Assembly (NCBI GenBank): GCA_965247095.1
Contig: OZ251997.1
Coordinates: 407,949-471,948, forward strand
DNA length: 64,000 bases
Origin: Candidatus Multivorans sp.
GTDB taxonomy: Bacteria > Acidobacteriota > Thermoanaerobaculia > Multivoradales > Multivoraceae
Direction: 5' to 3'
Shown here: one piece after another, positions 1 to 64,000 of the stretch
Position numbering within the stretch: the first letter of the stretch is position 1
How the letters are laid out: every line of letters starts with the position of its first letter
Position numbers and translations under genes: made by a program
Notes under the pieces: generated by a model
What the model saw: only the letters and a program-made list of their open reading frames with translations
Database searches by the model: none
Told to the model about the DNA's origin: nothing

Positions 1-148
1 AGAACAGCAGGATGTTCGAGAGCGCGATCCCGAACGTGGTCACGAGCTGGCCCAGGAAGAGCCAGAAGCCCGCGTTTCCCCTCGCTTCCCGGCAGGGCCG
101 GAGCACGGCGCGCTCAATCGCCGCCATCGGGCCCTGGGTCCGCTGCAT
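1..148 (-). CDS. Partial CDS (5' end only; continues beyond window start); hydrophobic N-terminus, unknown membrane protein
   Basis: Minus-strand translation from ATG ~148 gives MQRTQGPMAAIERAVLRPCREARGNAGFWLFLGQLVTTFGIALSNILLF... with no stop before coordinate 1; not in ORF track because partial. Confidence 0.25.
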   Translation of the reverse strand, partial: MQRTQGPMAAIERAVLRPCREARGNAGFWLFLGQLVTTFGIALSNILLF

Positions 149-153
149 GGCGG

Positions 154-2715
154 TCAGTCTATGCGCGTCCGGCTCCGCACACTGGTCACCACGAGGCCCG
201 GACGCAGTACCTCGACCCGGATGTCCCTGAGCCCGTCCGGGCCGGCCGCCGCGCCCGCCGGGGGCTCGAAGGCGATCAGGTAATGCGAGCGAAGGGCGCG
301 CGCAATCTCGCGGTAGACGCGGTCCAGGTCGTCCACGGATTCAGCGGCGTGGTACTGGCCTCCAGTGCGGTCGGCGAGCGTTCGGAGCGCATCGACCGTC
401 GCCGCGTCGCTTACTCGCAGCGCGATCGGGTAGGTCGCAACGCCGGCCAGCTCGACCTGGGCCAGCACGCGCTTGAAGTCGAGGTTGCTGTCGGTGTCGG
501 CGCCGTCGCTCAAGACGACGAGAGCGCGCCGGTCCGGCCGTCCCGCGAAGGAGGACACGGCGTAAGCGATGCCGTCGTAGAGCCGGGTCGCGCCCCAGGC
601 CCGCAGGCCCTCGGCGGCGTAGCGAAGCTGCCGGGTGTCGCCGACAAAGGGCGTCAGCCGCTCGAGATCATGGTTGAAGACGAGGAGGCTGGCGGCGTCG
701 CGCTCGGTCAGAACCCGTTCGAAGAAACGCTGCGCGCTCGTGGCCGCAACCCGTACGCTGCGTCCCAGGGAGCTGGAGACGTCCATCAGCAGGGCAACGT
801 TCATCGGCCGGTCCGCGAGGTTGCGGAAGTCATGGACCGGCACCTCGATGCCCTGGTGGAGAACCCGGAAGTCCCCCGGTCCGAGGTCCGTCGCCGGGCC
901 GGTCTGCCGGCCGCCGACCGAGACGAGGAGATCGACCAGGCGCACATCGATCTGCTCAGGCGCCCCGGCGCCCAGGAATGCGAGATCCTCGACCTGCTCG
1001 CCGGAGCGGAGCGTGGCCACGGCGCGAACGAAGCTGAGGGGTAGCCGCAGCCCGGCCGGAACCCGGCAACGGAAGGGCGGCGCGGTCATCCGTTCGAGCA
1101 GGTCCGCGCCCAGGAAGCAGTCGACGCGATCGAGTTCGTGTCCGGACGGCAGGTCGACACGGACCGCGAGGTCGAGCGCCTGCTCCAGACGGGCCGCGTC
1201 AGGACTTTCCAGGGCGATCGCGAACGGGCGCTCTTCCCGTTCGATGTCGAGGCCGTGCCGGGCCACGAGCCGCCCCTCGCGGTCGAGTCCACGGACTTCG
1301 ATCCGGTGACGCTGCTCCGGCAGATCGACGGCGTGAACGAAGGGCGGTTCGCCGACCCTGGCTACCGTCTGGCCGTCGCGCAGGAAGACGACCTCGGCGA
1401 TGCCGGGGCTGGCTGTGGCGCGGGCGGTGAACGTGGCGCCCAGCACCCGGCCGTCCGGCGCCAGCAGTTCGACGCTCGGCAATTGGGTCAGGACGATCGT
1501 TTCCCGCCGGGTCAGCAGGTGGAGATCCGGCACGTCCAGCGGCGTTGGAAGCGCCGGCACGTCGACCGTGTTGCTGCTGCGGAGCAGCCCGCGCCCGAGG
1601 TTGTCCTCGGCGCGGAGTTCAAAGCGGTACGCGCCGGCCGGCAGGCGCCGGTAGAAGTCGAGTGCGATGTCCGGTGCGCGGTCGCCGGCGTCCGTCGCGT
1701 CGACCGGAATGCCGCCGCTGATGTGATGGGTGACGACGAAGGCGTCGGCAAGCTGGTTGCCGAGGAAGACATCGCCCGTGATCGTCACCCGGTCGAGGAT
1801 CTGGCCGGCGCCGAGTTCGGCGAGATGCTCGTGAGGAAGCCGCAGCCGGCCACGCATCGCGGTGCGGCGGTTCTCGCTGCCGAGGGCCTCGAACTCCAGT
1901 GAGACGCCCCGCAGGGCCATGGCGGCAGGATCGAGGACGGCCTCCACGCGCAGGAAGTCGTCGACCCAGCTCGAGGTCCGGTCTTCGGCCCCGGCCGGTT
2001 CACCTGCCCAACCCAGCCGCTCGATAAACCGCCGCCAGCCTGTCGCGCGTTCAAGCCGCCGCTGCAGCCGGGCGCGTTCGTTCGCGGTCAGGCAGCGGCG
2101 GCGCTCCGCCTGCCCCAGTACGCGGAGCGCGTCGACTGGCGGCGGAGGGGTGGCGTCGTCACCCGCACCGTCCGAGGCTTTGGGGGCGAAGGTGAGGTCC
2201 GCGCCGGACTCCTGCGACCACAGGGCCATCGACCGGGGGTCGAAGTTGACCTGCTGCACGAAGGCCAGTAACAGATCGCCATCGCGTGCCGCCGGGAGCC
2301 GGCCGAGTTGGTGCTCGAGCCGCCAGCGGTCGTAGGTCCAGATCTCGATCCGGCGCAGGGCCGATTCGCACGGTTCGACCATCTGCCGGTCAGCCGGCTT
2401 GCCGGCCAGCAGCACGGCGCGCTCCATTGCCGGCGACCGCTCGCGGAGCTGGTCGCGGGCCCTCCGGTTCTCCTGCCAGCGTTCGAGCAGGCGCGGCGGA
2501 CGTGCCGCCCAGAAGGCGCGCAGGAAGCGCTCGCGCGCGCCCGGGCCTTCGAGCTGTTCGAAGGCCCGGCGCTCGCGGTCGTCAAGGAGCGGCTCAACCT
2601 CGGCGAGCCACTGTGTGTAGAAGTCGGGCAGGCGCGCCTGCGGCCGGCGGCTGCCCTGAGCTTCAACGGATTCCGCGGAAGCCGCGGTCAGCGCCGCCGC
2701 GGCGAGCAGCAGCAA
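154..2715 (-). CDS. Secreted von Willebrand factor A (VWA) domain-containing protein, 853 aa
   Basis: TTG start, N-terminal hydrophobic signal-like segment MLLLAAAALTAASAESVEAQ; C-terminal VWA/MIDAS-like motifs (RPMNVALLMDVSSSL..., VLSDGADTDSN); long intact ORF. Confidence 0.7.
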   Translation of the reverse strand: MLLLAAAALTAASAESVEAQGSRRPQARLPDFYTQWLAEVEPLLDDRERRAFEQLEGPGARERFLRAFWAARPPRLLERWQENRRARDQLRERSPAMERAVLLAGKPADRQMVEPCESALRRIEIWTYDRWRLEHQLGRLPAARDGDLLLAFVQQVNFDPRSMALWSQESGADLTFAPKASDGAGDDATPPPPVDALRVLGQAERRRCLTANERARLQRRLERATGWRRFIERLGWAGEPAGAEDRTSSWVDDFLRVEAVLDPAAMALRGVSLEFEALGSENRRTAMRGRLRLPHEHLAELGAGQILDRVTITGDVFLGNQLADAFVVTHHISGGIPVDATDAGDRAPDIALDFYRRLPAGAYRFELRAEDNLGRGLLRSSNTVDVPALPTPLDVPDLHLLTRRETIVLTQLPSVELLAPDGRVLGATFTARATASPGIAEVVFLRDGQTVARVGEPPFVHAVDLPEQRHRIEVRGLDREGRLVARHGLDIEREERPFAIALESPDAARLEQALDLAVRVDLPSGHELDRVDCFLGADLLERMTAPPFRCRVPAGLRLPLSFVRAVATLRSGEQVEDLAFLGAGAPEQIDVRLVDLLVSVGGRQTGPATDLGPGDFRVLHQGIEVPVHDFRNLADRPMNVALLMDVSSSLGRSVRVAATSAQRFFERVLTERDAASLLVFNHDLERLTPFVGDTRQLRYAAEGLRAWGATRLYDGIAYAVSSFAGRPDRRALVVLSDGADTDSNLDFKRVLAQVELAGVATYPIALRVSDAATVDALRTLADRTGGQYHAAESVDDLDRVYREIARALRSHYLIAFEPPAGAAAGPDGLRDIRVEVLRPGLVVTSVRSRTRID

Positions 2716-2772
2716 GGCGGCTGCGCGAGGGCAGCCGCACCGATTGAGCCGCTGATCCGAGCGGATCGACCC

Positions 2773-3585
2773 CTACTCCGGCAGCAGCGCCTTGATGGAG
2801 TCCGAGGGCTCGAACACGCTCTCGTCCACATCGTCGTAGGTCACGGACTCGATGGTCTGGGTCATCTCCATACCCATGAAACTGATGGCCACCCTGCTCG
2901 GGGCCATCAGACCGCCGAACTCCTTGTAGTCGCTCGAGCTGATCGTGACATCGACAGTGCCCATCTCACTCGTCTGTGTGGTCTCGATACCGATCAGGAG
3001 GCCGGTGTCCTTGGCGAAGTAGTGCGAGGATTCGTTGCCGTCGGTGTCGACGAGGTCGAGCTGGTAGGCCGCCTGGCCGTTCCACTCTGTTTCCCCGGCA
3101 GCCTGCTGCCCGGGGTAGATCTCGTCGTACTCCAACTCGGCGTAGAAGCGGGCGTTGCGCGCGGCGTCCTTCAGCATCCGGCCATCCAGGAGGCGTGTGC
3201 CCTGCATTGGATCCTCGGCCCAGCCGATCTCGCCGTTGTAGACCTGAAGGGTTTCGCCAAAGCCAGCCATGTTGGTCGACTCGAAGTACTTGTCGGGCGC
3301 CATTGTGTAGATCGTCGTGTCACCGGAGACACCCATTGCGGGCAGGTCGAACGCGGCCTTGATGGTTGCGGAGCTGTGCGCCCGTATGGCCTCCTCGCCA
3401 CCCATCGCTTCAACGAAGCGGGCGACGATCTTCTCTTCCTCCGTCAGCTCTCGAGGTGGTGGGATCTCTTCCGCTACCTCTTGGGGTGGTGGAAGATCTG
3501 CGTTGCGGGCAGAGCAGGCGCCGAGAATCAGACCGCAGCAGGCAAGTGCGAGCACGGTGCGGCGGCGAAGGGGATGGAAAGACAT
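2773..3585 (-). CDS. Hypothetical lipoprotein, 270 aa
   Basis: ATG preceded by GAAGGAGA RBS 8 nt upstream; signal peptide plus lipobox LILGAC-S; no recognisable catalytic motif. Confidence 0.6.
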   Translation of the reverse strand: MSFHPLRRRTVLALACCGLILGACSARNADLPPPQEVAEEIPPPRELTEEEKIVARFVEAMGGEEAIRAHSSATIKAAFDLPAMGVSGDTTIYTMAPDKYFESTNMAGFGETLQVYNGEIGWAEDPMQGTRLLDGRMLKDAARNARFYAELEYDEIYPGQQAAGETEWNGQAAYQLDLVDTDGNESSHYFAKDTGLLIGIETTQTSEMGTVDVTISSSDYKEFGGLMAPSRVAISFMGMEMTQTIESVTYDDVDESVFEPSDSIKALLPE

Positions 3586-3663
3586 GGGCGGGTCTCCTTC
3601 GGAGAGTGTGTTGGTTGTCGTACCTGACTACGTAGAAGCGGCGGCGCGGTTGCGGTGCGTTTC

Positions 3664-4875
3664 CTAGCTTGCCCATTTCCTGGCTGCCGCCAGGGCCTCT
3701 TCCGACGGCGGCAGAGTGGGCTTGAGGCGCGCGGTCACGTTGAACGGTTCCGTGTCGATTTCGTCCAGGCCTTGTTCGCCGGCGAGGACTGCCTGCTTCC
3801 ATTCCTGCTGCGCATCTTCGCGCTCCTGGAACTCGGGCATCACTTCGCGCGCGAACAGCTCCAGGCTGCTCATGATGTCCTCGTGGGTGTTCTTGCCGGC
3901 TTGGTTGAGCAGGATAACCTGATCCACGTGGGCCCGCTCGAGCTCCAGCAGGCGCTCGCGGATTGTGGCCGGTGAGCCGATCAGTTCGCTGCCGGAGCGT
4001 CTGCGGCCTTCGGGCGTCTGCTTCCACTCCTGGTAGCGCTCCCAGAAGTTGTTCGACCTGGGCTCGAACGGGCCTTCCTTGTTGTAGAGCTGGAGGGCGA
4101 ACTGGAAGAACGTCCAGCCGTCGGCCTTCTGTTGCGCTTCCTCGTCGGTGGGCGCGCACATGAAGCCGCCAACCACGGCGAGGTTCGGGTTCGTCTGGTA
4201 GTCGCAGAGCTTCTGCTGATCGCCGACGAAGGTGTTGTAGTACGCGTTGACCCAGGCGCGGGCGGAGTCGAGGTCGACGAACTTGAAGCACAGCGCGCCC
4301 ATGCCGCGGTGGGCGGCGTAACGGATCGTTTCGAGCTGCGAGCAGGCGACCCAGAGCGGCGGGTGGGGCCGCTGCAGCGGCTTTGGAATCACGTTGCGCA
4401 GCGGGAAGTCGAAGTAGTGGCCGTGGTACTCCCAGCCCTCGTTCCAGAACATCGGCAGGCAGGCCTGGACCGCCTCCTCCCACACGATCCGCTTGTCGCG
4501 GAAACTGCGGCCGAAGGGGTGGAGTTCGGTGACGCTCGAGCCCTCGCCGAGCCCGAGTTCGACGCGGCCGTTCGACACCAGATCGAGGGTCGAGACGCGT
4601 TCCGCCACCCGCGCCGGGTGGTTCGTCGTCAACTGGACGATGCCGTGGCCGAGGCGGATGTTCTTGGTGCGCTGCGACGCCGCGGCCAGGAAGACCTCGG
4701 GCGCCGAACTGTGCGAGTACTCCTCCAGGAAGTGGTGCTCCACCTCCCAGGCGTAGTCGTAACCGAGCCGGTCCGCGAGTTCGATCTGCTCCAGCGAGTT
4801 ATGGAGCAGCCGGTGCTCCGAGTCCGCCTTCCACGGTTTCGGTAGCTGGTGCTCGTAGAAGATGCCGAATTTCAT
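3664..4875 (-). CDS. LLM-class (luciferase-like) flavin-dependent oxidoreductase/monooxygenase
   Basis: MKFGIFYEHQLPKPW...LGYDYAWEVEHHF...RLGHGIVQLTTNHP...LDLVSNGRVELGLGEGSS pattern typical of bacterial luciferase-like family; start moved to internal ATG (MKFGIF) at 4875. Confidence 0.75.
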   Translation of the reverse strand: MKFGIFYEHQLPKPWKADSEHRLLHNSLEQIELADRLGYDYAWEVEHHFLEEYSHSSAPEVFLAAASQRTKNIRLGHGIVQLTTNHPARVAERVSTLDLVSNGRVELGLGEGSSVTELHPFGRSFRDKRIVWEEAVQACLPMFWNEGWEYHGHYFDFPLRNVIPKPLQRPHPPLWVACSQLETIRYAAHRGMGALCFKFVDLDSARAWVNAYYNTFVGDQQKLCDYQTNPNLAVVGGFMCAPTDEEAQQKADGWTFFQFALQLYNKEGPFEPRSNNFWERYQEWKQTPEGRRRSGSELIGSPATIRERLLELERAHVDQVILLNQAGKNTHEDIMSSLELFAREVMPEFQEREDAQQEWKQAVLAGEQGLDEIDTEPFNVTARLKPTLPPSEEALAAARKWAS

Positions 4876-4933
4876 GGCAGCCGACAGTAACACTGCCGCG
4901 CTTGCAGCGGACTGTTAGGGTCGCGCGTCGGAG

Positions 4934-5221
4934 GTGATGGCCATGGCGATGACTACAGACGAAGTGCGGGCGGCTTGCGGTGAGTTGAACGGTTGGGAGG
5001 CGGACCTGGACGTGCCTTCGATCGCACGGGACTACCAGTTTCCGACTTTTCCCGCGGCGGTGCGTTTCGTGGACTTCGTTGCCGAGCTGGCCGAAGCGGC
5101 GGACCACCATCCGGACATCGACATCCGCTACAACCGGGTCCGGCTCACCTTGAGCACCCACTCCGCGGGCGGCGTGACCGAGAAGGACTTCGCCCTCGCC
5201 CGCGCGATCGACCAGAGCTGA
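4934..5221 (+). CDS. 4a-hydroxytetrahydrobiopterin (pterin-4-alpha-carbinolamine) dehydratase
   Basis: 95 aa; conserved ...GWE...F.TF..A..F...V...AE...HHPDI...YNRV.L.LSTH..GG.T..D motif; several in-frame candidate starts (GTG 4934, ATG 4937/4943/4949). Confidence 0.75.
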
Positions 5222-5240
5222 TCAGCCCGGCCGGTTACCC

Positions 5241-6092
5241 GTGACGCAACCCCTCGAAGCGGCAGCGCCGACGCGTACGCTGGAGGCGCCGTACTACCTG
5301 CCCGTCGGCAACGAGGTCGAGCTGTTCCTGGCCGCTTACCGGGCACGGCTGCCGGTGCTGCTCAAGGGGCCGACTGGTTGCGGCAAGACCCGGTTCCTGG
5401 AACACATGACGCACCGCGTCTACCGCGGCGGTGAAGCCGGGACACGAGCCCGTATCGAACAGCCCTTAGTGACGGTCGCCTGCCACGAGGACCTCACCGC
5501 CACGGACCTGGTGGGCCGGTACCTGCTGGAGGGCGACGACACGGTCTGGATGGACGGCCCGCTGACGCGGGCGGTGCGCGACGGGTCGATCTGCTATCTG
5601 GACGAGATCGTCGAGGCGCGCAAGGACACGACGGTGCTGATCCACGCGCTGACGGACCACCGGCGCATCCTGCCGATCGAGAAGCGGGGCGAGATCCTGC
5701 CCGCGCACCCCGATTTTCTGCTCGTTTTGTCGTACAACCCGGGCTACCAGAGCGTCGCCAAGGACCTGAAGCCCAGCACGCGCCAGCGCTTCGTGGCGCT
5801 CGAGTTCGACTACCCGCCGCCGGAGATCGAAGCCGAGATCATCGCGCACGAGGCGGACGTCGACGTGACGCTGGCCCGCGACCTGGCCGAACTCGGCAAG
5901 CGCATTCGCAACCTGCATCACCGCGGCTTCGACGAAGGGGTCAGCACCCGGCTGCTGATCTACACGGCTCAGTTGATCGTGGGCGGCATCAGTGTGCGCG
6001 AGGCGTGCGTTGCCGCGATCTGCCGGGCGATCACCGACGACGACGAAGTCCAGCGCGCGGTGACTGAGGTCGCGTCGACTCTCCTGTCTTGA
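5241..6092 (+). CDS. CbbQ/NorQ/NirQ-family AAA+ (MoxR-like) ATPase
   Basis: GTG start; Walker [12 protein letters not shown]; overall CbbQ/NorQ-like sequence ([16 protein letters not shown]...); directly followed (TTGA overlap) by a VWA partner as in norQD/cbbQO. Confidence 0.8.
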
Positions 6093-8299
6093 CCGCCGTA
6101 GAACTCGACGACATCGGACGCATCCTCGAGATCTACGTCGAGGCGATGCTGGCGCGTCCGGCCGAGGTCCGTCCGCTCGCCGATCTGTCGACCGGCGACC
6201 GGTCGCGCGGCGGCCACGTCGACCTCGAAGGCGCCGCCGCCGCGGGCCGCCCGACGACCGACGGCGCGGCCTTCTACCTGCCGGAGCGGATCGCGCGCTT
6301 TCCCGACCGCTACGGGAACTTCATGGTCTACCGGATGGCGGTGTTGCACCAGTTGGGCGGTGTCTTGTTCGGCACCTACCGCCGCGGCCCCGTCCGGTTC
6401 GCCGACTTCTTCGCCGGGTTCGAGGAGCCAGGCCTGGCCCGGGCGCTGTTTGCGCGACTCGAAGGGGCGCGGATCGACGCCGCCCTGGCGCGTACGTTCC
6501 GGGGCGTCCGCCGCGACCTGCTGCGGCTGATCGACGACGCCCTGGAGTCGTCGCCGGCGCCTCCGTCGAGGCCTCGGCGGCGACATCGGCGCCGCGAAGC
6601 GGCTCTGTTCGAGCTGGCCGGCTCGCTGCTGGAGGCCCAGCGCGCGCTACTGACGGTGCCCGCATCCGGCGCCGGACTACGCCACGGAGGCGACCTCCCG
6701 GTCGAAGCCGCGTCCCTGCTCCAACCCGGCGCCACCGTCGAGGACACCCGAGGGGCGGTGCGCGCTCTCTATCCGGCGCTCGCTGCCCTGCGTTCAAGCG
6801 GCATCCTGGCCGACCCCGGCGTGCCGGCCGACGATGCCCGCGCGGAAGATCGTCGCCAGGAGCCCGACGCGGACCCCGTCCCGCAGTCCCTCGAAGTACC
6901 GGCGCCGGCCCACCACGGCGACCCGGCGCCGGAGCGGGTCGAGCTGCGAGGCGAGTGGGCCGAACTTGCCGCCGAGGTCGAACTGCGGGACGACGTGGCG
7001 CCGGGCCCGGTGGCCTCGGGCATGCTGGACCAGTTGCAGGTCGACGAGCTCGGCGTGCTCAGCCTCCAGGACGGTGACCTCTCGGGTACGGCCGGACTGC
7101 CGCTCACCGACCTGGACGTCACCGGGGCGATCGAGGCCGAGGCCGGCGACACGGACGGCGAGCCGATCGAACTCGACCCCGAAGAGCTTGCCGCCCGCCT
7201 GGAAGAACTATCGAAGCGGCTCGAACGCGAGCTCGAGGCGGCGGGCTTGAACCGCGACCGCGAGCAGGTCCACTACTACGACGAATGGGACCACGAACTC
7301 GCCGGTTACCGTCGCCGCTGGTGCCACCTCAGGGAGAAGACAATCGAACCGCCATCCACCGACGGCGGCGGCGACACCGCGGTCTCGGGTCACCGATTCG
7401 TCGACGAGACGAGACACCACCATGCCGACCTGCTGCGGCGCGTGCGACGCCAGTTCGAGTTGCTCAAGCCGGAGGAGTTCCGGCGCGTGCGGCGGCTGAT
7501 CGAAGGCGAGGAACTCGACCTCGACCGGGTGGTGGAGACCCACGTCGACCGCCGCGCCGGCCGTCCGCCGGACGGCGCCGTCTACATGAGCCGCCGCCGC
7601 CAGCACCGCGACGTGGCGGCGGCGTTCCTGCTCGACATGAGCGCTTCGACCGACGCCGAGGCGCCGACCTGTGAGCCGGAACCCGTTCCCGGCAAGACCC
7701 CGGCGCCCGAGTACGTGGGCGTCTTCGACGACTTCGACTGGCCCGACAATCCGCAGCCCCTGCCGCCCGGCCGCCGGGTGATCGACATCGAGAAGGAGTC
7801 CCTGGTGCTGATGGCCGATGCGCTCGAGACCCTGGGCGACGACTACGCGATCTACGGCTTCTCCGGGTTCGGCCGCAAGGAGGTCGACTTTTTCGTCGCC
7901 AAGGAGTTCGACGATGACCTCAACCGCGAGACCGAGGACCGGATCGCGGCGATGGAACCGAAGCGCAGCACCCGGATGGGGCCGGCGATCCGCCACGCCG
8001 CAGTGAAGCTCGCCGAGCGCGAGGCGAGGGTCAAGGTGCTGCTGATCCTCTCCGACGGCTATCCCCAGGACTTCGACTACGGCAGCGACCGCGCCTCCCG
8101 TGTCTACGGCATCCGCGACACGATGGTGGCCCTGCGCGAAACGGAGCGTCAGGGCGTTTCGACCTTCTGCATCACCGTCGACCCCGCCGGCCACGACTAC
8201 CTGCGCGAGATGTGCCCCGAGCGCCGTTACCTGGTGATCGACGAAATCGCGGCCCTGCCGAGTCAGTTGCCGAAGGTGTACCGGGGCTTGACGGCGTAG
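6089..8299 (+). CDS. CbbO/NorD-like VWA-domain protein, partner of the AAA+ ATPase
   Basis: 736 aa; C-terminal VWA motifs ([32 protein letters not shown]); TTG start overlapping upstream stop by 4 bp. Confidence 0.7.
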
Positions 8300-8308
8300 C
8301 GGCTGCGC

Positions 8309-9673
8309 CTACCGTTCGGCCGGTATTGGCGCCAGAACACCCAACGGCGGCGCACCGTCCGGGCTCTCGAAGTCGACATCGAGCAGCAGGGCGATGAGAT
8401 CGGCGATGTCGGTGAGACCCATGCGGTGGACCGTGCGGCCCGCTTCGAAGCCGGCGCCCCAGCCAACGAAGCCGGTGAGGATCTCGGGGAAGTCGGTGGG
8501 GAAGAAGCCGTGGGTGCCGCCGTCGGTGGGCCTTACGGGGTCGCCTGAGGCGTCGGAACCGAAGCGGACGCCGAGCGTGCCGGTGAGAGCGAAGGGGGCG
8601 TTCGGGGCGGCGCCGATGGCATCGAGTTCATCGCGTTCGACGACGCGGAACAGGCGGTGGATGGAAGCGGGCAGAGCGGCGAGGATGTCGCGCACGGCGG
8701 CGGTCGCCGCATCGTCGGCCCGGTCGTTCAGGTGCAGAAACGCGGCGCCGCTCGTGGCGTGGAAGGTCGCGCGCCATGTGCCGCGGTCGGGCTCAATGCC
8801 GTGGAGGCCGGCTTCGGCGAGCCACACGTTGGGCATGATCTGGGTGTGGAGATCGACGAAGCCGTGGTCGCCGGTGATCACGAAAGCGGTGCGGTCGAGA
8901 ATCCCTGCGCGCTCGGCGGCGTCGCGGATCGCTCCGATCGCCCGGTCGGCCCCGGCGACAGCGCGCCGGGCGACGTCGGACTCCCGCCCCTGTTCGTGCT
9001 GGAAGCGGTCGGTGGAGATGAGGTGGAGGGCCATCAGGGCCGGCCGGTAAGTCTCCAGGACGTACGCGGCGATGGCGCCCGTCGTGTCGTCGCGGGTGAT
9101 GTAGTTGGCGGAGTAGTTGCGCACGTTGAGGCGTCCCGTGGCCTCCCGCTCCAATTCCTGCCACAGACCCGGCGTGCTGCCCTCGCGCATCGGCAGCAGG
9201 CGGTCGACGTTGGGGTCGAGGGAGTAGACCTCGGGGACGAGGAGGTCGATCGGTGCGCCGACGGTTACCGGCCAGGAGATCGCCGCGGTCTCCCTGCCGG
9301 CGGCTCGGACCGCGTCCCAGAGCGTGGGAACCTGGATTGCCGATTCGTGCCAGTACCAGTGGCCGGTCTGGCCGGCGGGTTCAAAGGGTCGGTTGTAGTA
9401 GACGCCGTGGCGGGCGGGTAGTGCGCCGGTCACGATCGTCGTGTGCGAGGGATAGGTGACGGAGGGAAACACCCCGTGCACCCCCTCGGCGTGGGCGCCG
9501 TCGCGCGCCATCTGTTGCACGTTGGGGGCCGGCCAGGATGAACCTGGAACGTAGAAGTCGGGGCGGAAGCCGTCGACGGAGACGAGCACGACGTGGTCCG
9601 CCCGCGGCTGGGCGGCGAGGGGAACGGCGACCAGGAACAGGGCGCCGAGAATGGCTGGAGCGGTGCGCTTCAC
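8309..9673 (-). CDS. Alkaline phosphatase superfamily protein (type I phosphodiesterase/nucleotide pyrophosphatase-like), secreted
   Basis: Signal peptide MKRTAPAILGALFLVAVPLAAQ; VLVSVDGFRPDF...SVTYPSHTTIVTG... metal-ligand motifs typical of NPP/AlkP family; GTG start. Confidence 0.7.
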   Translation of the reverse strand: MKRTAPAILGALFLVAVPLAAQPRADHVVLVSVDGFRPDFYVPGSSWPAPNVQQMARDGAHAEGVHGVFPSVTYPSHTTIVTGALPARHGVYYNRPFEPAGQTGHWYWHESAIQVPTLWDAVRAAGRETAAISWPVTVGAPIDLLVPEVYSLDPNVDRLLPMREGSTPGLWQELEREATGRLNVRNYSANYITRDDTTGAIAAYVLETYRPALMALHLISTDRFQHEQGRESDVARRAVAGADRAIGAIRDAAERAGILDRTAFVITGDHGFVDLHTQIMPNVWLAEAGLHGIEPDRGTWRATFHATSGAAFLHLNDRADDAATAAVRDILAALPASIHRLFRVVERDELDAIGAAPNAPFALTGTLGVRFGSDASGDPVRPTDGGTHGFFPTDFPEILTGFVGWGAGFEAGRTVHRMGLTDIADLIALLLDVDFESPDGAPPLGVLAPIPAER

Positions 9674-9679
9674 CGCGTG

Positions 9680-10507
9680 CTAGACCGCCGCCGCCAACTG
9701 GCGGTCGTAGACGCTCTGCCGCATCTCTTCCAGCTTGTCGAGGTAGAGCTGCCGGTAGCTTTCGTACTCGAGGCCGAAGGGCGCGTTGCCCGGCTCGAAG
9801 CCGGCGAAGGTCTGGTTCGGGCCGTCTTCCGCGAACGGACGCATGGCCTCGACCTGCTCCTCGAACGGGTCGATGAGGCGCGGGTGCGCGGCGAGCAGCC
9901 GTTGCAACAGGTAGACGCCGAAGGCGATGTGACGGGCTTCGTCGCGCTGGATCAACCGGATCCCGCGCTCGAGCGCCGGGAAACGGCCGCTGCGCTCGAA
10001 GATCGAGTAGAACAAGGGGTAGCCGGCTTCGGCGCCCACGCCCTCGACGTAGAAGTGGTAAAGCATGATCGCGTTCAGCATGGCCTCGGGGCTGTCATCC
10101 GTAAACAGCGCGCGCATCGCCTGGGGCAGCCGGGTCGAGAACATGTCGCCGTGCAGATCGGGGTAGGGGATATCGACGCCGAAGCGCCCAGGAAGCGCCT
10201 CGATCAGCCAGGTCTCGAAGAACTGGACGTGGCGCGCCTCCTCGTACATCTGGGCCGTGACGAACATCTCCTCCTCGAGCCGGCCCTGCTGGCGGAGGCG
10301 GAACTGGAGCGGCGCGAGTTCGTGGGTCACGCCGCGCTCACCGACCCGGAAGCCCGAAACGAGCCGCAGGAGCAGGTTGTGTTCGTCGCCCGTGAGCGCC
10401 AGCCAGTCCGACTGCTCCTGCGAGTAGTCGATGTCGCCGGGATTCCAGGAACGTTCGTGCGAAGCGGTGAAGAGCCGCATCGGAAGCGAGTTGTTGTCGA
10501 ATGGCAT
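9680..10507 (-). CDS. R2-like ligand-binding oxidase / ribonucleotide-reductase-small-subunit-like ferritin-fold diiron protein
   Basis: 275 aa; two E...E..H diiron motifs (MYEEARHVQFF and RDEARHIAFGVYL) with spacing typical of R2lox/RNR-R2-like proteins. Confidence 0.6.
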   Translation of the reverse strand: MPFDNNSLPMRLFTASHERSWNPGDIDYSQEQSDWLALTGDEHNLLLRLVSGFRVGERGVTHELAPLQFRLRQQGRLEEEMFVTAQMYEEARHVQFFETWLIEALPGRFGVDIPYPDLHGDMFSTRLPQAMRALFTDDSPEAMLNAIMLYHFYVEGVGAEAGYPLFYSIFERSGRFPALERGIRLIQRDEARHIAFGVYLLQRLLAAHPRLIDPFEEQVEAMRPFAEDGPNQTFAGFEPGNAPFGLEYESYRQLYLDKLEEMRQSVYDRQLAAAV

Positions 10508-10546
10508 CAGGTAGACCTCCTGGTCACAGATTCTATTGGAGAGGGC

Positions 10547-11785
10547 TCAGGCCGGATGAACGCGAAAGGTCCTGATCAACATGAGCATGGCGACCGCCAT
10601 CAGCATGGATCCGGCGAGAAGCGGCGCCCCTGGCAGTTCGAAGGGCGCGGCGTCCGAGGTGAAGTAGCTGAACAGACCCGCGGTGAACACCAGCGGCGCG
10701 ACGATGGCGGACAGACTCATCAGGGAGGTCAGAGCGCCCTGGACCTTGCCCTGGTCGTACGGCGCCACGGTGCCGGCGATGAGGCCCTGCACCGCCGGCC
10801 CGGCGATGCCGCCGAGCGAGCCGATCACGATCACCGTGATGAGGATCCAACCGCGAGAGGCGAGGCCGTAGCCGGCGAAAGCCAGCGTGCCGATCCCGAA
10901 GCCGATCAGTACGGCTTTGCGTTCGCCGAGCCAAGCCACGGCGTGCCGCACCAGGAGTCCCTGGACCAGGGCCGCCGAGACGCCGACCGCAGTCAGTGCG
11001 AGACCGTTCTGGAACTCGTTCCAGCCGTAGCGGTAGCCCGTGTAGAGCACCCAGCAGGTTTCGAGACCCCGCTGCGCCAGCGCCAGGAGCACGAAAGCGG
11101 CTGCCAGACTGGCGACCAGGGGATAGGCGCGCAGGTTGGAGAGACTGGATACCGGGTTCGCGTTGCGGAGCGAGAAGGCGCTCCGGTTCTCCGGCGCCAG
11201 CGACTCGGGAAGCACGAAGAAACCGTAGATCGAGTTGATGAGGCAGAGGCCGGCGGCGACGAAGAAGGGCAATCGCAGATCGACGGTGCCGAGGAGGCCG
11301 CCAAGGCTTGGGCCCAGCATGAAGCCGATTCCGAAGGCGACGTTGATCAGACCGTAGTTCCGGGCCCGGGTCTCGGGAGTCGAGATGTCGGCGATGTAGG
11401 CGTTCGCGGTCGTGATGCTGGCGCCCATCATGCCGGCGACAAGTCGACCGACGAACAGCCAGGCGACCGAAGGGGCGAAGCCCATGATGAGATAGTCGAC
11501 GCCGAGACCGAACATCGACAGCAGCAACACGCGACGGCGTCCGAAACGGTCGGAGAGGGCGCCGAGAATCGGGGCGAAGACGAACTGCGCTACCGCGTAG
11601 CAGGAAGCGATGACGCCCAGCATCCGGGCGGCGGACGACGTGTCGCCCCCCATGAACTGCTCGATCAGTTCGGGCAGGATCGGGATGATGATGCCGACCC
11701 CGAGCATGTCGAGCAGGATCACCGCGAGGATGAAGGACACCCCGGCCTTGCGGCGTGGCTGTACTTGGGAATCGGAGGTCGTCAT
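10547..11785 (-). CDS. MFS transporter (TetA/TCR-like drug:H+ antiporter family)
   Basis: 412 aa, 12 predicted TM segments; motif A-like GALSDRFGRRRVLLLS after TM2; the overlapping 475-aa Arg-rich ORF in another frame is rejected. Confidence 0.75.
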   Translation of the reverse strand: MTTSDSQVQPRRKAGVSFILAVILLDMLGVGIIIPILPELIEQFMGGDTSSAARMLGVIASCYAVAQFVFAPILGALSDRFGRRRVLLLSMFGLGVDYLIMGFAPSVAWLFVGRLVAGMMGASITTANAYIADISTPETRARNYGLINVAFGIGFMLGPSLGGLLGTVDLRLPFFVAAGLCLINSIYGFFVLPESLAPENRSAFSLRNANPVSSLSNLRAYPLVASLAAAFVLLALAQRGLETCWVLYTGYRYGWNEFQNGLALTAVGVSAALVQGLLVRHAVAWLGERKAVLIGFGIGTLAFAGYGLASRGWILITVIVIGSLGGIAGPAVQGLIAGTVAPYDQGKVQGALTSLMSLSAIVAPLVFTAGLFSYFTSDAAPFELPGAPLLAGSMLMAVAMLMLIRTFRVHPA

Positions 11786-11842
11786 CGCTCGAATCGGCTC
11801 GTCGGTTCTGGGGCGCGGTGGCTAAGGCGCTAGAGTTGCGGC

Positions 11843-12334
11843 GTGAATACCACGTCTGAAACGAGACGGTGGGCTCGAGAGCCGCTCCCGGCCCGCGCCG
11901 CGGCACGGTCCCGGTTGGTCGCCCTCGGCGCGCTCGCACTGACCGGGGTGTTCCTTGCATGCGCCGAGTCGGTGCCCCAACCGAACGAGAAAGGTCTGCG
12001 GGCTTCGTTCATTGCCCAGATCGAGGCCGACGAACACGTGAAGGACCTCAAGGTCTACGGCGACGAGATCCACTTCGCCCGCCGCGACGGCTCGGGTGAG
12101 CACGTCGAGTGGCGGGTGCGCATCGACTCGCTGGAGGTGTATGCCGGCGAGGCCGAAGGGGCCCAGGCGAAGGGTCAGGTCGTATCGGGCTGGAGCGTCG
12201 CCGGACGCCCGGTGTCGGTCGAGGTCGGGCCGGAGGGCCTGGTCACCGACATGCCGATCTGGGTGCTCGACGCCGGCCTGGCGCCCGAGTGCTGGGCGCT
12301 CTGGGACGAGGACGCGAAAGCCTGGGGCTGGTGA
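11843..12334 (+). CDS. Hypothetical lipoprotein, 163 aa
   Basis: GTG start; signal peptide with lipobox-like LACAES; no known domain recognised. Confidence 0.45.
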   Translation: MNTTSETRRWAREPLPARAAARSRLVALGALALTGVFLACAESVPQPNEKGLRASFIAQIEADEHVKDLKVYGDEIHFARRDGSGEHVEWRVRIDSLEVYAGEAEGAQAKGQVVSGWSVAGRPVSVEVGPEGLVTDMPIWVLDAGLAPECWALWDEDAKAWGW

Positions 12335-12408
12335 ACCGGTCGAAGCGCAGCCTGCGCGGCAGCTATGATCACGGCAGGCAGTTGAACACGGTGGTTGGAG
12401 GGCAGGCA

Positions 12409-13497
12409 ATGAGAAGGCATGAACGCTTGAACGTCGGTTGGACCGTGGCCATGGTCGTTGCACTCCTGGTTGTCGCCTTTGCCGGCGGCGCGGGCGCCGT
12501 GGGCAACAACGCCAACAATGCCACTGACGCCGACTGGACCATGCCTCGCACCGGCGCCGGTCATCCCGATCTCCAGGGCGTGTGGGCGAACAACAACGCG
12601 ACGCCGCTGCAACGTCCCGCCGCGTGGGCCGGCAAGGAACGCCTGACGGACGAGGAACTGCACCAGTTGATGGCTGCAGCGTCCGAGGCGACCAACCCCG
12701 GCGCGGACGCCCTGTTCGGCGACCAACTCGTGCTCGCCGCGATCGCGCGCACCGAGGCCACCTCTTACGACCCGACGACCGGCAACTACAACCAGTTCTG
12801 GATCGCGGACCGGGACTGGACGAACCGTACGTCCCTGGTCATCGATCCGCCGGACGGCCTGATCCCGCCCTTCACCGAACCGGCGAAGAAGCGTCTCTGC
12901 CAGCGGGTCAAGCACCTGATGGAGCACCCCGCCGACTCGTGGCTGGACCGGCCGATTCCCGAGCGGTGCATCAGCTACGGCGCTCCGTTCATCTTCCCGG
13001 GCTACAACGGCTACCACCAGGTCTTCCAGAGCGAGGACCACGTCGTGATTCACCAGGAGATGATCCACGACGCGCGGGTGATCCCGCTCGACGGCCGGGC
13101 GCAACTGGACGAGGACGTGCGGCTGTGGAACGGGTACTCCCGCGGTCACTGGGAGGGCGACACCTTGGTCGTCGAGACCACGAACTATTCGGAAAAGAAC
13201 GACTTCATGGGTTCTTCCGAGCAGTTGAAGATCACGGAGCGCTTCACCCTCACTGGCCCCGATACACTGGAGTGGGCGATCACGGTGAACGACCCGGGCA
13301 CCTGGACCAAGCCCTGGACGGCCTCGATCCCGCTCAAGCGCACCGAGGACGCGATCTTCGAGTACGCCTGCCACGAGGGCAACTACGCGATGGGAGGGAT
13401 GCTCTCCGGCGCCCGCACCGAGGAGGCGTCAGACAAGCCGAAGCAGCTCGATCCCGGCGCCGCGTTCCGGTATCCGGGTCTGACCTGCGACTTCTGA
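12409..13497 (+). CDS. Hypothetical secreted protein (362 aa) with N-terminal signal/TM segment
   Basis: Start moved to ATG 12409 (GGAG RBS 9 nt upstream; MRRHERLNVGWTVAMVVALLVVAFAGGAGA); upstream part of the 462-aa ORF is Arg/Gly-rich junk; coherent non-repetitive composition thereafter. Confidence 0.55.
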   Translation: MRRHERLNVGWTVAMVVALLVVAFAGGAGAVGNNANNATDADWTMPRTGAGHPDLQGVWANNNATPLQRPAAWAGKERLTDEELHQLMAAASEATNPGADALFGDQLVLAAIARTEATSYDPTTGNYNQFWIADRDWTNRTSLVIDPPDGLIPPFTEPAKKRLCQRVKHLMEHPADSWLDRPIPERCISYGAPFIFPGYNGYHQVFQSEDHVVIHQEMIHDARVIPLDGRAQLDEDVRLWNGYSRGHWEGDTLVVETTNYSEKNDFMGSSEQLKITERFTLTGPDTLEWAITVNDPGTWTKPWTASIPLKRTEDAIFEYACHEGNYAMGGMLSGARTEEASDKPKQLDPGAAFRYPGLTCDF

Positions 13498-13560
13498 TCG
13501 GTTCGGCGTTTCGCTGAGCGCGTTGCGCCGCCTTTTGCGGACGCGGGCGAGCGTCCTGCG

Positions 13561-13950
13561 TCAGCGGATGGTGCGGACTTCGATACCCGGCAGTTCCAGT
13601 TCGAGCCAGGCGCGGTCGCCGGTGAGAGCTGGTATTCCTAACAACGAAGCGGTGGCAAGGCAGGCGCGGTCGCCGAGGCCAAGACCTGCGGATGCAGTTG
13701 CGGGCCGGAGCGCGCCGCTTGAAAGGGCGACTTCTGAATCGAAAGGTAGTGTCTCCATTCTGAATTCGCCCAGCGTCTTCGCGACTTCTCTGGCCTCCCA
13801 TCCACGGTGATGGAGATGGGCGGCGACTTCAGCGAGGTTCACAGTGGAGATTGCCGCGCCGTCGCGCAAGGCGGCCCGGACGACCTCGGCGCCAGGCTCG
13901 CGCCAGAGCAGGGCCAACAGTGCCGAGGCATCGAGGAGGGCCCGAGCCAC
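13561..13950 (-). CDS. vapC: Type II toxin VapC (PIN domain ribonuclease)
   Basis: ALLDASALLALLWREPGAEVV... PIN-domain pattern, C-terminal acidic residues; probable GTG start ~13950 immediately after antitoxin TGA (start uncertain, ORF extends to 14037). Confidence 0.55.
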   Translation of the reverse strand: MARALLDASALLALLWREPGAEVVRAALRDGAAISTVNLAEVAAHLHHRGWEAREVAKTLGEFRMETLPFDSEVALSSGALRPATASAGLGLGDRACLATASLLGIPALTGDRAWLELELPGIEVRTIR

Positions 13951-13951
13951 C

Positions 13952-14293
13952 TCAGTCTCGTGCCGCCTCCCGGCGTCGCTCGGCGATGAAGGCGTCGACT
14001 TCGCTCCCCGATGAACTTGTGCCGTGCTTCCGGGCAAGGGCCTGGGCGCGGGCGACTGCCGCGTCCACCGCCGTTTCCACGGTTGTTATCCGGATCGTGT
14101 CGCCTTCGAGATCGAGGATGACCTTCTGTCGAGGCTGAAAACCCAATGCCGCGCGAAAATGGGCTGGTACTACGAGCCGGCCTGCGGAGTCGATGATGGT
14201 GGAAGTCTGTGCGGGAGCGGGTGTGGGATCATCTGCCATAGCGCAGGAGTCTACCATTGTGGCGCAGAATGGGAGGGTGCTCGGCTGTACCAC
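13952..14293 (-). CDS. vapB: Type II antitoxin VapB (AbrB/SpoVT/MazE-like swapped-hairpin domain)
   Basis: IIDSAGRLVVPAHFRAALGFQPRQKVILDLEGDTIRI matches SpoVT/AbrB fold antitoxins; sits immediately upstream of PIN toxin; true start may be internal (MADDPT...). Confidence 0.6.
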   Translation of the reverse strand: MVQPSTLPFCATMVDSCAMADDPTPAPAQTSTIIDSAGRLVVPAHFRAALGFQPRQKVILDLEGDTIRITTVETAVDAAVARAQALARKHGTSSSGSEVDAFIAERRREAARD

Positions 14294-14413
14294 GGGAGTG
14301 AGAGTAGTGGCCAGTCGCTGGGGCCAACGGTCAGCACGGCGGAGGGACGGACAAAGGTGATCACGCCGTCGCTCCGCCGTGCGTTGCCCGTATCGGCGGG
14401 TCGGTCGGCCCGG

Positions 14414-14710
14414 CTACACGCAGATCGTCATGCTCCGGAAGGTCAGGTGCATCCCGACGGCGGTCAAGAAGGGGGAGCCAAGAGCCTGGCCGACGGCCGT
14501 AAGGAGCGCTCCGGCGACCGAGTCGGTCCTGCAACTGTGGCTCCGCGCTCCTCCAGCCACTCTCGTCAGGTCGGTGACCGTGAGCTGGTCGAGGCCATCG
14601 TGGCCGATGGTCGAGGTGCCGCCCGCCATCACGGCGTCAGGCGGTGTGGCGAAGGAAGCGCCGACGCTCAATACAAGGGCGATCGATGCAGTGGCTAGGA
14701 ATCTCGTCAT
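14414..14710 (-). CDS. Small secreted protein (98 aa), paralog of 16896-17198; two Cys, C-terminal ...CV
   Basis: ATG at 14710 with conserved GAAAGGA RBS; signal peptide MTRFLATASIALVLSVGASFATPP; aligns with the other small protein (LSVG[GA][AS]FA.PP...G.D.L[DE]QL...PFL.A...CV); embedded in the 441-aa Arg-rich ORF which is rejected. Confidence 0.55.
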   Translation of the reverse strand: MTRFLATASIALVLSVGASFATPPDAVMAGGTSTIGHDGLDQLTVTDLTRVAGGARSHSCRTDSVAGALLTAVGQALGSPFLTAVGMHLTFRSMTICV

Positions 14711-14913
14711 GTCCAGTGGTCCTTTCGGTTGTAGAGGGTTGGGGGTAGCCAGGTGGTGGAGGCCGCTGTCCGCGGCTCTCGAGCCACCTATGGACCAAGA
14801 CGGAATCGGCGCGGCTCCGTTCGTCTCGGTCACTTCGGTCCGAGCCGGCAGGGTCGTGTCCTTGCCTTGCTGTGAGCATGAGCCGCCCGACCGGAGGAGC
14901 CCGGGAAGCGGGC

Positions 14914-15603
14914 TCAGCCGCTGAGCATCTGCTCGCGGCGCTCCGCACGGGCGAAGGTCAGGGCGACGATGGCGGCGATGATGAGGGCAATGCCTATACG
15001 GTTCTGGACGGCCATGGTGAGCAACTGCTCGGCGTCGCCCCCTTTCACGGCGAGCGGGTTCCACAATGGCGAGATGCGCGGCTCGACCGAGAGGTATGCC
15101 ATTCGAAGGTTCGGGGCGAGTAGTGCCATGGTTGCCATTGCGCCGGTGACCTCGCTTCGGAAGAGGGTGGCGAAACCCATCGCTGCTACCAGGTAGAAAG
15201 CGGCTCCCTGCGCCGTGCCGTAGATGGTCTGAACAACTGGAAAGGAAGTGAAGAAAGCAAAGGTAAGCACCGCCGTCGGCGTCAGACTTGCAAACAGGAT
15301 CAGCCCTGCGGCAGCGAGTTTTCCGGTCCATACGCGACGGGTGCCGCCGGGTACGGTGTAGGCGATCTCCAGGGTGCGCTCGTCGAGTTCGCCGGCGATG
15401 ATCCGGCCGCCCAGGAAGACGGCGAGAACCGCGACCGGCGCACCAATCAGGGTGTTCTGTGCGTCGGCGGGCTCGAAGTTGGGCCGAAGCCCGGAGATGA
15501 GCAGTATCGCCTGAATTCCCAACCACGGCAGGGGCAGCAGCGGCAGCAGCCAGTAACGCGGGCCCCCGATCAGCACGGCGGAGAGACGGAGAACGGTGAT
15601 CAT
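14914..15603 (-). CDS. ABC-2 family transporter permease, paralog 3 of 3
   Basis: 229 aa, ~6 TM; ~60-70% identical to 15762-16451 and 17458-18150; ATG overlaps upstream relic stop (ATGA). Confidence 0.7.
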   Translation of the reverse strand: MITVLRLSAVLIGGPRYWLLPLLPLPWLGIQAILLISGLRPNFEPADAQNTLIGAPVAVLAVFLGGRIIAGELDERTLEIAYTVPGGTRRVWTGKLAAAGLILFASLTPTAVLTFAFFTSFPVVQTIYGTAQGAAFYLVAAMGFATLFRSEVTGAMATMALLAPNLRMAYLSVEPRISPLWNPLAVKGGDAEQLLTMAVQNRIGIALIIAAIVALTFARAERREQMLSG

Positions 15604-15700
15604 GCCGGAGCTCGGTCACCGGTCGCCTGGGCCGGCCAGAGGTAGCCGTCCCCGACCCGTCCGAGGCCATGGCTCTCGATGACCGGTGTAGTGCCCGCCA
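15601..15700 (-). pseudogene. Relic 3' end of an ABC ATPase gene (duplication scar)
   Basis: Minus-strand translation ...TPVIESHGLGRVGDGYLWPAQATGDRAPA* matches C-terminus of the RND-ABC fusion protein (...PVEPTLEDGYLWLAQAARGRAPT*) and keeps the same ATGA stop/start junction with the following permease. Confidence 0.6.
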
Positions 15701-15761
15701 CGACCGAGTTGGGCGGTACAGCGACAGAGGGGCAGACACTCAAGACAAGTGGCGACTCCTG

Positions 15762-16451
15762 CTAGCGGCTGAGCATCTTCTCGCGACGCTCCGCGCGAGC
15801 GAAGGTCAGGGCGACGATGGCGGCGATGGTGAGCGCGATGCCGATGCGGTTCTGGATGGTCATGGCGAGCAACTGCTCGGCGTCGGCTCCTTTCACGGCG
15901 AGCGGGTTCCAGAACGGCGAGATGCGCAGGTGCCCGCCGAAGCCGGTCACAGAGCCGTTCAAGCCGAATAGCGCAATCGTGACCAAGGCACCGCTCACCT
16001 CGCTGCGGAACAGCGTGGAGAAACCCATCGCCGCGGCTAGGTAGAAGCTGGCTCCTTGGCCAGCACCGTGGAGGGTCTGGACGACCGGAAACGCGGTGAA
16101 GAAGGCGAACGCCAGAACAGTCATCGGGATCAGGCTGCCAAGCAGGATCAGGCCTGCGGCGGTTAGTTTCCCCCACCAGACCCGATGGGCGCCGCCCGGG
16201 ACGGTGTAGGCGACTTCAAGGGTGCGCTCGTCGAGTTCGCCGGTGATGATCCGGCCGCCGAGAAACACAGCGAGGATCGCTACTGGCGCACCGATCAAGG
16301 TGTTCTGTGCAGCGGCGGGTTCGAAGCCGGGACGGCCGGTGAACAGCAACAGCACCGCCTGAAGGCCTAGCCAAGTCAGTGGCAGCAGAGGTAGCAGCCA
16401 GTATCTTGGCCCTCCGATCAGCACGGCGGAAAGACGGACAACGGTTCTCAT
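15762..16451 (-). CDS. ABC-2 family transporter permease, paralog 2 of 3
   Basis: 229 aa multi-TM, paralogous to neighbours; ATG start overlapping relic stop. Confidence 0.7.
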   Translation of the reverse strand: MRTVVRLSAVLIGGPRYWLLPLLPLTWLGLQAVLLLFTGRPGFEPAAAQNTLIGAPVAILAVFLGGRIITGELDERTLEVAYTVPGGAHRVWWGKLTAAGLILLGSLIPMTVLAFAFFTAFPVVQTLHGAGQGASFYLAAAMGFSTLFRSEVSGALVTIALFGLNGSVTGFGGHLRISPFWNPLAVKGADAEQLLAMTIQNRIGIALTIAAIVALTFARAERREKMLSR

Positions 16452-16500
16452 TGCAGCTCTCCCCCGCGGGTTGCTTGGCCCGACCGGAGGTAGGTGTCTC
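16449..16500 (-). pseudogene. Second relic ABC-ATPase 3' end (duplication scar)
   Basis: C-terminus of the 116-aa ORF 16448..16798 reads ...PPRDTYLRSGQATRGGELQ*, resembling ...EDGYLWLAQAARGRAPT*; same ATGA junction with permease start. Confidence 0.45.
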
Positions 16501-16895
16501 TAGGCGGCGCGACGCCTCCTTCGCCTTGCATGTAGAGGGTGGTGGGCGGAGGGACTGGGGTGCAGGTACTCCGGTTCAGCATGTCCCGTCGCGACGAGCG
16601 GCCATCCTGCCGACGATCCAGAGAGCTGGCAGCGAGAAGAGGGATGCGATGGCGACGAACAGGACCGGAGAACCGCCGACGAGGGCCAACAGCCGACCGC
16701 TCAACCAGCTTCGCCCGAAGGCGCTGCCCGGGGCAGGTCGCAGCGGCCGGTAGGGGCGGCTTTGTAGGTCCATGAACGTCGCCATCGAGTCCTTCCAAAC
16801 AGGAGCGTGATGCGCTATCCGCCCGCCTCTTTCCGGGGCCGAAGCCGGCACCCGCAATCAGAGAGTCTCATCGAGCGAGACGGCGCCGTTGTTGG

Positions 16896-17198
16896 CTAGA
16901 CACACACAGCGTCCGCGAGGAACGGACCGGCCAACCCGGCAGCGTGCATGAGCCCCCTGCCCGTGTAGATCCCTACGAAGACAAAGGCCTCGCCCGTCGT
17001 CTCAAAAGCAGCAGTGCAAGCTCCGGACCACCAAGCTGCTCCCATCACGCCGACCATCTCGGCATCCGCGAGTTGTTCGAGCCCGGGATTGTCGACGCCC
17101 GGATAGTCGCCCGCCACGGCCGTGACAGGCGGTTCTGCGAAGGCGCCGCCGACACTCAGTACAAACGCTGCCACTGCGATAGATAGAACTTTCTTCAT
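16896..17198 (-). CDS. Small secreted protein (~100 aa), paralog of 14414-14710; two Cys, C-terminal ...CV
   Basis: ATG 17198 (MKKVLSIAVAAFVLSVGGAFAEPP) with GAAAGGA RBS; upstream in-frame ATG at 17222 also possible; signal peptide; paralogous alignment with the other small protein. Confidence 0.55.
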   Translation of the reverse strand: MKKVLSIAVAAFVLSVGGAFAEPPVTAVAGDYPGVDNPGLEQLADAEMVGVMGAAWWSGACTAAFETTGEAFVFVGIYTGRGLMHAAGLAGPFLADAVCV

Positions 17199-17457
17199 GA
17201 TTCTTGTTCCTTTCCGTTTCATGGGTTCTTGTTGCCGTCGACCCCTTCGGAGAGGCCGACGACGCTGGTAGACGGGAAGGTCCTGCGGAAGCCGAGGAGG
17301 CTTCGCAGGTCCACCGCCGCGCAGCGCCTTACGGCGTGCAGGGACTGTGGACCGCCTATAGACCTATGACGGAATTCGGAGCGGCTTTTTCTGGCGAGGA
17401 CCCTGAGAGGGGGCTGGGTGGCAGTGGCTGCGTGTCAGGTCGAGGGCGGAACCCGGC

Positions 17458-18150
17458 TCAGCCGCCGAGCATCTTCTCGCGGCGTTCGGCGCGGGCGAAT
17501 GTCAGGGCGACGATGGCGGCGATCGCGAGGGCGATGCCGATCCGGTTCTGGACGCTCATCGCGAGCATCTGGTCGGCGTCGGCTCGGTCCACCGAGAGGG
17601 GGTTCCAGAACGGCGAGATGCGGAGGGGGTTTTCGCCGAAGCCGGTGATCAGGCCGTTGAGGCCAAGGAGGCCGGTCGTGGTCAGGGCGCCGGCCACCTC
17701 GCTGCGGAACAGGGTGGCGAGCCCCATGGCTGCAACCAGGTAGAAGGTGACGCCCTGGGCCGCGCCGTAGAGACTCTGGAAGACGGGGAAGGAGGTGAAG
17801 AAGGCGAACGTGACGGACGCCATCAAGGCCAGACTGGCGAGTAGCAACAGGCCGGCTGCGGCGAGCTTGCCGAGCCAGACGCGGTGAGCGCCGCCGGGTA
17901 CGGTGTAGGCGATCTCAAGAGAGCGCTGGTCGAGTTCGCCGGTGATGATCCGCCCGCCCAGGAACACGGCGAGAACGGCCACCGGCATTCCGATCAGTGT
18001 GTTCTGGGCGGCGTCACGTTCGAAGCCCGTCGCGGCGCCGGCCAACAGCAGGATCGCCTGCACGGCTAGCCACAGTAGCGGCAGCAGGGGCAGCAACCAG
18101 TAGCGCCGCCCTGCCAGCAGCACCGCGGACAGACGCAGCACGGCGATCAC
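17458..18150 (-). CDS. ABC-2 family transporter permease, paralog 1 of 3 (cognate of the fused ATPase upstream)
   Basis: 230 aa multi-TM; GTG start overlapping the stop of the RND-ABC fusion ORF (GTGA). Confidence 0.7.
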   Translation of the reverse strand: MIAVLRLSAVLLAGRRYWLLPLLPLLWLAVQAILLLAGAATGFERDAAQNTLIGMPVAVLAVFLGGRIITGELDQRSLEIAYTVPGGAHRVWLGKLAAAGLLLLASLALMASVTFAFFTSFPVFQSLYGAAQGVTFYLVAAMGLATLFRSEVAGALTTTGLLGLNGLITGFGENPLRISPFWNPLSVDRADADQMLAMSVQNRIGIALAIAAIVALTFARAERREKMLGG

Positions 18151-21100
18151 GTCGGGGCTCTGCCGCGCGCCGCCTGCGCCAGCCAGAGGTAGCCGTCCTC
18201 GAGCGTGGGTTCGACTGGTTCGGCCCGCCGATCGGGGCGGTCGGCAGCCAGCACGCGCAGGCGGCTGCTGCCGTCGGGTTCCGGTTGGCGATCGGCGAGC
18301 ACGGACGCCTCGGGAAGCTCCGGCTCCTCATCTCCGGGCGCCGTCCATGACCAGACACGGCCTTCGGCCTCTCGGGACAGCGCCGCCGGCTCGCCGTCGA
18401 ACACCATGCGGCCGCCGGTGAGCACCAGTACGCGCTCGCAGGCCACCGCCACGTCCTCGACGACGTGGGTCGAGAAGAGGACGATGCGGTCCTTGGCCAG
18501 GCGCGAGAGCAGGTTGCGGAAGCGGACGCGCTCGCGTGGGTCGAGGCCGACGGTCGGCTCGTCGACGACGATGATCGGCGGCAGGCGCAACAGCGTGCGG
18601 GCCACCGCGACCCGCTGCCGCATGCCGCCGGAGTAGCCGCCGATCGGTTCGTCCGCTCGCTCGTCGAGTCCGACTTCGCGCAGCAGGGAGCCGATGCGCT
18701 CCGCTCGCTCCGACGCCTCGATCTGGTAGAGCGCGGCGTAGTACTCGAGGTACTGCCGGGCCGTCAGGCGCGCCGGCAGGCCGGCGTCCTGCGGCAGGTA
18801 GCCGACGTAGCGGGCCAGCCGTTTCCGTATCCTGAGCAGGGGCACGCCGCCCAGCGTGATCCGGCCGCGGGTCGAATCCAGAATGCCGGTCACCTGGCGG
18901 AGCAGGGTCGTCTTGCCCGCGCCGTTCGGACCCAGCACGCCGACCATGCCCCGCTCGACATCGAAGCTCACCGCGGCCAGCGCCTTCACCGTGTCGATCG
19001 GCAGATCGAGACCGAAGATCCGGGTTGCTGCCGCCCGCCAGAGGCGGATCAACATGCCGCGCCAGCCACGGGTGCGCCGGCGGCGGGTTGACCGCTGCTC
19101 CCGGCGCACCGTCTCGAGACGGGCCGTGCGACGTCCGAGTTGGATCAGAAGGATGATCGTGGAGAGGATGGCCACGACGATGAACCCGCCCACCGCGGGC
19201 TCGGTGGCGAGAGCCGGACCGACCAGGCCCGCGAGAAGCGCCCAGGGCAGCAGGGCGGACAGAACGCCCTCGATGCCGCCCGGCTCGACTCGACCAAGCG
19301 CGTCGGCGCGGCCGCGGGCACGCCGGACCTCGGTCAGCAGCCGGGAAGCGATCAGCAGTGCGGCAATCCAGGCGCCCAGTTGGATCAGGTCGGCACGGAA
19401 CCTCATGGCCAGGGCGACCGCGCCGGCGAGCAACAGGAGCAAGGGCAGGATGCGGTCCCGCGCGTCGGCGGGGTGGAAGGCCTGACCGCCGCGGTCGACG
19501 ACCTGCTTGGCGAAGTCGGTCGATGCCCGCAGCGCCCGGCGCACCGGCCCCGGCCGGCCGTAGGTCTTGCGCAGGTGACGGACCACCAGCCGGGGCGGTC
19601 CGGCGTCGGCCTCCGGTTCCGGTGTCGGCGGTTTTGGCACCAGCCACACGGTGAGCCCGAGCAGGGCGCCGGCGATGAGCACGGTCGTCGTGACCTGCCA
19701 GAACATGGACTCGATCACGCCGAGAACGAACAACGGGGCGGTGGCCGCGATCACCGCGCCGAGCCAGGTCAGAACCACCCAGGGTCCGACGCGGCTGAAG
19801 ACATCGTCCAGGCGCCGCAGAAAGACGTAGCCGACCGGGATGACGAGCAGCGTGAGCACGGTCGAGGTCAGAAGACCGCCGATCACCAGGGTCGCGAAGG
19901 GCGGCCAGAGCTCGTTCTCGCGTCCCGTGGCGATGGCCAGCGGTGCGAGCGCCGCGATCGTCGTCGCGCTGGTCATCAACACCGGACGCGCGCGCTCGCG
20001 AACCGCGGCCAGGGCGGCGGCGCCCGCACTCCAGCCGGCGCCGAGTACCCGTTGCTGCATCCGGTCGACGAGCAGAACCGCCGGGTTCACCGCCAGCCCG
20101 AGGAGGACGAGCGCCCCGAGCAGCGCCATCGGATCGAGCCCGATGCCGGAGAACATCAGCGCCCACAGCGAGCCGAGCAGGGCGAGCGGCAGCGCGAGCA
20201 GAACAAGGATCGGCAGGGTCATCGACTCGAACGCCACCGCCAGAACCAGGAACACGAGCATCACGACCGGCGCCAGGACGCGCCGGAACCAGCTCGTGTT
20301 CTCGTCCGAGCGGTCGAGCTCGATTGTCGTTCCGGGCGGACGGTGGATGCTGGCAAGCGCCTCGTCCAGGTTGCGGTCGAATTCCAGCCGCGCCGGTCCG
20401 CCGCTTGGTACGTCGGACGAGACGCTGTAGATGACCTCCCGCTCGCGGCGGCCGTTGTGGTGTGTGATCACCGGGGAAGCCGGCGCGCGGCGCACCTGCG
20501 CCAAGGCGGCTACTGGCAGGACGCCAGCGCTCGTGGAGACGCGGAGCCGGGACAGGCCGCTCAGCGACGCCTCGCGCTCGAAACTGCTGCCGTCCACGAC
20601 CCGGGCGTCACTGGGTCGGTTCTCCGCGCGCTGGACGACGATCGGAAGCTCACGGCCGTTCGGAAGCGGGAAGCCGCTGTTGATGCTCGTACCCTCACGG
20701 CCGGCGAGACTCAGCATCGGCAGCACATCGTCGAGCAGGACGCCGAAGGTGTCGAAGGCGCGACGGTTCGGGCTGACGTGGATCTCGTCGGGGCCGGGCC
20801 GTGAGGCTAGAAAGGCGCCGCTGATCCCCTCGATCTCCTTGAGCCGCTCGGCGACCTCCGTGGCCAGACCGGTCAACTGGTCGTTGTCGTTTCCGGACAG
20901 GATGACCCGTTTCGGCCCTGCCCCGAGCAACTCCTGGGCGCCGCCGCCACCGCCGGGACCGCCGCCCCGACCGCCCGGGCCTTCGCCTTCGCCGGGTCGC
21001 AGAATCTCGGTACCGGCGCGCCGGTTCGCGGCCCGGCGTACGAGCTGACGGATCCGCGCCGCGGTCAGTTCCTCGGGGCGGTCCTCGAGTGCCTCGAGGT

Positions 21101-22964
21101 GGACCGTCAACGAGCCCCCCTCCTCGCGGATCATGCTTTCGACGCGGTCCACGCCGTCGACTTCATGGACCGCCTCCAGAGGCTGGAAGGCGCGCACCGC
21201 GGAATCGAGCGAACTCCGGCTCTCGTCGAGGCGCACGGAGAACTGGACCTGGTCCGCGATCTCTGCTTCTGGCGACACTGTGTTTCCGAGCACAAAGGGC
21301 AGGGCCACGAGCGCGGTGACGACGACGGCGAGAGCCACCGACGTGATCCAGCTCGCAGGCCGCCTCAGTGCCGAGGCGAGAACTCCTGCAAACAGGATGC
21401 GGATCGGGTCGGGCGGCGCCTGTCCGGCGAAGCGTTCGCGGCGCTGTCGCAATCGGGCCAGCCGGCGGATCGCCGCGGGCGCGGCGAGATGGCGGGCCAG
21501 CAGCGGTACGAGACCGATCGCCACCAACAGGGAACCGAACAGCGGCAGCAGGATCGAGAGGGCGGCGATCGCGATCAGGTTGCGGATCATCGACGATCCC
21601 AGGTCGACGAGCAGCGGCGGCACGAAGACGACCGCGGTGGTCACGGACGCGGCGATGATCGCGCGGGCGGTGCGGCGGATGCCTCCCGCCGCGGCGTCGT
21701 CGGGACTTCGGCCCCGCTCGAGGCGGCGTTGGACGGACTCGAAGACCACGACGCTGTTGTCGACCAGCAGTCCGACGCCGACCGCAAGGCCGAAGAGGCT
21801 GATCAGGTTCAGGGTCTGGCCGGCCAGGTAGAGGAAGGACAGCGCCGCGGCCAGGCTGACCGGCACCGCGATCGCTACCACCGCCACGGCCCGCCATTGG
21901 CGCAGGAAGAGGAACAGGACCGCAAGGGCGATCAGGAAGCCTGAGAGACCGAGGTTTCTCAGACGGCCGATCTGGGTCTCGACGAGTTCCGCGGCGTCGA
22001 GGCTGATGAGCAGATGAATGCCGAGGGGCTCGAGATCTGCGTTGACCTCCTCGATCCGGCGGCGCAGGTCGCGGCCGAGGCGAACCAGGTTCGCGCCCTC
22101 TTCCTGGAAGAGCAAGACCCCAACCGAGGGGTCGCCGTTGACCCGGAACAGCATTTGTCGGCGGCCGGGGCCGACTTCGATCTCGGCGACGTGGCGCACC
22201 AGAGCCGGCCGGTCCGGCACGATCCGAACCTCGCCCATGGACACCGGGCCGACGGGACGGCCGTCCAGCATCACCGCCGTTCGCCCGGCTTCGTCTTCCA
22301 GGCTGCCGAGGTAGCGCAAGCGGCCGGCCGCGGCGCGCACCGCCGCCGTCACCTGCTCCGTGGTGACGCCGAGCGCTGCACAGCGGTTCGGGTCGACCCA
22401 GACGGTCAACTGCCGCGACGCACCGCCGCCGACGATCGCCTGACTGACGCCCGGCACCGCGGCCAGCCGCGGCGTGACGAGTTCCACGACCAGGTCGTGC
22501 AGGGCGTTCTGGTCGGCGGCGCCGGTGACCTGCAGGACCATGGCGAAGCTGGAAATGGCACTGCTGTCCTGGGCCTGGACGTCCAGGAAAGCGTTCCGCG
22601 GCTGGGTGCGGGCGAGGTCCGCGGCGATCCGGCGCACCTCCAGCTCGCGGACCTTCAGGTCGACGCCGCGTTCGAAGAGGATCGTGAAGCTGCCGCCGGC
22701 GCCGCTGACCTCGCCCCAGGTCTCGGCGACCCGCGGCAGGGTCCGTACCCGGGCCTCGAGCGGCATCAGGATCTCCCGCTCGATCGTCTCCGGTTCGCTG
22801 CCCGGGCGGAAGAAGTTGACGTAGAGCTGGTCGCCGGTCAGGGCCGGGAAGAGTTCGACCGGCAGTCGTCGCCAGGCGAACAGCCCCAGGATCACAAACC
22901 CCAGGAAGAACATCGCCACGGCGACGGGGCGGCGAATGGCAAGGGTGTCGAGACCGGCTCTCAC
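18147..22964 (-). CDS. Fusion protein: RND (AcrB/HAE-type) efflux pump, ~4 extra TM helices, C-terminal ABC transporter ATP-binding domain (1605 aa)
   Basis: N-terminus MRAGLDTLAIRRPVAVAMFFLGFVILGLFAWRRLPVELFPAL and internal TM blocks (GLAVGVGLLVDNSVVVFESV, LVFLVLAVAFESMTLPILVLLALPLA) are RND hallmarks; C-terminal ~300 aa has Walker A GPNGAGKTTL, Q-loop, signature LSGGMRQRVAVARTL, Walker B IIVVDEPTVGLD, H-loop STHVVED; single uninterrupted frame; GTG start. Confidence 0.75.
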   Translation of the reverse strand: MRAGLDTLAIRRPVAVAMFFLGFVILGLFAWRRLPVELFPALTGDQLYVNFFRPGSEPETIEREILMPLEARVRTLPRVAETWGEVSGAGGSFTILFERGVDLKVRELEVRRIAADLARTQPRNAFLDVQAQDSSAISSFAMVLQVTGAADQNALHDLVVELVTPRLAAVPGVSQAIVGGGASRQLTVWVDPNRCAALGVTTEQVTAAVRAAAGRLRYLGSLEDEAGRTAVMLDGRPVGPVSMGEVRIVPDRPALVRHVAEIEVGPGRRQMLFRVNGDPSVGVLLFQEEGANLVRLGRDLRRRIEEVNADLEPLGIHLLISLDAAELVETQIGRLRNLGLSGFLIALAVLFLFLRQWRAVAVVAIAVPVSLAAALSFLYLAGQTLNLISLFGLAVGVGLLVDNSVVVFESVQRRLERGRSPDDAAAGGIRRTARAIIAASVTTAVVFVPPLLVDLGSSMIRNLIAIAALSILLPLFGSLLVAIGLVPLLARHLAAPAAIRRLARLRQRRERFAGQAPPDPIRILFAGVLASALRRPASWITSVALAVVVTALVALPFVLGNTVSPEAEIADQVQFSVRLDESRSSLDSAVRAFQPLEAVHEVDGVDRVESMIREEGGSLTVHLEALEDRPEELTAARIRQLVRRAANRRAGTEILRPGEGEGPGGRGGGPGGGGGAQELLGAGPKRVILSGNDNDQLTGLATEVAERLKEIEGISGAFLASRPGPDEIHVSPNRRAFDTFGVLLDDVLPMLSLAGREGTSINSGFPLPNGRELPIVVQRAENRPSDARVVDGSSFEREASLSGLSRLRVSTSAGVLPVAALAQVRRAPASPVITHHNGRREREVIYSVSSDVPSGGPARLEFDRNLDEALASIHRPPGTTIELDRSDENTSWFRRVLAPVVMLVFLVLAVAFESMTLPILVLLALPLALLGSLWALMFSGIGLDPMALLGALVLLGLAVNPAVLLVDRMQQRVLGAGWSAGAAALAAVRERARPVLMTSATTIAALAPLAIATGRENELWPPFATLVIGGLLTSTVLTLLVIPVGYVFLRRLDDVFSRVGPWVVLTWLGAVIAATAPLFVLGVIESMFWQVTTTVLIAGALLGLTVWLVPKPPTPEPEADAGPPRLVVRHLRKTYGRPGPVRRALRASTDFAKQVVDRGGQAFHPADARDRILPLLLLLAGAVALAMRFRADLIQLGAWIAALLIASRLLTEVRRARGRADALGRVEPGGIEGVLSALLPWALLAGLVGPALATEPAVGGFIVVAILSTIILLIQLGRRTARLETVRREQRSTRRRRTRGWRGMLIRLWRAAATRIFGLDLPIDTVKALAAVSFDVERGMVGVLGPNGAGKTTLLRQVTGILDSTRGRITLGGVPLLRIRKRLARYVGYLPQDAGLPARLTARQYLEYYAALYQIEASERAERIGSLLREVGLDERADEPIGGYSGGMRQRVAVARTLLRLPPIIVVDEPTVGLDPRERVRFRNLLSRLAKDRIVLFSTHVVEDVAVACERVLVLTGGRMVFDGEPAALSREAEGRVWSWTAPGDEEPELPEASVLADRQPEPDGSSRLRVLAADRPDRRAEPVEPTLEDGYLWLAQAARGRAPT

Positions 22965-22977
22965 GTCGCTTTCCGGT

Positions 22978-25900
22978 TCAGGCGCCGGACGGGTCGCGGC
23001 GGCGCCGGGTCAGTCGCATCGAGTCGAGTATCAGGTAGAGGCAGGGCAGCACGAGGAGCGAGCCGACGGTGGAGGTGAGGATGCCGCCGATGATCGTGTA
23101 CGCCATCGGGCTTCGCAGTTCCGCGGCTTCGCCGGCGCCTATGGCAAGCGGCGCCAGGACCAGGACAGTGGTCAGGGTCGTCATCAGGATCGGCCGCAGG
23201 CGGATCGCGGCGGCCCGGGCCAGTGCGGTGCGCCGCTCCATGCCGGCGGCGAGCAGCCGGCGGGCGGTGGCAATCAGGAGGACCGCGTCGTTCACCGCCA
23301 CGCCCGCGAGCACGATGAGGCCGAGCAGCGCCATGACACCGACCGGCCGTCCGAGGAAGCCGAGGGTGCAGGCGACGCCGACCAGGGCCAGGGGGATCGA
23401 GAACAACACCGTGAGCGGTTGGAGCAGGGACTCGAACGTTCCGGCGAGGACCATCAGCACGAGAACGAGCGCCAGCAGCCCCGCCCAGCGCAGTTCGCCG
23501 ACGGCGCGCTCGCGTTCCTCTTCCTCGCCGGCGAGACGGACGATCAGACCGGAGGGCAGGTCGGTTGCTGCGATCGTCTCGCCGGCTGCCGCGATCGCGC
23601 GCGGGTAGTCGCTGTCGTCGGCGACCCGGGCGGTCACCTGGGCGACGCGGCGCTGGTCGCGGCGGAAGACCTCGCGGGCGCCCTCGGCGGGGACGAAGCG
23701 GGCGACTTGGCCGAGGGCGAGGTCCGCGCCGTCGTTGCTCGTGAAGCGCAGTTTGGCGAGTTCCTCGGGCCGCGGCTGGGGCAGAGAGAGGACGACGTGG
23801 CGCTCCTCGTCTCCAGTCGAGAGCAGGGTGACCCTGCGGCCGTCGAGTGCGGCCTGGAGCACCCGGGCGATCGTTTCCAGGCCGACGCCGAGGCCGTCGG
23901 CCATCGCGCGGTCGAGTTCGATCCGCAGTTCCGGCGGTCCGCCCTCGAACGAGGAGCGGACGTTCCAGAGTTCGGATCGCACAGCCATCGCGTCGCGCAA
24001 CCTGGTGGCCGCCAGGCGCAGGTCGGGCAGCGACTGGCCCGCGATCTCGACCACGATCGGCGGTCCCGCGGAGCCGAGCGCGCGCGATAGCGCCGACGCC
24101 CCGACCTCCCACTCGATCTCGGTATCCGGCAGGTCTTGGAAGTTGGGCTGCAGGGCGGTCACGATCTGGCCGCCGGTCGGCCCTTCGGCGGACAGCCGGA
24201 CGAGCAGGCGGGCCGTGTTCTCCTCAGTCAGCTCCGTGGTCACGAGCCGATCGTCCTCGGGCAGGCGGCCGACCTCGGCCTGGATCGCCTGCAGGTGCTC
24301 GCCGGCAGCCTGCCTGACCGCCTCTTCCAGCGTCGCCACGGCGCCGGCGGTGGCCTCGACGCGCTGGCCGGGCGGGCCGACCATGCGCACCGAGAACTGC
24401 CGCGGGTCGGCAGGCGGCAGCAGTTCGCTGCCCAGTCCGAGCAGAACGTAGACGGCGCCGGCGGCGGCGAGCACCGCCACTCCGACGACCAGCCAGCGAA
24501 GCTGAAGCAGGCCGAGAACCAGGCGCTCGACGGCGCCGAAGGCCCAGCCCAGCGGACGCGCTTCGTCTTCGTCAGCGTCCACCGGCATGCTGATGGATGC
24601 CGCCGCCGATGCGTCGGCCGTGGGCTCGGGCGCGGCGGTTTGCGGTTTGGCGCGCGGCAGGAGCCAGCGCGACAGGGCCGGAATCAGCATGATCGCGACC
24701 GCCAGGGAGGCGCCGAGGGAGGCGGTGACGGTGAAGGCGATGCCTTCGATCAGGCGCGCCGCCAGACCCTGGACGAAGAGGACGGGCAGGAAGACAACGC
24801 ACGTAGTGAGCGTCGAGGCGGCAATCGCGCCCGCGACCTCGCCCGTGCCCCTGGCGGCCGTGTCGGCTGCCGAGGCGCCGGGGCGGTGGCGGCGGTGGAT
24901 GCTCTCCACGACGACGATCGCGTTGTCGACCAGCATGCCGGCGCCGAGCGCCAGCCCGGCCAGGGTGATGATGTTCAGAGAGTGCCCCCACAGCCGCATC
25001 GCGAACAGCGCGACGAACAGGGACACCGGCACCGCTGAAGCGACGACCAAGGTCGGACCGAGGGAGCGCAGGAACAGCGCCAGCACGACGACCGCCAGGG
25101 CGATGCCGATCAGCGCCGCGTTCGTCAGGTCGTCCATCGCGTCCTCGATCAGCGCGGCGTCGTCGTTGACCATCGAGACGAGGACCCGGGGCAGGTCGCG
25201 CTCGAGGTCGTCGAGCGCCGCGCGCACGGTGCGCGAGACCTCCACGGTGTTGGCGCCCGCCTCCTTGAACACCTGCAGGCCGACGCCCTCCTGGCCGTTC
25301 ACCCGCACCAGGTGGTCGATCTCGGCGTGTGCGAGTTCGACCGTGGCGACGTCGGAGACCCGGATCGGCTGACGGACCTGCCGGCCTCCCTCCGCCTGCT
25401 GGGTGCGGTAGCGCACGACGACCCGCTCGACATCGCGGGAGTTCCGGAACCGGGAGATGCCTCGAACGAGATAGACCTGACCGCCGTCCTCCAGGGTGCC
25501 GGCGTCGATGTCGACGTTCTCGGCCACGAGGCGTTGCTCCAGTTGGTCCAAGGTGACGCCGAACGCCTGCAGGCGGTAGCGGTCGACGCGTACGCGGACC
25601 TCCAGTTCCCGCCCTCCGAGGACCCGCACCTCGGCAACGTCGGCGAGCTGCTCCATGGCCGGCGCCACCTGACGGCGCGCCAGGCGGCGGAGCTCGGCGA
25701 GATCAGGTCCTTCCGGCTCGGCGGCCAGCCCAAGGGTGATCACCGGCGACTGCCTCGGATCGAGTTGGCGGACCAGGACCTCGTCGACTTCGGGGTCGGC
25801 CGCGACCGGATTGACCGCCTTCTGCACGTCGATCAGCGCCAGGTCCATGTCGGCGTCCCAGTCGAAGCGGACGGTGGCGATCAGGCGGCCGGTGCGGGCG

Positions 25901-26172
25901 ACCTGGTGCACCTCGCGGAGGCCGCGCACCGTGAACAGGCGCTGCTCGACCTGCTCGCCGTAGAGCCGCTCCATCTCGGTCGGCGGCCGGTCGCCGGAAC
26001 GCACGGCGACGACGATGGTCGGCGAACGCAGGTCGGGCAGGAGGTCGATCGGCAGTTCACGCCACGACATCCAGCCCACCAAGGCGAATGCCAGGGCGGT
26101 GACGGTGACCGCTACGGGCCGGCGCGCAGCCAGGCGGGCGGGGCCGAAGGTCTCACCGGATGTTCGAGTCAT
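22978..26172 (-). CDS. RND efflux transporter permease subunit (AcrB/HAE family), 1064 aa
   Basis: MTRTSGETFGPARLAARRPVAVTVTALAFALVGWMSWRELPIDLLPDL..., 12-TM RND organisation with two large periplasmic loops; 13 bp upstream of the fusion gene. Confidence 0.8.
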   Translation of the reverse strand: MTRTSGETFGPARLAARRPVAVTVTALAFALVGWMSWRELPIDLLPDLRSPTIVVAVRSGDRPPTEMERLYGEQVEQRLFTVRGLREVHQVARTGRLIATVRFDWDADMDLALIDVQKAVNPVAADPEVDEVLVRQLDPRQSPVITLGLAAEPEGPDLAELRRLARRQVAPAMEQLADVAEVRVLGGRELEVRVRVDRYRLQAFGVTLDQLEQRLVAENVDIDAGTLEDGGQVYLVRGISRFRNSRDVERVVVRYRTQQAEGGRQVRQPIRVSDVATVELAHAEIDHLVRVNGQEGVGLQVFKEAGANTVEVSRTVRAALDDLERDLPRVLVSMVNDDAALIEDAMDDLTNAALIGIALAVVVLALFLRSLGPTLVVASAVPVSLFVALFAMRLWGHSLNIITLAGLALGAGMLVDNAIVVVESIHRRHRPGASAADTAARGTGEVAGAIAASTLTTCVVFLPVLFVQGLAARLIEGIAFTVTASLGASLAVAIMLIPALSRWLLPRAKPQTAAPEPTADASAAASISMPVDADEDEARPLGWAFGAVERLVLGLLQLRWLVVGVAVLAAAGAVYVLLGLGSELLPPADPRQFSVRMVGPPGQRVEATAGAVATLEEAVRQAAGEHLQAIQAEVGRLPEDDRLVTTELTEENTARLLVRLSAEGPTGGQIVTALQPNFQDLPDTEIEWEVGASALSRALGSAGPPIVVEIAGQSLPDLRLAATRLRDAMAVRSELWNVRSSFEGGPPELRIELDRAMADGLGVGLETIARVLQAALDGRRVTLLSTGDEERHVVLSLPQPRPEELAKLRFTSNDGADLALGQVARFVPAEGAREVFRRDQRRVAQVTARVADDSDYPRAIAAAGETIAATDLPSGLIVRLAGEEEERERAVGELRWAGLLALVLVLMVLAGTFESLLQPLTVLFSIPLALVGVACTLGFLGRPVGVMALLGLIVLAGVAVNDAVLLIATARRLLAAGMERRTALARAAAIRLRPILMTTLTTVLVLAPLAIGAGEAAELRSPMAYTIIGGILTSTVGSLLVLPCLYLILDSMRLTRRRRDPSGA

Positions 26173-26211
26173 CGTGCCGGGCTCCGGTGGTCAGAGCTGC
26201 CGAATCGGTTC

Positions 26212-27312
26212 TTATTGGGAAACCCGGACGCGGGTGCCGTCGGTCAGGGTTTCGAGGCCGCGAACGACGACCCGCTCGCCGAGCTCCAGCCCCTGGCGAA
26301 TCTCGGTGATCTCGTCGTCGCCGAGACCGAGAACGACTTCGCGCCGCACCGCGCGCTGGCCGTCGAGGACGAAGACGACGCGCCGGCCGCCGCGCTCGGT
26401 AACCGCCTCGCGCGGAATGACGGGGACGTCGTTGCGCTGCTCGACGACCAGGGTCACTTCGACGAACATGCCCGGCCGCAGCAGGCCGCCGGGATTGCGC
26501 ACCGCCACCTCGGCGCGGAAGGTGTGGGTGACCGGGTCGACCTCGGGGGACAGGCGGACGACCCCGCCTTCGAACGTCTGGCCCTCCCAGGCGAAGTGCC
26601 TGAGCCGGCCCCGCTGCCCGGGGTGGACCCGCGCCAGTTCGGGGCCCACGAGGTCGATGTCGGCGATCAGGGAGGCGACCGGAGCGATCCGGGCCACCTG
26701 GAAGCCCCGGGAAACGAGCTGGCCGTCGGCGATCGGCATGCCGTTCGGGTCGCGGGCGAGTTCCATCAGCACGCCGCCGATCGGGGTCAGCATCTTCGCG
26801 CGGTCCTCGGTAAGCAGGCTCTGCTCCCAGGTCGCCTTCGCGTCTTCGAGCGCGATCTCGGCGCGGCGCAGCTCTTCGGCACTGATCAGTTCCTGCTCGA
26901 ACAGCTTGGCGCGGGCGTCGCGTTCGGCCTCGGCGCCCAGGTAGGCTTGGTGGGTCGCCTCGACCCGGGCCGCGAGCCGTGCGTCCTCGCCGGTGACCTC
27001 CGCGATCATCTGCTCGGGGACGACGCGGTCGCCTTCGGCCAGCCGGTCGCCGGAACCGTTGCGGCCGATCAGCAGTCTCCCCGGCGTCTCGACCTGCAGG
27101 ACGATGCTCTCGGCCGCTCGCAGAGTGCCGGTGGCGACGATCAGATCCTCGACGTTGCCGGTTTCGACCTCGGCCGCGGTGACCGGCACCAGGAAGTCGA
27201 CGGGGTCCGTGCTGCCGCCGCCTTCGCAGGCGACGATCACGGCGCAGGCGGCTATCGCGAGGCCCGCATGCCGGAGGCCGGCGATCGGGCGGGAGGGCTG
27301 CCGCGGGCTCAT
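26212..27312 (-). CDS. Efflux RND adaptor subunit (membrane fusion protein, HlyD/AcrA family), probable lipoprotein
   Basis: Start moved to ATG 27312 (MSPRQPSRPIAGLRHAGLAIAACAVIVAC), overlapping upstream stop as ATGA; coiled-coil segment (AEELRRAEIALEDAKATWEQSLL) plus beta-barrel/MP region typical of MFPs; upstream 173 aa of the ORF are Arg-rich junk. Confidence 0.75.
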   Translation of the reverse strand: MSPRQPSRPIAGLRHAGLAIAACAVIVACEGGGSTDPVDFLVPVTAAEVETGNVEDLIVATGTLRAAESIVLQVETPGRLLIGRNGSGDRLAEGDRVVPEQMIAEVTGEDARLAARVEATHQAYLGAEAERDARAKLFEQELISAEELRRAEIALEDAKATWEQSLLTEDRAKMLTPIGGVLMELARDPNGMPIADGQLVSRGFQVARIAPVASLIADIDLVGPELARVHPGQRGRLRHFAWEGQTFEGGVVRLSPEVDPVTHTFRAEVAVRNPGGLLRPGMFVEVTLVVEQRNDVPVIPREAVTERGGRRVVFVLDGQRAVRREVVLGLGDDEITEIRQGLELGERVVVRGLETLTDGTRVRVSQ

Positions 27313-30300
27313 AGCCCCGCGCCCCCGGTCTCGGCGCGGCCGGCGGCGGCGCTGTTGTCGAGCCGCACGAAGCGCACCGCGTCCGCGGCGACCGCTTTGC
27401 CGGAGGTCTCGTCGCTCAGGACCAGTTCGGTCGGGCCGCCGGCCAGATCGAAGTCGCCCAGCACCGCCCATCCCGCGCCCGCGGCCGCGGCGTCGAAGTC
27501 GATCGGCCGGGAGACGCCGCCGTTCTGCAACTCCAGGTCGTAGGTGCCGAGAGCCAGCCCCAGGTTCACCGAGACCCGTACGCCGCCGTCGTCGTCCCCT
27601 CCTCTTCGTGGTGCGTCTCCACCTCCGTCGCCGACCCGCACTTCCCGACGCACGGCCGTGGCGCCGGCTGGCAGGGGCGAGAGCGACGGCACGTGCAGTT
27701 CGACCCGCCAGCGGCCGTCTGCCGGCAACTCCGTCCGGTAGATCGCGCGGCTGTTCCCTTCGCCCGCGGGCGCCAGGGCGGTCGTGCGGCGGTAGCGGCC
27801 CCAACTGGTGGGCTGTGCGTAGCGCGACCATTCGGTCGGCGGTCCGCCGAAGCTCTGGTAGACGAGCAGACCCTGATCCGTCTGGTTCGACGGCGCGAAG
27901 AAGCCAGCGAGACCGCCCTGCAGCCGGAAGCCGCCGGCATCCGCTTCATCCGTCTCGATCGAGAAGCCGGGGTCCAGGTCGTCGACGACGATCATGTCGG
28001 TCGTTGACTCGAGGAAGGCGGGCAGCCAGTCGGCCGGCCGCGTGCCGCGCAGTGGTTCGGCATCGACGATCGTCTCGTTGTTGACGCTCGGCAGATCGAT
28101 CGGGAACTCCCGGCGGTTCAGCGACAGGTAAGGTGAAGCCAGCATCCTGCCCGGCACCCTGGAAGTGACCAGACCGAATTCGACGGAGCTGTTTCCCGGG
28201 ATCAGGGTCGGCTCGCTGGACTCCCAGCGCACGCCGCTCGGTGCGCGGACGGCGTAGCGGAGCCGGAACAGGCCCGGAGCCTCCTCGCCGTTGTGGACGA
28301 AGAGACGGGTCTGGTACTGCGGCAGGCCCTGGTCGTCGTCCGCCAGCCGCACGAGTTCGGCGGGGGATACGACGAAGCCCGGCAGGTCGGTCTGGTGGAG
28401 GAAGTCGCCGACCAGGCCGGCGAGGTCCAGGCCGGCTTCCTGAGCGGCCCGTTCGAGGTCGGCGGCGGTGAAGGTCGATCCCCGGTGGTCGCGCATGAGG
28501 TTCGCGAGCATCGCGGCGGTCCGTTCCCGGCCGGCGCCGTCCAGAATTGCGCCGGCAAGGGCCGAAGTCTTCAGATAGAGCGCGTTCAACGCTTTCTTCG
28601 GCTCCTCTTCGACGTCCATTTCCGTCAGCGAGGCGCCGAGAACGGCGTCCCATACCTCGGGGCGGTCGGTGAGGCTCTGTACGATGGTGCTGGAGACCGA
28701 GGAGGCGCCTCCGCCGAGCTGGCTGAAGATGGCGCCCTGCAACACGCTGGCGATCGTCCAGCCGAACTCGCGGTCGAACAGGTGGGCCGAGAAGTACGAT
28801 TCGCCGCCGTTCACCAGCCGGTTCACCAGGTTGTTGCACAGTTCCTCGAGCGCCAGCGCCTCCGGACCGCGGGCGCCGGTCTGGTACATGAACAGATTGC
28901 GGACACCGCCGACCTCCACGTTGCCGCCCGAGAAGTCGTTGCGGAAGAACTGCTGCAGCCCGGAGGCCTTTGCCCGGGGCAGACCGCCCTCCTGCTCCTC
29001 GAACCGCTCCGGGTTGCGGAACAGGAACTCGAAGCGAGCGGTCGGCAGGCTGCTCTCGCTGAGCAGCAGCATGCCCGGCGGCGCGCGCTCGGTGTCCATC
29101 CGCCAGCCGCCGCCGTAGGAGCGCAGGGTCCAGGGAACTTCAACCAGGGTGAGCTGACGGTAGGGGTAGGGCAGGCCCAGCTCGCGCGCGCTGGTGAAGC
29201 GCTCGGCGGCGACTGCCTCGATCTCTTCCCGGGCGTCGGCGAAGAGCTCCACGTTTCTCAGATGGCGGGGGTGGAGGAGCAGTTCGATCTCGACGCCCTC
29301 GACCTCCGTCGTCCGGCGATCGAACCGACCGGCGACCAGGGCCGCTTCGGGCACGACTGCCACGGGTGCGAACCGTTGCCGTTCGCCGGCCGGCTCGGCT
29401 CTGCCTGGCCCGGCGACCGTCCAGCCCGAGGGGGCGCCGACCTCCAGGTCGAGTTCGAAGAAGTCTCTGGGACGCCTTCGCGGATCGGTGAGGCCGACCG
29501 ACGTGCCGGGGCGCGGCATCCAGGCCAGCGCGGCGGGCAGCGCGACGTAGCGGCGCTCCGCAAAGCCGTTCAGGGCGCCGAGAAGGATGATCTGGGCGTC
29601 CTGGAACTTGATCCGGTTGAAGTCGATCGCGGAATCCAGGTACGCGAAGCGAAGGTCGGGCCGTCCGTGGGCGCGCAGGCGAAGGTCGACGGCCTCGCCC
29701 GCGGCCGGCGAGCGCCCGAGGTCGACCTCGAGCAGGCCGTCGCGGTGGTTGAATCCGAGCGTCGCGCCGGCGGTATCCTCAATGGCGTCGACCTGGAGGC
29801 CGGGGTTCAGGCTGAAGAGAGCCTGCGAACCGCCGGCGGCGAGGAACCGGACGTTGACATCGAGGGTCAGGCGGCCGCGCGGTGCGATGTCGACGGCGCC
29901 GTGGATCTGTTCCAGGTCAAGGACCGGTTCGCTCTGGCGTGCCGTGTGGGCGATGCGCCAGTCGTCGATTTCGTCGACCCGGTTGCCGGCCGTGACCGCG
30001 GCGGCTGCGATCGTTCCGATGGCCGCCGCCAGGAGGCCGGCGCCGGCGGTGGCCCACAGGCGTCGCCGGGTGTCGTCGAGCCGGGGATGGACGGCGACGG
30101 CGACCGCAAGCATCCCAACGGCCAGCGCCGCGACCGTGGCCCGGTTCATCAAGTTGAAGGCGGTCCAGATCTGGGGCGCGACCTCGGAAGGATTGGTGCC
30201 GAAGCCGCCGTTGATCGCCAGCATCGGCAGGACGTAGGTCGGCACGCGGAAGGAGAGAAGCATCGGCCCGATGGCCAGCCCGAGGCCCAGGAGCGCGGCG

Positions 30301-30860
30301 ACCAGGCGGTTGCCGCTCAGGAGTGACGCCACATGGACGAAGGCGATGGTCAGAGCCAGCGCCGGCAGCGCCTCGGTCAGCAGGTAGGCCCAGACGGAAC
30401 TCCAGATCGCCGGTTCGCCCACGTACCAGCCGAGCGCCACGCCGAGATGGCCGATGCCCTGGATGATCATCATGCCGATGAAGGCGACGCCCCAGATCAT
30501 GATCAGGGCGCCGAGGAAGCGGCCGAGGACGAGTTCGGCGTTCGAATAGGGCCGGCTGTCCAGGACCTCGATGACGCGGTCGCGCCGGTCCCGTGCGCGC
30601 AGATCGAAGGCCAGGAACACGACGCCGATCGCGAGAACCATCGTCTGCGTCGAAGCCATCTGAGCGAGCAGGAACTTCGGGCTCATCGCGCCGACCGTCG
30701 CCGAGAACGACGAAAAGAGGCCGTGGATAACCCAGTAGTAGCCGTACGACACCAAGCCGACGAGGAGTGCGAGGCCCGAGAACAGCCAGAAGCGGAACAG
30801 CCGGCGGAGGGTGCGCATCTCGGCGCGGGCCAGCGACCAGACGGCGGCGAGTGAGATCAC
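27309..30860 (-). CDS. ABC-2 type permease fused to a large (~900 aa) C-terminal extracytoplasmic domain of unknown function (1183 aa)
   Basis: N-terminal ~280 aa with 6 TM (MISLAAVWSLARAEMRTLRRLFRFWLFSGLALLVGLVS...), then long soluble domain without recognisable catalytic motif; GTG start overlapping ATPase stop (GTGA). Confidence 0.65.
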   Translation of the reverse strand: MISLAAVWSLARAEMRTLRRLFRFWLFSGLALLVGLVSYGYYWVIHGLFSSFSATVGAMSPKFLLAQMASTQTMVLAIGVVFLAFDLRARDRRDRVIEVLDSRPYSNAELVLGRFLGALIMIWGVAFIGMMIIQGIGHLGVALGWYVGEPAIWSSVWAYLLTEALPALALTIAFVHVASLLSGNRLVAALLGLGLAIGPMLLSFRVPTYVLPMLAINGGFGTNPSEVAPQIWTAFNLMNRATVAALAVGMLAVAVAVHPRLDDTRRRLWATAGAGLLAAAIGTIAAAAVTAGNRVDEIDDWRIAHTARQSEPVLDLEQIHGAVDIAPRGRLTLDVNVRFLAAGGSQALFSLNPGLQVDAIEDTAGATLGFNHRDGLLEVDLGRSPAAGEAVDLRLRAHGRPDLRFAYLDSAIDFNRIKFQDAQIILLGALNGFAERRYVALPAALAWMPRPGTSVGLTDPRRRPRDFFELDLEVGAPSGWTVAGPGRAEPAGERQRFAPVAVVPEAALVAGRFDRRTTEVEGVEIELLLHPRHLRNVELFADAREEIEAVAAERFTSARELGLPYPYRQLTLVEVPWTLRSYGGGWRMDTERAPPGMLLLSESSLPTARFEFLFRNPERFEEQEGGLPRAKASGLQQFFRNDFSGGNVEVGGVRNLFMYQTGARGPEALALEELCNNLVNRLVNGGESYFSAHLFDREFGWTIASVLQGAIFSQLGGGASSVSSTIVQSLTDRPEVWDAVLGASLTEMDVEEEPKKALNALYLKTSALAGAILDGAGRERTAAMLANLMRDHRGSTFTAADLERAAQEAGLDLAGLVGDFLHQTDLPGFVVSPAELVRLADDDQGLPQYQTRLFVHNGEEAPGLFRLRYAVRAPSGVRWESSEPTLIPGNSSVEFGLVTSRVPGRMLASPYLSLNRREFPIDLPSVNNETIVDAEPLRGTRPADWLPAFLESTTDMIVVDDLDPGFSIETDEADAGGFRLQGGLAGFFAPSNQTDQGLLVYQSFGGPPTEWSRYAQPTSWGRYRRTTALAPAGEGNSRAIYRTELPADGRWRVELHVPSLSPLPAGATAVRREVRVGDGGGDAPRRGGDDDGGVRVSVNLGLALGTYDLELQNGGVSRPIDFDAAAAGAGWAVLGDFDLAGGPTELVLSDETSGKAVAADAVRFVRLDNSAAAGRAETGGAGL

Positions 30861-31858
30861 TGTCGGGCCTCCTCTCCGGAGGTCGTGTCGCCTGCGTCCG
30901 CGTCCGCCGATCCTTCGCCGCCATCGGACCGAGCGTTGTGGGCGGCTTTGTTCCCGCCGAAGTGCTCATCGGTCACCAGGGCTTCGGCACGACCGCGCGC
31001 GACCATGAAGGCGAGGTATCCCTCCTCGAGGGTCGGCGACGAGGCGATCCGCGCTCGTGCCGGTACGCCGCCGGGCGCCGCGACGGCGCGGTAGGTCGTT
31101 TCGTTCATGCTGACGGTGCGCGAGACGATCTCGAAGCCGCCTTCGGGCTGCGGCGCGGATGTCGGCAGGGTCAGCTCGAACACCTGGCCCTGGGCGCGCT
31201 CAAGCAGTTGGGTGGGGGAGCCGCGAAAGACGATCTTGCCCGCGTCGAGCAGGGCGAGGTCGTTGCAGCCGGTGCCCAGGTCGGCGACGATGTGGGTCGA
31301 GAGGATGATCGTCCGCTCGCGGCCGAGGCTCGCCATCAGTTGGCGGAAGCGGAGCCGCTCCTCCGGGTCCAGACCGACCGTGGGTTCGTCGACCACCAGC
31401 AGGCGGGGTTGGTGGATCAGCGCCTGGGCGATGCCGAGGCGGCGGGTCATGCCGCCTGAGAGCTTCTTCACCTTGCGGTGCGCGACCTCGCCCAGGCCGA
31501 CGCTGTCGAGGACGGAATCGACGCGGGCCCGGCGGGCGCCGCGGTCGTCCAGGCCGGAGAGCTCGGCCAGGGTGTCGAGGACCTCCTCCACGCGGTGCAG
31601 ACGCCAGGCGCCGAATTCCTGCGGCAGATAGCCGAGATGTGCGCGGACGCCGCGCCGCTGCGAGACCACGTCGTGGCCGAAGACGGTTGCCGTCCCGCCG
31701 CTGGGCTTGAGCAGCGTGCAGACGATCCGCATCAGGGTGCTCTTGCCGGCGCCGTTGGGGCCCAGCAGGCCGAAGAGACCCGCGCCGATCTCCAGATCGA
31801 CGCCGTCGAGAGCTACTGTGCCGCCGCGATAGACGTGGCGGAGGCCGCGCGCGGCCAC
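30857..31858 (-). CDS. ABC transporter ATP-binding protein
   Basis: Walker A GPNGAGKSTL, signature LSGGMTRRLGIAQAL, Walker B LLVVDEPTVGLD, H-loop STHIVAD; acidic C-terminal tail; first gene of the minus-strand transporter locus. Confidence 0.85.
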   Translation of the reverse strand: MAARGLRHVYRGGTVALDGVDLEIGAGLFGLLGPNGAGKSTLMRIVCTLLKPSGGTATVFGHDVVSQRRGVRAHLGYLPQEFGAWRLHRVEEVLDTLAELSGLDDRGARRARVDSVLDSVGLGEVAHRKVKKLSGGMTRRLGIAQALIHQPRLLVVDEPTVGLDPEERLRFRQLMASLGRERTIILSTHIVADLGTGCNDLALLDAGKIVFRGSPTQLLERAQGQVFELTLPTSAPQPEGGFEIVSRTVSMNETTYRAVAAPGGVPARARIASSPTLEEGYLAFMVARGRAEALVTDEHFGGNKAAHNARSDGGEGSADADAGDTTSGEEARQ

Positions 31859-31989
31859 TGTCGTAGTCAGAGTGTTTCCTCCCGAAGGTCTATACGGAAG
31901 CGGGCAGCGCTTGGTTTACACCGCGTGTCCCTTCCAGGATCCGGTGACCGTGGGCTGAAACCCCGCGGGGCCGTCCGCGTACTCGTATA

Positions 31990-32005
31990 GTATGCCGGCG
32001 CATAC
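31990..32005. promoter_or_regulatory. Perfect 16-bp palindrome GTATGCCGGCGCATAC in divergent promoter region (candidate operator)
   Basis: Located in the 222-bp intergenic region between the ABC ATPase gene (minus) and the cytochrome c gene (plus). Confidence 0.3.
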
Positions 32006-32080
32006 CGGATACCCTTTTTCTGCCAACATCTCTGGACACCCCCGAGTTTCTCGACATTCCAAAAGGGAGGCCTCCACACA

Positions 32081-33562
32081 ATGATCCGTTCCCAGTTCTC
32101 GCTCGCGAGTCGTGCGCTCGCAGTCGGCGCCGTCTGTTCCCTGGCGCTCTCCGGCCTCGCCGCTGCCGCGGCGGTCGACCCTGAGCCGGTCACCTTCCAC
32201 CGTGACGTGGCGCCCCTGCTGCAGCAGGAATGCCAGGTTTGCCATCGGCCCAACGGCGCCAACCTCGGCGGCATGGTGGCGCCGATGGCGCTGACCACCT
32301 ACGAGGAGACCCGGCCCTGGGCGCGCTCGATCGCCCGCCAGGTCGCGACGCGCGCGATGCCGCCCTGGGATGCGGCGCCGGCCCACAACGGCGTGTTCGC
32401 CAACGAGCGCACGCTGACCCAGGAAGAGATCGACCTCATCGTGCGCTGGGCCGAGTCCGGCGCGCCGGCCGGCGATCCTGCGGACGCCCCGACGCCGATC
32501 GAATGGCCAAGTGCCGACGGCTGGCTGATCGGCGAGCCGGATCTCGTCCTGCAGTTCGACGAGCCCTTCTGGGTCGAGGACGACGTGGACGACCTCTACA
32601 TCTACCGGAAGACGACAGTGACCGAAGAGATGATCCCCGAGGATCGCTTCGTCAAGGCGATCGAGTTCCGGCCCGACAGTTCGGCGGTTCACCACATCAT
32701 CGTCCCCGGCCTGGGCGGCATCGCTCCCGGCAACGACCCGGTGATCCACGCGGACGGCATGGCGGACGTGCTCAAGGCCGGCCGCGACCTGACCTGGCAG
32801 ATGCACTACCACAAGGAGCCGGGCGAGGGCACCGGCTCCTGGGACCAGTCCTCGGTGGCGCTCAAGTTCTACGACAGCGAAGACGAGGTCAAGTACGAGG
32901 TCTTCAACGCCGGCATGGGCAAGTTCGACTTCGCCGTGCCGCCGGGCGACTCGGACTACACGATCCAGACGGAGTGGACCTTCCCGACGGACTCGGAGAT
33001 CGTCAGCTACCTGCCGCACATGCACCTGCGCGGCAAGGCGGCCAAGTACGAGGCCTACTACCCGGACGGCAGTCACGAAGTGCTGCTCGACGTGCCGAAC
33101 TACGACTTCAACTGGCAGACCACCTACCTGTACGAGGAGCGCAAGAAGGTGCCGGCGGGCACGCGAGTGGTCCTGACCACGGTGTTCGACAACTCGGCCG
33201 ACAACCCCGCCAACCCGAATCCGAACGAGACGGTGCGTTGGGGCGAGCCGACCACCGACGAGATGAGCTTCGGCTTCATGGCCTACATCAACGAAGAGAA
33301 CCAGGGCCGCGGCGCGTTCCAGGGTGAGGGCGAGGGCATCGACGTCACCGCGATCGTCGCCTTCTCGGACGAGAGCCGCGACGGCCTGATGCAGCTCGAA
33401 GAGGCGCCGGACATGGTCAAGCCCTACTTCGAGATGATGGACCAGAACAAGGACGGCGCCGTCGACATGGAGGAGGCGCGGGCAGCCAACGGCGTCCTCG
33501 AGCAGATGGCGGAGGGCAGGTCTGAGGCAGCGGCCTCTGCCGGAGCGGGCGGCGGGCAATAG
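32081..33562 (+). CDS. Secreted c-type cytochrome / copper type II ascorbate-dependent monooxygenase-like / EF-hand multidomain protein (493 aa)
   Basis: AAAGGGAGG RBS 7 nt upstream of ATG; signal peptide; CxxCH heme motif (ECQVCHRP); His-rich motifs HHIIVPG, MHYH, HMHLRG resembling Cu2 monooxygenase CuH/CuM sites; C-terminal canonical EF-hand loop DQNKDGAVDMEE. Confidence 0.65.
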   Translation: MIRSQFSLASRALAVGAVCSLALSGLAAAAAVDPEPVTFHRDVAPLLQQECQVCHRPNGANLGGMVAPMALTTYEETRPWARSIARQVATRAMPPWDAAPAHNGVFANERTLTQEEIDLIVRWAESGAPAGDPADAPTPIEWPSADGWLIGEPDLVLQFDEPFWVEDDVDDLYIYRKTTVTEEMIPEDRFVKAIEFRPDSSAVHHIIVPGLGGIAPGNDPVIHADGMADVLKAGRDLTWQMHYHKEPGEGTGSWDQSSVALKFYDSEDEVKYEVFNAGMGKFDFAVPPGDSDYTIQTEWTFPTDSEIVSYLPHMHLRGKAAKYEAYYPDGSHEVLLDVPNYDFNWQTTYLYEERKKVPAGTRVVLTTVFDNSADNPANPNPNETVRWGEPTTDEMSFGFMAYINEENQGRGAFQGEGEGIDVTAIVAFSDESRDGLMQLEEAPDMVKPYFEMMDQNKDGAVDMEEARAANGVLEQMAEGRSEAAASAGAGGGQ

Positions 33563-33585
33563 CCCTTAGGCAGTCCGTTCAGTTC

Positions 33586-33620
33586 GAACCGCCGGCGCGC
33601 CGCGAGGCCGCCGGCGGTTC
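33586..33620. terminator. Bidirectional hairpin terminator between convergent genes
   Basis: Perfect 12-bp stem GAACCGCCGGCG / CGCCGGCGGTTC with 11-nt loop, 24 nt after cytochrome gene stop and 13 nt after racemase stop. Confidence 0.5.
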
Positions 33621-33632
33621 TGCGTGTTGGGG

Positions 33633-34628
33633 TCATAGGTTGTAAGCGTGCCGAATCGCCGCCGCCGCCAGCAGACGCGCCGGATCAAACAACGGCCGTC
33701 CCGCCGCCTCCGCTCCGCCCAGGGCCAGCGGAATCTCCGTACAACCCGCCACCAGCACATCGACGCCGGCGTCCCCGACCAGCCTCCCGGCCGCCTCCTC
33801 CAGCAGCACCCGTGCCCGCGGCGACCCGCCGTCCGTCTTGATCCCGCCGCCTCGATGCCGTCCATTGACCCAGGGCCCGTAGATCGCCTCCATGACCGCG
33901 CGGAGCTGCAGCGCTTCGCCGTCCTCCAGGTCGAGCGGGCTCACCGCCCGAAGGCCACGGGCCTCCAGCGGATCGTGGTAGAGCCGCGAGCGCAGCGTGC
34001 CGGACGTGGCGAGCAGGCCCACCCGCCCGCCAGGCGCGATGCGCTCCGCCTCGTCGGCCGTGACCTCGACCAGGCTGAGGATCGGCAGCGGGCTCTCCTC
34101 GCGCAGTGGCGCCATCCGTGCGCCCGATGACGGGCGCACGGACTGGTTCGCGGGTGACGCGGGACCGCGCCACCCGGGTGTCATCCATGCGCCCGATGAC
34201 GGGCCCATGGACTGGTTCGCGGCTGGCGCGGTCCCGCGCCACCCGGGTGTCATCCATGCGCCCGATGACGGGCCCATGGACTGGTTCGCGGCTGGCGCGG
34301 TCCCGCGCCACCCGGGTTCCAGGAACAGGTGCGCTGTATTGCAGGCGACCACGGCGAAGTCCGCTCCGGCCCGTCGCACCCGTTCCAGGCTCCGAAGCAG
34401 CACCGGGCTCGGGTCCTCCGCGTGGCCCAGGAAGGCTTCGGTCCGGTCGGGGGTCTGCGGAATGCTGGACAGCACCCATTCCGGGAAGTCCTGATCCGCC
34501 GTGGCGCCAGTCAACTCACGCGCCGCCTCCAGCAGCTTCCGCTCGAAGTCGAGATGGGCGAAGGGTCCGAGGCCCCCGACGATCCCTATCAGACGCTGCT
34601 GCCGCATGCGTTGAGTGGTCCTCGGCAT
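33633..34628 (-). CDS. Asp/Glu/hydantoin racemase-family protein carrying an in-frame 3x tandem repeat insertion
   Basis: LIGIVGGLGPFAH... and ...VDVLVAGCTEIPL racemase motifs with the two catalytic Cys regions; central 71-aa insert PGWRGTAPAANQSMGPSSGAWMT x3. Confidence 0.65.
   Translation of the reverse strand: MPRTTQRMRQQRLIGIVGGLGPFAHLDFERKLLEAARELTGATADQDFPEWVLSSIPQTPDRTEAFLGHAEDPSPVLLRSLERVRRAGADFAVVACNTAHLFLEPGWRGTAPAANQSMGPSSGAWMTPGWRGTAPAANQSMGPSSGAWMTPGWRGPASPANQSVRPSSGARMAPLREESPLPILSLVEVTADEAERIAPGGRVGLLATSGTLRSRLYHDPLEARGLRAVSPLDLEDGEALQLRAVMEAIYGPWVNGRHRGGGIKTDGGSPRARVLLEEAAGRLVGDAGVDVLVAGCTEIPLALGGAEAAGRPLFDPARLLAAAAIRHAYNL
34114..34328. repeat. Three tandem 69-bp copies of a palindromic repeat element (family A), in-frame within racemase gene
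   Basis: Units start at 34114, 34183, 34252 (CATCC[AG]TGCGCCCGATGACGGGC..TGGACTGGTTCGCGG.TGGCGCGG[GA/TC]CCGCGCCACCCGGGT); central hairpin TGGCGCGG..CCGCGCCA with loop flipped between copies. Confidence 0.8.
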
Positions 34629-34692
34629 ACGCGGATCATCCTAGCTTCCGTGGTGCTTCACCTGCCGATGGGGGCAGTGTCGCTGGCGAGTC

Positions 34693-35145
34693 GTGGATGC
34701 GCTGATGAACGAAATTGACTCGCACGCGAGCAATGATGCCGAAACCGAGCAAGTGCTCTTGAGGATGGCTGAATTCACGCACTTGCAGCGTTTGTTCCGT
34801 GCAGTTCTCGACGGACAAGTGGTGCTCACCGGTATGGACCTGGGTGGGCTGACCAAACTGGCGAGCGAAACCGCAGGAACCGTGAATCGAGCGGAGACGC
34901 TGGACTGGTTGCCGCTTTTTCGGTTGGAGGCTTCGATGGTCGCGCTTGAATCGCTTGTAGAAACGCCAGCCGAGTTGCTGGAACTCGGAAGTCAGATAGC
35001 AGAGAAAAGGTTATCGCTCGGATTGGACAAACAAGAGGCGCTCTACCGGACGCTGGAAGACTCGGGCTGCCCGGCGCCACGTACATCACGAAGCTTTATT
35101 GATGAAGTGCTCGAGGGAGAAGATGAAGACATCGTACGAGCTTGA
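34693..35145 (+). CDS. Hypothetical protein (150 aa) in a locally lower-GC segment
   Basis: Intact ORF with ATG; composition distinct from flanking DNA; no recognised domain. Confidence 0.35.
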   Translation: MDALMNEIDSHASNDAETEQVLLRMAEFTHLQRLFRAVLDGQVVLTGMDLGGLTKLASETAGTVNRAETLDWLPLFRLEASMVALESLVETPAELLELGSQIAEKRLSLGLDKQEALYRTLEDSGCPAPRTSRSFIDEVLEGEDEDIVRA

Positions 35146-35251
35146 TTTGTGGGAAACCTAGGTGCGAATGGCTTGGGCCGCAGCCTGGAGATGGTCCTGA
35201 CGGCCGGGTGAGTGCGGGGAGTGCTCAGACGGACCGGAGTTGAAGCGATCG

Positions 35252-35638
35252 TCAGGGCGCTGTGACCTTGGGGGACGCGCCCCTGGCCTTGCGAATGAAG
35301 CTGCGGTCGAATGTGAGCATGGTCTGGCAGTGGGCGGCAGCGCCAAGATGCAGCGCGTCTGCGAAGTCCATGCCCTTCTCTGCTCGATCGAGCGCCTCCC
35401 TGAGCAGGGACGGGCTCTCTACGGTGACCCCCGGCAGGCCCGAGAAGGCCTTCAGGGCCGCCGCGACATCCTCGCCGGAAAGCCCGTACACGCTGCGTAG
35501 GACCCACTCGCACTCGAGGAGAACGGTCGTGCTCACGAAGACACCCCCCGTGTCGATCACGCCCCTTGCCTTGCCGGCTTGTCCCGGATCGTCGCCGGTC
35601 AGGTATCGGACGACGACGTTGGTGTCAATCGCCTGCAT
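35252..35638 (-). CDS. vapC: Type II toxin VapC (PIN domain)
   Basis: MQAIDTNVVVRYL...DFADALHL...TFDRSF PIN signature with conserved acidic residues; ATG 35638 (alternative GTG 35665) overlapping antitoxin 3' end. Confidence 0.7.
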   Translation of the reverse strand: MQAIDTNVVVRYLTGDDPGQAGKARGVIDTGGVFVSTTVLLECEWVLRSVYGLSGEDVAAALKAFSGLPGVTVESPSLLREALDRAEKGMDFADALHLGAAAHCQTMLTFDRSFIRKARGASPKVTAP

Positions 35639-35900
35639 GCCGTCGCCTGGCTTCGGCCAGTACACCGGCCCGCATCTCTTGAAGGGACTTCGGCGGGCTG
35701 TCGTAGGCCAGGCTGCCGAACACGTCTTCCGGCCGGGTTTCGGAAAACACGGGCGCCGGCTTGAGCAAGACGCCCTCGGAGGTGTTCTCCACGACGAGGC
35801 GTGTTCCGGCTACCCAGCGCAGCGCCCGACGGATGGCCTTCGGCAGGATGACCTGCCCCTTCGTCGACACGGTGGTGGTAAGCGGTTCAGGCGTCGGCAT
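35625..35900 (-). CDS. vapB: Type II antitoxin VapB (AbrB/SpoVT-like)
   Basis: MPTPEPLTTTVSTKGQVILPKAIRRAL... SpoVT/AbrB motif; start at internal ATG 35900; overlaps vapC start by 14 bp. Confidence 0.65.
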   Translation of the reverse strand: MPTPEPLTTTVSTKGQVILPKAIRRALRWVAGTRLVVENTSEGVLLKPAPVFSETRPEDVFGSLAYDSPPKSLQEMRAGVLAEARRRHAGD

Positions 35901-36104
35901 TGATGGATTCCTCCTTCGCACCCGGTAAGGCGAAAGTAAGATACACCGTTCGGCGCCGTGAGCCAAGCGCAAACAGAGAATCAAGGGAACGCGGCACGGT
36001 CGAGGCGATTCAGGTCGGCGCCCGAGGCGTCAACCTGGCGATCACGGGCAGCCGCTACGGCCCGGGCGGAACCAGGATCCACAGCATCGACGCCGTCTAC
36101 CTGA

Positions 36105-36323
36105 TCACGGAGGTGGAGGGCCGCTGGGGCATCCGCGCGGGTTCCGGCATGTCGCCTCGGCCCTGAGCTGAACGGAGTTCCTCAGAACGCGATCCGCCGG
36201 ATTCGGTCCACGGTCGCCAAGAACGATGCTTGGCACGACCAGGCGCCGCGCCGAACGCAGGGGCGCTTCGGCTGCCGCGAGCCCCTCCGCCCAGGCCGAC
36301 AGCGCATTCGTGTCGAGAATCAC
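36105..36323 (-). pseudogene. Truncated/degenerate VapC-like PIN toxin remnant (72 aa)
   Basis: GTG 36323 overlaps antitoxin TGA (GTGA); begins VILDTNALSAW...RRLVVPSIVLGD like a PIN N-terminus but terminates after 72 aa without remaining catalytic residues. Confidence 0.4.
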
Positions 36324-36613
36324 GGGATGTCGTCGGGCTCGAGCTTCTCGAACTCGTCCTCGATCGTCTCGAGGACGGCACGGTGTTCGTCGCCGAGGTC
36401 GGCAAGTTCCCCGAATCCCGCCATCCAGGGCGGCGCCAGAGGAGCGGGCGCGGCGCGGTGCGAATCGGTATGACCCCGTGCGCTCGCCGCGTGTCGACTG
36501 AGCTGCTGTTCGACGGCGTCGGTGAAGAATCGTTTCAGCGTCATGCCGCGGACCGCGGCGAAAGCCTTCGCGCGTCGGAAGGTGGTGTCGGGAAGCTCTA
36601 TCGTCGTCTTCAT
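36320..36613 (-). CDS. Type II antitoxin (97 aa; ribbon-helix-helix/VapB-like)
   Basis: MKTTIELPDTTFRRAKAFAAVRGMTLKRFF... typical antitoxin N-terminus; start at internal ATG 36613 of the 224-aa ORF; followed by PIN-like remnant. Confidence 0.55.
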   Translation of the reverse strand: MKTTIELPDTTFRRAKAFAAVRGMTLKRFFTDAVEQQLSRHAASARGHTDSHRAAPAPLAPPWMAGFGELADLGDEHRAVLETIEDEFEKLEPDDIP

Positions 36614-36682
36614 TGACCCATATTGCCATATTTCCGGTGGCTGTCGCTCTCGATGAAGAGGAGCCAGCGCTCGCTGTAGAGT

Positions 36683-37072
36683 GTGGACATGGACAGCGCT
36701 GCATCCTCGACGAGTCCCGGTTTCGTCGTCCGCCGCGCCGAGGACGCTCCGGCAAACCAAGTCGAACTCGGCACCGCGACGACCACTCAGGTGCTCCTCG
36801 GCGCCGACGACGGCACGCCGCACTTTGCGATGCGGCGGTTCCGCATGGAGGACGGCGGGGGGATGCCGCTGCACACGAACCAGGTCGAGCACGAGCAGTA
36901 CGTGCTCCGGGGCCGGGCGAGGGTCGTGCTGGGGGAGGAGACGGTCGAGGTCGGCGCCGACGACGTACTGCTGATCCCGGCAGGCCTGCCGCACTCCTAC
37001 GAAGTGATCGAGGCGCCGTTCGAGTTCCTCTGCCTGGTGCCGAACCGGCCGGACCGGATCGATCTGGTCTAG
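36683..37072 (+). CDS. Cupin domain protein
   Basis: 129 aa; cupin motifs G..MPLHTNQVEHEQYVLRG and ...GADDVLLIPAGLPHS. Confidence 0.6.
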   Translation: MDMDSAASSTSPGFVVRRAEDAPANQVELGTATTTQVLLGADDGTPHFAMRRFRMEDGGGMPLHTNQVEHEQYVLRGRARVVLGEETVEVGADDVLLIPAGLPHSYEVIEAPFEFLCLVPNRPDRIDLV

Positions 37073-37101
37073 AGGCGCAGGTGACCGTCCGCGGCTTCGG
37101 G

Positions 37102-38487
37102 ATGCGGGCGTTCGCCGCGATTCTGCTGGCGTTCGCGGTTCCGCTTGCGGCCGCGGCCGCTGCCGACGGCGAGACCCTGTCGCCGGACCTCCGGACCCGC
37201 ACGGACGGCATCGACTGGCCGGGCTTCCTCGGACCGAACCGCGACTCGAAGTCGCCCGAGACGGGAATCCGCACCGACTGGGAGGCCGATCCGCCGCCGC
37301 TGCTCTGGCACCTCGAACTCGGGGATGGCTACGCGGCGCCCTCGGTAGCCCGGGGGCGGCTGTTCTACTTCACCCGCGTCCGCGACCGGGTGCGGCTCGT
37401 CGCGGTGCGGGCCGACAACGGCGAGGAGCTCTGGCGCTCGGAGTACCGGACGGACTACGAGGACTACTACGGCTACGACGGCGGGCCGCGTACGGCGCCC
37501 CTCGCCTCTGGCCCACGGGTCTATGCGGTGGGCGCCGACGGCTTCCTCCGCTGCCACCGGGTCGTCGACGGCGCCGTGCTGTGGGAGCGTGATGTGCACG
37601 CCGAGTACGGCGTCCAGCAGAACTTCTTCGGCGTCGCCAGCTCGCCCTGGATCGAGGACGATCTGCTGATCGTGACGGTCGGCGGAAGTCCGCCGGGTTC
37701 GCCCGGCGTTCACAGCGGTCGCTTGAAGCCCAACGGCACCGCCCTGGTCGCGTTCGACAAGCGGACGGGCGAGGAGCGCTACCGCCTCGGTAACGATCTG
37801 GCCAGCTACGCGAGCCCGGTGGTCAGGGACATCGACGGCAAGCGGCGCGGCTTCCACTTCGCTCGCTCCGGCCTGATCGTCTTCGACCCGAAGGACGGCC
37901 GGGAACTCAACGCCTTCGGTTGGCGGGCGCGCCGGCTGACCAGCGTGAACGCCGCGAACCCGCTGGTCGTCGGCGCCCGGGTGCTGCTCACGGAGTCGTA
38001 CGAGAAGGGGGCGGTCCTGCTCACGTACAACGAGGGTCCGGAAGGCGACGCCAGCGGCTTGCTACCGGTGTGGCAGGACGGCCCGCGCAACCAGGCGATC
38101 GCGGCGCACTGGAACACACCGGTCCACCACGAGGGGGTGGTCTACGTCTCGAGCGGCGAGAAGTCGCCGAGCGCGGAACTGCGAGCCGTGGATCTGTTGA
38201 CCGGCGACGTTCACTGGAGCCAGCCGCGCCTCGCGCGCACCCAGTTGCTCCACGTCGACGGCCATCTCGTGGTGCAGAGCGAGGTCGGCGATCTGCTGCT
38301 CGTCCGCGCGACCGCGGAGAGCTACCAGCAGGTCGCGCACCTGCGCCTTCAGGCGGAGATCGACGATCGGACCGTCGATCTGCTGCGCTATCCGGCCTGG
38401 GCGGCGCCGGTGCTGGCTCACGGTGTGCTCTACGTGCGCGGCTCGGACCGTCTGGCCGCCCTCGAACTCATCCCGCCGCCGGAGTAG
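37102..38487 (+). CDS. Secreted PQQ-like beta-propeller repeat protein (BamB-like fold)
   Basis: Signal peptide MRAFAAILLAFAVPLAAAAAA (alternative GTG 37081); repeated ...G.LY.....G.L.A.D..TG...W propeller blades. Confidence 0.6.
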   Translation: MRAFAAILLAFAVPLAAAAAADGETLSPDLRTRTDGIDWPGFLGPNRDSKSPETGIRTDWEADPPPLLWHLELGDGYAAPSVARGRLFYFTRVRDRVRLVAVRADNGEELWRSEYRTDYEDYYGYDGGPRTAPLASGPRVYAVGADGFLRCHRVVDGAVLWERDVHAEYGVQQNFFGVASSPWIEDDLLIVTVGGSPPGSPGVHSGRLKPNGTALVAFDKRTGEERYRLGNDLASYASPVVRDIDGKRRGFHFARSGLIVFDPKDGRELNAFGWRARRLTSVNAANPLVVGARVLLTESYEKGAVLLTYNEGPEGDASGLLPVWQDGPRNQAIAAHWNTPVHHEGVVYVSSGEKSPSAELRAVDLLTGDVHWSQPRLARTQLLHVDGHLVVQSEVGDLLLVRATAESYQQVAHLRLQAEIDDRTVDLLRYPAWAAPVLAHGVLYVRGSDRLAALELIPPPE

Positions 38488-38491
38488 AGCC

Positions 38492-41400
38492 ATGGCCCGC
38501 GGCTCGATCCTCGTTTCCTGTTCGGCGGCCCGACGGCTGGCGGCGGCCGCCGGGTGGCTGCGCAAACGCCGGCACGGCGAGGAGGAGACGCTGCTGCTTG
38601 CGGCCTCGCGCGGCGCCGCCGACGACCTGGTCCGGGGCATGTCGGAGACAGGCCGGGGGATGCTGGGCGTTCATCGCGCGTCGCTCGACCAGTGGGCGTT
38701 GCAGACCGCGGCGCTTGAGTTGGCCGCCCGTGGACTGCGGCCGGTCACGCCGCTCGGAACCGAGGCGATGGCGGCGCGGGTCGCCCGCCTTGCCGCGGCG
38801 CAAGGAGAACTGGAGCGTTTGGAGCCGGTTGCCGACCTTCCCGGTTTCGCCCGCTCCCTGGCGGGGACGATCGGTGAGCTGCGCGCGGCAGGCGTTTCGC
38901 CCGGCGACCTGCTGAAGGACCACGGAACGCGCGACCTGGGCCGGCTGGTTCACCGATTCGACGAGGAGATGACCCGTTTCGGGTTGGCGGATCCGGCGAC
39001 CGTGCTTCGCTCCGCCGTCGTGGCAGTGGACCGGGAGCAGGTCGCTGTTCCCAAGGGATCGCTGTGGCTCGATCTGCCGCTTCGAAGCGCTAGCCAGGTC
39101 GCACTCTTGCGGGCGCTCGCCGCGCGCAGCCGGGACGTGCTCGCGACCGTGGCCGCGGGCGACCACGAGACGCTGGAGTGGCTGGGGTCGCTGCTCGGCG
39201 ACGGGGCGGTGATCGATCTCGACCGGGAGGAAGCGGTCGACGCCGGGACTGCGGGCGGTCGTCGGCTGGCTCGGGTCCAGCGCTTCGTCTTTGAGACCGG
39301 AGCGGATGCGTCTTCGCCGCTTGACGGTACGCCAGGTGCGGGCGAGACGCCCGCGTTCCATCCGCGCGCCCGCGGACGGGCGCGCGGAGTGGTTCCCGGG
39401 TGGCGCGGGACCGCGCCACCCGGGTTCCCAGGCAGTGGAGCAGACGTGCCGGCCGGCTCTTCGGTCGACCTGTTCTCGGCGGCCGGCGAGGGCCAGGAGT
39501 GCGTCGAAATCGCCCGGCGCATCCAGCGCGCCGCCGCCGGGGGGCTTGCCTTCGATCGCATGGCGATCTTGCTTCGCCAGCCGGCCGCCTACCTGCCCCT
39601 GGTGGAGGACGCGCTCGGCCGCGCCGGCATCCCCGCCTACGTCACCCGGGGCACGTTGCGCCCCAATCCGGCCGGCCGCGCCTTCCTTGCCCTGCTGGCC
39701 TGCGCGGGGGAGAGACTCTCGGCAAGCCGCTTCGCCGAGTACCTGTCCCTCGGTCAGACCCCCGAACCGGCGAAGGGCGGCAGACCGCCAAAGCGCGAGG
39801 TGCCCTGGGTCGAGCCGGCGGGCGATCAACTCGTCATCAAGTCGCCGGAGCTCTCTCGAGCGCGGGCGTCTCGCCCGCATTCTGCGACCGACGGCGCCGC
39901 GGCCACCGACGCTCGCGAAACCCAGGAAGAGGCAGCGCCCGCCGGCGCGCTGCGCGTCCCCTCCCAGTGGGAGCGCTTGCTGGTCGACGCCGCCGTGGTC
40001 GGCGGCGCCGAACGCTGGCAGAAGCGGCTCGCGGGCCTTGGCGCGGAGTTCCGGCTGCAACTGCGCGAGGCCGGGGACGAGGACGAAGGCCGCAGGGCTT
40101 ACCTGGAGCGGCAGATCCGGCGCCTGGAGACGCTCCAGACGTTCGCGCTGCCCCTGATCGAGTTTCTCGACGCCCTGCCCGAGCACGCGGACTGGGGCTG
40201 GTGGCTCGAGCGTCTGCAGGAGCTGGCGACGATGGCGCTGCGCCGGCCGGAGACCGTGCTCGAGGTGCTTGCCGAGCTCCGACCGCTGGCGCAGGTCGAC
40301 GAGGTGGGCTTGGCCGAGGTGGAGCGGATTCTGGGCGAGCGCCTGCGCTTCAGCCGCAGCCGGCCGCCGAAGCGGCGGTTCGGCCGGGTCTTTGTCGGTG
40401 GCGTCGAGGAGGCGGCGGGACGGAGCTTCGAGGTCGTGTTCGTGCCGGGTCTGGCCGAGGGCGTGTTTCCGCGGCGGGCGAAGGAGGATCCGCTGCTGCT
40501 CGACGAACGTCGCCGGACGCTGCGAGAGGCGGGCTACCGGTTGACCGAGGATCTGGGGCGCACCCGGCGGGAGCAACTGCTGCTTCGCCTCGCCATCGGC
40601 GCCGCGAGTCGCTGGCTGGTCGTGTCGTATCCCCGGGTCGACCTGGTGCAGGGGCGCGCCCGGGTGCCGTCGCTGTACGCGCTCGATGTGCTGCGGGGCG
40701 CCGAGGGGCGCCTGCCGGACCTCGACGCGCTCGGCCGGCGTGCCGCGGCCGCCGGCGCCGCGGTGGTCGGCTGGCCGGCGCCGGCCGAACCCGAGGACGC
40801 GGTCGACGAGGCCGAGTTCGATCTCGCCCTGCTGCGGCCGCTCCTGGTCCCGGGCGCCCCGGTCGCGGAGCGCAGAGGACGGGCGCGCTTCCTCCTCGAG
40901 TCGAACCCGCACCTCAAGCGTGCCCTGGAGGCGCGCGGCCGGCGCTGGCGGCGACCCTGGTTCCCGGTCGACGGCCTCGTGGACGCGAGCGCCGAAGCCA
41001 GGGAAACGCTGGCCGCCCAGCGCATCGGCGCGCGCTCCTACTCGCCGACCGCGCTCCAGAACTTCGCCGCCTGCCCCTACCGCTTCTTCCTCCAGGCGGT
41101 GCTCTACCTCAGGCCCCGCGAGGAGCTGGTCCAGCTCGAGCAGATGGACCCGATGACCCGGGGCAGCATCTTCCACGAGATCCAGTTCCGCCTGTTCGGC
41201 GCCTTGGAGGCGGCGGACCTGCTGCCGGTGGCGCCGAGTTGCCTGGCGAGGGTCTTCGAACTGCTCGACGAGGTGCTCGCGCGGAGCGAACGCGACTACC
41301 GGGAGGAACTCGCGCCGCCGATCGAGCGCGTCTGGAGGGCGGAGTTCGAGGGCCTGCGGGCCGACCTGCGCGGCTGGTTGCGGCAGGTGGCGGACGAGGG

Positions 41401-41953
41401 CGGCCAGTGGAAGCCCATTCACGCCGAACTCTCCTTCGGTCTCAGGCGGTCCGGGGACCGGGATCCGCGCAGCAAGCGGGCGCCGGCGGAGGTGCTCGAC
41501 GGGGCGCTGCTGCGCGGCTCGATCGACCTCGTCGAGGAGGACGCGGGCGGTCGGCTGCGGGTGACCGACCACAAGACCGGTCGCGCCGTTCACGCCGGCG
41601 GGGGCCTGGTGATCGGCGGCGGCAAGGTGCTGCAGCCGGTGCTCTACAGCCTGGCCGCGGAGCACGTGCTCGAGCGGGACGTGGTCTCGGGGCGGCTCTT
41701 CTACTGCACCCAGCGGGGTGGCTACAGCACGGTCGCCGTGCCGCTCGACGAGCGGAGCCGCGGCGCCGCCCGCCGGCTGCTGGACGCGGTGGACGGGGCG
41801 CTGGAGGACGGTTTCCTGCCCGCGGCGCCGGCGAAGGACGAGTGCCGGTACTGCGACTACCGGCGGGTGTGCGGCCCCTACGAAGAGTTGCGGGTCCAGC
41901 GCAAGGACGCGACGCGGCTCCACGATCTGCAGGCGATTCGGAGCGAGCGGTGA
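38492..41953 (+). CDS. addB: AddB-like helicase-nuclease complex subunit B (PD-(D/E)XK nuclease with Fe-S cysteine cluster)
   Basis: C-terminal RecB-type nuclease motif IDLVEEDAGGRLRVTDHKTG and Cys cluster (FAACPYRF ... ECRYCDYRRVC); ATG 38492 after upstream stop; GTGA overlap with downstream UvrD-type subunit; contains in-frame repeat copy at 39359-39432. Confidence 0.7.
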   Translation: MARGSILVSCSAARRLAAAAGWLRKRRHGEEETLLLAASRGAADDLVRGMSETGRGMLGVHRASLDQWALQTAALELAARGLRPVTPLGTEAMAARVARLAAAQGELERLEPVADLPGFARSLAGTIGELRAAGVSPGDLLKDHGTRDLGRLVHRFDEEMTRFGLADPATVLRSAVVAVDREQVAVPKGSLWLDLPLRSASQVALLRALAARSRDVLATVAAGDHETLEWLGSLLGDGAVIDLDREEAVDAGTAGGRRLARVQRFVFETGADASSPLDGTPGAGETPAFHPRARGRARGVVPGWRGTAPPGFPGSGADVPAGSSVDLFSAAGEGQECVEIARRIQRAAAGGLAFDRMAILLRQPAAYLPLVEDALGRAGIPAYVTRGTLRPNPAGRAFLALLACAGERLSASRFAEYLSLGQTPEPAKGGRPPKREVPWVEPAGDQLVIKSPELSRARASRPHSATDGAAATDARETQEEAAPAGALRVPSQWERLLVDAAVVGGAERWQKRLAGLGAEFRLQLREAGDEDEGRRAYLERQIRRLETLQTFALPLIEFLDALPEHADWGWWLERLQELATMALRRPETVLEVLAELRPLAQVDEVGLAEVERILGERLRFSRSRPPKRRFGRVFVGGVEEAAGRSFEVVFVPGLAEGVFPRRAKEDPLLLDERRRTLREAGYRLTEDLGRTRREQLLLRLAIGAASRWLVVSYPRVDLVQGRARVPSLYALDVLRGAEGRLPDLDALGRRAAAAGAAVVGWPAPAEPEDAVDEAEFDLALLRPLLVPGAPVAERRGRARFLLESNPHLKRALEARGRRWRRPWFPVDGLVDASAEARETLAAQRIGARSYSPTALQNFAACPYRFFLQAVLYLRPREELVQLEQMDPMTRGSIFHEIQFRLFGALEAADLLPVAPSCLARVFELLDEVLARSERDYREELAPPIERVWRAEFEGLRADLRGWLRQVADEGGQWKPIHAELSFGLRRSGDRDPRSKRAPAEVLDGALLRGSIDLVEEDAGGRLRVTDHKTGRAVHAGGGLVIGGGKVLQPVLYSLAAEHVLERDVVSGRLFYCTQRGGYSTVAVPLDERSRGAARRLLDAVDGALEDGFLPAAPAKDECRYCDYRRVCGPYEELRVQRKDATRLHDLQAIRSER
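39359..39432. repeat. Family A palindromic repeat copy, in-frame inside addB
   Basis: CATCCGCGCGCCCGCGGACGGGCGCGCGGAGTGGTTCCCGGGTGGCGCGGGACCGCGCCACCCGGGTTCCCAGG; encodes ...HPRARGRARGVVPGWRGTAPPGFPG. Confidence 0.75.
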
Positions 41954-44900
41954 CCCCGATGGACAGGCACGCAGGCGCCCCGCCGCCGGCCGACGAAGCC
42001 GCCCGCCGGCGCATCCGCGAGGCGCTGGACGAGAGCCAGTTGGTGGAGGCGGCCGCCGGTACCGGCAAGACGACGGTGCTGGTGGAGCGTCTGGTGGCGA
42101 TCCTGGAGGCGGGCCGCGGCTCGGTCGACGGGCTGGCGGCGGTGACCTTCACCCGCAAGGCGGCCGGCGAACTCAAGCTCCGCCTGCGCCAGGCGCTCGA
42201 CGCCCGGCTGATCGAGTTGCGCGGCAGCGGCGCGGCCGGCAAGCGGACGGCGAACCTCGAAACCGCGATTTCCCGCCTGGAGCAGGCGGCCATCGGCACG
42301 ATTCACTCCCTCTGCGCCGACATCCTGCGCGAGCGTCCGGTCGAGGCCGGGGTCGATCCGGGGTTCGGAGAGCTGGCGGAAGACGAGGCGCCGCGCCTGT
42401 TCGCCCGCACCTTCGGACGCTGGATCGAAGAGCAGCTCGAGGCGATGCCGCAGGGCCTGAGGCGGGAACTGGCCCGCCTGACGGTGGGGCCGTGGTCGCC
42501 GCACCAGTCGGCGCTCGACCGGCTGCGCGAAGCGGCGTGGAGACTGGTCGACTGGCGCGACTTCGCGGCGCCCTGGCGGCGCCCCGAGTTCGATCGGGAG
42601 ACGGAGTTGGAGGAACTCTCGGCCGTGGTCGAGCGGCTCGGGGAACTGGTCCTCCACGGCCGGCCGGGCGACCTGCTGCGCCGGGGCCTTACGCCCGTCG
42701 TCGAGCTGTCGAACTGGATTGTCCGTACCCGGCAACTGGGTGGGGCGGGTCCCGGGCCGAATGGCGGGGATCGGGCCGACGGCCAGGAGGCGTTCCAGGA
42801 CCAGTTGGAAGCAAGGCTCGTCAAGCTGCTGCGAGACCTGAGTGGGTTCAGGAGTCCGCGCAAGGGCCGCGGCGGCTTTGCGGAGGGCGTCGCCCGGGAG
42901 CAGGTCTTCGAGCTCTGGCGCCGGCTCCTGGAGCGTCTGCGCCGTTTCGAGCAAACCGCGAATGCCGACCTTGCCGCGCTGCTGAAGGACGAACTATCCG
43001 TCGCCGTCGAACGCTACGAGCACGCCAAGCGACTGCTGGGGAAGCTCGACTTCCACGACCTGCTGATCAAGGCCCGCGACCTGCTTCGCCGCGACCGGGA
43101 GGTGCGGCGCCACCTGCAGGCGCGCTACCGGCACCTGTTCATCGACGAGTTCCAGGACACGGATCCGCTGCAGGCCGAGATCCTGCTGCTGCTCGCCGCC
43201 GACGACCCGGACCAGGACGACTGGACGCAGGTCACTCCGGCTGCCGGCAAGCTGTTCCTTGTCGGCGATCCGAAACAGTCGATCTACCGTTTCCGCCGGG
43301 CCGATGTCGTGCTCTACCAGGAGGTCAAGGAGAGGCTCGCGGAGCGCGGCGTCGAGGTCCTGCACCTTGTGACCAGTTTCCGGTCCGTGGCGCCGATCCA
43401 GCGGCTGGTCAACGCGGCCTTCGCGCCGCACATGACCGGCGACCGGACCGCCGGCAGCGCCGACTACATCCCGCTGGGCGAGCACCGGCAGGCGATCCCC
43501 GGCCAACCCCAGGTCGTCGTGCTGCCGCCGCCCAAGCCCTACGGTTACCGCAACGTCACCCAGCGGGACATCGAGGCGTGCCAGCCGTATGCGACGGTCG
43601 AGTTCGTGCGCTGGTTGATCCAGGACAGCGGTTGGAAGGTCGAGGTCCCCGATCCGGACAATCCGGGTCGCTTCATGCGGACGCCGGTGCAGCCGCGCCA
43701 CATCTGCCTGCTCTTCCGGCGCTTCCTGAGCTGGAACCAGGACACGGCCCGGGACTACGTCCGCGGCCTGGAGGCGCTGGGCATTCCGCACCTGCTGATC
43801 GGCGCCCGCTCCTTCCACGAGCGGGAGGAGGTGGAGGCGTTGCGATCGGCTTTGACGGCGGTCGAGTGGCCCGACGATCGACTCTCCGTCTACGCGACGC
43901 TCCGGGGATCCCTGTTCGCCTTCGACGACGATCTGCTCCTGCGCTTCAAGACGCGCTACGGGAACTGGCACCCCCTGTTCTCGCCGCGCAAGGCGCGGGA
44001 GTGCGGCGAGCCGCCGGAGGAGTTCGCCTCCCTCGTCGATGTCCTCGACTTCCTCGGCACGCTCCACCGGCGGCGGAACTACCGGCCGATCGTGCAGACG
44101 GTGCAGGAGATTCTGGCCAAGCCGCGCGCCCAGGCGGCGATGGCGCTGCGGCCGGCAGGCAACCAGGTGCTGGGCAACGCCCAGCGCGTGTGCGATCTGG
44201 CCCGCCGCTACGAGGTTGCCGGCGGCCGTTCGTTCCGTGGCTTCGTCGAGCAGTTGGACGAGGAGGCGGAACGGATCGGAGGCGCCCAGGCCCCGGTAGT
44301 CGAGGAGGACGCCGAGGGAGTCCGCGTGATGACGGTTCACACCGCGAAGGGACTGGAGTTCCCGGTCGTCATCCTCGCGGACATGACGGCGAAGCTCTCG
44401 CGCGGCGCCGAGCGAACCGTACGCAGTGGGGACGAGCTCTGTGCGATGAAGCTGCTTGGACTCTCGCCTCAGGAACTGCTCGACGCCTCGGAGGTCGAGG
44501 ACAAGAGGGAGGAAGCGGAAGGCATCCGGGTCGCGTACGTGGCCGCCACGCGGGCCCGGGATCTGCTCGTGGCGCCCGCGGTCGGCGACGTGAAGCGGCC
44601 GGGCTGGATCGAATGCCTCAACGACACCGTGTACCCGGGATCGGACGGTTGGCGCGGCTCGGCGCCCGCCGAGGGCTGCCCCGAGTTCGGCGACAGGTCG
44701 GTCGCCGCGCGCCCGTCGGACTACGACCGCATGCCGGAGCGGTCCGTGAGACCCGGCCGGTACCGGTTCCCGCAGGCGGCTGGAACGGACGGCGCGGCCG
44801 ACGACGCTCCGGACTACGACGTGGTCTGGTGGGATGCGGACCTTCTGAACCAGGAGCCTCCGGCCACCTACGGCCTGCTGGGCGAGGATCTCCTGGTCGA

Positions 44901-45597
44901 GGGCGGTGGCGCCGCCGCCGATGCGAGTCGCGAGCGGTTCGAACGGTGGCGTCGCCGGAACCAGGAACTGCTCGCGTCCGGCGGGCGTCCCTCGGTGCGG
45001 CCTGAAGCGGTCACCGGGCTCGACTTCGAGCCCCCCGGGCCAGTGGCCGAGGTCTTGGTCGAGGAACTGGAGCGTCGCCGAGACCGCCCGGGCGGCGTCC
45101 GGTTCGGCAGTTTGGTGCACACCGTGCTGCGGGACGCCCCTCTTGCCGGCGAGCCGGACCGGATCCTTGAGTTGGCCCGGCTGCACGGTTCCCTGCTGGC
45201 GGCTGATGCGGCGGAGATCGAGGCCGCGGTCGCGGCGGTGTCGGCCGCCCTTGCGAGCCCGGCCGCGCGCGCCGCGCGGGACTCGCCGCGGGTGCTGCGC
45301 GAGACCCCGTTCGTGTTGCCTCTACCGGCCCCGGAAGGTGGCAGCGAAGACGGTGAGGATGGCCGCGGAATCGTCGAGGGGACGGTCGACCTCGCCTACG
45401 TCGACGAGGACGGCCGCTGGATCGTCGTCGACTGGAAGACGGATCTGGGCGATCTCGACGCACCGGCCGGCGGCGGCGACCCCGGCGCCGAGGACGTCCC
45501 GCGGGGCGAGGCGTACCGCCGCCAGGTGCGCTGGTACTGCTACGCGTTGGAGCAACTGACGGGCGCGCCCGCTTCGGGGCGGCTGGTGTTGCTGTAG
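41950..45597 (+). CDS. addA: AddA-like ATP-dependent helicase/nuclease subunit A (UvrD/PcrA helicase + C-terminal RecB nuclease)
   Basis: Walker A EAAAGTGKTTVLVERL, UvrD motifs (VTFTRKAAGEL, LFIDEFQDTDPLQ, FLVGDPKQSIYRFRRAD, VMTVHTAKGLEFPVVIL), C-terminal nuclease motif VDLAYVDEDGRWIVVDWKTD; GTG 41950 overlapping addB stop (alternative ATG 41959). Confidence 0.8.
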   Translation: MTPMDRHAGAPPPADEAARRRIREALDESQLVEAAAGTGKTTVLVERLVAILEAGRGSVDGLAAVTFTRKAAGELKLRLRQALDARLIELRGSGAAGKRTANLETAISRLEQAAIGTIHSLCADILRERPVEAGVDPGFGELAEDEAPRLFARTFGRWIEEQLEAMPQGLRRELARLTVGPWSPHQSALDRLREAAWRLVDWRDFAAPWRRPEFDRETELEELSAVVERLGELVLHGRPGDLLRRGLTPVVELSNWIVRTRQLGGAGPGPNGGDRADGQEAFQDQLEARLVKLLRDLSGFRSPRKGRGGFAEGVAREQVFELWRRLLERLRRFEQTANADLAALLKDELSVAVERYEHAKRLLGKLDFHDLLIKARDLLRRDREVRRHLQARYRHLFIDEFQDTDPLQAEILLLLAADDPDQDDWTQVTPAAGKLFLVGDPKQSIYRFRRADVVLYQEVKERLAERGVEVLHLVTSFRSVAPIQRLVNAAFAPHMTGDRTAGSADYIPLGEHRQAIPGQPQVVVLPPPKPYGYRNVTQRDIEACQPYATVEFVRWLIQDSGWKVEVPDPDNPGRFMRTPVQPRHICLLFRRFLSWNQDTARDYVRGLEALGIPHLLIGARSFHEREEVEALRSALTAVEWPDDRLSVYATLRGSLFAFDDDLLLRFKTRYGNWHPLFSPRKARECGEPPEEFASLVDVLDFLGTLHRRRNYRPIVQTVQEILAKPRAQAAMALRPAGNQVLGNAQRVCDLARRYEVAGGRSFRGFVEQLDEEAERIGGAQAPVVEEDAEGVRVMTVHTAKGLEFPVVILADMTAKLSRGAERTVRSGDELCAMKLLGLSPQELLDASEVEDKREEAEGIRVAYVAATRARDLLVAPAVGDVKRPGWIECLNDTVYPGSDGWRGSAPAEGCPEFGDRSVAARPSDYDRMPERSVRPGRYRFPQAAGTDGAADDAPDYDVVWWDADLLNQEPPATYGLLGEDLLVEGGGAAADASRERFERWRRRNQELLASGGRPSVRPEAVTGLDFEPPGPVAEVLVEELERRRDRPGGVRFGSLVHTVLRDAPLAGEPDRILELARLHGSLLAADAAEIEAAVAAVSAALASPAARAARDSPRVLRETPFVLPLPAPEGGSEDGEDGRGIVEGTVDLAYVDEDGRWIVVDWKTDLGDLDAPAGGGDPGAEDVPRGEAYRRQVRWYCYALEQLTGAPASGRLVLL

Positions 45598-45626
45598 TTC
45601 GCTCGAATCCCCCCGCGCGGAGACGC

Positions 45627-46454
45627 CTACAGCCAGCCGGCCGGCGCCGGCTCTGGCAAGGCCGGTGAGTTGCCGAGTAGCCACTCATAGGCCGGCTGGG
45701 CCTCAATGTCCTGCGGTATCTCGGAAGGGAGGGCTGATCGCCCCAGAGTCAGCACCAGCTTGCGCGCGTTGGGAAAGCGGCTCTCAGCGGCGACCAGCGC
45801 CCGGATCTCCCGGTTCGCGGCGCCGGCGTCGGACGCATCGGCGCACACCTGGATCAGTTCCGTCTCGCCGCTGGGCGACCGGGCCAGGAAGTCGACCTCG
45901 TAGCCCTCCGGCGTGCGCACATAGGTCACTTCGCACCCCCGGCGCTCCAGCTCGATGAGGACCGTCGCGATCTCTCGGGAGAGGAGACCGGCTGAGGATC
46001 CTGAGATGTACAAGTCGGCGTGTCGGGAGTCCAGCAGGCGCCTCACGAGGCGCTCCCAGCCGGGCACGACCTGAATCTCGTCGAGGAACCAAGCTTCGGG
46101 CGCGGCCTCCACGCCGTCCAGGTAGCGGCTCGGGTACTCGTCGATCAAGACTCCGAGGGACAGGGCGTCCAGTCCCGCGAACCGCTCTTCTTCGAGCCTG
46201 AGGAACGGTAGCTGCCAGGGTGCTGCGCCCCGCGCAATGCTCTCGGCTCTCAACTGGTGCAGGAACGTGGTCTTGCCCGCGCGCCGCATGCCGATGACGG
46301 ACGTGACCTTGCCCGGCAGCCCGATGCGGCCAAAGACTCGACGCCTCGTAAAGGGCGGACCGGCGTCTTCCAACCCTTCGGCAAGCTGCGCGTCGAATGC
46401 GCGTCGGAGGCGCTCGAGGTCCGGGGTCATGGCGCTAGGATTTCTCCTCGCCAA
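45627..46454 (-). CDS. AAA-family ATPase (AAA_14/DUF4143-type)
   Basis: Walker A GMRRAGKTT, Walker B-like WFLDEIQ, C-terminal DUF4143-like region. Confidence 0.6.
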   Translation of the reverse strand: MARRNPSAMTPDLERLRRAFDAQLAEGLEDAGPPFTRRRVFGRIGLPGKVTSVIGMRRAGKTTFLHQLRAESIARGAAPWQLPFLRLEEERFAGLDALSLGVLIDEYPSRYLDGVEAAPEAWFLDEIQVVPGWERLVRRLLDSRHADLYISGSSAGLLSREIATVLIELERRGCEVTYVRTPEGYEVDFLARSPSGETELIQVCADASDAGAANREIRALVAAESRFPNARKLVLTLGRSALPSEIPQDIEAQPAYEWLLGNSPALPEPAPAGWL

Positions 46455-46469
46455 GGGGAGAAATCGACC

Positions 46470-47207
46470 TCACACCTTTGCTCTGAGCGGAACGCGTGGA
46501 CGCCATTTGACCGTCCCCTTGCCGTTCACGAAGACCTCGCCCAAGGAGCACTTCTCCCTGACATATATGGCGAATCCCTCCTCTGCGATCGTCCCCACAA
46601 CCTCGCGGTCCACGACGAGGTCGAATACCTCCCGCCTTCGGAGTGTCGCCCCCTCGCGGGGAAGAATGAGCCGAAAGCCGGGAGGAGCATCGCTCGGTAC
46701 TTGACCGACGTTGGATAGCTCCTTCGCAGCGCGCTCCCACGCGTCTCGGGCCGATGTCGGGTCGGGCGCCAAGCCGGATCCGCGTGCGGCATCCTCGGCT
46801 TGAGTCGCCGAAGCGGCGGTTCCTGCCGGCTTCCGCTTGTCTACTGGAACAGCGCGCCCAAGGTCAGAGCTGGCTGCGTCATTGGCGGTGGGGAGAGTGG
46901 ACTTGGCGTCAGGGTCGCTATTGCCTGCGCCGCCGGGTTTGTCCGGTTCGCTGTCAAGTTTGTAGACGACCTGCCCTTCGGGAACGCCGGCTCTCATCTC
47001 GTCCTCCAACCGGTTCACGAGCGCCGGAGGCCACCCGTAGTAGCGGGCCGCTTCGCGCAGATTCACGAATCGGACAGCGGTGCGCTCGGCCTGCGCCAGC
47101 GTAACCGCGTCCAGCCGGCCTCGACGGATCGCCGCCCTGACCGCCGGCACCGTCACACCGGCCAGTCGCGCGGTGAGCTTGATTGAGAGAAGAACGATAC
47201 CGGCCAC
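46470..47207 (-). CDS. Hypothetical protein with N-terminal HTH-like segment and low-complexity Ala/Pro/Asp-rich linker
   Basis: 245-aa intact ORF; no catalytic motif recognised. Confidence 0.4.
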   Translation of the reverse strand: MAGIVLLSIKLTARLAGVTVPAVRAAIRRGRLDAVTLAQAERTAVRFVNLREAARYYGWPPALVNRLEDEMRAGVPEGQVVYKLDSEPDKPGGAGNSDPDAKSTLPTANDAASSDLGRAVPVDKRKPAGTAASATQAEDAARGSGLAPDPTSARDAWERAAKELSNVGQVPSDAPPGFRLILPREGATLRRREVFDLVVDREVVGTIAEEGFAIYVREKCSLGEVFVNGKGTVKWRPRVPLRAKV

Positions 47208-47264
47208 TGTTCTTGTTGTCCTCCGTCAACGTGTGACGAGAGGTTACTATATGTCGCATCGTAA

Positions 47265-48395
47265 CTACAGCACCTCGCCGATGTAGCGCTCCCTCGCCAG
47301 ACGCCAGAAGACGACCAGGAAGGCGGTCAACGGAATCGCCAGGATCATGCCGGCAATGCCGTTGAGGGCCGAGCCCCAGAAGAAGACGGCGACGATGATC
47401 GCCATCGGGTGCAAGCCCGTGCGATCGCCCATGATCCGCGGCGTCAGCACGTAGGCCTCTATGAGCTGGACGAGCACGAAGACGACCAGCACCCAGATCA
47501 CCAGACCGATCCCGCCGCCCTGCTGCCAGTACGCGATCGGCAGCGCCACTGCCAGACCGACGATGCTGCCGAGGTAGGGGATGATGTTGAGGAAGCCCAG
47601 CATGAGTCCGAGGACCAGGCCGTAGCGCAGACCGGCGATGGAGAAGCCGACGGCGAACAGCGCGCCCTGGAGGAAGGCGATGACGAGCTGGCCGCGGAAG
47701 AACGCGACGAGGATGTCGATGAACTCCTGGATGAGATAGATCACGTCCTCACGGGTCCTCGGCTTGAGGAAGGGGAAGAGGTGGTCCAACTTGCGGAAGC
47801 GGTCCGGCTCGACCATGAGGAAGAAGCAGAGGTAGACCGGCAGCACGGCCCAGGCGAAGAGGGAGGCGAGGCCGGCGGCGATGCTCTGGAGTACCTCCAC
47901 TGCCGTATCGCCGACGATGCCGAAGCTCGAGAGCAGGTTCGAGTCTCCACCCTCGAACGCCTCCCGCACCTGGATTGCGACCGGGTTCGTTTCCAGGAAC
48001 TCGGTCACGACAGGCGAGATCTCGGCCGTCCAGTCGACGATGCGGTCCCACGCGCCGGGGAGCGCATCGAGGAGTTCGTCGATCTGTGACGCCGCCATGG
48101 CGCCGAAGAACCAGGCGAAGCCGACGACGGGTACGAGCAGGGACAGCAGCACAGCGGCCACAGCGAGGATCTTCGGGAACCGCAGCCGTTCGTTGAGCAA
48201 CTCATAGTACGGCCGGAGCACGAACGCCAGCACGGCCGCGACCGCCAGCGGCAGAAAGACGCTCGAGAAGGCGGCGAAGAAGGTGCCGATGGCCCAGAAC
48301 AGCGCCACCACCGCGGCCAGGATGACGGCGGCCGCGGCGATCGTCGCCGCGGCAGCGACGGTGGCGCGCTGGCGTTCCGAGAGTTCGATCTGCAC
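47265..48395 (-). CDS. AI-2E family transporter (UPF0118/PerM-like)
   Basis: 8 TM organisation and conserved C-terminal block ...LNIIPYLGSIVG...VLTPRIMG...HP....V typical of AI-2E family; start trimmed to GTG 48395 (upstream part of 562-aa ORF is non-membrane junk). Confidence 0.65.
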   Translation of the reverse strand: MQIELSERQRATVAAAATIAAAAVILAAVVALFWAIGTFFAAFSSVFLPLAVAAVLAFVLRPYYELLNERLRFPKILAVAAVLLSLLVPVVGFAWFFGAMAASQIDELLDALPGAWDRIVDWTAEISPVVTEFLETNPVAIQVREAFEGGDSNLLSSFGIVGDTAVEVLQSIAAGLASLFAWAVLPVYLCFFLMVEPDRFRKLDHLFPFLKPRTREDVIYLIQEFIDILVAFFRGQLVIAFLQGALFAVGFSIAGLRYGLVLGLMLGFLNIIPYLGSIVGLAVALPIAYWQQGGGIGLVIWVLVVFVLVQLIEAYVLTPRIMGDRTGLHPMAIIVAVFFWGSALNGIAGMILAIPLTAFLVVFWRLARERYIGEVL

Positions 48396-48482
48396 GGGTG
48401 TTCGTCCTCGGCGGGACGCTACCACCTGGCCACCGGCAGCTTGAGCGAACGCCGCGCGCGGCCGCTCCGTATACTCCTTCGC

Positions 48483-49079
48483 ATGACCGTGACGCTGCTC
48501 GACCGGCCGCCGCGGACGCTGACGCGCAGTTTGGGGCCGTACCGCCGCTGCGACTACATGGCCCTCCCCGATGAACCCCGCTGCGAGTTGATCCGCGGGA
48601 GGTTCTACCTGAGTCCCAGCCCTATTGTTCTCCATCAGTTGATCGTCGGGCACCTGTTCCGCCTGTTCTTGGATGTGGCCGATCGCACCGGAGGAACCGC
48701 GATCGTGGCGCCGATGGATGTCCACCTGGCGGATCACTCGGTGGTCCAGCCCGACGTGATCTACGTCTCCCCGGAGCGCGGCGAGATCGTTCAGGATTGG
48801 ATGGAAGGCGCGCCGGACCTCCTGGTCGAGGTGCTGTCGCCATCGACCGCGTCGCGGGACCGGGTCCACAAGCTCGACCTCTACGCGACGGCCGGCGTGC
48901 GGGAGTACTGGATCGTCGATCCGCGGCAGCGCCGGATCACGTTCCTTGTTCACGACGGCGAGGGCTTCGCCGAGGGGGTGCCGGAAGGCGCTGGCTACGA
49001 GTCGCGCGTCGTGCCGGAGATCAGGCTGAACATGGACGAACTCTGGGCGGCGGTCGACCGGAAGTTCGCGAACGCCTGA
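48483..49079 (+). CDS. Uma2 (DUF820) family restriction-endonuclease-like protein
   Basis: PD-(D/E)XK-like signature PDVIYVSPE...PDLLVEVLSPST...D...K..LY...GVREYWIVDP. Confidence 0.65.
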   Translation: MTVTLLDRPPRTLTRSLGPYRRCDYMALPDEPRCELIRGRFYLSPSPIVLHQLIVGHLFRLFLDVADRTGGTAIVAPMDVHLADHSVVQPDVIYVSPERGEIVQDWMEGAPDLLVEVLSPSTASRDRVHKLDLYATAGVREYWIVDPRQRRITFLVHDGEGFAEGVPEGAGYESRVVPEIRLNMDELWAAVDRKFANA

Positions 49080-49094
49080 GGGCCGCGCCGTAGA

Positions 49095-49145
49095 GCGGCC
49101 TGCTGTTCAGGTTCCTGGGAACGCGGGCATCCTGCCCGCATCCGG
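49095..49145. repeat. Hairpin repeat element (family B: GGGAACGCGGGCATC[CT]TGCCCGCATC) upstream of hisS
   Basis: TTCCTGGGAACGCGGGCATCCTGCCCGCATCCGGG; same element occurs twice at 56497-56592. Confidence 0.6.
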
Positions 49146-49226
49146 GCCGAGGCCCGGCTCGGCTCGCGCTCGAAGCTCCGTTCAGAGCGCCCCCGCATTG
49201 CGGCTGGATGGATACGATCGGCCCCC

Positions 49227-50501
49227 ATGGCTGCGAAACACCGATTCCAAAGCGTCAAGGGGATGCGCGACCTCTTGCTGGACGAGGCCGCGGCCTTCGC
49301 GGCCGTAGAGGACACGGCGCGCCGGGTGTTCTCGCTCTATGGCTACCGCGAGGTGCGCACACCGGTGGTGGAAGAGACAGAGCTGTTCGTGCGCGGAGTC
49401 GGCGAAGGCAGCGAGATCGTCGGCAAGCAGATGTACACCTTCGACGACAAGAAGGGGCGCAGCCTGACGCTCCGGCCCGAGAGCACGGCGGCGGTGGCGC
49501 GGGCCTATCTGCAGCACGGCATGGCGTCCTGGCCCCAGCCCGTCAAGGTCTTCTACATGGGGCCGCACTTCCGCTACGAGCGGCCGCAGGCGGGCCGCTA
49601 CAGGCAGTTCCACCAGATCGGCGCTGAACTGATCGGCGATCCGGGGCCCTACGGCGACGCGGAACTCCTGGTCATGCTGCTGCGCTTTCTGGAGGAACTC
49701 GGCTTTGAGGACCTGGAGGTGGGCCTCAACTCCGTGGGCGATCCGGACTGCCGCCGGCGCTACTCCGGGCTGCTGCGCGAGTACCTCGAACCGCATCGGG
49801 ACGAGTTGGGCGCCGACAGCCGTCGCCGCCTCGAGACGAATCCGCTCCGCATCCTCGATACGAAGGCGCCGGTGGAGCGGAAACTGCTCGAGAGGGCGCC
49901 GCGCCTGCTCGATGTGCTCGGGGACGGGGCCCGCCGGCACTTCGAGGTAGTGCGCGAACAGCTCGAACGGTTCGGCGTCGCCTACCGGGTCGACGATCGG
50001 CTGGTGCGCGGCCTCGACTACTACACGCGGACCGTGTTCGAGATCACCTCGGCGGCACTGGGCGCGCAGAACGCGATCCTGGGCGGCGGCCGCTACGATG
50101 GCCTGATCGGCGAGCTCGGCGGTCCGAGCGTGCCCGGGATCGGCTTCGCGATCGGCGAGGACCGGCTGGTCGATGTGCTGCCGGCGGCGTCGCCGGCGCG
50201 GGCCGCCGGCGCGCCGCCGGTGAGTGTCCTCATCGTCGGCGAGGCCCACCTGCGGCAGGGTCTGGAGCTCACCGAGGAGTTGCGCGCGGCCGGTGTGCCG
50301 GCGATCTGCGACCTGGCCGCCGGCACGCTGAAGGCCGGTCTGCGCAAGGCGAACCGCCGCGGATGCCGATGGGTCGTGCTGTTCGGGGAGGACGAAGAGG
50401 CCGCCGGGACGGTGGTGCTGAAGAACTTCGAGAGCGGCATCCAGGAGACGATCCCGCGCGAGGGTTTCGCGGCCGCGATAGCGGCGAGGATTTCGCCCTG
50501 A
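49227..50501 (+). CDS. hisS: Histidine--tRNA ligase
   Basis: MAAKHRFQSVKGMRDLL..., class II motifs (FRYERPQAGRYRQFHQIG, GGGRYDGL). Confidence 0.9.
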   Translation: MAAKHRFQSVKGMRDLLLDEAAAFAAVEDTARRVFSLYGYREVRTPVVEETELFVRGVGEGSEIVGKQMYTFDDKKGRSLTLRPESTAAVARAYLQHGMASWPQPVKVFYMGPHFRYERPQAGRYRQFHQIGAELIGDPGPYGDAELLVMLLRFLEELGFEDLEVGLNSVGDPDCRRRYSGLLREYLEPHRDELGADSRRRLETNPLRILDTKAPVERKLLERAPRLLDVLGDGARRHFEVVREQLERFGVAYRVDDRLVRGLDYYTRTVFEITSAALGAQNAILGGGRYDGLIGELGGPSVPGIGFAIGEDRLVDVLPAASPARAAGAPPVSVLIVGEAHLRQGLELTEELRAAGVPAICDLAAGTLKAGLRKANRRGCRWVVLFGEDEEAAGTVVLKNFESGIQETIPREGFAAAIAARISP

Positions 50502-50557
50502 GTTGTGCGAGGATCGGCGGTTCGGGCCAAAGGTGGCCCGCCGCGAAGGACAAGCAC

Positions 50558-52310
<1,753 letters not shown>

Positions 52311-52324
<14 letters not shown>

Positions 52325-53507
52325 GGTTGCCTTGGCCGACCACGCCGCGGACGGCCCGCACCGTCTGACTCTCGCCCATCCCCGGGGCGTGAGCGAGATC
52401 CTCGTCGGCCCGGGTCTGCTCGCCGCGGGCGCCGAGGGCGCGCTCGGCGGCGTGTTGGACTGGTGCCGGGGCCGGGTCGTGTTCCTGGTCACGAGCGAGG
52501 CGCCTGCTCGTCACTGCGGCGCGGCGGCGCGGCGGTTGCTTGAGACCGCGGGCGCTGCGCGGATTGAGACGATCGAGGTTCCCGACGGCGAGGCGGCCAA
52601 GACAGTCGAGTGCGCAGCGTCCGTCTGGCGGGAGATGCTCGAGCGCGGCGGCAAGCGGGACAGTCGCCTGGTGACCCTCGGCGGCGGCGCGGTGGGCGAT
52701 CTCGGGGGCTTCGCCGCCGGTTGCTTCCTGCGCGGCATCGACTACATCCAGATCCCGACCACGCTGCTGGCCCAGGTCGACGCCTCGGTCGGCGGCAAGA
52801 CCGGGGTCGACCTGCCCGGCGGCAAGAACACGGTCGGCGCCTTCCACCATCCCCGCTTCGTGCTCGCCGACATCGACTGCCTGCGCACGCTGCCGGTCGG
52901 CGAGCTGCGGTCCGGGTTGTTCGAGGTGGTCAAGATGGCGGCGCTGCTCGATCTCCGTCTGTTGACGGTGGTGGAGGAGTCGCTGGAGCGGCTGCTCGCC
53001 GCCTGTGCCGAGTCGCTGACGCCGGTCGTCGCCGCCTCGATCCGGGCCAAGCTGGGCGTCGTCGAAGCGGATCTCGAAGAAGGGGACCGCCGGCGGCTGC
53101 TCAACTTCGGCCACACCCTGGGGCACGCGATCGAATCGGAGTTCGGCTACCAGGGCCTGCGTCACGGCGACGCGGTGGCTCACGGCATGAGGTTCGCCCT
53201 GCGTTTGGCGCTTCGGCGTGGGCTGGATCCGGAGTTCGCGGCGCGCCTGGAGCGGATGATCGACCGGCTGGCGCCGCCCGGACTCGGCGCCGTGGAGCGG
53301 CAGGGTGGCGTGCGCCTGGACGTGGACCGGCTCATCCAGGCCATGGGCCGGGACAAGAAGGCGCGCGAGAGCGGTCTGGTCTGGATCCTGCCGGCCGCGC
53401 CGGGCCGGGGCGAGATCGTTGCCGATCTCGATCCGGCGCTGGTGCGGAGTGAACTCCGGGCGTTTCTCGACGACTCCCGTGCCTCGTCGTCCGGGGACGC
53501 GCAGTGA
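52311..53507 (+). CDS. aroB: 3-dehydroquinate synthase
   Basis: LVTLGGGAVGDLGGFAAGCFLRGIDYIQIPTTLLAQVDASVGGKTGV..., metal-binding His motifs; TTG 52311 (alternative TTG 52332). Confidence 0.85.
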
Positions 53508-54499
53508 GCGTGGAAACCGGCGGTAGCGGCGCGGCTACGCCGGCGGTCGAGGGCGAAGCGCGCGAATCGCTGGAATCCGGAAGGGGCGGCCTGTGGAACC
53601 GGCTGCGGCGGGGCCTCGGCCGTACCCGGAAGGGACTGGTGGGCCGGATCAGCACCGCGCTTGGAGGCGCCGCGCGGATCGATGAGGACGTGCTGGAGCG
53701 GATCGAGGAGACCCTGATCGAGTCGGACCTCGGCGTCGAGACCTCGCTCGAGCTCGTCGAACGGCTGCGTCAGGCGGGAGATTCGGGGCCGATCGCCGCC
53801 GGCGACGAGTTCGCCCTACGGCAACTGCTGGTCGACGAAGTGGCGGTGCTGCTGCTCGACGCACCGCCTGCCGCGTTGCCGGCGACCCCGCGCATCACGC
53901 TGATGGTGGGCGTCAACGGTTCGGGCAAGACGACCTCCGCCGCCAAGCTGGCGCAGGCGTCCCTGGCCCGGGGCGAGAAGGTCCTGTTCGCGGCCGGCGA
54001 CACCTTTCGTGCCGCGGCCGCGGAGCAGCTCGAGGTCTGGGGCGAGCGGCTGGGGATCGAGGTCGTCCGTCGCCCGTCGGGCGGCGACCCGGCGGCGCTC
54101 GTCTTTGACGCCGTTCAGGCGGCCGGGGCGCGCGGCGTCGATCATCTGATCGTCGACACGGCGGGCCGCCTCCACACCCGCGGTCAACTGATGGACGAGC
54201 TGTCGAAGGTCCACCGGGTCACCCGGCGCGCGGCCGGCGACGCCTGGAACCTCTTCACCCTCCTGGTGGTCGATGCCGGCAACGGCCACAACGCGCTGGT
54301 GCAGGCGCGCGAGTTCGGGGCGACGGTCCCGATCGACGCCGTGTTCCTGGCCAAGCTCGACGGCACGGCAAAGGGCGGCATGGCGGTGGCGATCGCCCGC
54401 GATCTGCGCCTGCCGGTCGCCTACCTGGGTGTGGGCGAGGGGGTGGAGGACATCGTCGACTACAAGCCGCGGTCCTTTGCGGCCGCCCTGTTCGGGTGA
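53504..54499 (+). CDS. ftsY: Signal recognition particle receptor FtsY
   Basis: SRP GTPase motifs GVNGSGKTT, DTFRAAA, DTAGR, AKLDGTAKGG; GTG overlapping aroB stop. Confidence 0.9.
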   Translation: MSVETGGSGAATPAVEGEARESLESGRGGLWNRLRRGLGRTRKGLVGRISTALGGAARIDEDVLERIEETLIESDLGVETSLELVERLRQAGDSGPIAAGDEFALRQLLVDEVAVLLLDAPPAALPATPRITLMVGVNGSGKTTSAAKLAQASLARGEKVLFAAGDTFRAAAAEQLEVWGERLGIEVVRRPSGGDPAALVFDAVQAAGARGVDHLIVDTAGRLHTRGQLMDELSKVHRVTRRAAGDAWNLFTLLVVDAGNGHNALVQAREFGATVPIDAVFLAKLDGTAKGGMAVAIARDLRLPVAYLGVGEGVEDIVDYKPRSFAAALFG

Positions 54500-55683
54500 G
54501 CGCCGTGGGCGCTGAGACCGCCGGACGTTTCGACGACGCCGATCGGCGGGCGATGGGGCGGGCCCTGGCGCTGGCGCGGCGGGGCCGCCTGACCACGGCG
54601 CCGAACCCCATGGTGGGCGCGGTGGTCACGAAGAGCGGCGAGATCGTCGGCGCCGGCTGGCACCGTCGGGCCGGCGGCGAGCACGCGGAGGCGATGGCGC
54701 TCGACGCCGCCGGTGGCCGCGCCCGTGGCGGCACGATCTACGTCACGCTCGAGCCGTGCACCCATCACGGCCGGACCCCGCCCTGCGCGGGACGGATCCT
54801 GGAATCGGGGGTTGAGCGCGTGGTCTTCGCCCACCGCGATCCGAACCCCGAGGTGATCGGCGGCGGTGGCGAACGGCTGCGGGCCGCGGGCCTCCGGGTC
54901 GAGAGCGGGCTCCTGGCCGAGCAGGCGGTCGAGATGAATGTGCCCTTCCTGACCCGCGTCCTTCACGAGCGGCCCGCCGTGACCCTGAAGTGGGCGATGA
55001 GCCTGGACGGCCGCATCGCGACGGCGACCGGCGACAGCCAGTGGATCTCGTCGCCGCGCGGCCGCCGTTGGGCGCTCGAACTGCGCGAGGAGCACCAGGC
55101 GATCGTGGTCGGCAGCGGCACCGCGCTGGCCGACGATCCGCGTCTCGACCGGCGACTGGGCCGGGCCGAGGGACCGATCGTGCGGGTGGTGCTCGATCGG
55201 CGGTTGCGGCTATCCCCGGGGGCGCGGATGTTCGAGGTCGAGGGGCCGGTTGTCGTCTACACGGCGGCGCCGGAGGGCGGCGCGAACGAGGGCGCGGACG
55301 AGGGCGCGGTGGAATGGGCCCGGCGGCGAGACCGTCTACGTGATGCGGGCGCCGATGTCGTCGTGATCGAGGCCGTGGCGCCGCCCGCGGTGCTGGCGGA
55401 CCTGGCCGGGCGCGGCGTGTCGAACGTGCTCGTCGAGGGCGGTGCCGGGGTGCTGGAGGCGTTTGCGTCCTCGGGTGTCTGGGATCGGGCCGCGGTGTGC
55501 TGCGCGCCCCTCCTGATCGGCGGCGCGGCGGCCCTGGGCCCGATCGGCGGCGCCGGCGCGGAGAAGTTGGCTGACGCCTGGCGCCTCGATCGGCTGCGGG
55601 TTCTAAGGCGTGGCGCGGACGTGATTCTTGTAGGGTACCGGCAGGGATGTATACCGGAATTGTCACGGAGTGTGGCCGGGTAG
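54496..55683 (+). CDS. ribD: Bifunctional diaminohydroxyphosphoribosylaminopyrimidine deaminase / 5-amino-6-(5-phosphoribosylamino)uracil reductase
   Basis: CMP/dCMP deaminase zinc motif HAEAMAL...LEPCTHHGRTPPCA, then reductase domain; GTG overlapping ftsY stop (alternative ATG 54553). Confidence 0.85.
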   Translation: MSAVGAETAGRFDDADRRAMGRALALARRGRLTTAPNPMVGAVVTKSGEIVGAGWHRRAGGEHAEAMALDAAGGRARGGTIYVTLEPCTHHGRTPPCAGRILESGVERVVFAHRDPNPEVIGGGGERLRAAGLRVESGLLAEQAVEMNVPFLTRVLHERPAVTLKWAMSLDGRIATATGDSQWISSPRGRRWALELREEHQAIVVGSGTALADDPRLDRRLGRAEGPIVRVVLDRRLRLSPGARMFEVEGPVVVYTAAPEGGANEGADEGAVEWARRRDRLRDAGADVVVIEAVAPPAVLADLAGRGVSNVLVEGGAGVLEAFASSGVWDRAAVCCAPLLIGGAAALGPIGGAGAEKLADAWRLDRLRVLRRGADVILVGYRQGCIPELSRSVAG

Positions 55684-56396
55684 TCGAGGCCCCCAAAGCC
55701 CCCAAAGCCCCGACGCGCCACGGTGCCATCCGACCGCCCGAAGACGGGCGCTCGGACTGGGTCGCGTGTGGCGCGAGCACGCGCCCCACGGGTTCCCGCA
55801 TGGTGATCGGGCACTCGGCGGAGCTTGCGTCGCGGCTGGAGCCGGGCGCCAGCCTCTCGGTCGCCGGGGTCTGCCTGACCGTGGTGGAGCAGGGCGGCGC
55901 GAACGGAGTGTCGGGTAACGGCGCAGAGGGCGCCATCCCGGCCTGGTCCGCCTTCGATCTGTCTCCCGAAACGCTCAGCCGCACGACTCTTGGCGCTCTG
56001 GTTGACGGCGATGAGGTGAACCTGGAGCCGCCGCTTTCTGCCGGCGACCCCCTTGGCGGCCACTGGGTCCAGGGCCACGTCGACACGACGACCCGGGTGG
56101 CGAAAGTCGAGGAACTCGGAGACAACCGGGTCATCACGTTCGAAGTCCCCGCCGAGCTCGAGAACGGCCTCGTCCTCAAGGGCAGCGTGACGATCGACGG
56201 CGTCAGCCTGACGATCGCGGCGCTGGACGAAGAAACCTTCGACGTCGCCCTGATTCCGCACACGCTCGAGGTCACCACCCTCTCGGAGCTGAAGCCCGGC
56301 GACCCGGTCAACGTCGAGGGCGACGTCCTCGCCCGGTACGTCCAGAAGTCCGTCGAGGCGGCCGTCGCCGCCGCCCTCGAGTCGGCCCGGCGTTGA
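55647..56396 (+). CDS. ribE: Riboflavin synthase alpha subunit with N-terminal repeat-derived insertion
   Basis: MYTGIV...VAGVCLTV...GDEVNLE...GGHWVQGHVD...DGVSLTIA...IPHTLEVTTL two-lumazine-binding-repeat architecture; ~25-35 extra residues (APKAPKAPTRHGAIRPPEDGRSDWVACGASTRPTGS) versus canonical RibE. Confidence 0.8.
   Translation: MYTGIVTECGRVVEAPKAPKAPTRHGAIRPPEDGRSDWVACGASTRPTGSRMVIGHSAELASRLEPGASLSVAGVCLTVVEQGGANGVSGNGAEGAIPAWSAFDLSPETLSRTTLGALVDGDEVNLEPPLSAGDPLGGHWVQGHVDTTTRVAKVEELGDNRVITFEVPAELENGLVLKGSVTIDGVSLTIAALDEETFDVALIPHTLEVTTLSELKPGDPVNVEGDVLARYVQKSVEAAVAAALESARR
55737..55812. repeat. Family A palindromic repeat copy, in-frame inside ribE 5' region
   Basis: CATCCGACCGCCCGAAGACGGGCGCTCGGACTGGGTCGCGTGTGGCGCGAGCACGCGCCCCACGGGTTCCCGCATGG; preceded by tandem CCCCCAAAG x2. 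Confidence 0.7.
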
Positions 56397-56426
56397 GAGG
56401 GCATCGCGGGGCCCTTGAGGCCCGCC

Positions 56427-56592
56427 CCTGGGAGCCCGGGTGGCGCCCCGCGCCACCCGTGAACCACTCCGTGCGCCCGTCTTCGGGCGCGCGGATGGCA
56501 CGCGGGCATCTTGCCGGCATCTGCGTGAGGGCCGTCCGCGACATGAGCCGTCCGTCCTGGGAACGCGGGCATCTTGCCCGCATCTGGGTCAG
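56427..56592. repeat. Composite intergenic repeat: inverted family A copy followed by two family B hairpin copies
   Basis: CCTGGGAGCCCGGGTGGCGCCCCGCGCCACCCGTGAACCACTCCGTGCGCCCGTCTTCGGGCGCGCGGATGG (56427-56498), then ACGCGGGCATCTTGCCGGCATCTG and GGGAACGCGGGCATCTTGCCCGCATCTGG. Confidence 0.7.
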
Positions 56593-56604
56593 GATCGTCG
56601 CCCC

Positions 56605-57612
56605 GTGACTCCACTCAACCTCCGCGAACACGTCGCCGAACCGGCGAACCTCTGGATCCGTCACAGCTTCCCCCGTTGGCCCGCGGCCGGCAGCGGCAAG
56701 CTCTGGTGCGACTTCGCCACCGGCGGCCTGCCGCCATCGACCGTCGGGCCCTTGCCGGCCGCCGCCGAGGCCGCCGAAGGGGTGCACTCGGTGACCGATG
56801 TTGTGTACGTTCCCCCGCTACCGGCGGATCACGAGCACCTCCGTGCGCGCATCGTCGAGGCCGCGGCTGGCGCCGGAGTGCCGCTCCTGATTCAAGTGGT
56901 GGCGAACATCCCGGTCGGCGGGTCGAGCCTCGGCGAGCTGGCCGCGCCAAGACTTGCCGACCTGCCCCCCAACGCCGTCGTCGCAGTCGACCTCCTCGAC
57001 GCCCTGGTCCGCCACGCTGCCGCGCTGCGAAGCGAGTTCAGGGAGCGTCGGCAGCCTGGCCTCCCGTTCGAACCGCGTCCGCTGGCCGGCGCGACCGTCG
57101 TCTGGCCGCTCGTTGCCGACTGGACCGACCAGCCGGGCCTCCTGGCGCCGGCGATGGCCCGACTCGCTGCCGCCGGCGCCCGCCGCGTCGTACCGCGCGC
57201 GATGCAGCTCGGCGCCCGCGAGCGGCGCCTGCTCGCCGAACGCCTGCAATCCACCTGGCCCGAAGCCCTCGACGCCCTGTTTCACGGCGGCGATATACCA
57301 CCCGACGTCGCGGCGTTCCAACGCGCCGCCGAAGCCGCGGGTCTCCAGCCCCGCCTGCCCCGGCCCCTGCCCGTGCCGCCCCTGCCGCCCAGGCTCCGCC
57401 GCACGCGCGAACTCGCCGGCCACCTGATCGAACTCGGCGACGCCGCCGGCGCCGAGCGTCCCGTGTACTACCGTGCCGCCCGCTTCCTCGACCGCGGCGA
57501 AGTCGACATCGACGCCGCCGCCCGCGAAGGCAACCTGAGCGTCTTGCCCTGGCTGGAGGAACTGGCCAGGGTGGCCGTGGAGGAGTGGCTGGCTACGAAC
57601 CGCGGAAGCTAG
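56605..57612 (+). CDS. Hypothetical protein (335 aa)
   Basis: GTG start just after the repeat block (upstream 55 codons of the ORF are repeat-derived); Ala/Leu/Pro-rich but non-repetitive; no motif recognised. Confidence 0.4.
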   Translation: MTPLNLREHVAEPANLWIRHSFPRWPAAGSGKLWCDFATGGLPPSTVGPLPAAAEAAEGVHSVTDVVYVPPLPADHEHLRARIVEAAAGAGVPLLIQVVANIPVGGSSLGELAAPRLADLPPNAVVAVDLLDALVRHAAALRSEFRERRQPGLPFEPRPLAGATVVWPLVADWTDQPGLLAPAMARLAAAGARRVVPRAMQLGARERRLLAERLQSTWPEALDALFHGGDIPPDVAAFQRAAEAAGLQPRLPRPLPVPPLPPRLRRTRELAGHLIELGDAAGAERPVYYRAARFLDRGEVDIDAAAREGNLSVLPWLEELARVAVEEWLATNRGS

Positions 57613-57619
57613 GAAGTCC

Positions 57620-58303
57620 ATGCACCTGATCGTCTTCGACGTCGACGGGACGCTGGTCGAGTCGGACGAGTTCGATGGGGTCTTGTACGCCCAGGCGGTT
57701 CGGGACGTGCTCGACGTCGCGGTTGATGAGGACTGGTCCAGCTACCGGCACGTCACGGACAGCGGCATTCTGGACGAGATCCTCGATCGGCACGCCCTTG
57801 AGATGGACCGCTCCGTTGCCCATGCCTCAGTCAGGAAGGCCTTTGTCGCCCTGGTCCGCGACTATCTCAGCGATCGTAGTGGTCGACTACCGGAGGTCCC
57901 CGGCGCCAGAACCTTCGTGAACCGACTCATCGCGCACCCCGAAGTCACCGTAGCCGTTGCGACGGGCGGCTGGCGTGAGACCGCGGCGATGAAACTGCAA
58001 GCGATCGGCCTCGATCCCGAGGCGCTGCATCTGTCCTCCGCTTCGGATGCCATCCGCCGGATCGAGATCATGCAGATTGCGGAGCGACGAGCGATGGCCG
58101 GCAAACCAGCCGACCGGAAGTTCTACTTCGGAAACCAGCCGTGGGACAGGGCAGCGAGTCGGAAGTTGGGTTGGGAGTTCATCGGGATCGGCGAACAGGT
58201 TGAGCATGTTCCTCGGTTTGAGGACTTTCTCGACCATGAGTCCATACTTGAGGTATTGGAGTTACCGCCGGCTTCGGCGCCGGCCCACGATGGGGGGACG
58301 TAG
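57620..58303 (+). CDS. HAD-superfamily hydrolase (subfamily IA-like)
   Basis: Motif I MHLIVFDVDGTLV, later conserved K and DD motifs. Confidence 0.7.
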   Translation: MHLIVFDVDGTLVESDEFDGVLYAQAVRDVLDVAVDEDWSSYRHVTDSGILDEILDRHALEMDRSVAHASVRKAFVALVRDYLSDRSGRLPEVPGARTFVNRLIAHPEVTVAVATGGWRETAAMKLQAIGLDPEALHLSSASDAIRRIEIMQIAERRAMAGKPADRKFYFGNQPWDRAASRKLGWEFIGIGEQVEHVPRFEDFLDHESILEVLELPPASAPAHDGGT

Positions 58304-59813
58304 GGGCCTGGGAAGTTGGTCCCCCTTCCGGTGAGATGGCGCCACTTGGCCAGGGCGCCTGCGTCACTGGTTTGGCGTGCGGACGCCTCAGGCGGCTTGC
58401 GGCTGGCGTTGGTCTCGCCTGATGACGCCCAGTCGCTCGCGAGCCACCACGGCCTCCAGGTGCGGCGGCGGTCGCCACAGGGACTCCATGACATAGCGCA
58501 GGTCCATCGGCCTGCCGTCCCAGGTGGGCATGGACTCCTTGCCGGTGACAGAACGCCTGCGTCCTCCAGGTGCCGGACGAGCTCCTGGGCGGCGTAGGGG
58601 CCATGGACGGCGGCGCCGGGCAGTGCTCAAGCGGCCTGCCGCGACTGTCGAAGAACTGGGCGGCGCCCTCGTCGTTCATTCGCACGCTGCAGCCGCCTTC
58701 GTGGAGCAGGCGGTGGTGCCGCCGGCATAGGAGCACGAGGTTCGAGAGCTTCGTCTCGCCTCCGTCGGCCCAATGATGGACGTGATGGGCGTCGCAGTGC
58801 TGTGAAGTGCAGCCAGGGAAGCGGCAACTGCGGTCGCGGAACTCCAGGGCGCGCCGGATGGGGGGCGGAATGGTGCGGGTTTTGCGGCCAACGCTCAGGA
58901 TCTCGCCATTTCGGTGGGTCATGCGCACCCTGCCGGCTTCGCAGGCGATCCGCCGGACTGTTTCCGCGGAAACAGGGACGCTGGAGGTGCCGAGCCAGGC
59001 GCTATGCGAGCAGGCGCCGTTCACCGGCGTTTCCGCGGAAACGCGACCGCCACCTGCTTCCGCGGAAGCGCTTCCCGTCTGCGGCGCCGACGGCGTTTCC
59101 GCGGAAACGTGCGGCCCGTGGTCGGCGGACGTCGGTTCGGGTGCCTTGAGCTCTTCCTCGTTCACATGGACGACCACCTGATAACGGTCGCCGCTCTGTC
59201 CCGGCTCCAGCCCGCCTGCGAGCGCGCTCTCGGCCACCAGTGTCAGCGCATCGGCGCGCTGTTTGCCGACAGGCGGGCGGTCGTCGCGGCTCCTGTCGTA
59301 CAGCTTCTCCCTCGCAGCCTTGAGAGCCTTCATCAGGACCTCGCCGGCCTCAGGCGCCAGCCGGCCCCGGATCACGAACGTGCCGTTCTCGTCGACGTGC
59401 GTCGTCAGGTGACTGGAGGCGTCGCGCAGGTCGTCGTCGTGGGTCTCAATCGTGCGGTCGATCCTCCGCCATGATCGGACGACTCGCTCGATGTGCGCCG
59501 CGGTGCCGGCCTTTCTGAGCTCCACGAGCGACTTCTCGGTGTCGGGCCGGGCGACGCGGGTCAGCGCCCTGACCTTGGACTACGAGAGTTCGCCTCGCCT
59601 CATCGCCTCGCTCAGGAGGGGCAGTTCGCTCAGGGCGCGAGCAACGCGGACCCGCTCGCGCGAGGCGCTGGGCGCCAGTCCGATGCGCCATGTGAGCCAG
59701 TGGGCGCAGGTCAGGAAGCCTTTACTCCAGCCCTCCTGCTCATCGAATCTGCGGATCAATACGAGGAGTTCGTAGGTCGCGGCGTCGATGCGCGTTGCGA
59801 GCGTGGCGATCTC
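58179..59813 (-). pseudogene. DUF222/HNH endonuclease family gene disrupted by in-frame TAG (59580-59582) and 5'-truncated by IS3 insertion
   Basis: N-terminal DUF222 segment (YELLVLIRRFDEQEGWSKGFLTCAHWLTWRIGL...RRGELS*) and C-terminal HNH segment (...FPGCTSQHCDAHHVHHWADGGETKLSNLVLLCRRHHRLLHEG) lie in the same frame, separated by a single TAG where Tyr (GELSY) is expected; the most 5' codons (LIFQTQ) are IS3 inverted-repeat sequence. Confidence 0.6.
58961..59107. repeat. Four copies of a perfect 12-bp palindrome TTTCCGCGGAAA (one CTTCCGCGGAAG variant) inside the HNH gene
   Basis: Sites at 58961, 59030, 59057, 59096; translate to repeated VSAET/SAEA peptide motif. Confidence 0.7.
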
Positions 59814-59854
59814 TGGAGTTGCCCCGTTTTCGTGGACGGTTTGTGTTTGGAAAA

Positions 59855-60157
59855 TCAAGCAGCTTCGCGGTAGCTCTTCTCGAAGTTGACGGGTGATCGC
59901 TGTCCGATCGCGGAGTGACGACGATGGGTGTTGTACCAGCCCTCGATGTACCGGAAGAGCTCCGCCTTCGCTTCGGCATGATTCCGAAACCTGGTCCGGT
60001 CGAGCAGTTCGCACTCGAGGCTGGCAAAGAAGCTCTCCGCCATGGCGTTGTCGTAGCAGTCTCCGACGGAGCCCATCGAGAGCGCGATGCCGGCGTCGCG
60101 GCAGCGCTTCCCGAAGGTCAGGGAAGTGTACTGCTTGGGTTCAAGGGATCGTCGCAA
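59855..60157 (-). pseudogene. IS3-family transposase OrfB, C-terminal fragment (separated from N-part by IS30 insertion)
   Basis: ...QYTSLTFGKRCRDAGIALSMGSVGDCYDNAMAESFFASLECE... integrase-core C-terminus; TTG pseudo-start created by the insertion. Confidence 0.7.
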
Positions 60158-61899
60158 CGCTTGGACGTCCAGGTCCGGTTCCGGTCCTCCTACGGGCGGA
60201 GTCTATTGGTTAGCCGTCGCCGGGGCTGTGGGAGGTGTGGGAAACGCGGAGGTCCTCCGGAGCGTTTTCCAAGCGGCTGCGGAAATCGCCTCAGCGATTT
60301 CCGAGGGGCCTGTGGGAGAGCTGTGTGAAGCGGGCGGGGGCCCGGGGGCTTTGCACAGCTCTTCCACCAGACCCGGCAGACGCGACACCTTCCACAGCCC
60401 TCCGGGACCGGCCGGGCGCATGGATCGAAGGCGTGCTCCCTGGCGGTCAGATTCGATTGGAATCCCCGGTCGTTCTCAGCCGCCTACGTGTGTACGAGCT
60501 CCTCAAAGACTTCGGCAGGCGTTCTCCAGCCGAGTGTCTTGCGGGGTCGGCTGTTGAGGGCGAGCGCGACCGCGGAGAGGTCGTCGCTGGAGTATCTGAC
60601 CAGGTCAGTGCCCTTCGGGAAGTACTGGCGTAGCAGCCCATTGGTGTTCTCGTTGGTGCCCCTCTGCCAGGGGCTTTGCGGATCGCAGAAGTAGATCGCG
60701 ATTCCGGTGTCGACGCGGAGTTGAGCGTGTTGAGCCATCTCGGCGCCCTGGTCCCAGGTCAAGGATCGCCGGAGGTGCTCGGGCAGCGTCGTGATCGACG
60801 CCGCGATCGCGTCACGGACGGCTTCTGCGCCGTGCCCGGCGAGCGCCGGCCCGTTCTTCACCCTCGATTCGTTGCCGTGGCCTTCCATACGGGGCAGGTG
60901 CAGCAGCATTGTGAAGCGCGTAGTCCGTTCGACGAGGGTGCCGATCGCTGAGCTCTCGAGCCCGACGATCAGGTCACCTTCCCAGTGGCCCGGTACGGCC
61001 CGGTCGCCGGCTTCGGCGGGGCGTTCGCTGATCATGATTCCCGGGGTCACAAACTTCTTGCCTGACCTCCGAGTACGCGCACGCGGCACACGTAGCGCTC
61101 GCCCGGTTCGCAGGCACGCGACGAGCTCGCGCTTGAGGGCTCCTCGACCTTGGATGTAGAGCGCTTGGTAGATCGCCTCGTGAGAGATCCGCATCGACTC
61201 ATCATGAGGAAAATCGATGCGAAGCCGATTCGAGATCTGCTCCGGGCTCCACGACTTCGCCCAACGCCGATCCTGGCGGCGACCGTGCCGACGGCCAATC
61301 CAACGCACAGCCGGACCGGGTACCGGCTCCCCGTCAGGCCTTGCGATCAAGCCGGCGAGGCGGTCCTGCACGTACTCACGCAAGGCGTCGTTCGCGGCAA
61401 GCTTGGAGACCTTCGGCCGGCTGGCGCGCCGCTCCGCGTGCCACTGGGCAGTCGTCGCTCGATAGGCGACGCCACCACTTCGAGTCGACGCGTTGCGGCG
61501 CAGCTCCCGCGAAATCGTCGACGGTGAACGGCCCATGCGTCGGGCGATTTCACGTACCCCAATGTGCTGAGCGTGAAGGATGGCGATCTCTTCCCGCTCG
61601 GCCAACGACAGATAACGCCCCGACACTGGAGCCAACGAAATAGGCGGCATTCCGCCAGCTTCCCTGAACCATCTCGATCCGACTGCCTGCGACACTCCAG
61701 CTTCCCGTGCAGCATCCTCGGTGGACGCCCCACGAACGATCGCCTCCCAGAAGCGGACCCGATCCTCGCGATGCGCTGTCGAGGGACGGCCCGGCGACCA
61801 CATCTGCCCACGCATCTCACGAATCGCACGCCTACGCTTACCAACTCCCATCACGAAACACCTCCATCACGAGATGTTGCGACGACCAGTTGAATCCAC
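60134..61899 (-). mobile_element. IS30-family insertion sequence with 3-bp CTG target-site duplication
   Basis: Inverted repeats CTTGGGTTCAAGGGATCGTCGCAACGC (60134-) and GCGTTGCGACGACCAGTTGAATCCACC-type (-61899) share TTCAA...GTCGTCGCAAC; CTG at 60131-60133 and 61900-61902; insertion point lies exactly between the codons HHSDQGSQ|YTSLTF of IS3 orfB. Confidence 0.7.
60484..61854 (-). CDS. IS30-family transposase (DDE)
   Basis: N-terminal HTH regions, catalytic core with HWEGDLI ... DQGAEM ... YFCDPQSPWQRGTNENTNGLLRQYFPKGTDL. Confidence 0.85.
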   Translation of the reverse strand: MMGVGKRRRAIREMRGQMWSPGRPSTAHREDRVRFWEAIVRGASTEDAAREAGVSQAVGSRWFREAGGMPPISLAPVSGRYLSLAEREEIAILHAQHIGVREIARRMGRSPSTISRELRRNASTRSGGVAYRATTAQWHAERRASRPKVSKLAANDALREYVQDRLAGLIARPDGEPVPGPAVRWIGRRHGRRQDRRWAKSWSPEQISNRLRIDFPHDESMRISHEAIYQALYIQGRGALKRELVACLRTGRALRVPRARTRRSGKKFVTPGIMISERPAEAGDRAVPGHWEGDLIVGLESSAIGTLVERTTRFTMLLHLPRMEGHGNESRVKNGPALAGHGAEAVRDAIAASITTLPEHLRRSLTWDQGAEMAQHAQLRVDTGIAIYFCDPQSPWQRGTNENTNGLLRQYFPKGTDLVRYSSDDLSAVALALNSRPRKTLGWRTPAEVFEELVHT

Positions 61900-62473
61900 C
61901 CTGGCTGCCTTGATCCGAGTGGTGGATCACGTCCTCGGGTCTCCGCTGGGCGATCGCCATCTTCAGCGCGCCGACCACGAGGTCGGTTGCCAGAGACGAA
62001 TCCATGGCCCAGCCGACGATGCGCCGACTGAACGCGTCAAGGACGATCGCCAGGTACAGGAAACCGGCAAGGGTCGGCACGTAGGTGATGTCCGCGAGCC
62101 ACAACCGGTCGGGGCCTTCGGCTGTGAACTCCCTCTCGACGAGGTCCGGCGCCGGGCGAGCTGACGGGGCGCGGCGCGTCGCCTTCGGCCGCTTGCGGCG
62201 GCTGATGCCCGCCAGACCGGACTCTCGCATGAGTCTGGCGACCCGCTTGCGGCTCACTGGGAACCCCTCGTCAGCCAACTCGGCCTGAATCCTCGGCGCA
62301 CCGTAGGTCCCGCGGCTGCGTTCGTGGATCGCCCGCACGCGCTCCGCCAGAGCGCTGTCCGACTTCTCCCTGGCCGACCGCTCTCGCTTCAACCAGGCGT
62401 AGTACCCGCTCGTGGAGACCCCGAGCACTCGGGCCATCGTCGTGATCCGGAACTCGGCCTGGTGCGCTCTCAT
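61838..62473 (-). pseudogene. IS3-family transposase OrfB, N-terminal part (HTH_21 + start of integrase core), truncated by IS30
   Basis: ...RLWLADITYVPTLAGFLYLAIVLDAFSRRIVGWAM...VIHHSDQGSQ then runs into IS30 end sequence (GGFNWSSQHLVMEVFRDGSW*). Confidence 0.75.
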
Positions 62474-62814
62474 GAACCTGAAGACCGCTTCGGGCCCGTC
62501 TCCCGAGCGAACCAGGCCGTTGCTTTTGCCAGGATCTCCCGCTCCTCGCGCAACCGGCGTACCTCCCGGCGCAGACGGCGCAACTCCTGGCGCTCCGCCG
62601 TCGTAGTGCCGTCCTGGCGGCGACCTTCGTCGCGGTCCGCCTGGGCCACCCAGTTACGCATCGACTGTGCTGAAGGCTCGAACTCGCGGGCCAGTTGGTC
62701 CGGGCTCCGCCCGGACCGGACCAGATCCACCATCTGCTGCCGGTACTCTGCCGGGTACCGACTCCTCTTTCTCGACATCGTGGATACCTCCTCCGACAAG
62801 GATGTAGTGTCCAC
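62470..62814 (-). CDS. IS3-family transposase OrfA (HTH, leucine-zipper region)
   Basis: MSRKRSRYPAEYRQQMVDLVRSGRSPDQLAREFEPSAQSMRNWV...ELRRLRREVRRLREEREILAKA; likely true start at internal MSRK; overlaps orfB consistent with -1 frameshift expression. Confidence 0.8.
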   Translation of the reverse strand: MDTTSLSEEVSTMSRKRSRYPAEYRQQMVDLVRSGRSPDQLAREFEPSAQSMRNWVAQADRDEGRRQDGTTTAERQELRRLRREVRRLREEREILAKATAWFARETGPKRSSGS

Positions 62815-62850
62815 GAAACCGGGGCAAGCTCATACCTCCTCTTCCAAAAA

Positions 62851-62880
62851 TGAGGTGTCCACAAAAAGGGGTCAAGCTCA
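62851..62880. repeat. Extra degenerate copy of the IS3 terminal inverted repeat just outside the element
   Basis: TGAGGTGTCCACAAAAAGGGGTCAAGCTCA, 18 bp beyond the inner IR copy GATGTAGTGTCCACGAAACCGGGGCAAGCTCA. Confidence 0.5.
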
Positions 62881-63086
62881 GAGCCTCCAACGCGGCAAAC
62901 AGGAACCACATAGAGGCTCCGCGAACAGCACTCGCAGCAGGGGAGGGGAGGCGAACGCGAGAGGCGCTCGACCCGCCTGAATCGTCCGACTCGCGTGCCC
63001 TGATAGCATTCGCCAGTACGCGAGGGCCGAGTAACCGCCAGATCGGTCGGTACTTGGTTCAACGAAACGCGAGATGAGGAAAGCGA

Positions 63087-63380
63087 ATGACCAAAACCGG
63101 TACGGTGGCTCCGCCCTGGAAACAGCATTCCGACAAGCGAGGGGCTGACTTCCGCATTATACGTCCGGGTGAAGGCGAAGGTCCCAAGGTCAACGATCAT
63201 GCGTTCTTGGAGTCGCTAGAGGACCGCTGGCCGCTGCCGTCGCCTTTGCGATGGGCTGTAAGTATGGGCAGTCAGTTGGCGATAATCGAGTGGGAGAGAC
63301 AAGATAGAAGGCGCTGGCGTGTGGTCGAGTACAAGTTCATTCTGCAGAGCCTAGAAAGTGACACAAGATCCGTCATATAG
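63087..63380 (+). CDS. Hypothetical protein (97 aa) in lower-GC DNA
   Basis: Intact ORF in region with clearly reduced GC (AT-rich stretches 63360-63480); no motif recognised. Confidence 0.3.
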   Translation: MTKTGTVAPPWKQHSDKRGADFRIIRPGEGEGPKVNDHAFLESLEDRWPLPSPLRWAVSMGSQLAIIEWERQDRRRWRVVEYKFILQSLESDTRSVI

Positions 63381-63770
63381 TTTTGGTTTCTTAGTAGGAT
63401 ATGCGACACGAGTCAGTTTTTTCCGTGTGAACACGAATGGATTCGATCTCCAAACGACGACTTGGAGTCTAAGAGGATTGTCACGCTCAAGTGTGCCAAG
63501 TGCATGACCAAGGACTTTGTGCGACTGGACGTCGCGGCGGAGGTATTGCCAGAAGTCGATCTTCCGCGCCACGCTGGGGCGGATCGTCCGCATCGCGACC
63601 CGCTGACCTGCCAAGCGGCTGGTCGGCGAGCCGCAACAGCGTGTCCAACGAGGCCGCGCAGAGTGAGGGTCAGTGCCACGGCGAGAGTCCAGCACCTAGA
63701 AGTCAGCCATGGCAGCTAGCTAACTCGGGTAATGCTCGCCCCCTCATTCGTGCCAAACCGGAGGAAACCG

Positions 63771-64000
63771 ATGGCCACAGTTGACGACCTTCAAAGCGAT
63801 GTCCAAGTAGTTCTGAATTCCATTCGACCATATATTGAGAGCATTAGCAGTCTGCGGTGGGGCCCGTCAGACGGGGCACTTACCATAGTGTTTCGATCTA
63901 TGCTCCGTAGGCAATACGAGGCACTTGGCGTCACTTCTCATCTGATCGCCAACTGGCAAGGATTCCCCGTACCCCAACTTCTGCGTCCCGCGTGCGAGGA
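63771..64000 (+). CDS. Partial CDS (5' end; continues beyond window end), unknown function
   Basis: ATG 63771 then MATVDDLQSDVQVVLNSIRPYIESISSLRWGPSDGALTIVFRSMLRRQYEALGVTSHLIANWQGFPVPQLLRPACE... with no stop before window end; lower-GC codon usage. Confidence 0.3.
   Translation, partial: MATVDDLQSDVQVVLNSIRPYIESISSLRWGPSDGALTIVFRSMLRRQYEALGVTSHLIANWQGFPVPQLLRPACE

Follow-up and report, generated by a model that had tools for sequence, protein, structure and literature searches.

The window analysed here is a 64,000-nt stretch of a contig from Candidatus Multivorans sp. (Acidobacteriota; Thermoanaerobaculia), and all coordinates are those of the window. The riboflavin synthase gene, ribE, ends at a stop codon at 56394-56396 and the probable start of the next gene is a GTG at 56605, which leaves a spacer of 208 nt. 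This spacer holds, on the minus strand, the short flank CCTGGGA (56427-56433; TCCCAGG on the element strand), a 66-nt short variant of a repeat core that had been called family A (56435-56500) and a hairpin with one stem mismatch (56501-56523; GCGGGCATCTTGCCGGC, which is CAGATGCCGGCAAGATGCCCGCG on the element strand). The three belong together as one composite, in which the inserted core parts the flank from the hairpin of its carrier, here termed H0. A solo H0 follows on the same strand (56556-56587; CCAGATGCGGGCAAGATGCCCGCGTTCCCAGG on the element strand). It matches the 25-nt short-hairpin pattern exactly, the carrier hairpin matches it with two mismatches, and the core matches its own pattern with none, scoring 78.8 bits (E = 9e-16) against the covariance model. 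The 32 nt between the two H0 copies (56524-56555) were considered as a further repeat module and rejected, being unique in the sampled data by blastn-short. Coordinates and pattern matches thus bear out the initial annotation, which had placed an inverted family A copy and two short hairpins in a 208-nt spacer; both hairpins are present, although the first is no independent copy and instead supplies the carrier of the composite in which the core is inserted.

The gene downstream (plus strand, 56605-57612) has no Pfam match. GTG 56605 is most likely its true start, judging from a called orthologue in L107 that begins alike and from a codon-position gene caller that picks the same codon. The longer open reading frame at 56440-57612 is an artefact of the repeats and extends 55 codons too far upstream, as had been proposed.

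The core is a unit of 66-69 nt made of two unlike GC-rich hairpins of 11-12 bp on the same strand; in the copy downstream of ribE they read GCGCGCCCG-AAGA-CGGGCGCAC (H1) and GGTGGCGCGGGGCGCCACC (H2). Six matches to the core pattern and four to the short-hairpin pattern occur in the window, against 0.00 expected for either in 100 dinucleotide-preserving shuffles. The initial annotation had taken the block for members of dispersed, hairpin-forming, REP-like families, a view that holds, and had named a lack of further copies as the observation that would speak against it. Further copies are abundant: at least 106 strict core matches were found in about 20 genomes of ‘Ca. Multivorans’ and related Thermoanaerobaculia, all of them Acidobacteriota MAGs, and the covariance model gave 126 matches in 800 kb. 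A scan of viral contigs gave no core match and hence no sign of a phage vector. Both stems covary, with 96% of cells pairing and 59 double-change cells observed against 7.1 in shuffles, a value that none of 500 shuffles reached. Because the search pattern fixes 25 positions, the conservation of H1 is partly a matter of ascertainment, and H2 stood outside the pattern. Compensatory changes of this number leave little doubt that both stems have been conserved as base-paired structures. Similarity between cores is even, at 0.76-0.82 between species and 0.75-0.85 within one genome, as it should be where the consensus is set by a conserved enzyme or by selection on the structure.

H0 is shorter, with the consensus C(G/A)GAT-GCGGGC(R)-NGA-(Y)GCCCGC-GTTCCCAGG, a length of 31-32 nt, a 7-bp stem and a 3-nt loop. 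The 0.9 Mb of sampled sequence contain 45-47 copies, single or beside an unrelated hairpin, which lie in a REP-like manner mostly 30-80 nt past stop codons and in both orientations. G-C closes the stem in 25 copies, A-T in 18 and C-G in three, and a CnGA tetranucleotide (CGGA or CAGA), then a T, precedes the stem in 36 of 45. One further copy in the window, noted in the initial annotation as standing upstream of hisS, was confirmed at 49114-49145 with a single loop difference; together with an adjoining small hairpin, CCGGGCC-GAG-GCCCGG, it makes up a minus-strand element (49114-49157) that lies 35 nt past the stop of a Uma2-family gene.

The relation between core and H0 is one of nesting. Composites read GCCCGCG, then the core from TGCCATCC to CCCGGG, then TTCCCAGG; a solo H0 reads GCCCGCG followed directly by TTCCCAGG. 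The same TTCCCAGG stands behind the core in 18 of 21 composites of the H0 carrier type (T1). The initial annotation had noticed that the two elements share a flank, and they do: GGGTTCCCAGG, which ends family A copies (39420-39432), is the reverse complement of CCTGGGAAC, which precedes the short hairpin. The flank is common to both because insertion of the core splits H0 from its TTCCCAGG flank, and since a TTC stands at the 3' foot of H0 the composite resembles ‘family A plus short hairpin’. The proposal that the two are modular variants of one system does not stand; the core is what inserts, with H0 among the several carriers that receive it. Among 114 core copies, 42 sit in carrier T2, 21 in T1/H0, 12 in T3 and six in T4, four lie in tandem arrays and 29 have unique contexts. 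Comparison of these contexts firmly indicates that the core has entered at least three carrier families and many unique sites.

The core sits in one fixed orientation directly 5' of TTC(C/T/G), and TTC is the right flank of 81 of the 114 copies. Filled and empty sites in T1, T2 and T3 agree: paralogous T3 sites are empty in L031 and L095 and filled in L033, L014 and L103, and solo H0 and solo T2 are further empty carrier sites. As feet of the hairpins, H0 has CGGAT and GGAAC, one on each strand, the T2 carrier has GGGTGC, and the core has CCATCC and CCCGGG. The ends of the core, TGCCATCC and CCCGGG, are not terminal inverted repeats. A 3-4-bp target-site duplication was considered and rejected, as the trinucleotides to the left (mostly TGC; TKC) vary among copies independently of those to the right (mostly TTC). 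Nor does a single cut-and-paste register serve every site. Carrier sites fit a unit running from TGCCATCC to CCCGGG and abutting TTC; the racemase site described below is off by about 2 nt, fits a unit from CCATCC to GGGTT with a 3-nt ambiguity (CCA), and its empty allele has no TTC. A classical DDE-derived MITE was set aside, terminal inverted repeats and a duplication of fixed length both being absent, as were a CRISPR-like array, the tandem cores having no spacers, and an integron attC, there being no R'/R'' core sites.

Orthologous spacers date the parts of the block. An identical core stands at the orthologous place downstream of ribE in L012, whose flanks are 97% identical, and in L107, in both cases within an H0 that carries the G-C closing-pair variant GCGGGCGTCTCGCCCGC. 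Neither has the 63 nt that make up the 32-nt spacer and the second H0. To judge from these alignments, the composite was in place before the lineages of the window, L012 and L107 parted, and the second H0 is a later addition private to the window lineage. In L109 the spacer downstream of ribE holds a different carrier, T2', which is empty and has a TTCC loop.

Three of the four core sites in the window are in-frame insertions in protein-coding genes, which the initial annotation had overlooked. A plus-strand 69-nt core within ribE (55724-55792) encodes the 23 residues GAIRPPEDGRSDWVACGASTRPT, which are modelled by AF2 as a disordered loop. A protein alignment places this insert in P0001, P0002, P0007 and P0008 and shows it absent from 14 other orthologues; the empty site in L107 reads CACGGCTCCCGC. 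The minus-strand gene of an Asp/Glu racemase contains three tandem cores of 69 nt on the plus strand (34112-34318; 207 nt), in frame and encoding three times 23 residues, which appear as a gap of 70 residues in the alignment with PDB 1jfl. Orthologues with 95-96% protein identity have no unit or one instead of the three in the window, and the insert is exactly 69 nt. The third gene, for an AddB-like PD-(D/E)XK nuclease, holds a complete composite on the plus strand (39333-39432), with H0 at 39333-39355, a 69-nt core at 39356-39424 and TTCCCAGG at 39425-39432. Its inverted match to the block downstream of ribE extends over 77 nt at 88% identity, the codon phase is equal on either side, and the protein has about 40 residues more than P0241 (73% identical) and all other homologues. 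Outside genes the commonest core length is 68 nt; inside genes it is 69 nt in seven of the nine cases assigned by the caller, in ribE and in the three racemase units.

Across the sample 97 cores are intergenic and 11 lie inside genes, as counted with a home-made, crude gene caller and with loose inside-gene tests that replaced GC3-based ones after these had missed known cases. The 97 intergenic cores comprise 64 between co-directional, 25 between convergent and eight between divergent genes, against a base-pair expectation of 57%, 17% and 25%, and their median distance past the upstream stop is 66 nt. Core orientation is unbiased (37 versus 26). The core is therefore mainly extragenic, enriched past 3' ends and depleted between divergent genes, the placement by which REP elements are recognised. 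The spacer after ribE is one landing site among many, with nothing special implied for it.

The reading that we favour, and consider probable, sees in the block an accumulation of non-autonomous hairpin repeats of the REP, RPE or IS200/IS605-derived-MITE kind, specific to the Thermoanaerobaculia. Core and H0 would owe their movement to a Y1/HUH enzyme that acts on single strands and recognises hairpins, be it a RAYT, a class 3 TnpA_Y1 or an IS200/IS605 TnpA, and that is presumably encoded elsewhere in the genome. The Y1-compatible traits are the lack of terminal inverted repeats, insertion oriented by a short motif, hairpins at the ends and the CnGA foot in H0. If the 66-69-nt core is excised as a circle, its junction would read GGATGGCA immediately followed by CCCGGG; the tandem 69-nt arrays may grow by slippage or unequal exchange. 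For ribE the block would have no dedicated function. Its very stable hairpins, once transcribed, might at most do what REPs do in the operons of enterobacteria, holding back 3' exonucleases or partly slowing transcription or translation on the way from ribE to the next gene; any effect on the ribE mRNA is conjecture.

The search for an enzyme covered the 106 loci and the window, about 0.9 Mb. A regular expression for the Y1 transposase motif (HUH...Y..NP) found nothing in the six-frame translations, and all-against-all clustering of 704 called proteins gave no recurrent transposase-like family. The cognate RAYT that had been suggested as a target of the search is likewise absent from the sampled sequence, where tblastn with E. 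coli RayT reached a best E-value of 0.24, and the repeats are missing the canonical 5' GT[AG]G tag of REPs. None of the 106 loci has a core split around a gene, as a possible parent insertion sequence would, and we know of no parent insertion sequence with ends matching the core. A bolder version, which we hold only tentatively, is that of an undescribed system of the Thermoanaerobaculia in which a putative Y1/HUH enzyme, possibly class 3-like, places the core, with specificity for site and orientation, beside TTC at the foot or loop of other hairpins and routinely remodels essential proteins by adding and expanding 23-residue loops. If true, the RPE phenomenon of Rickettsia would have a counterpart among high-GC bacteria, whether free-living or symbiotic, and one with a mechanism open to analysis.

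The best surviving alternative to mobile repeats, itself unlikely, is that the repeats are immobile. As GC-rich palindromes they would then be spread and maintained solely through recombination, gene conversion and replication slippage, and a local tandem duplication of 63 nt would have given the second H0. This reading would account for the exact 69-nt period of the tandem arrays and for the short direct repeats at junctions (T-K-C / TTC, CCA). The two H0 copies of the window, moreover, share an A-T closing pair where the orthologues have G-C, which points to local conversion, and the sequence behind the second H0 weakly resembles the 32-nt spacer behind the first (p about 0.01). For this one copy we would put a duplication, as opposed to a new insertion, at somewhat short of an even chance. 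The wider claim meets the fact that the core has identical boundaries in at least three unrelated carriers and some 29 unique contexts, with a fixed orientation to TTC; recombination alone would not put a 69-nt unit into sites as unrelated as those in ribE and the racemase gene.

The block might also have been kept as a cis-regulatory RNA dedicated to the rib operon, serving as terminator, attenuator or processing site where ribE gives way to the downstream gene. The spacer RNA does fold far better than its shuffles (-122.6 kcal/mol, z = -3.4), the composite stands at an equal place in three lineages and both stems carry compensatory changes. We regard a cis-regulatory role as improbable, however, given that more than 100 unrelated places carry the same units, in either orientation and even within coding regions, that the more distant L109 spacer carries another repeat and that the window lineage has changed the block by 63 nt. 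A scan of 55500-57000 for intrinsic terminators (hairpin plus T-run) and promoters gave no site, H0 being followed by ATCTGGG or TTCCCAGG with no T-run, and Rfam 15 at gathering thresholds gave no match for the window and five related loci; both results count against cis-regulation.

There is very little to commend the idea that the core is a mobile 23-residue peptide cassette selected for its effect on proteins, with the intergenic copies as by-products. The idea would fit the in-frame copies in about eight further genes besides ribE, the racemase and the AddB-like nuclease, the enrichment of the 69-nt length inside genes and the four open frames out of six in the core consensus, but about 90% of sampled copies lie outside genes, and the genic ones are read in at least four frames or strands and yield unrelated peptides (PGWRGTAPAANQS, AIRPPEDGRSDW, FHPRARGRARGVV and PRGADPRHTRTS). 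The predicted disorder of the insert also argues against a selected peptide, and conservation tracks base pairing, not codons.

An origin of the block in faulty assembly or binning, with chimeric joins at repeats, is scarcely credible: every sequence does come from MAGs, and assemblies typically go wrong at repeats, but the arrangement recurs in independent assemblies from other samples and species (L012, L107/L108, L111, L112), essential-gene reading frames run intact through the inserts, many of the source contigs span a complete chromosome of 4-5 Mb, and copies in ENA long-read MAGs as well as in independent sponge and coral short-read MAGs make an artefact of a single pipeline unlikely.

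The elements matter for annotation and biology alike. They make ORFs look longer than they are, the gene at 56605 being a case in point, and mislead the choice of starts, the codon-position caller having cut ribE and the racemase short at their inserts; segments of 23-69 residues in enzymes could pass for domains or frameshifts. They also provide, in a poorly studied phylum, a clean set of natural variants in which sites are filled or empty and copy numbers differ; from these one could work out how a REP-like system chooses its targets and, in time, which enzyme drives it.

The nearest known relatives in behaviour are the REP, BIME and REPIN elements with their RAYT (TnpA_REP) transposases (Bertels and Rainey 2011, PMC3116915; Di Nocera et al. 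2013, PMC3733652). Like these, the repeats described here are short, GC-rich imperfect palindromes in high copy number with a consensus kept across related species; they lie mostly outside genes near 3' ends, in either orientation and in clustered mosaics, and have neither terminal inverted repeats nor target-site duplications. REPs have been found in frame within ORFs including recB, and also embedded in short CCGSSCC..GGSSCGG palindromes (Di Nocera et al. 2013, PMC3733652), and the present elements likewise have occasional in-frame copies, recB-type genes included, and insert into other small palindromes. Unlike REPs they have no 5' GT[AG]G or CGTC tag, and unlike a REPIN the core consists of two unlike hairpins on the same strand, not an inverted doublet of one REP. 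The literature searched contained no description of such elements in the Thermoanaerobaculia.

Atypical repeats associated with class 3 TnpA_Y1 are known from Acidobacteria and Planctomycetes (Quentin et al. 2018, PMC6006769). They share with ours the phylum, hairpins in hundreds of copies and a CnGA foot 5' of the stem; the published CnGAGCCGCGACCGTnAGGGAGCG, in a comparison that took in the entries of Table S1 (PMC6006769), is unrelated to the core and, foot apart, to H0, and no class 3 HUH-Y1 gene lies near any sampled copy. Miniature elements derived from IS200/IS605, also called palindrome-associated transposable elements, and the ‘peel and paste’ mechanism of IS608 and ISDra2 (background in PMC6006769) offer a further comparison. 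Such elements resemble the core in their subterminal hairpins, in the lack of terminal inverted repeats and of an evident target-site duplication, in strictly oriented insertion, which for the core is beside a short specific motif at most sites, and in apparently precise presence or absence. The core differs from them in that its hairpins stand only a few nt from the ends and its junction register varies between sites.

The BOX elements of Streptococcus pneumoniae and the ERIC and Correia elements are similarly modular, fold strongly as RNA and lie in transcribed spacers, from which they can alter mRNA stability (PMC10969869). ERIC and Correia have terminal inverted repeats, and Correia a TA duplication, unlike the elements here, to which they bear no sequence relation.

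Another parallel is offered by the Rickettsia palindromic elements (RPEs), reportedly described by Ogata et al. in 2000. These palindromes stand in frame in unrelated housekeeping genes, where they form surface loops of 20-50 residues, and also between genes (PMC10969869, PMC3733652). The in-frame copies in the functional genes for ribE, the racemase and the AddB-like nuclease, along with the intergenic ones, make for a likeness of behaviour and not of membership: sequence, size (about 100-150 bp for RPE-1), base composition and host lifestyle are unrelated and the CGTC tag is missing, and the genic copies here are a minority of about 10% that can expand as tandem units of 23 residues. In-frame palindromic inserts are thus not peculiar to Rickettsia, and H0 and the core are a new addition to a broadly known, REP/RPE-like kind of element.

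The intergenic block downstream of ribE is built around one repeat inserted into another. The initial annotation had read its two elements, the family A core (a two-hairpin unit of 66-69 nt) and a shorter hairpin here called H0 (~32 nt), as modular variants of one system with a common flank. The flank is real, but it appears shared because insertion of the core splits the H0 sequence: in uninterrupted solo H0, ...GCCCGCG runs directly into TTCCCAGG, and in the composite (T1) the same sequence is divided as ...GCCCGCG-(TGCCATCC...CCCGGG)-TTCCCAGG. Degenerate patterns match the window six times for the core and four times for the short hairpin where dinucleotide-preserving shuffles of the window lead to an expectation of none, and the block is thus real.

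The ribE gene, identified by Lum_binding, ends in a TGA at 56394-56396, and the gene downstream most probably starts at GTG 56605, since the same start is called in the orthologue at L107 (a related locus on CBDCVC01) and the codon-position signal begins there. With this start the spacer measures 208 nt; the six-frame ORF that runs from 56440 is overextended by 55 codons, as had been proposed. The spacer reads CCTGGGA (56427-56433), a core in reverse complement (56435-56500), the short hairpin GCGGGCATCTTGCCGGC with its flanks (56501-56523), 32 nt of unique sequence (56524-56555) and a second short hairpin, CCTGGGAAC-GCGGGCATCTTGCCCGC-ATCTGG (56556-56587). A further short hairpin lies upstream of hisS (49114-49145); the gene that precedes it (48441-49079) encodes a Uma2-family putative restriction endonuclease (Pfam PF05685, E=3e-30).

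Alignment of 110 distinct copies yields the core consensus T(G/T)CCATCC-GTGCGCCCG-ATGA-CGGGCGCAC-GGACTGGTTCRCGG-GTGGCGCG-GAT-CGCGCCAC-CCGGG, usually followed by TTC, and each core contains two unlike hairpins, H1 and H2. In the stems 96.2% of cells are paired and eight pairs have changed on both sides; the 59 double-change cells compare with 7.1 in shuffles, none of 500 shuffles reaches 59, and the signal is lost when pairing partners are shifted by 1-3 columns. Covariation in H2 is free of ascertainment, because the search pattern did not include this hairpin. On the composite strand H0 reads C(G/A)GAT-GCGGGC(R)-NGA-(Y)GCCCGC-GTTCCCAGG, and variation of its closing pair (G-C in 25 copies, A-T in 18, C-G in three) defines a stem of 7 bp and a loop of 3 nt. 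The small hairpin CCGGCGC-TTCG-GCGCCGG often precedes H0, and a C-n-G-A motif sits 1 nt 5' of the stem in 36 of 45 copies.

H0 is one of several carriers. A related hairpin, T2 (CTGGGTGCGCCGGCC-TTCT-GGCCGGCATCCGG), contains the core within its loop; the core there runs opposite to the carrier and once more sits immediately 5' of TTC. T3, a repeat of ~250 nt, occurs both filled and empty: GACG is followed directly by TTCGCGC in L031, and the sequence is GACG-(TGCC...CCCGGG)-TTCGCGC in the related loci L033, L014 and L103. T3 also lacks the core in L095, and the larger dispersed core-carrying repeats of the relatives (L033 4200-4490, L010 7150-7460 and others) measure ~230-280 nt for T3 and ~200-270 nt for T4. 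Among 117 strict core copies, 42 reside in T2, 29 at unique sites, 21 in T1/H0, 12 in T3 and six in T4, with four in tandem and three unresolved. On the right, TTC flanks 81 of 114 copies and TTG seven. The core has no terminal inverted repeats, and a target duplication is unsupported since the TKC on its left does not co-vary with the TTC on its right from copy to copy.

The further copies on which the initial reading depended exist: a scan of the genome collection with the core pattern returned at least 106 loci in related MAGs. The matches listed all belong to Acidobacteriota MAGs and include about a dozen Candidatus Multivorans species (Thermoanaerobaculia, Ca. Multivoradales), other Thermoanaerobaculia, and sponge- or coral-derived MAGs labelled Holophagales, Vicinamibacteraceae or Acidobacteria; none of the viral contigs carries a core. 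A covariance model built from the core alignment finds just the six known units in the window and 126 matches in 800 kb of scanned loci (E below 1e-6). On top of the ascertained copy this amounts to about three more per 100 kb, and a genome would carry on the order of 10^2. At pattern-free positions cores from different species resemble each other (0.76-0.82) as closely as those of one genome do (0.75-0.85), and RibE identity among the same genomes is only 70-82%; a common consensus is therefore maintained.

Relatives provide a history for the ribE spacer. L012 (OZ250177.1), 97% identical to the window over 2.1 kb, and L107, whose RibE is 82% identical, each have a single composite at this position; its H0 is the G-C variant, and a second H0 is lacking. 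The window is longer by 63 nt, made up of an H0 and the 32-nt spacer. Local duplication with conversion and fresh insertion are about equally likely origins of the second H0, because both window copies in the spacer share an A-T closing pair and the tails that follow them are weakly similar (p about 0.01). Loss of the second H0 from the other lineages through H0 x H0 recombination is conceivable but would require two events. The ribE-downstream spacer of L109 (OY762911.1), a more distant relative, is occupied by another carrier that is empty of a core: CTGGGTGCGCGGGTC-TTCC-GACCCGCA, followed by GCGATGCCGCGAAGCGGCG (L109 2800-2900). Across these relatives the spacer is not a conserved structure but a place where repeats land recurrently.

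Within the window, three of four core sites fall in coding sequence, in frame. The minus-strand Asp/Glu racemase gene (33633-34628) carries three tandem 23-aa core units at 34112-34318, and 70 residues interrupt its alignment to PDB 1jfl. Orthologues have no unit at 96% identity and one at 95%; in the DNA each unit adds exactly 69 nt between CTGTTCC and TGGCGCC, where the junction is ambiguous by 3 nt. The racemase of OZ250177.1 (P0138) is without the insert and has 84% protein identity although the genome is otherwise 97% identical, a discrepancy that local recombination or genome mosaicism may explain. Within ribE a plus-strand core (55724-55792) encodes 23 residues, GAIRPPEDGRSDWVACGASTRPT, which the window lineage shares with one further lineage (P0007, P0008); 14 other RibE orthologues, including the nearest (82% identity), lack it, and the empty site reads CAC GGC TCC CGC. 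An AlphaFold model, with an overall mean pLDDT of only 69.8, shows residues 20-47 as a loop of low confidence that joins two confidently modelled strands. Just upstream lies a 9-nt direct duplication, CCCCCAAAG twice (PKAPKA, 55690-55707), with one copy fewer in the orthologue P0002, and a second, unrelated G/A/S/V-rich insert of 0 to ~45 residues occurs among the RibE orthologues between VVEQG and AWSAFDL (window about 55890-55930, residues about 84-97). At the third site (39333-39432) an AddB-like PD-(D/E)XK nuclease carries about 40 residues encoded by a whole H0-core composite, which none of its homologues has, the nearest (73% identity) included; the codon phase is the same on either side. 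Another H0-like hairpin, GCGGGCGTCTCGCCCGC (39862-39878), falls in a poorly conserved stretch of this ORF ~430 nt downstream. Genic copies make up only about 6-10% of the cores in the wider sample and are enriched for a length of 69 nt (seven of nine, plus the window cases), 68 nt being commonest elsewhere. The inserts are translated in at least four different frames, and by this comparison it is the frame, not a particular peptide, that is preserved. Unrelated to the hairpin repeats, 14310-18200 holds three to four tandem paralogous units of minus-strand small ORFs (70-90% identity; start-to-start spacings 848 and 1699 nt).

Between genes the cores follow the placement pattern of REPs. Of 97 intergenic cores, 64 separate co-directional, 25 convergent and eight divergent gene pairs, against 57%, 17% and 25% expected from intergenic base pairs; these figures are rough, coming from a home-made codon-position-GC caller (coding fraction 0.80). 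The cores favour neither orientation relative to the upstream gene (37 versus 26) and lie a median of 66 nt after its stop. The ribE block matches no Rfam family, and no hairpin-plus-T-run terminator was found in the spacer. The predicted spacer RNA is very stable (-122.6 kcal/mol, z = -3.4) and, if transcribed, may act as a 3'-exonuclease barrier or partially impede polymerase or ribosomes, by analogy with enterobacterial REPs (PMC3733652, PMC6006769); no observation indicates a role dedicated to ribE. The inverted core pair that brackets this gene (55724-55792 on the plus and 56435-56500 on the minus strand, ~640 nt apart, 87% complementary) is a potential substrate for inversion or long-range transcript pairing. 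The intergenic block itself is ordinary, and the family is of moderate interest for its in-frame genic copies and its clean series of filled, empty and copy-number states.

Overall, these are probably nested, non-autonomous, REP-like mobile repeats. Mobilisation would proceed by a single-strand, hairpin-guided HUH-Y1 enzyme (RAYT, class 3 TnpA_Y1 or IS200/IS605 TnpA), a mechanism to which we give slightly less than an even chance. It fits the lack of TIRs and target site duplications (TSDs), the strict orientation beside a short motif, the hairpins at both ends, the seemingly precise presence or absence and the consensus kept across species. It also fits the C-n-G-A foot of H0, a feature that the class 3 TnpA_Y1-associated repeats of Acidobacteria are reported to have, although their published sequence is otherwise unrelated (PMC6006769). 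Against it count the racemase junction, which lies outside the register of the carrier sites, and the search of about 0.9 Mb, in which no gene for a RAYT/Y1-type enzyme was found.

The searched literature holds no description of such repeats in Thermoanaerobaculia, an absence that is no proof of novelty. DDE-type MITEs differ in having TIRs and TSDs, and canonical REPs differ in their GT[AG]G tag and REPIN doublets. The initial annotation had recognised the right kind of element, REP-like repeats, while mistaking nested elements for variants. REPs in frame within ORFs add 20-30 aa per unit or dimer, recB genes with inserted REPs and REP clusters encoding up to 82 aa have been described, and in Thermomicrobium roseum REPs lie within small palindromes, CCGSSCC..GGSSCGG (PMC3733652). 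Given these precedents, the system works like known REP elements and the RPEs summarised in PMC10969869.
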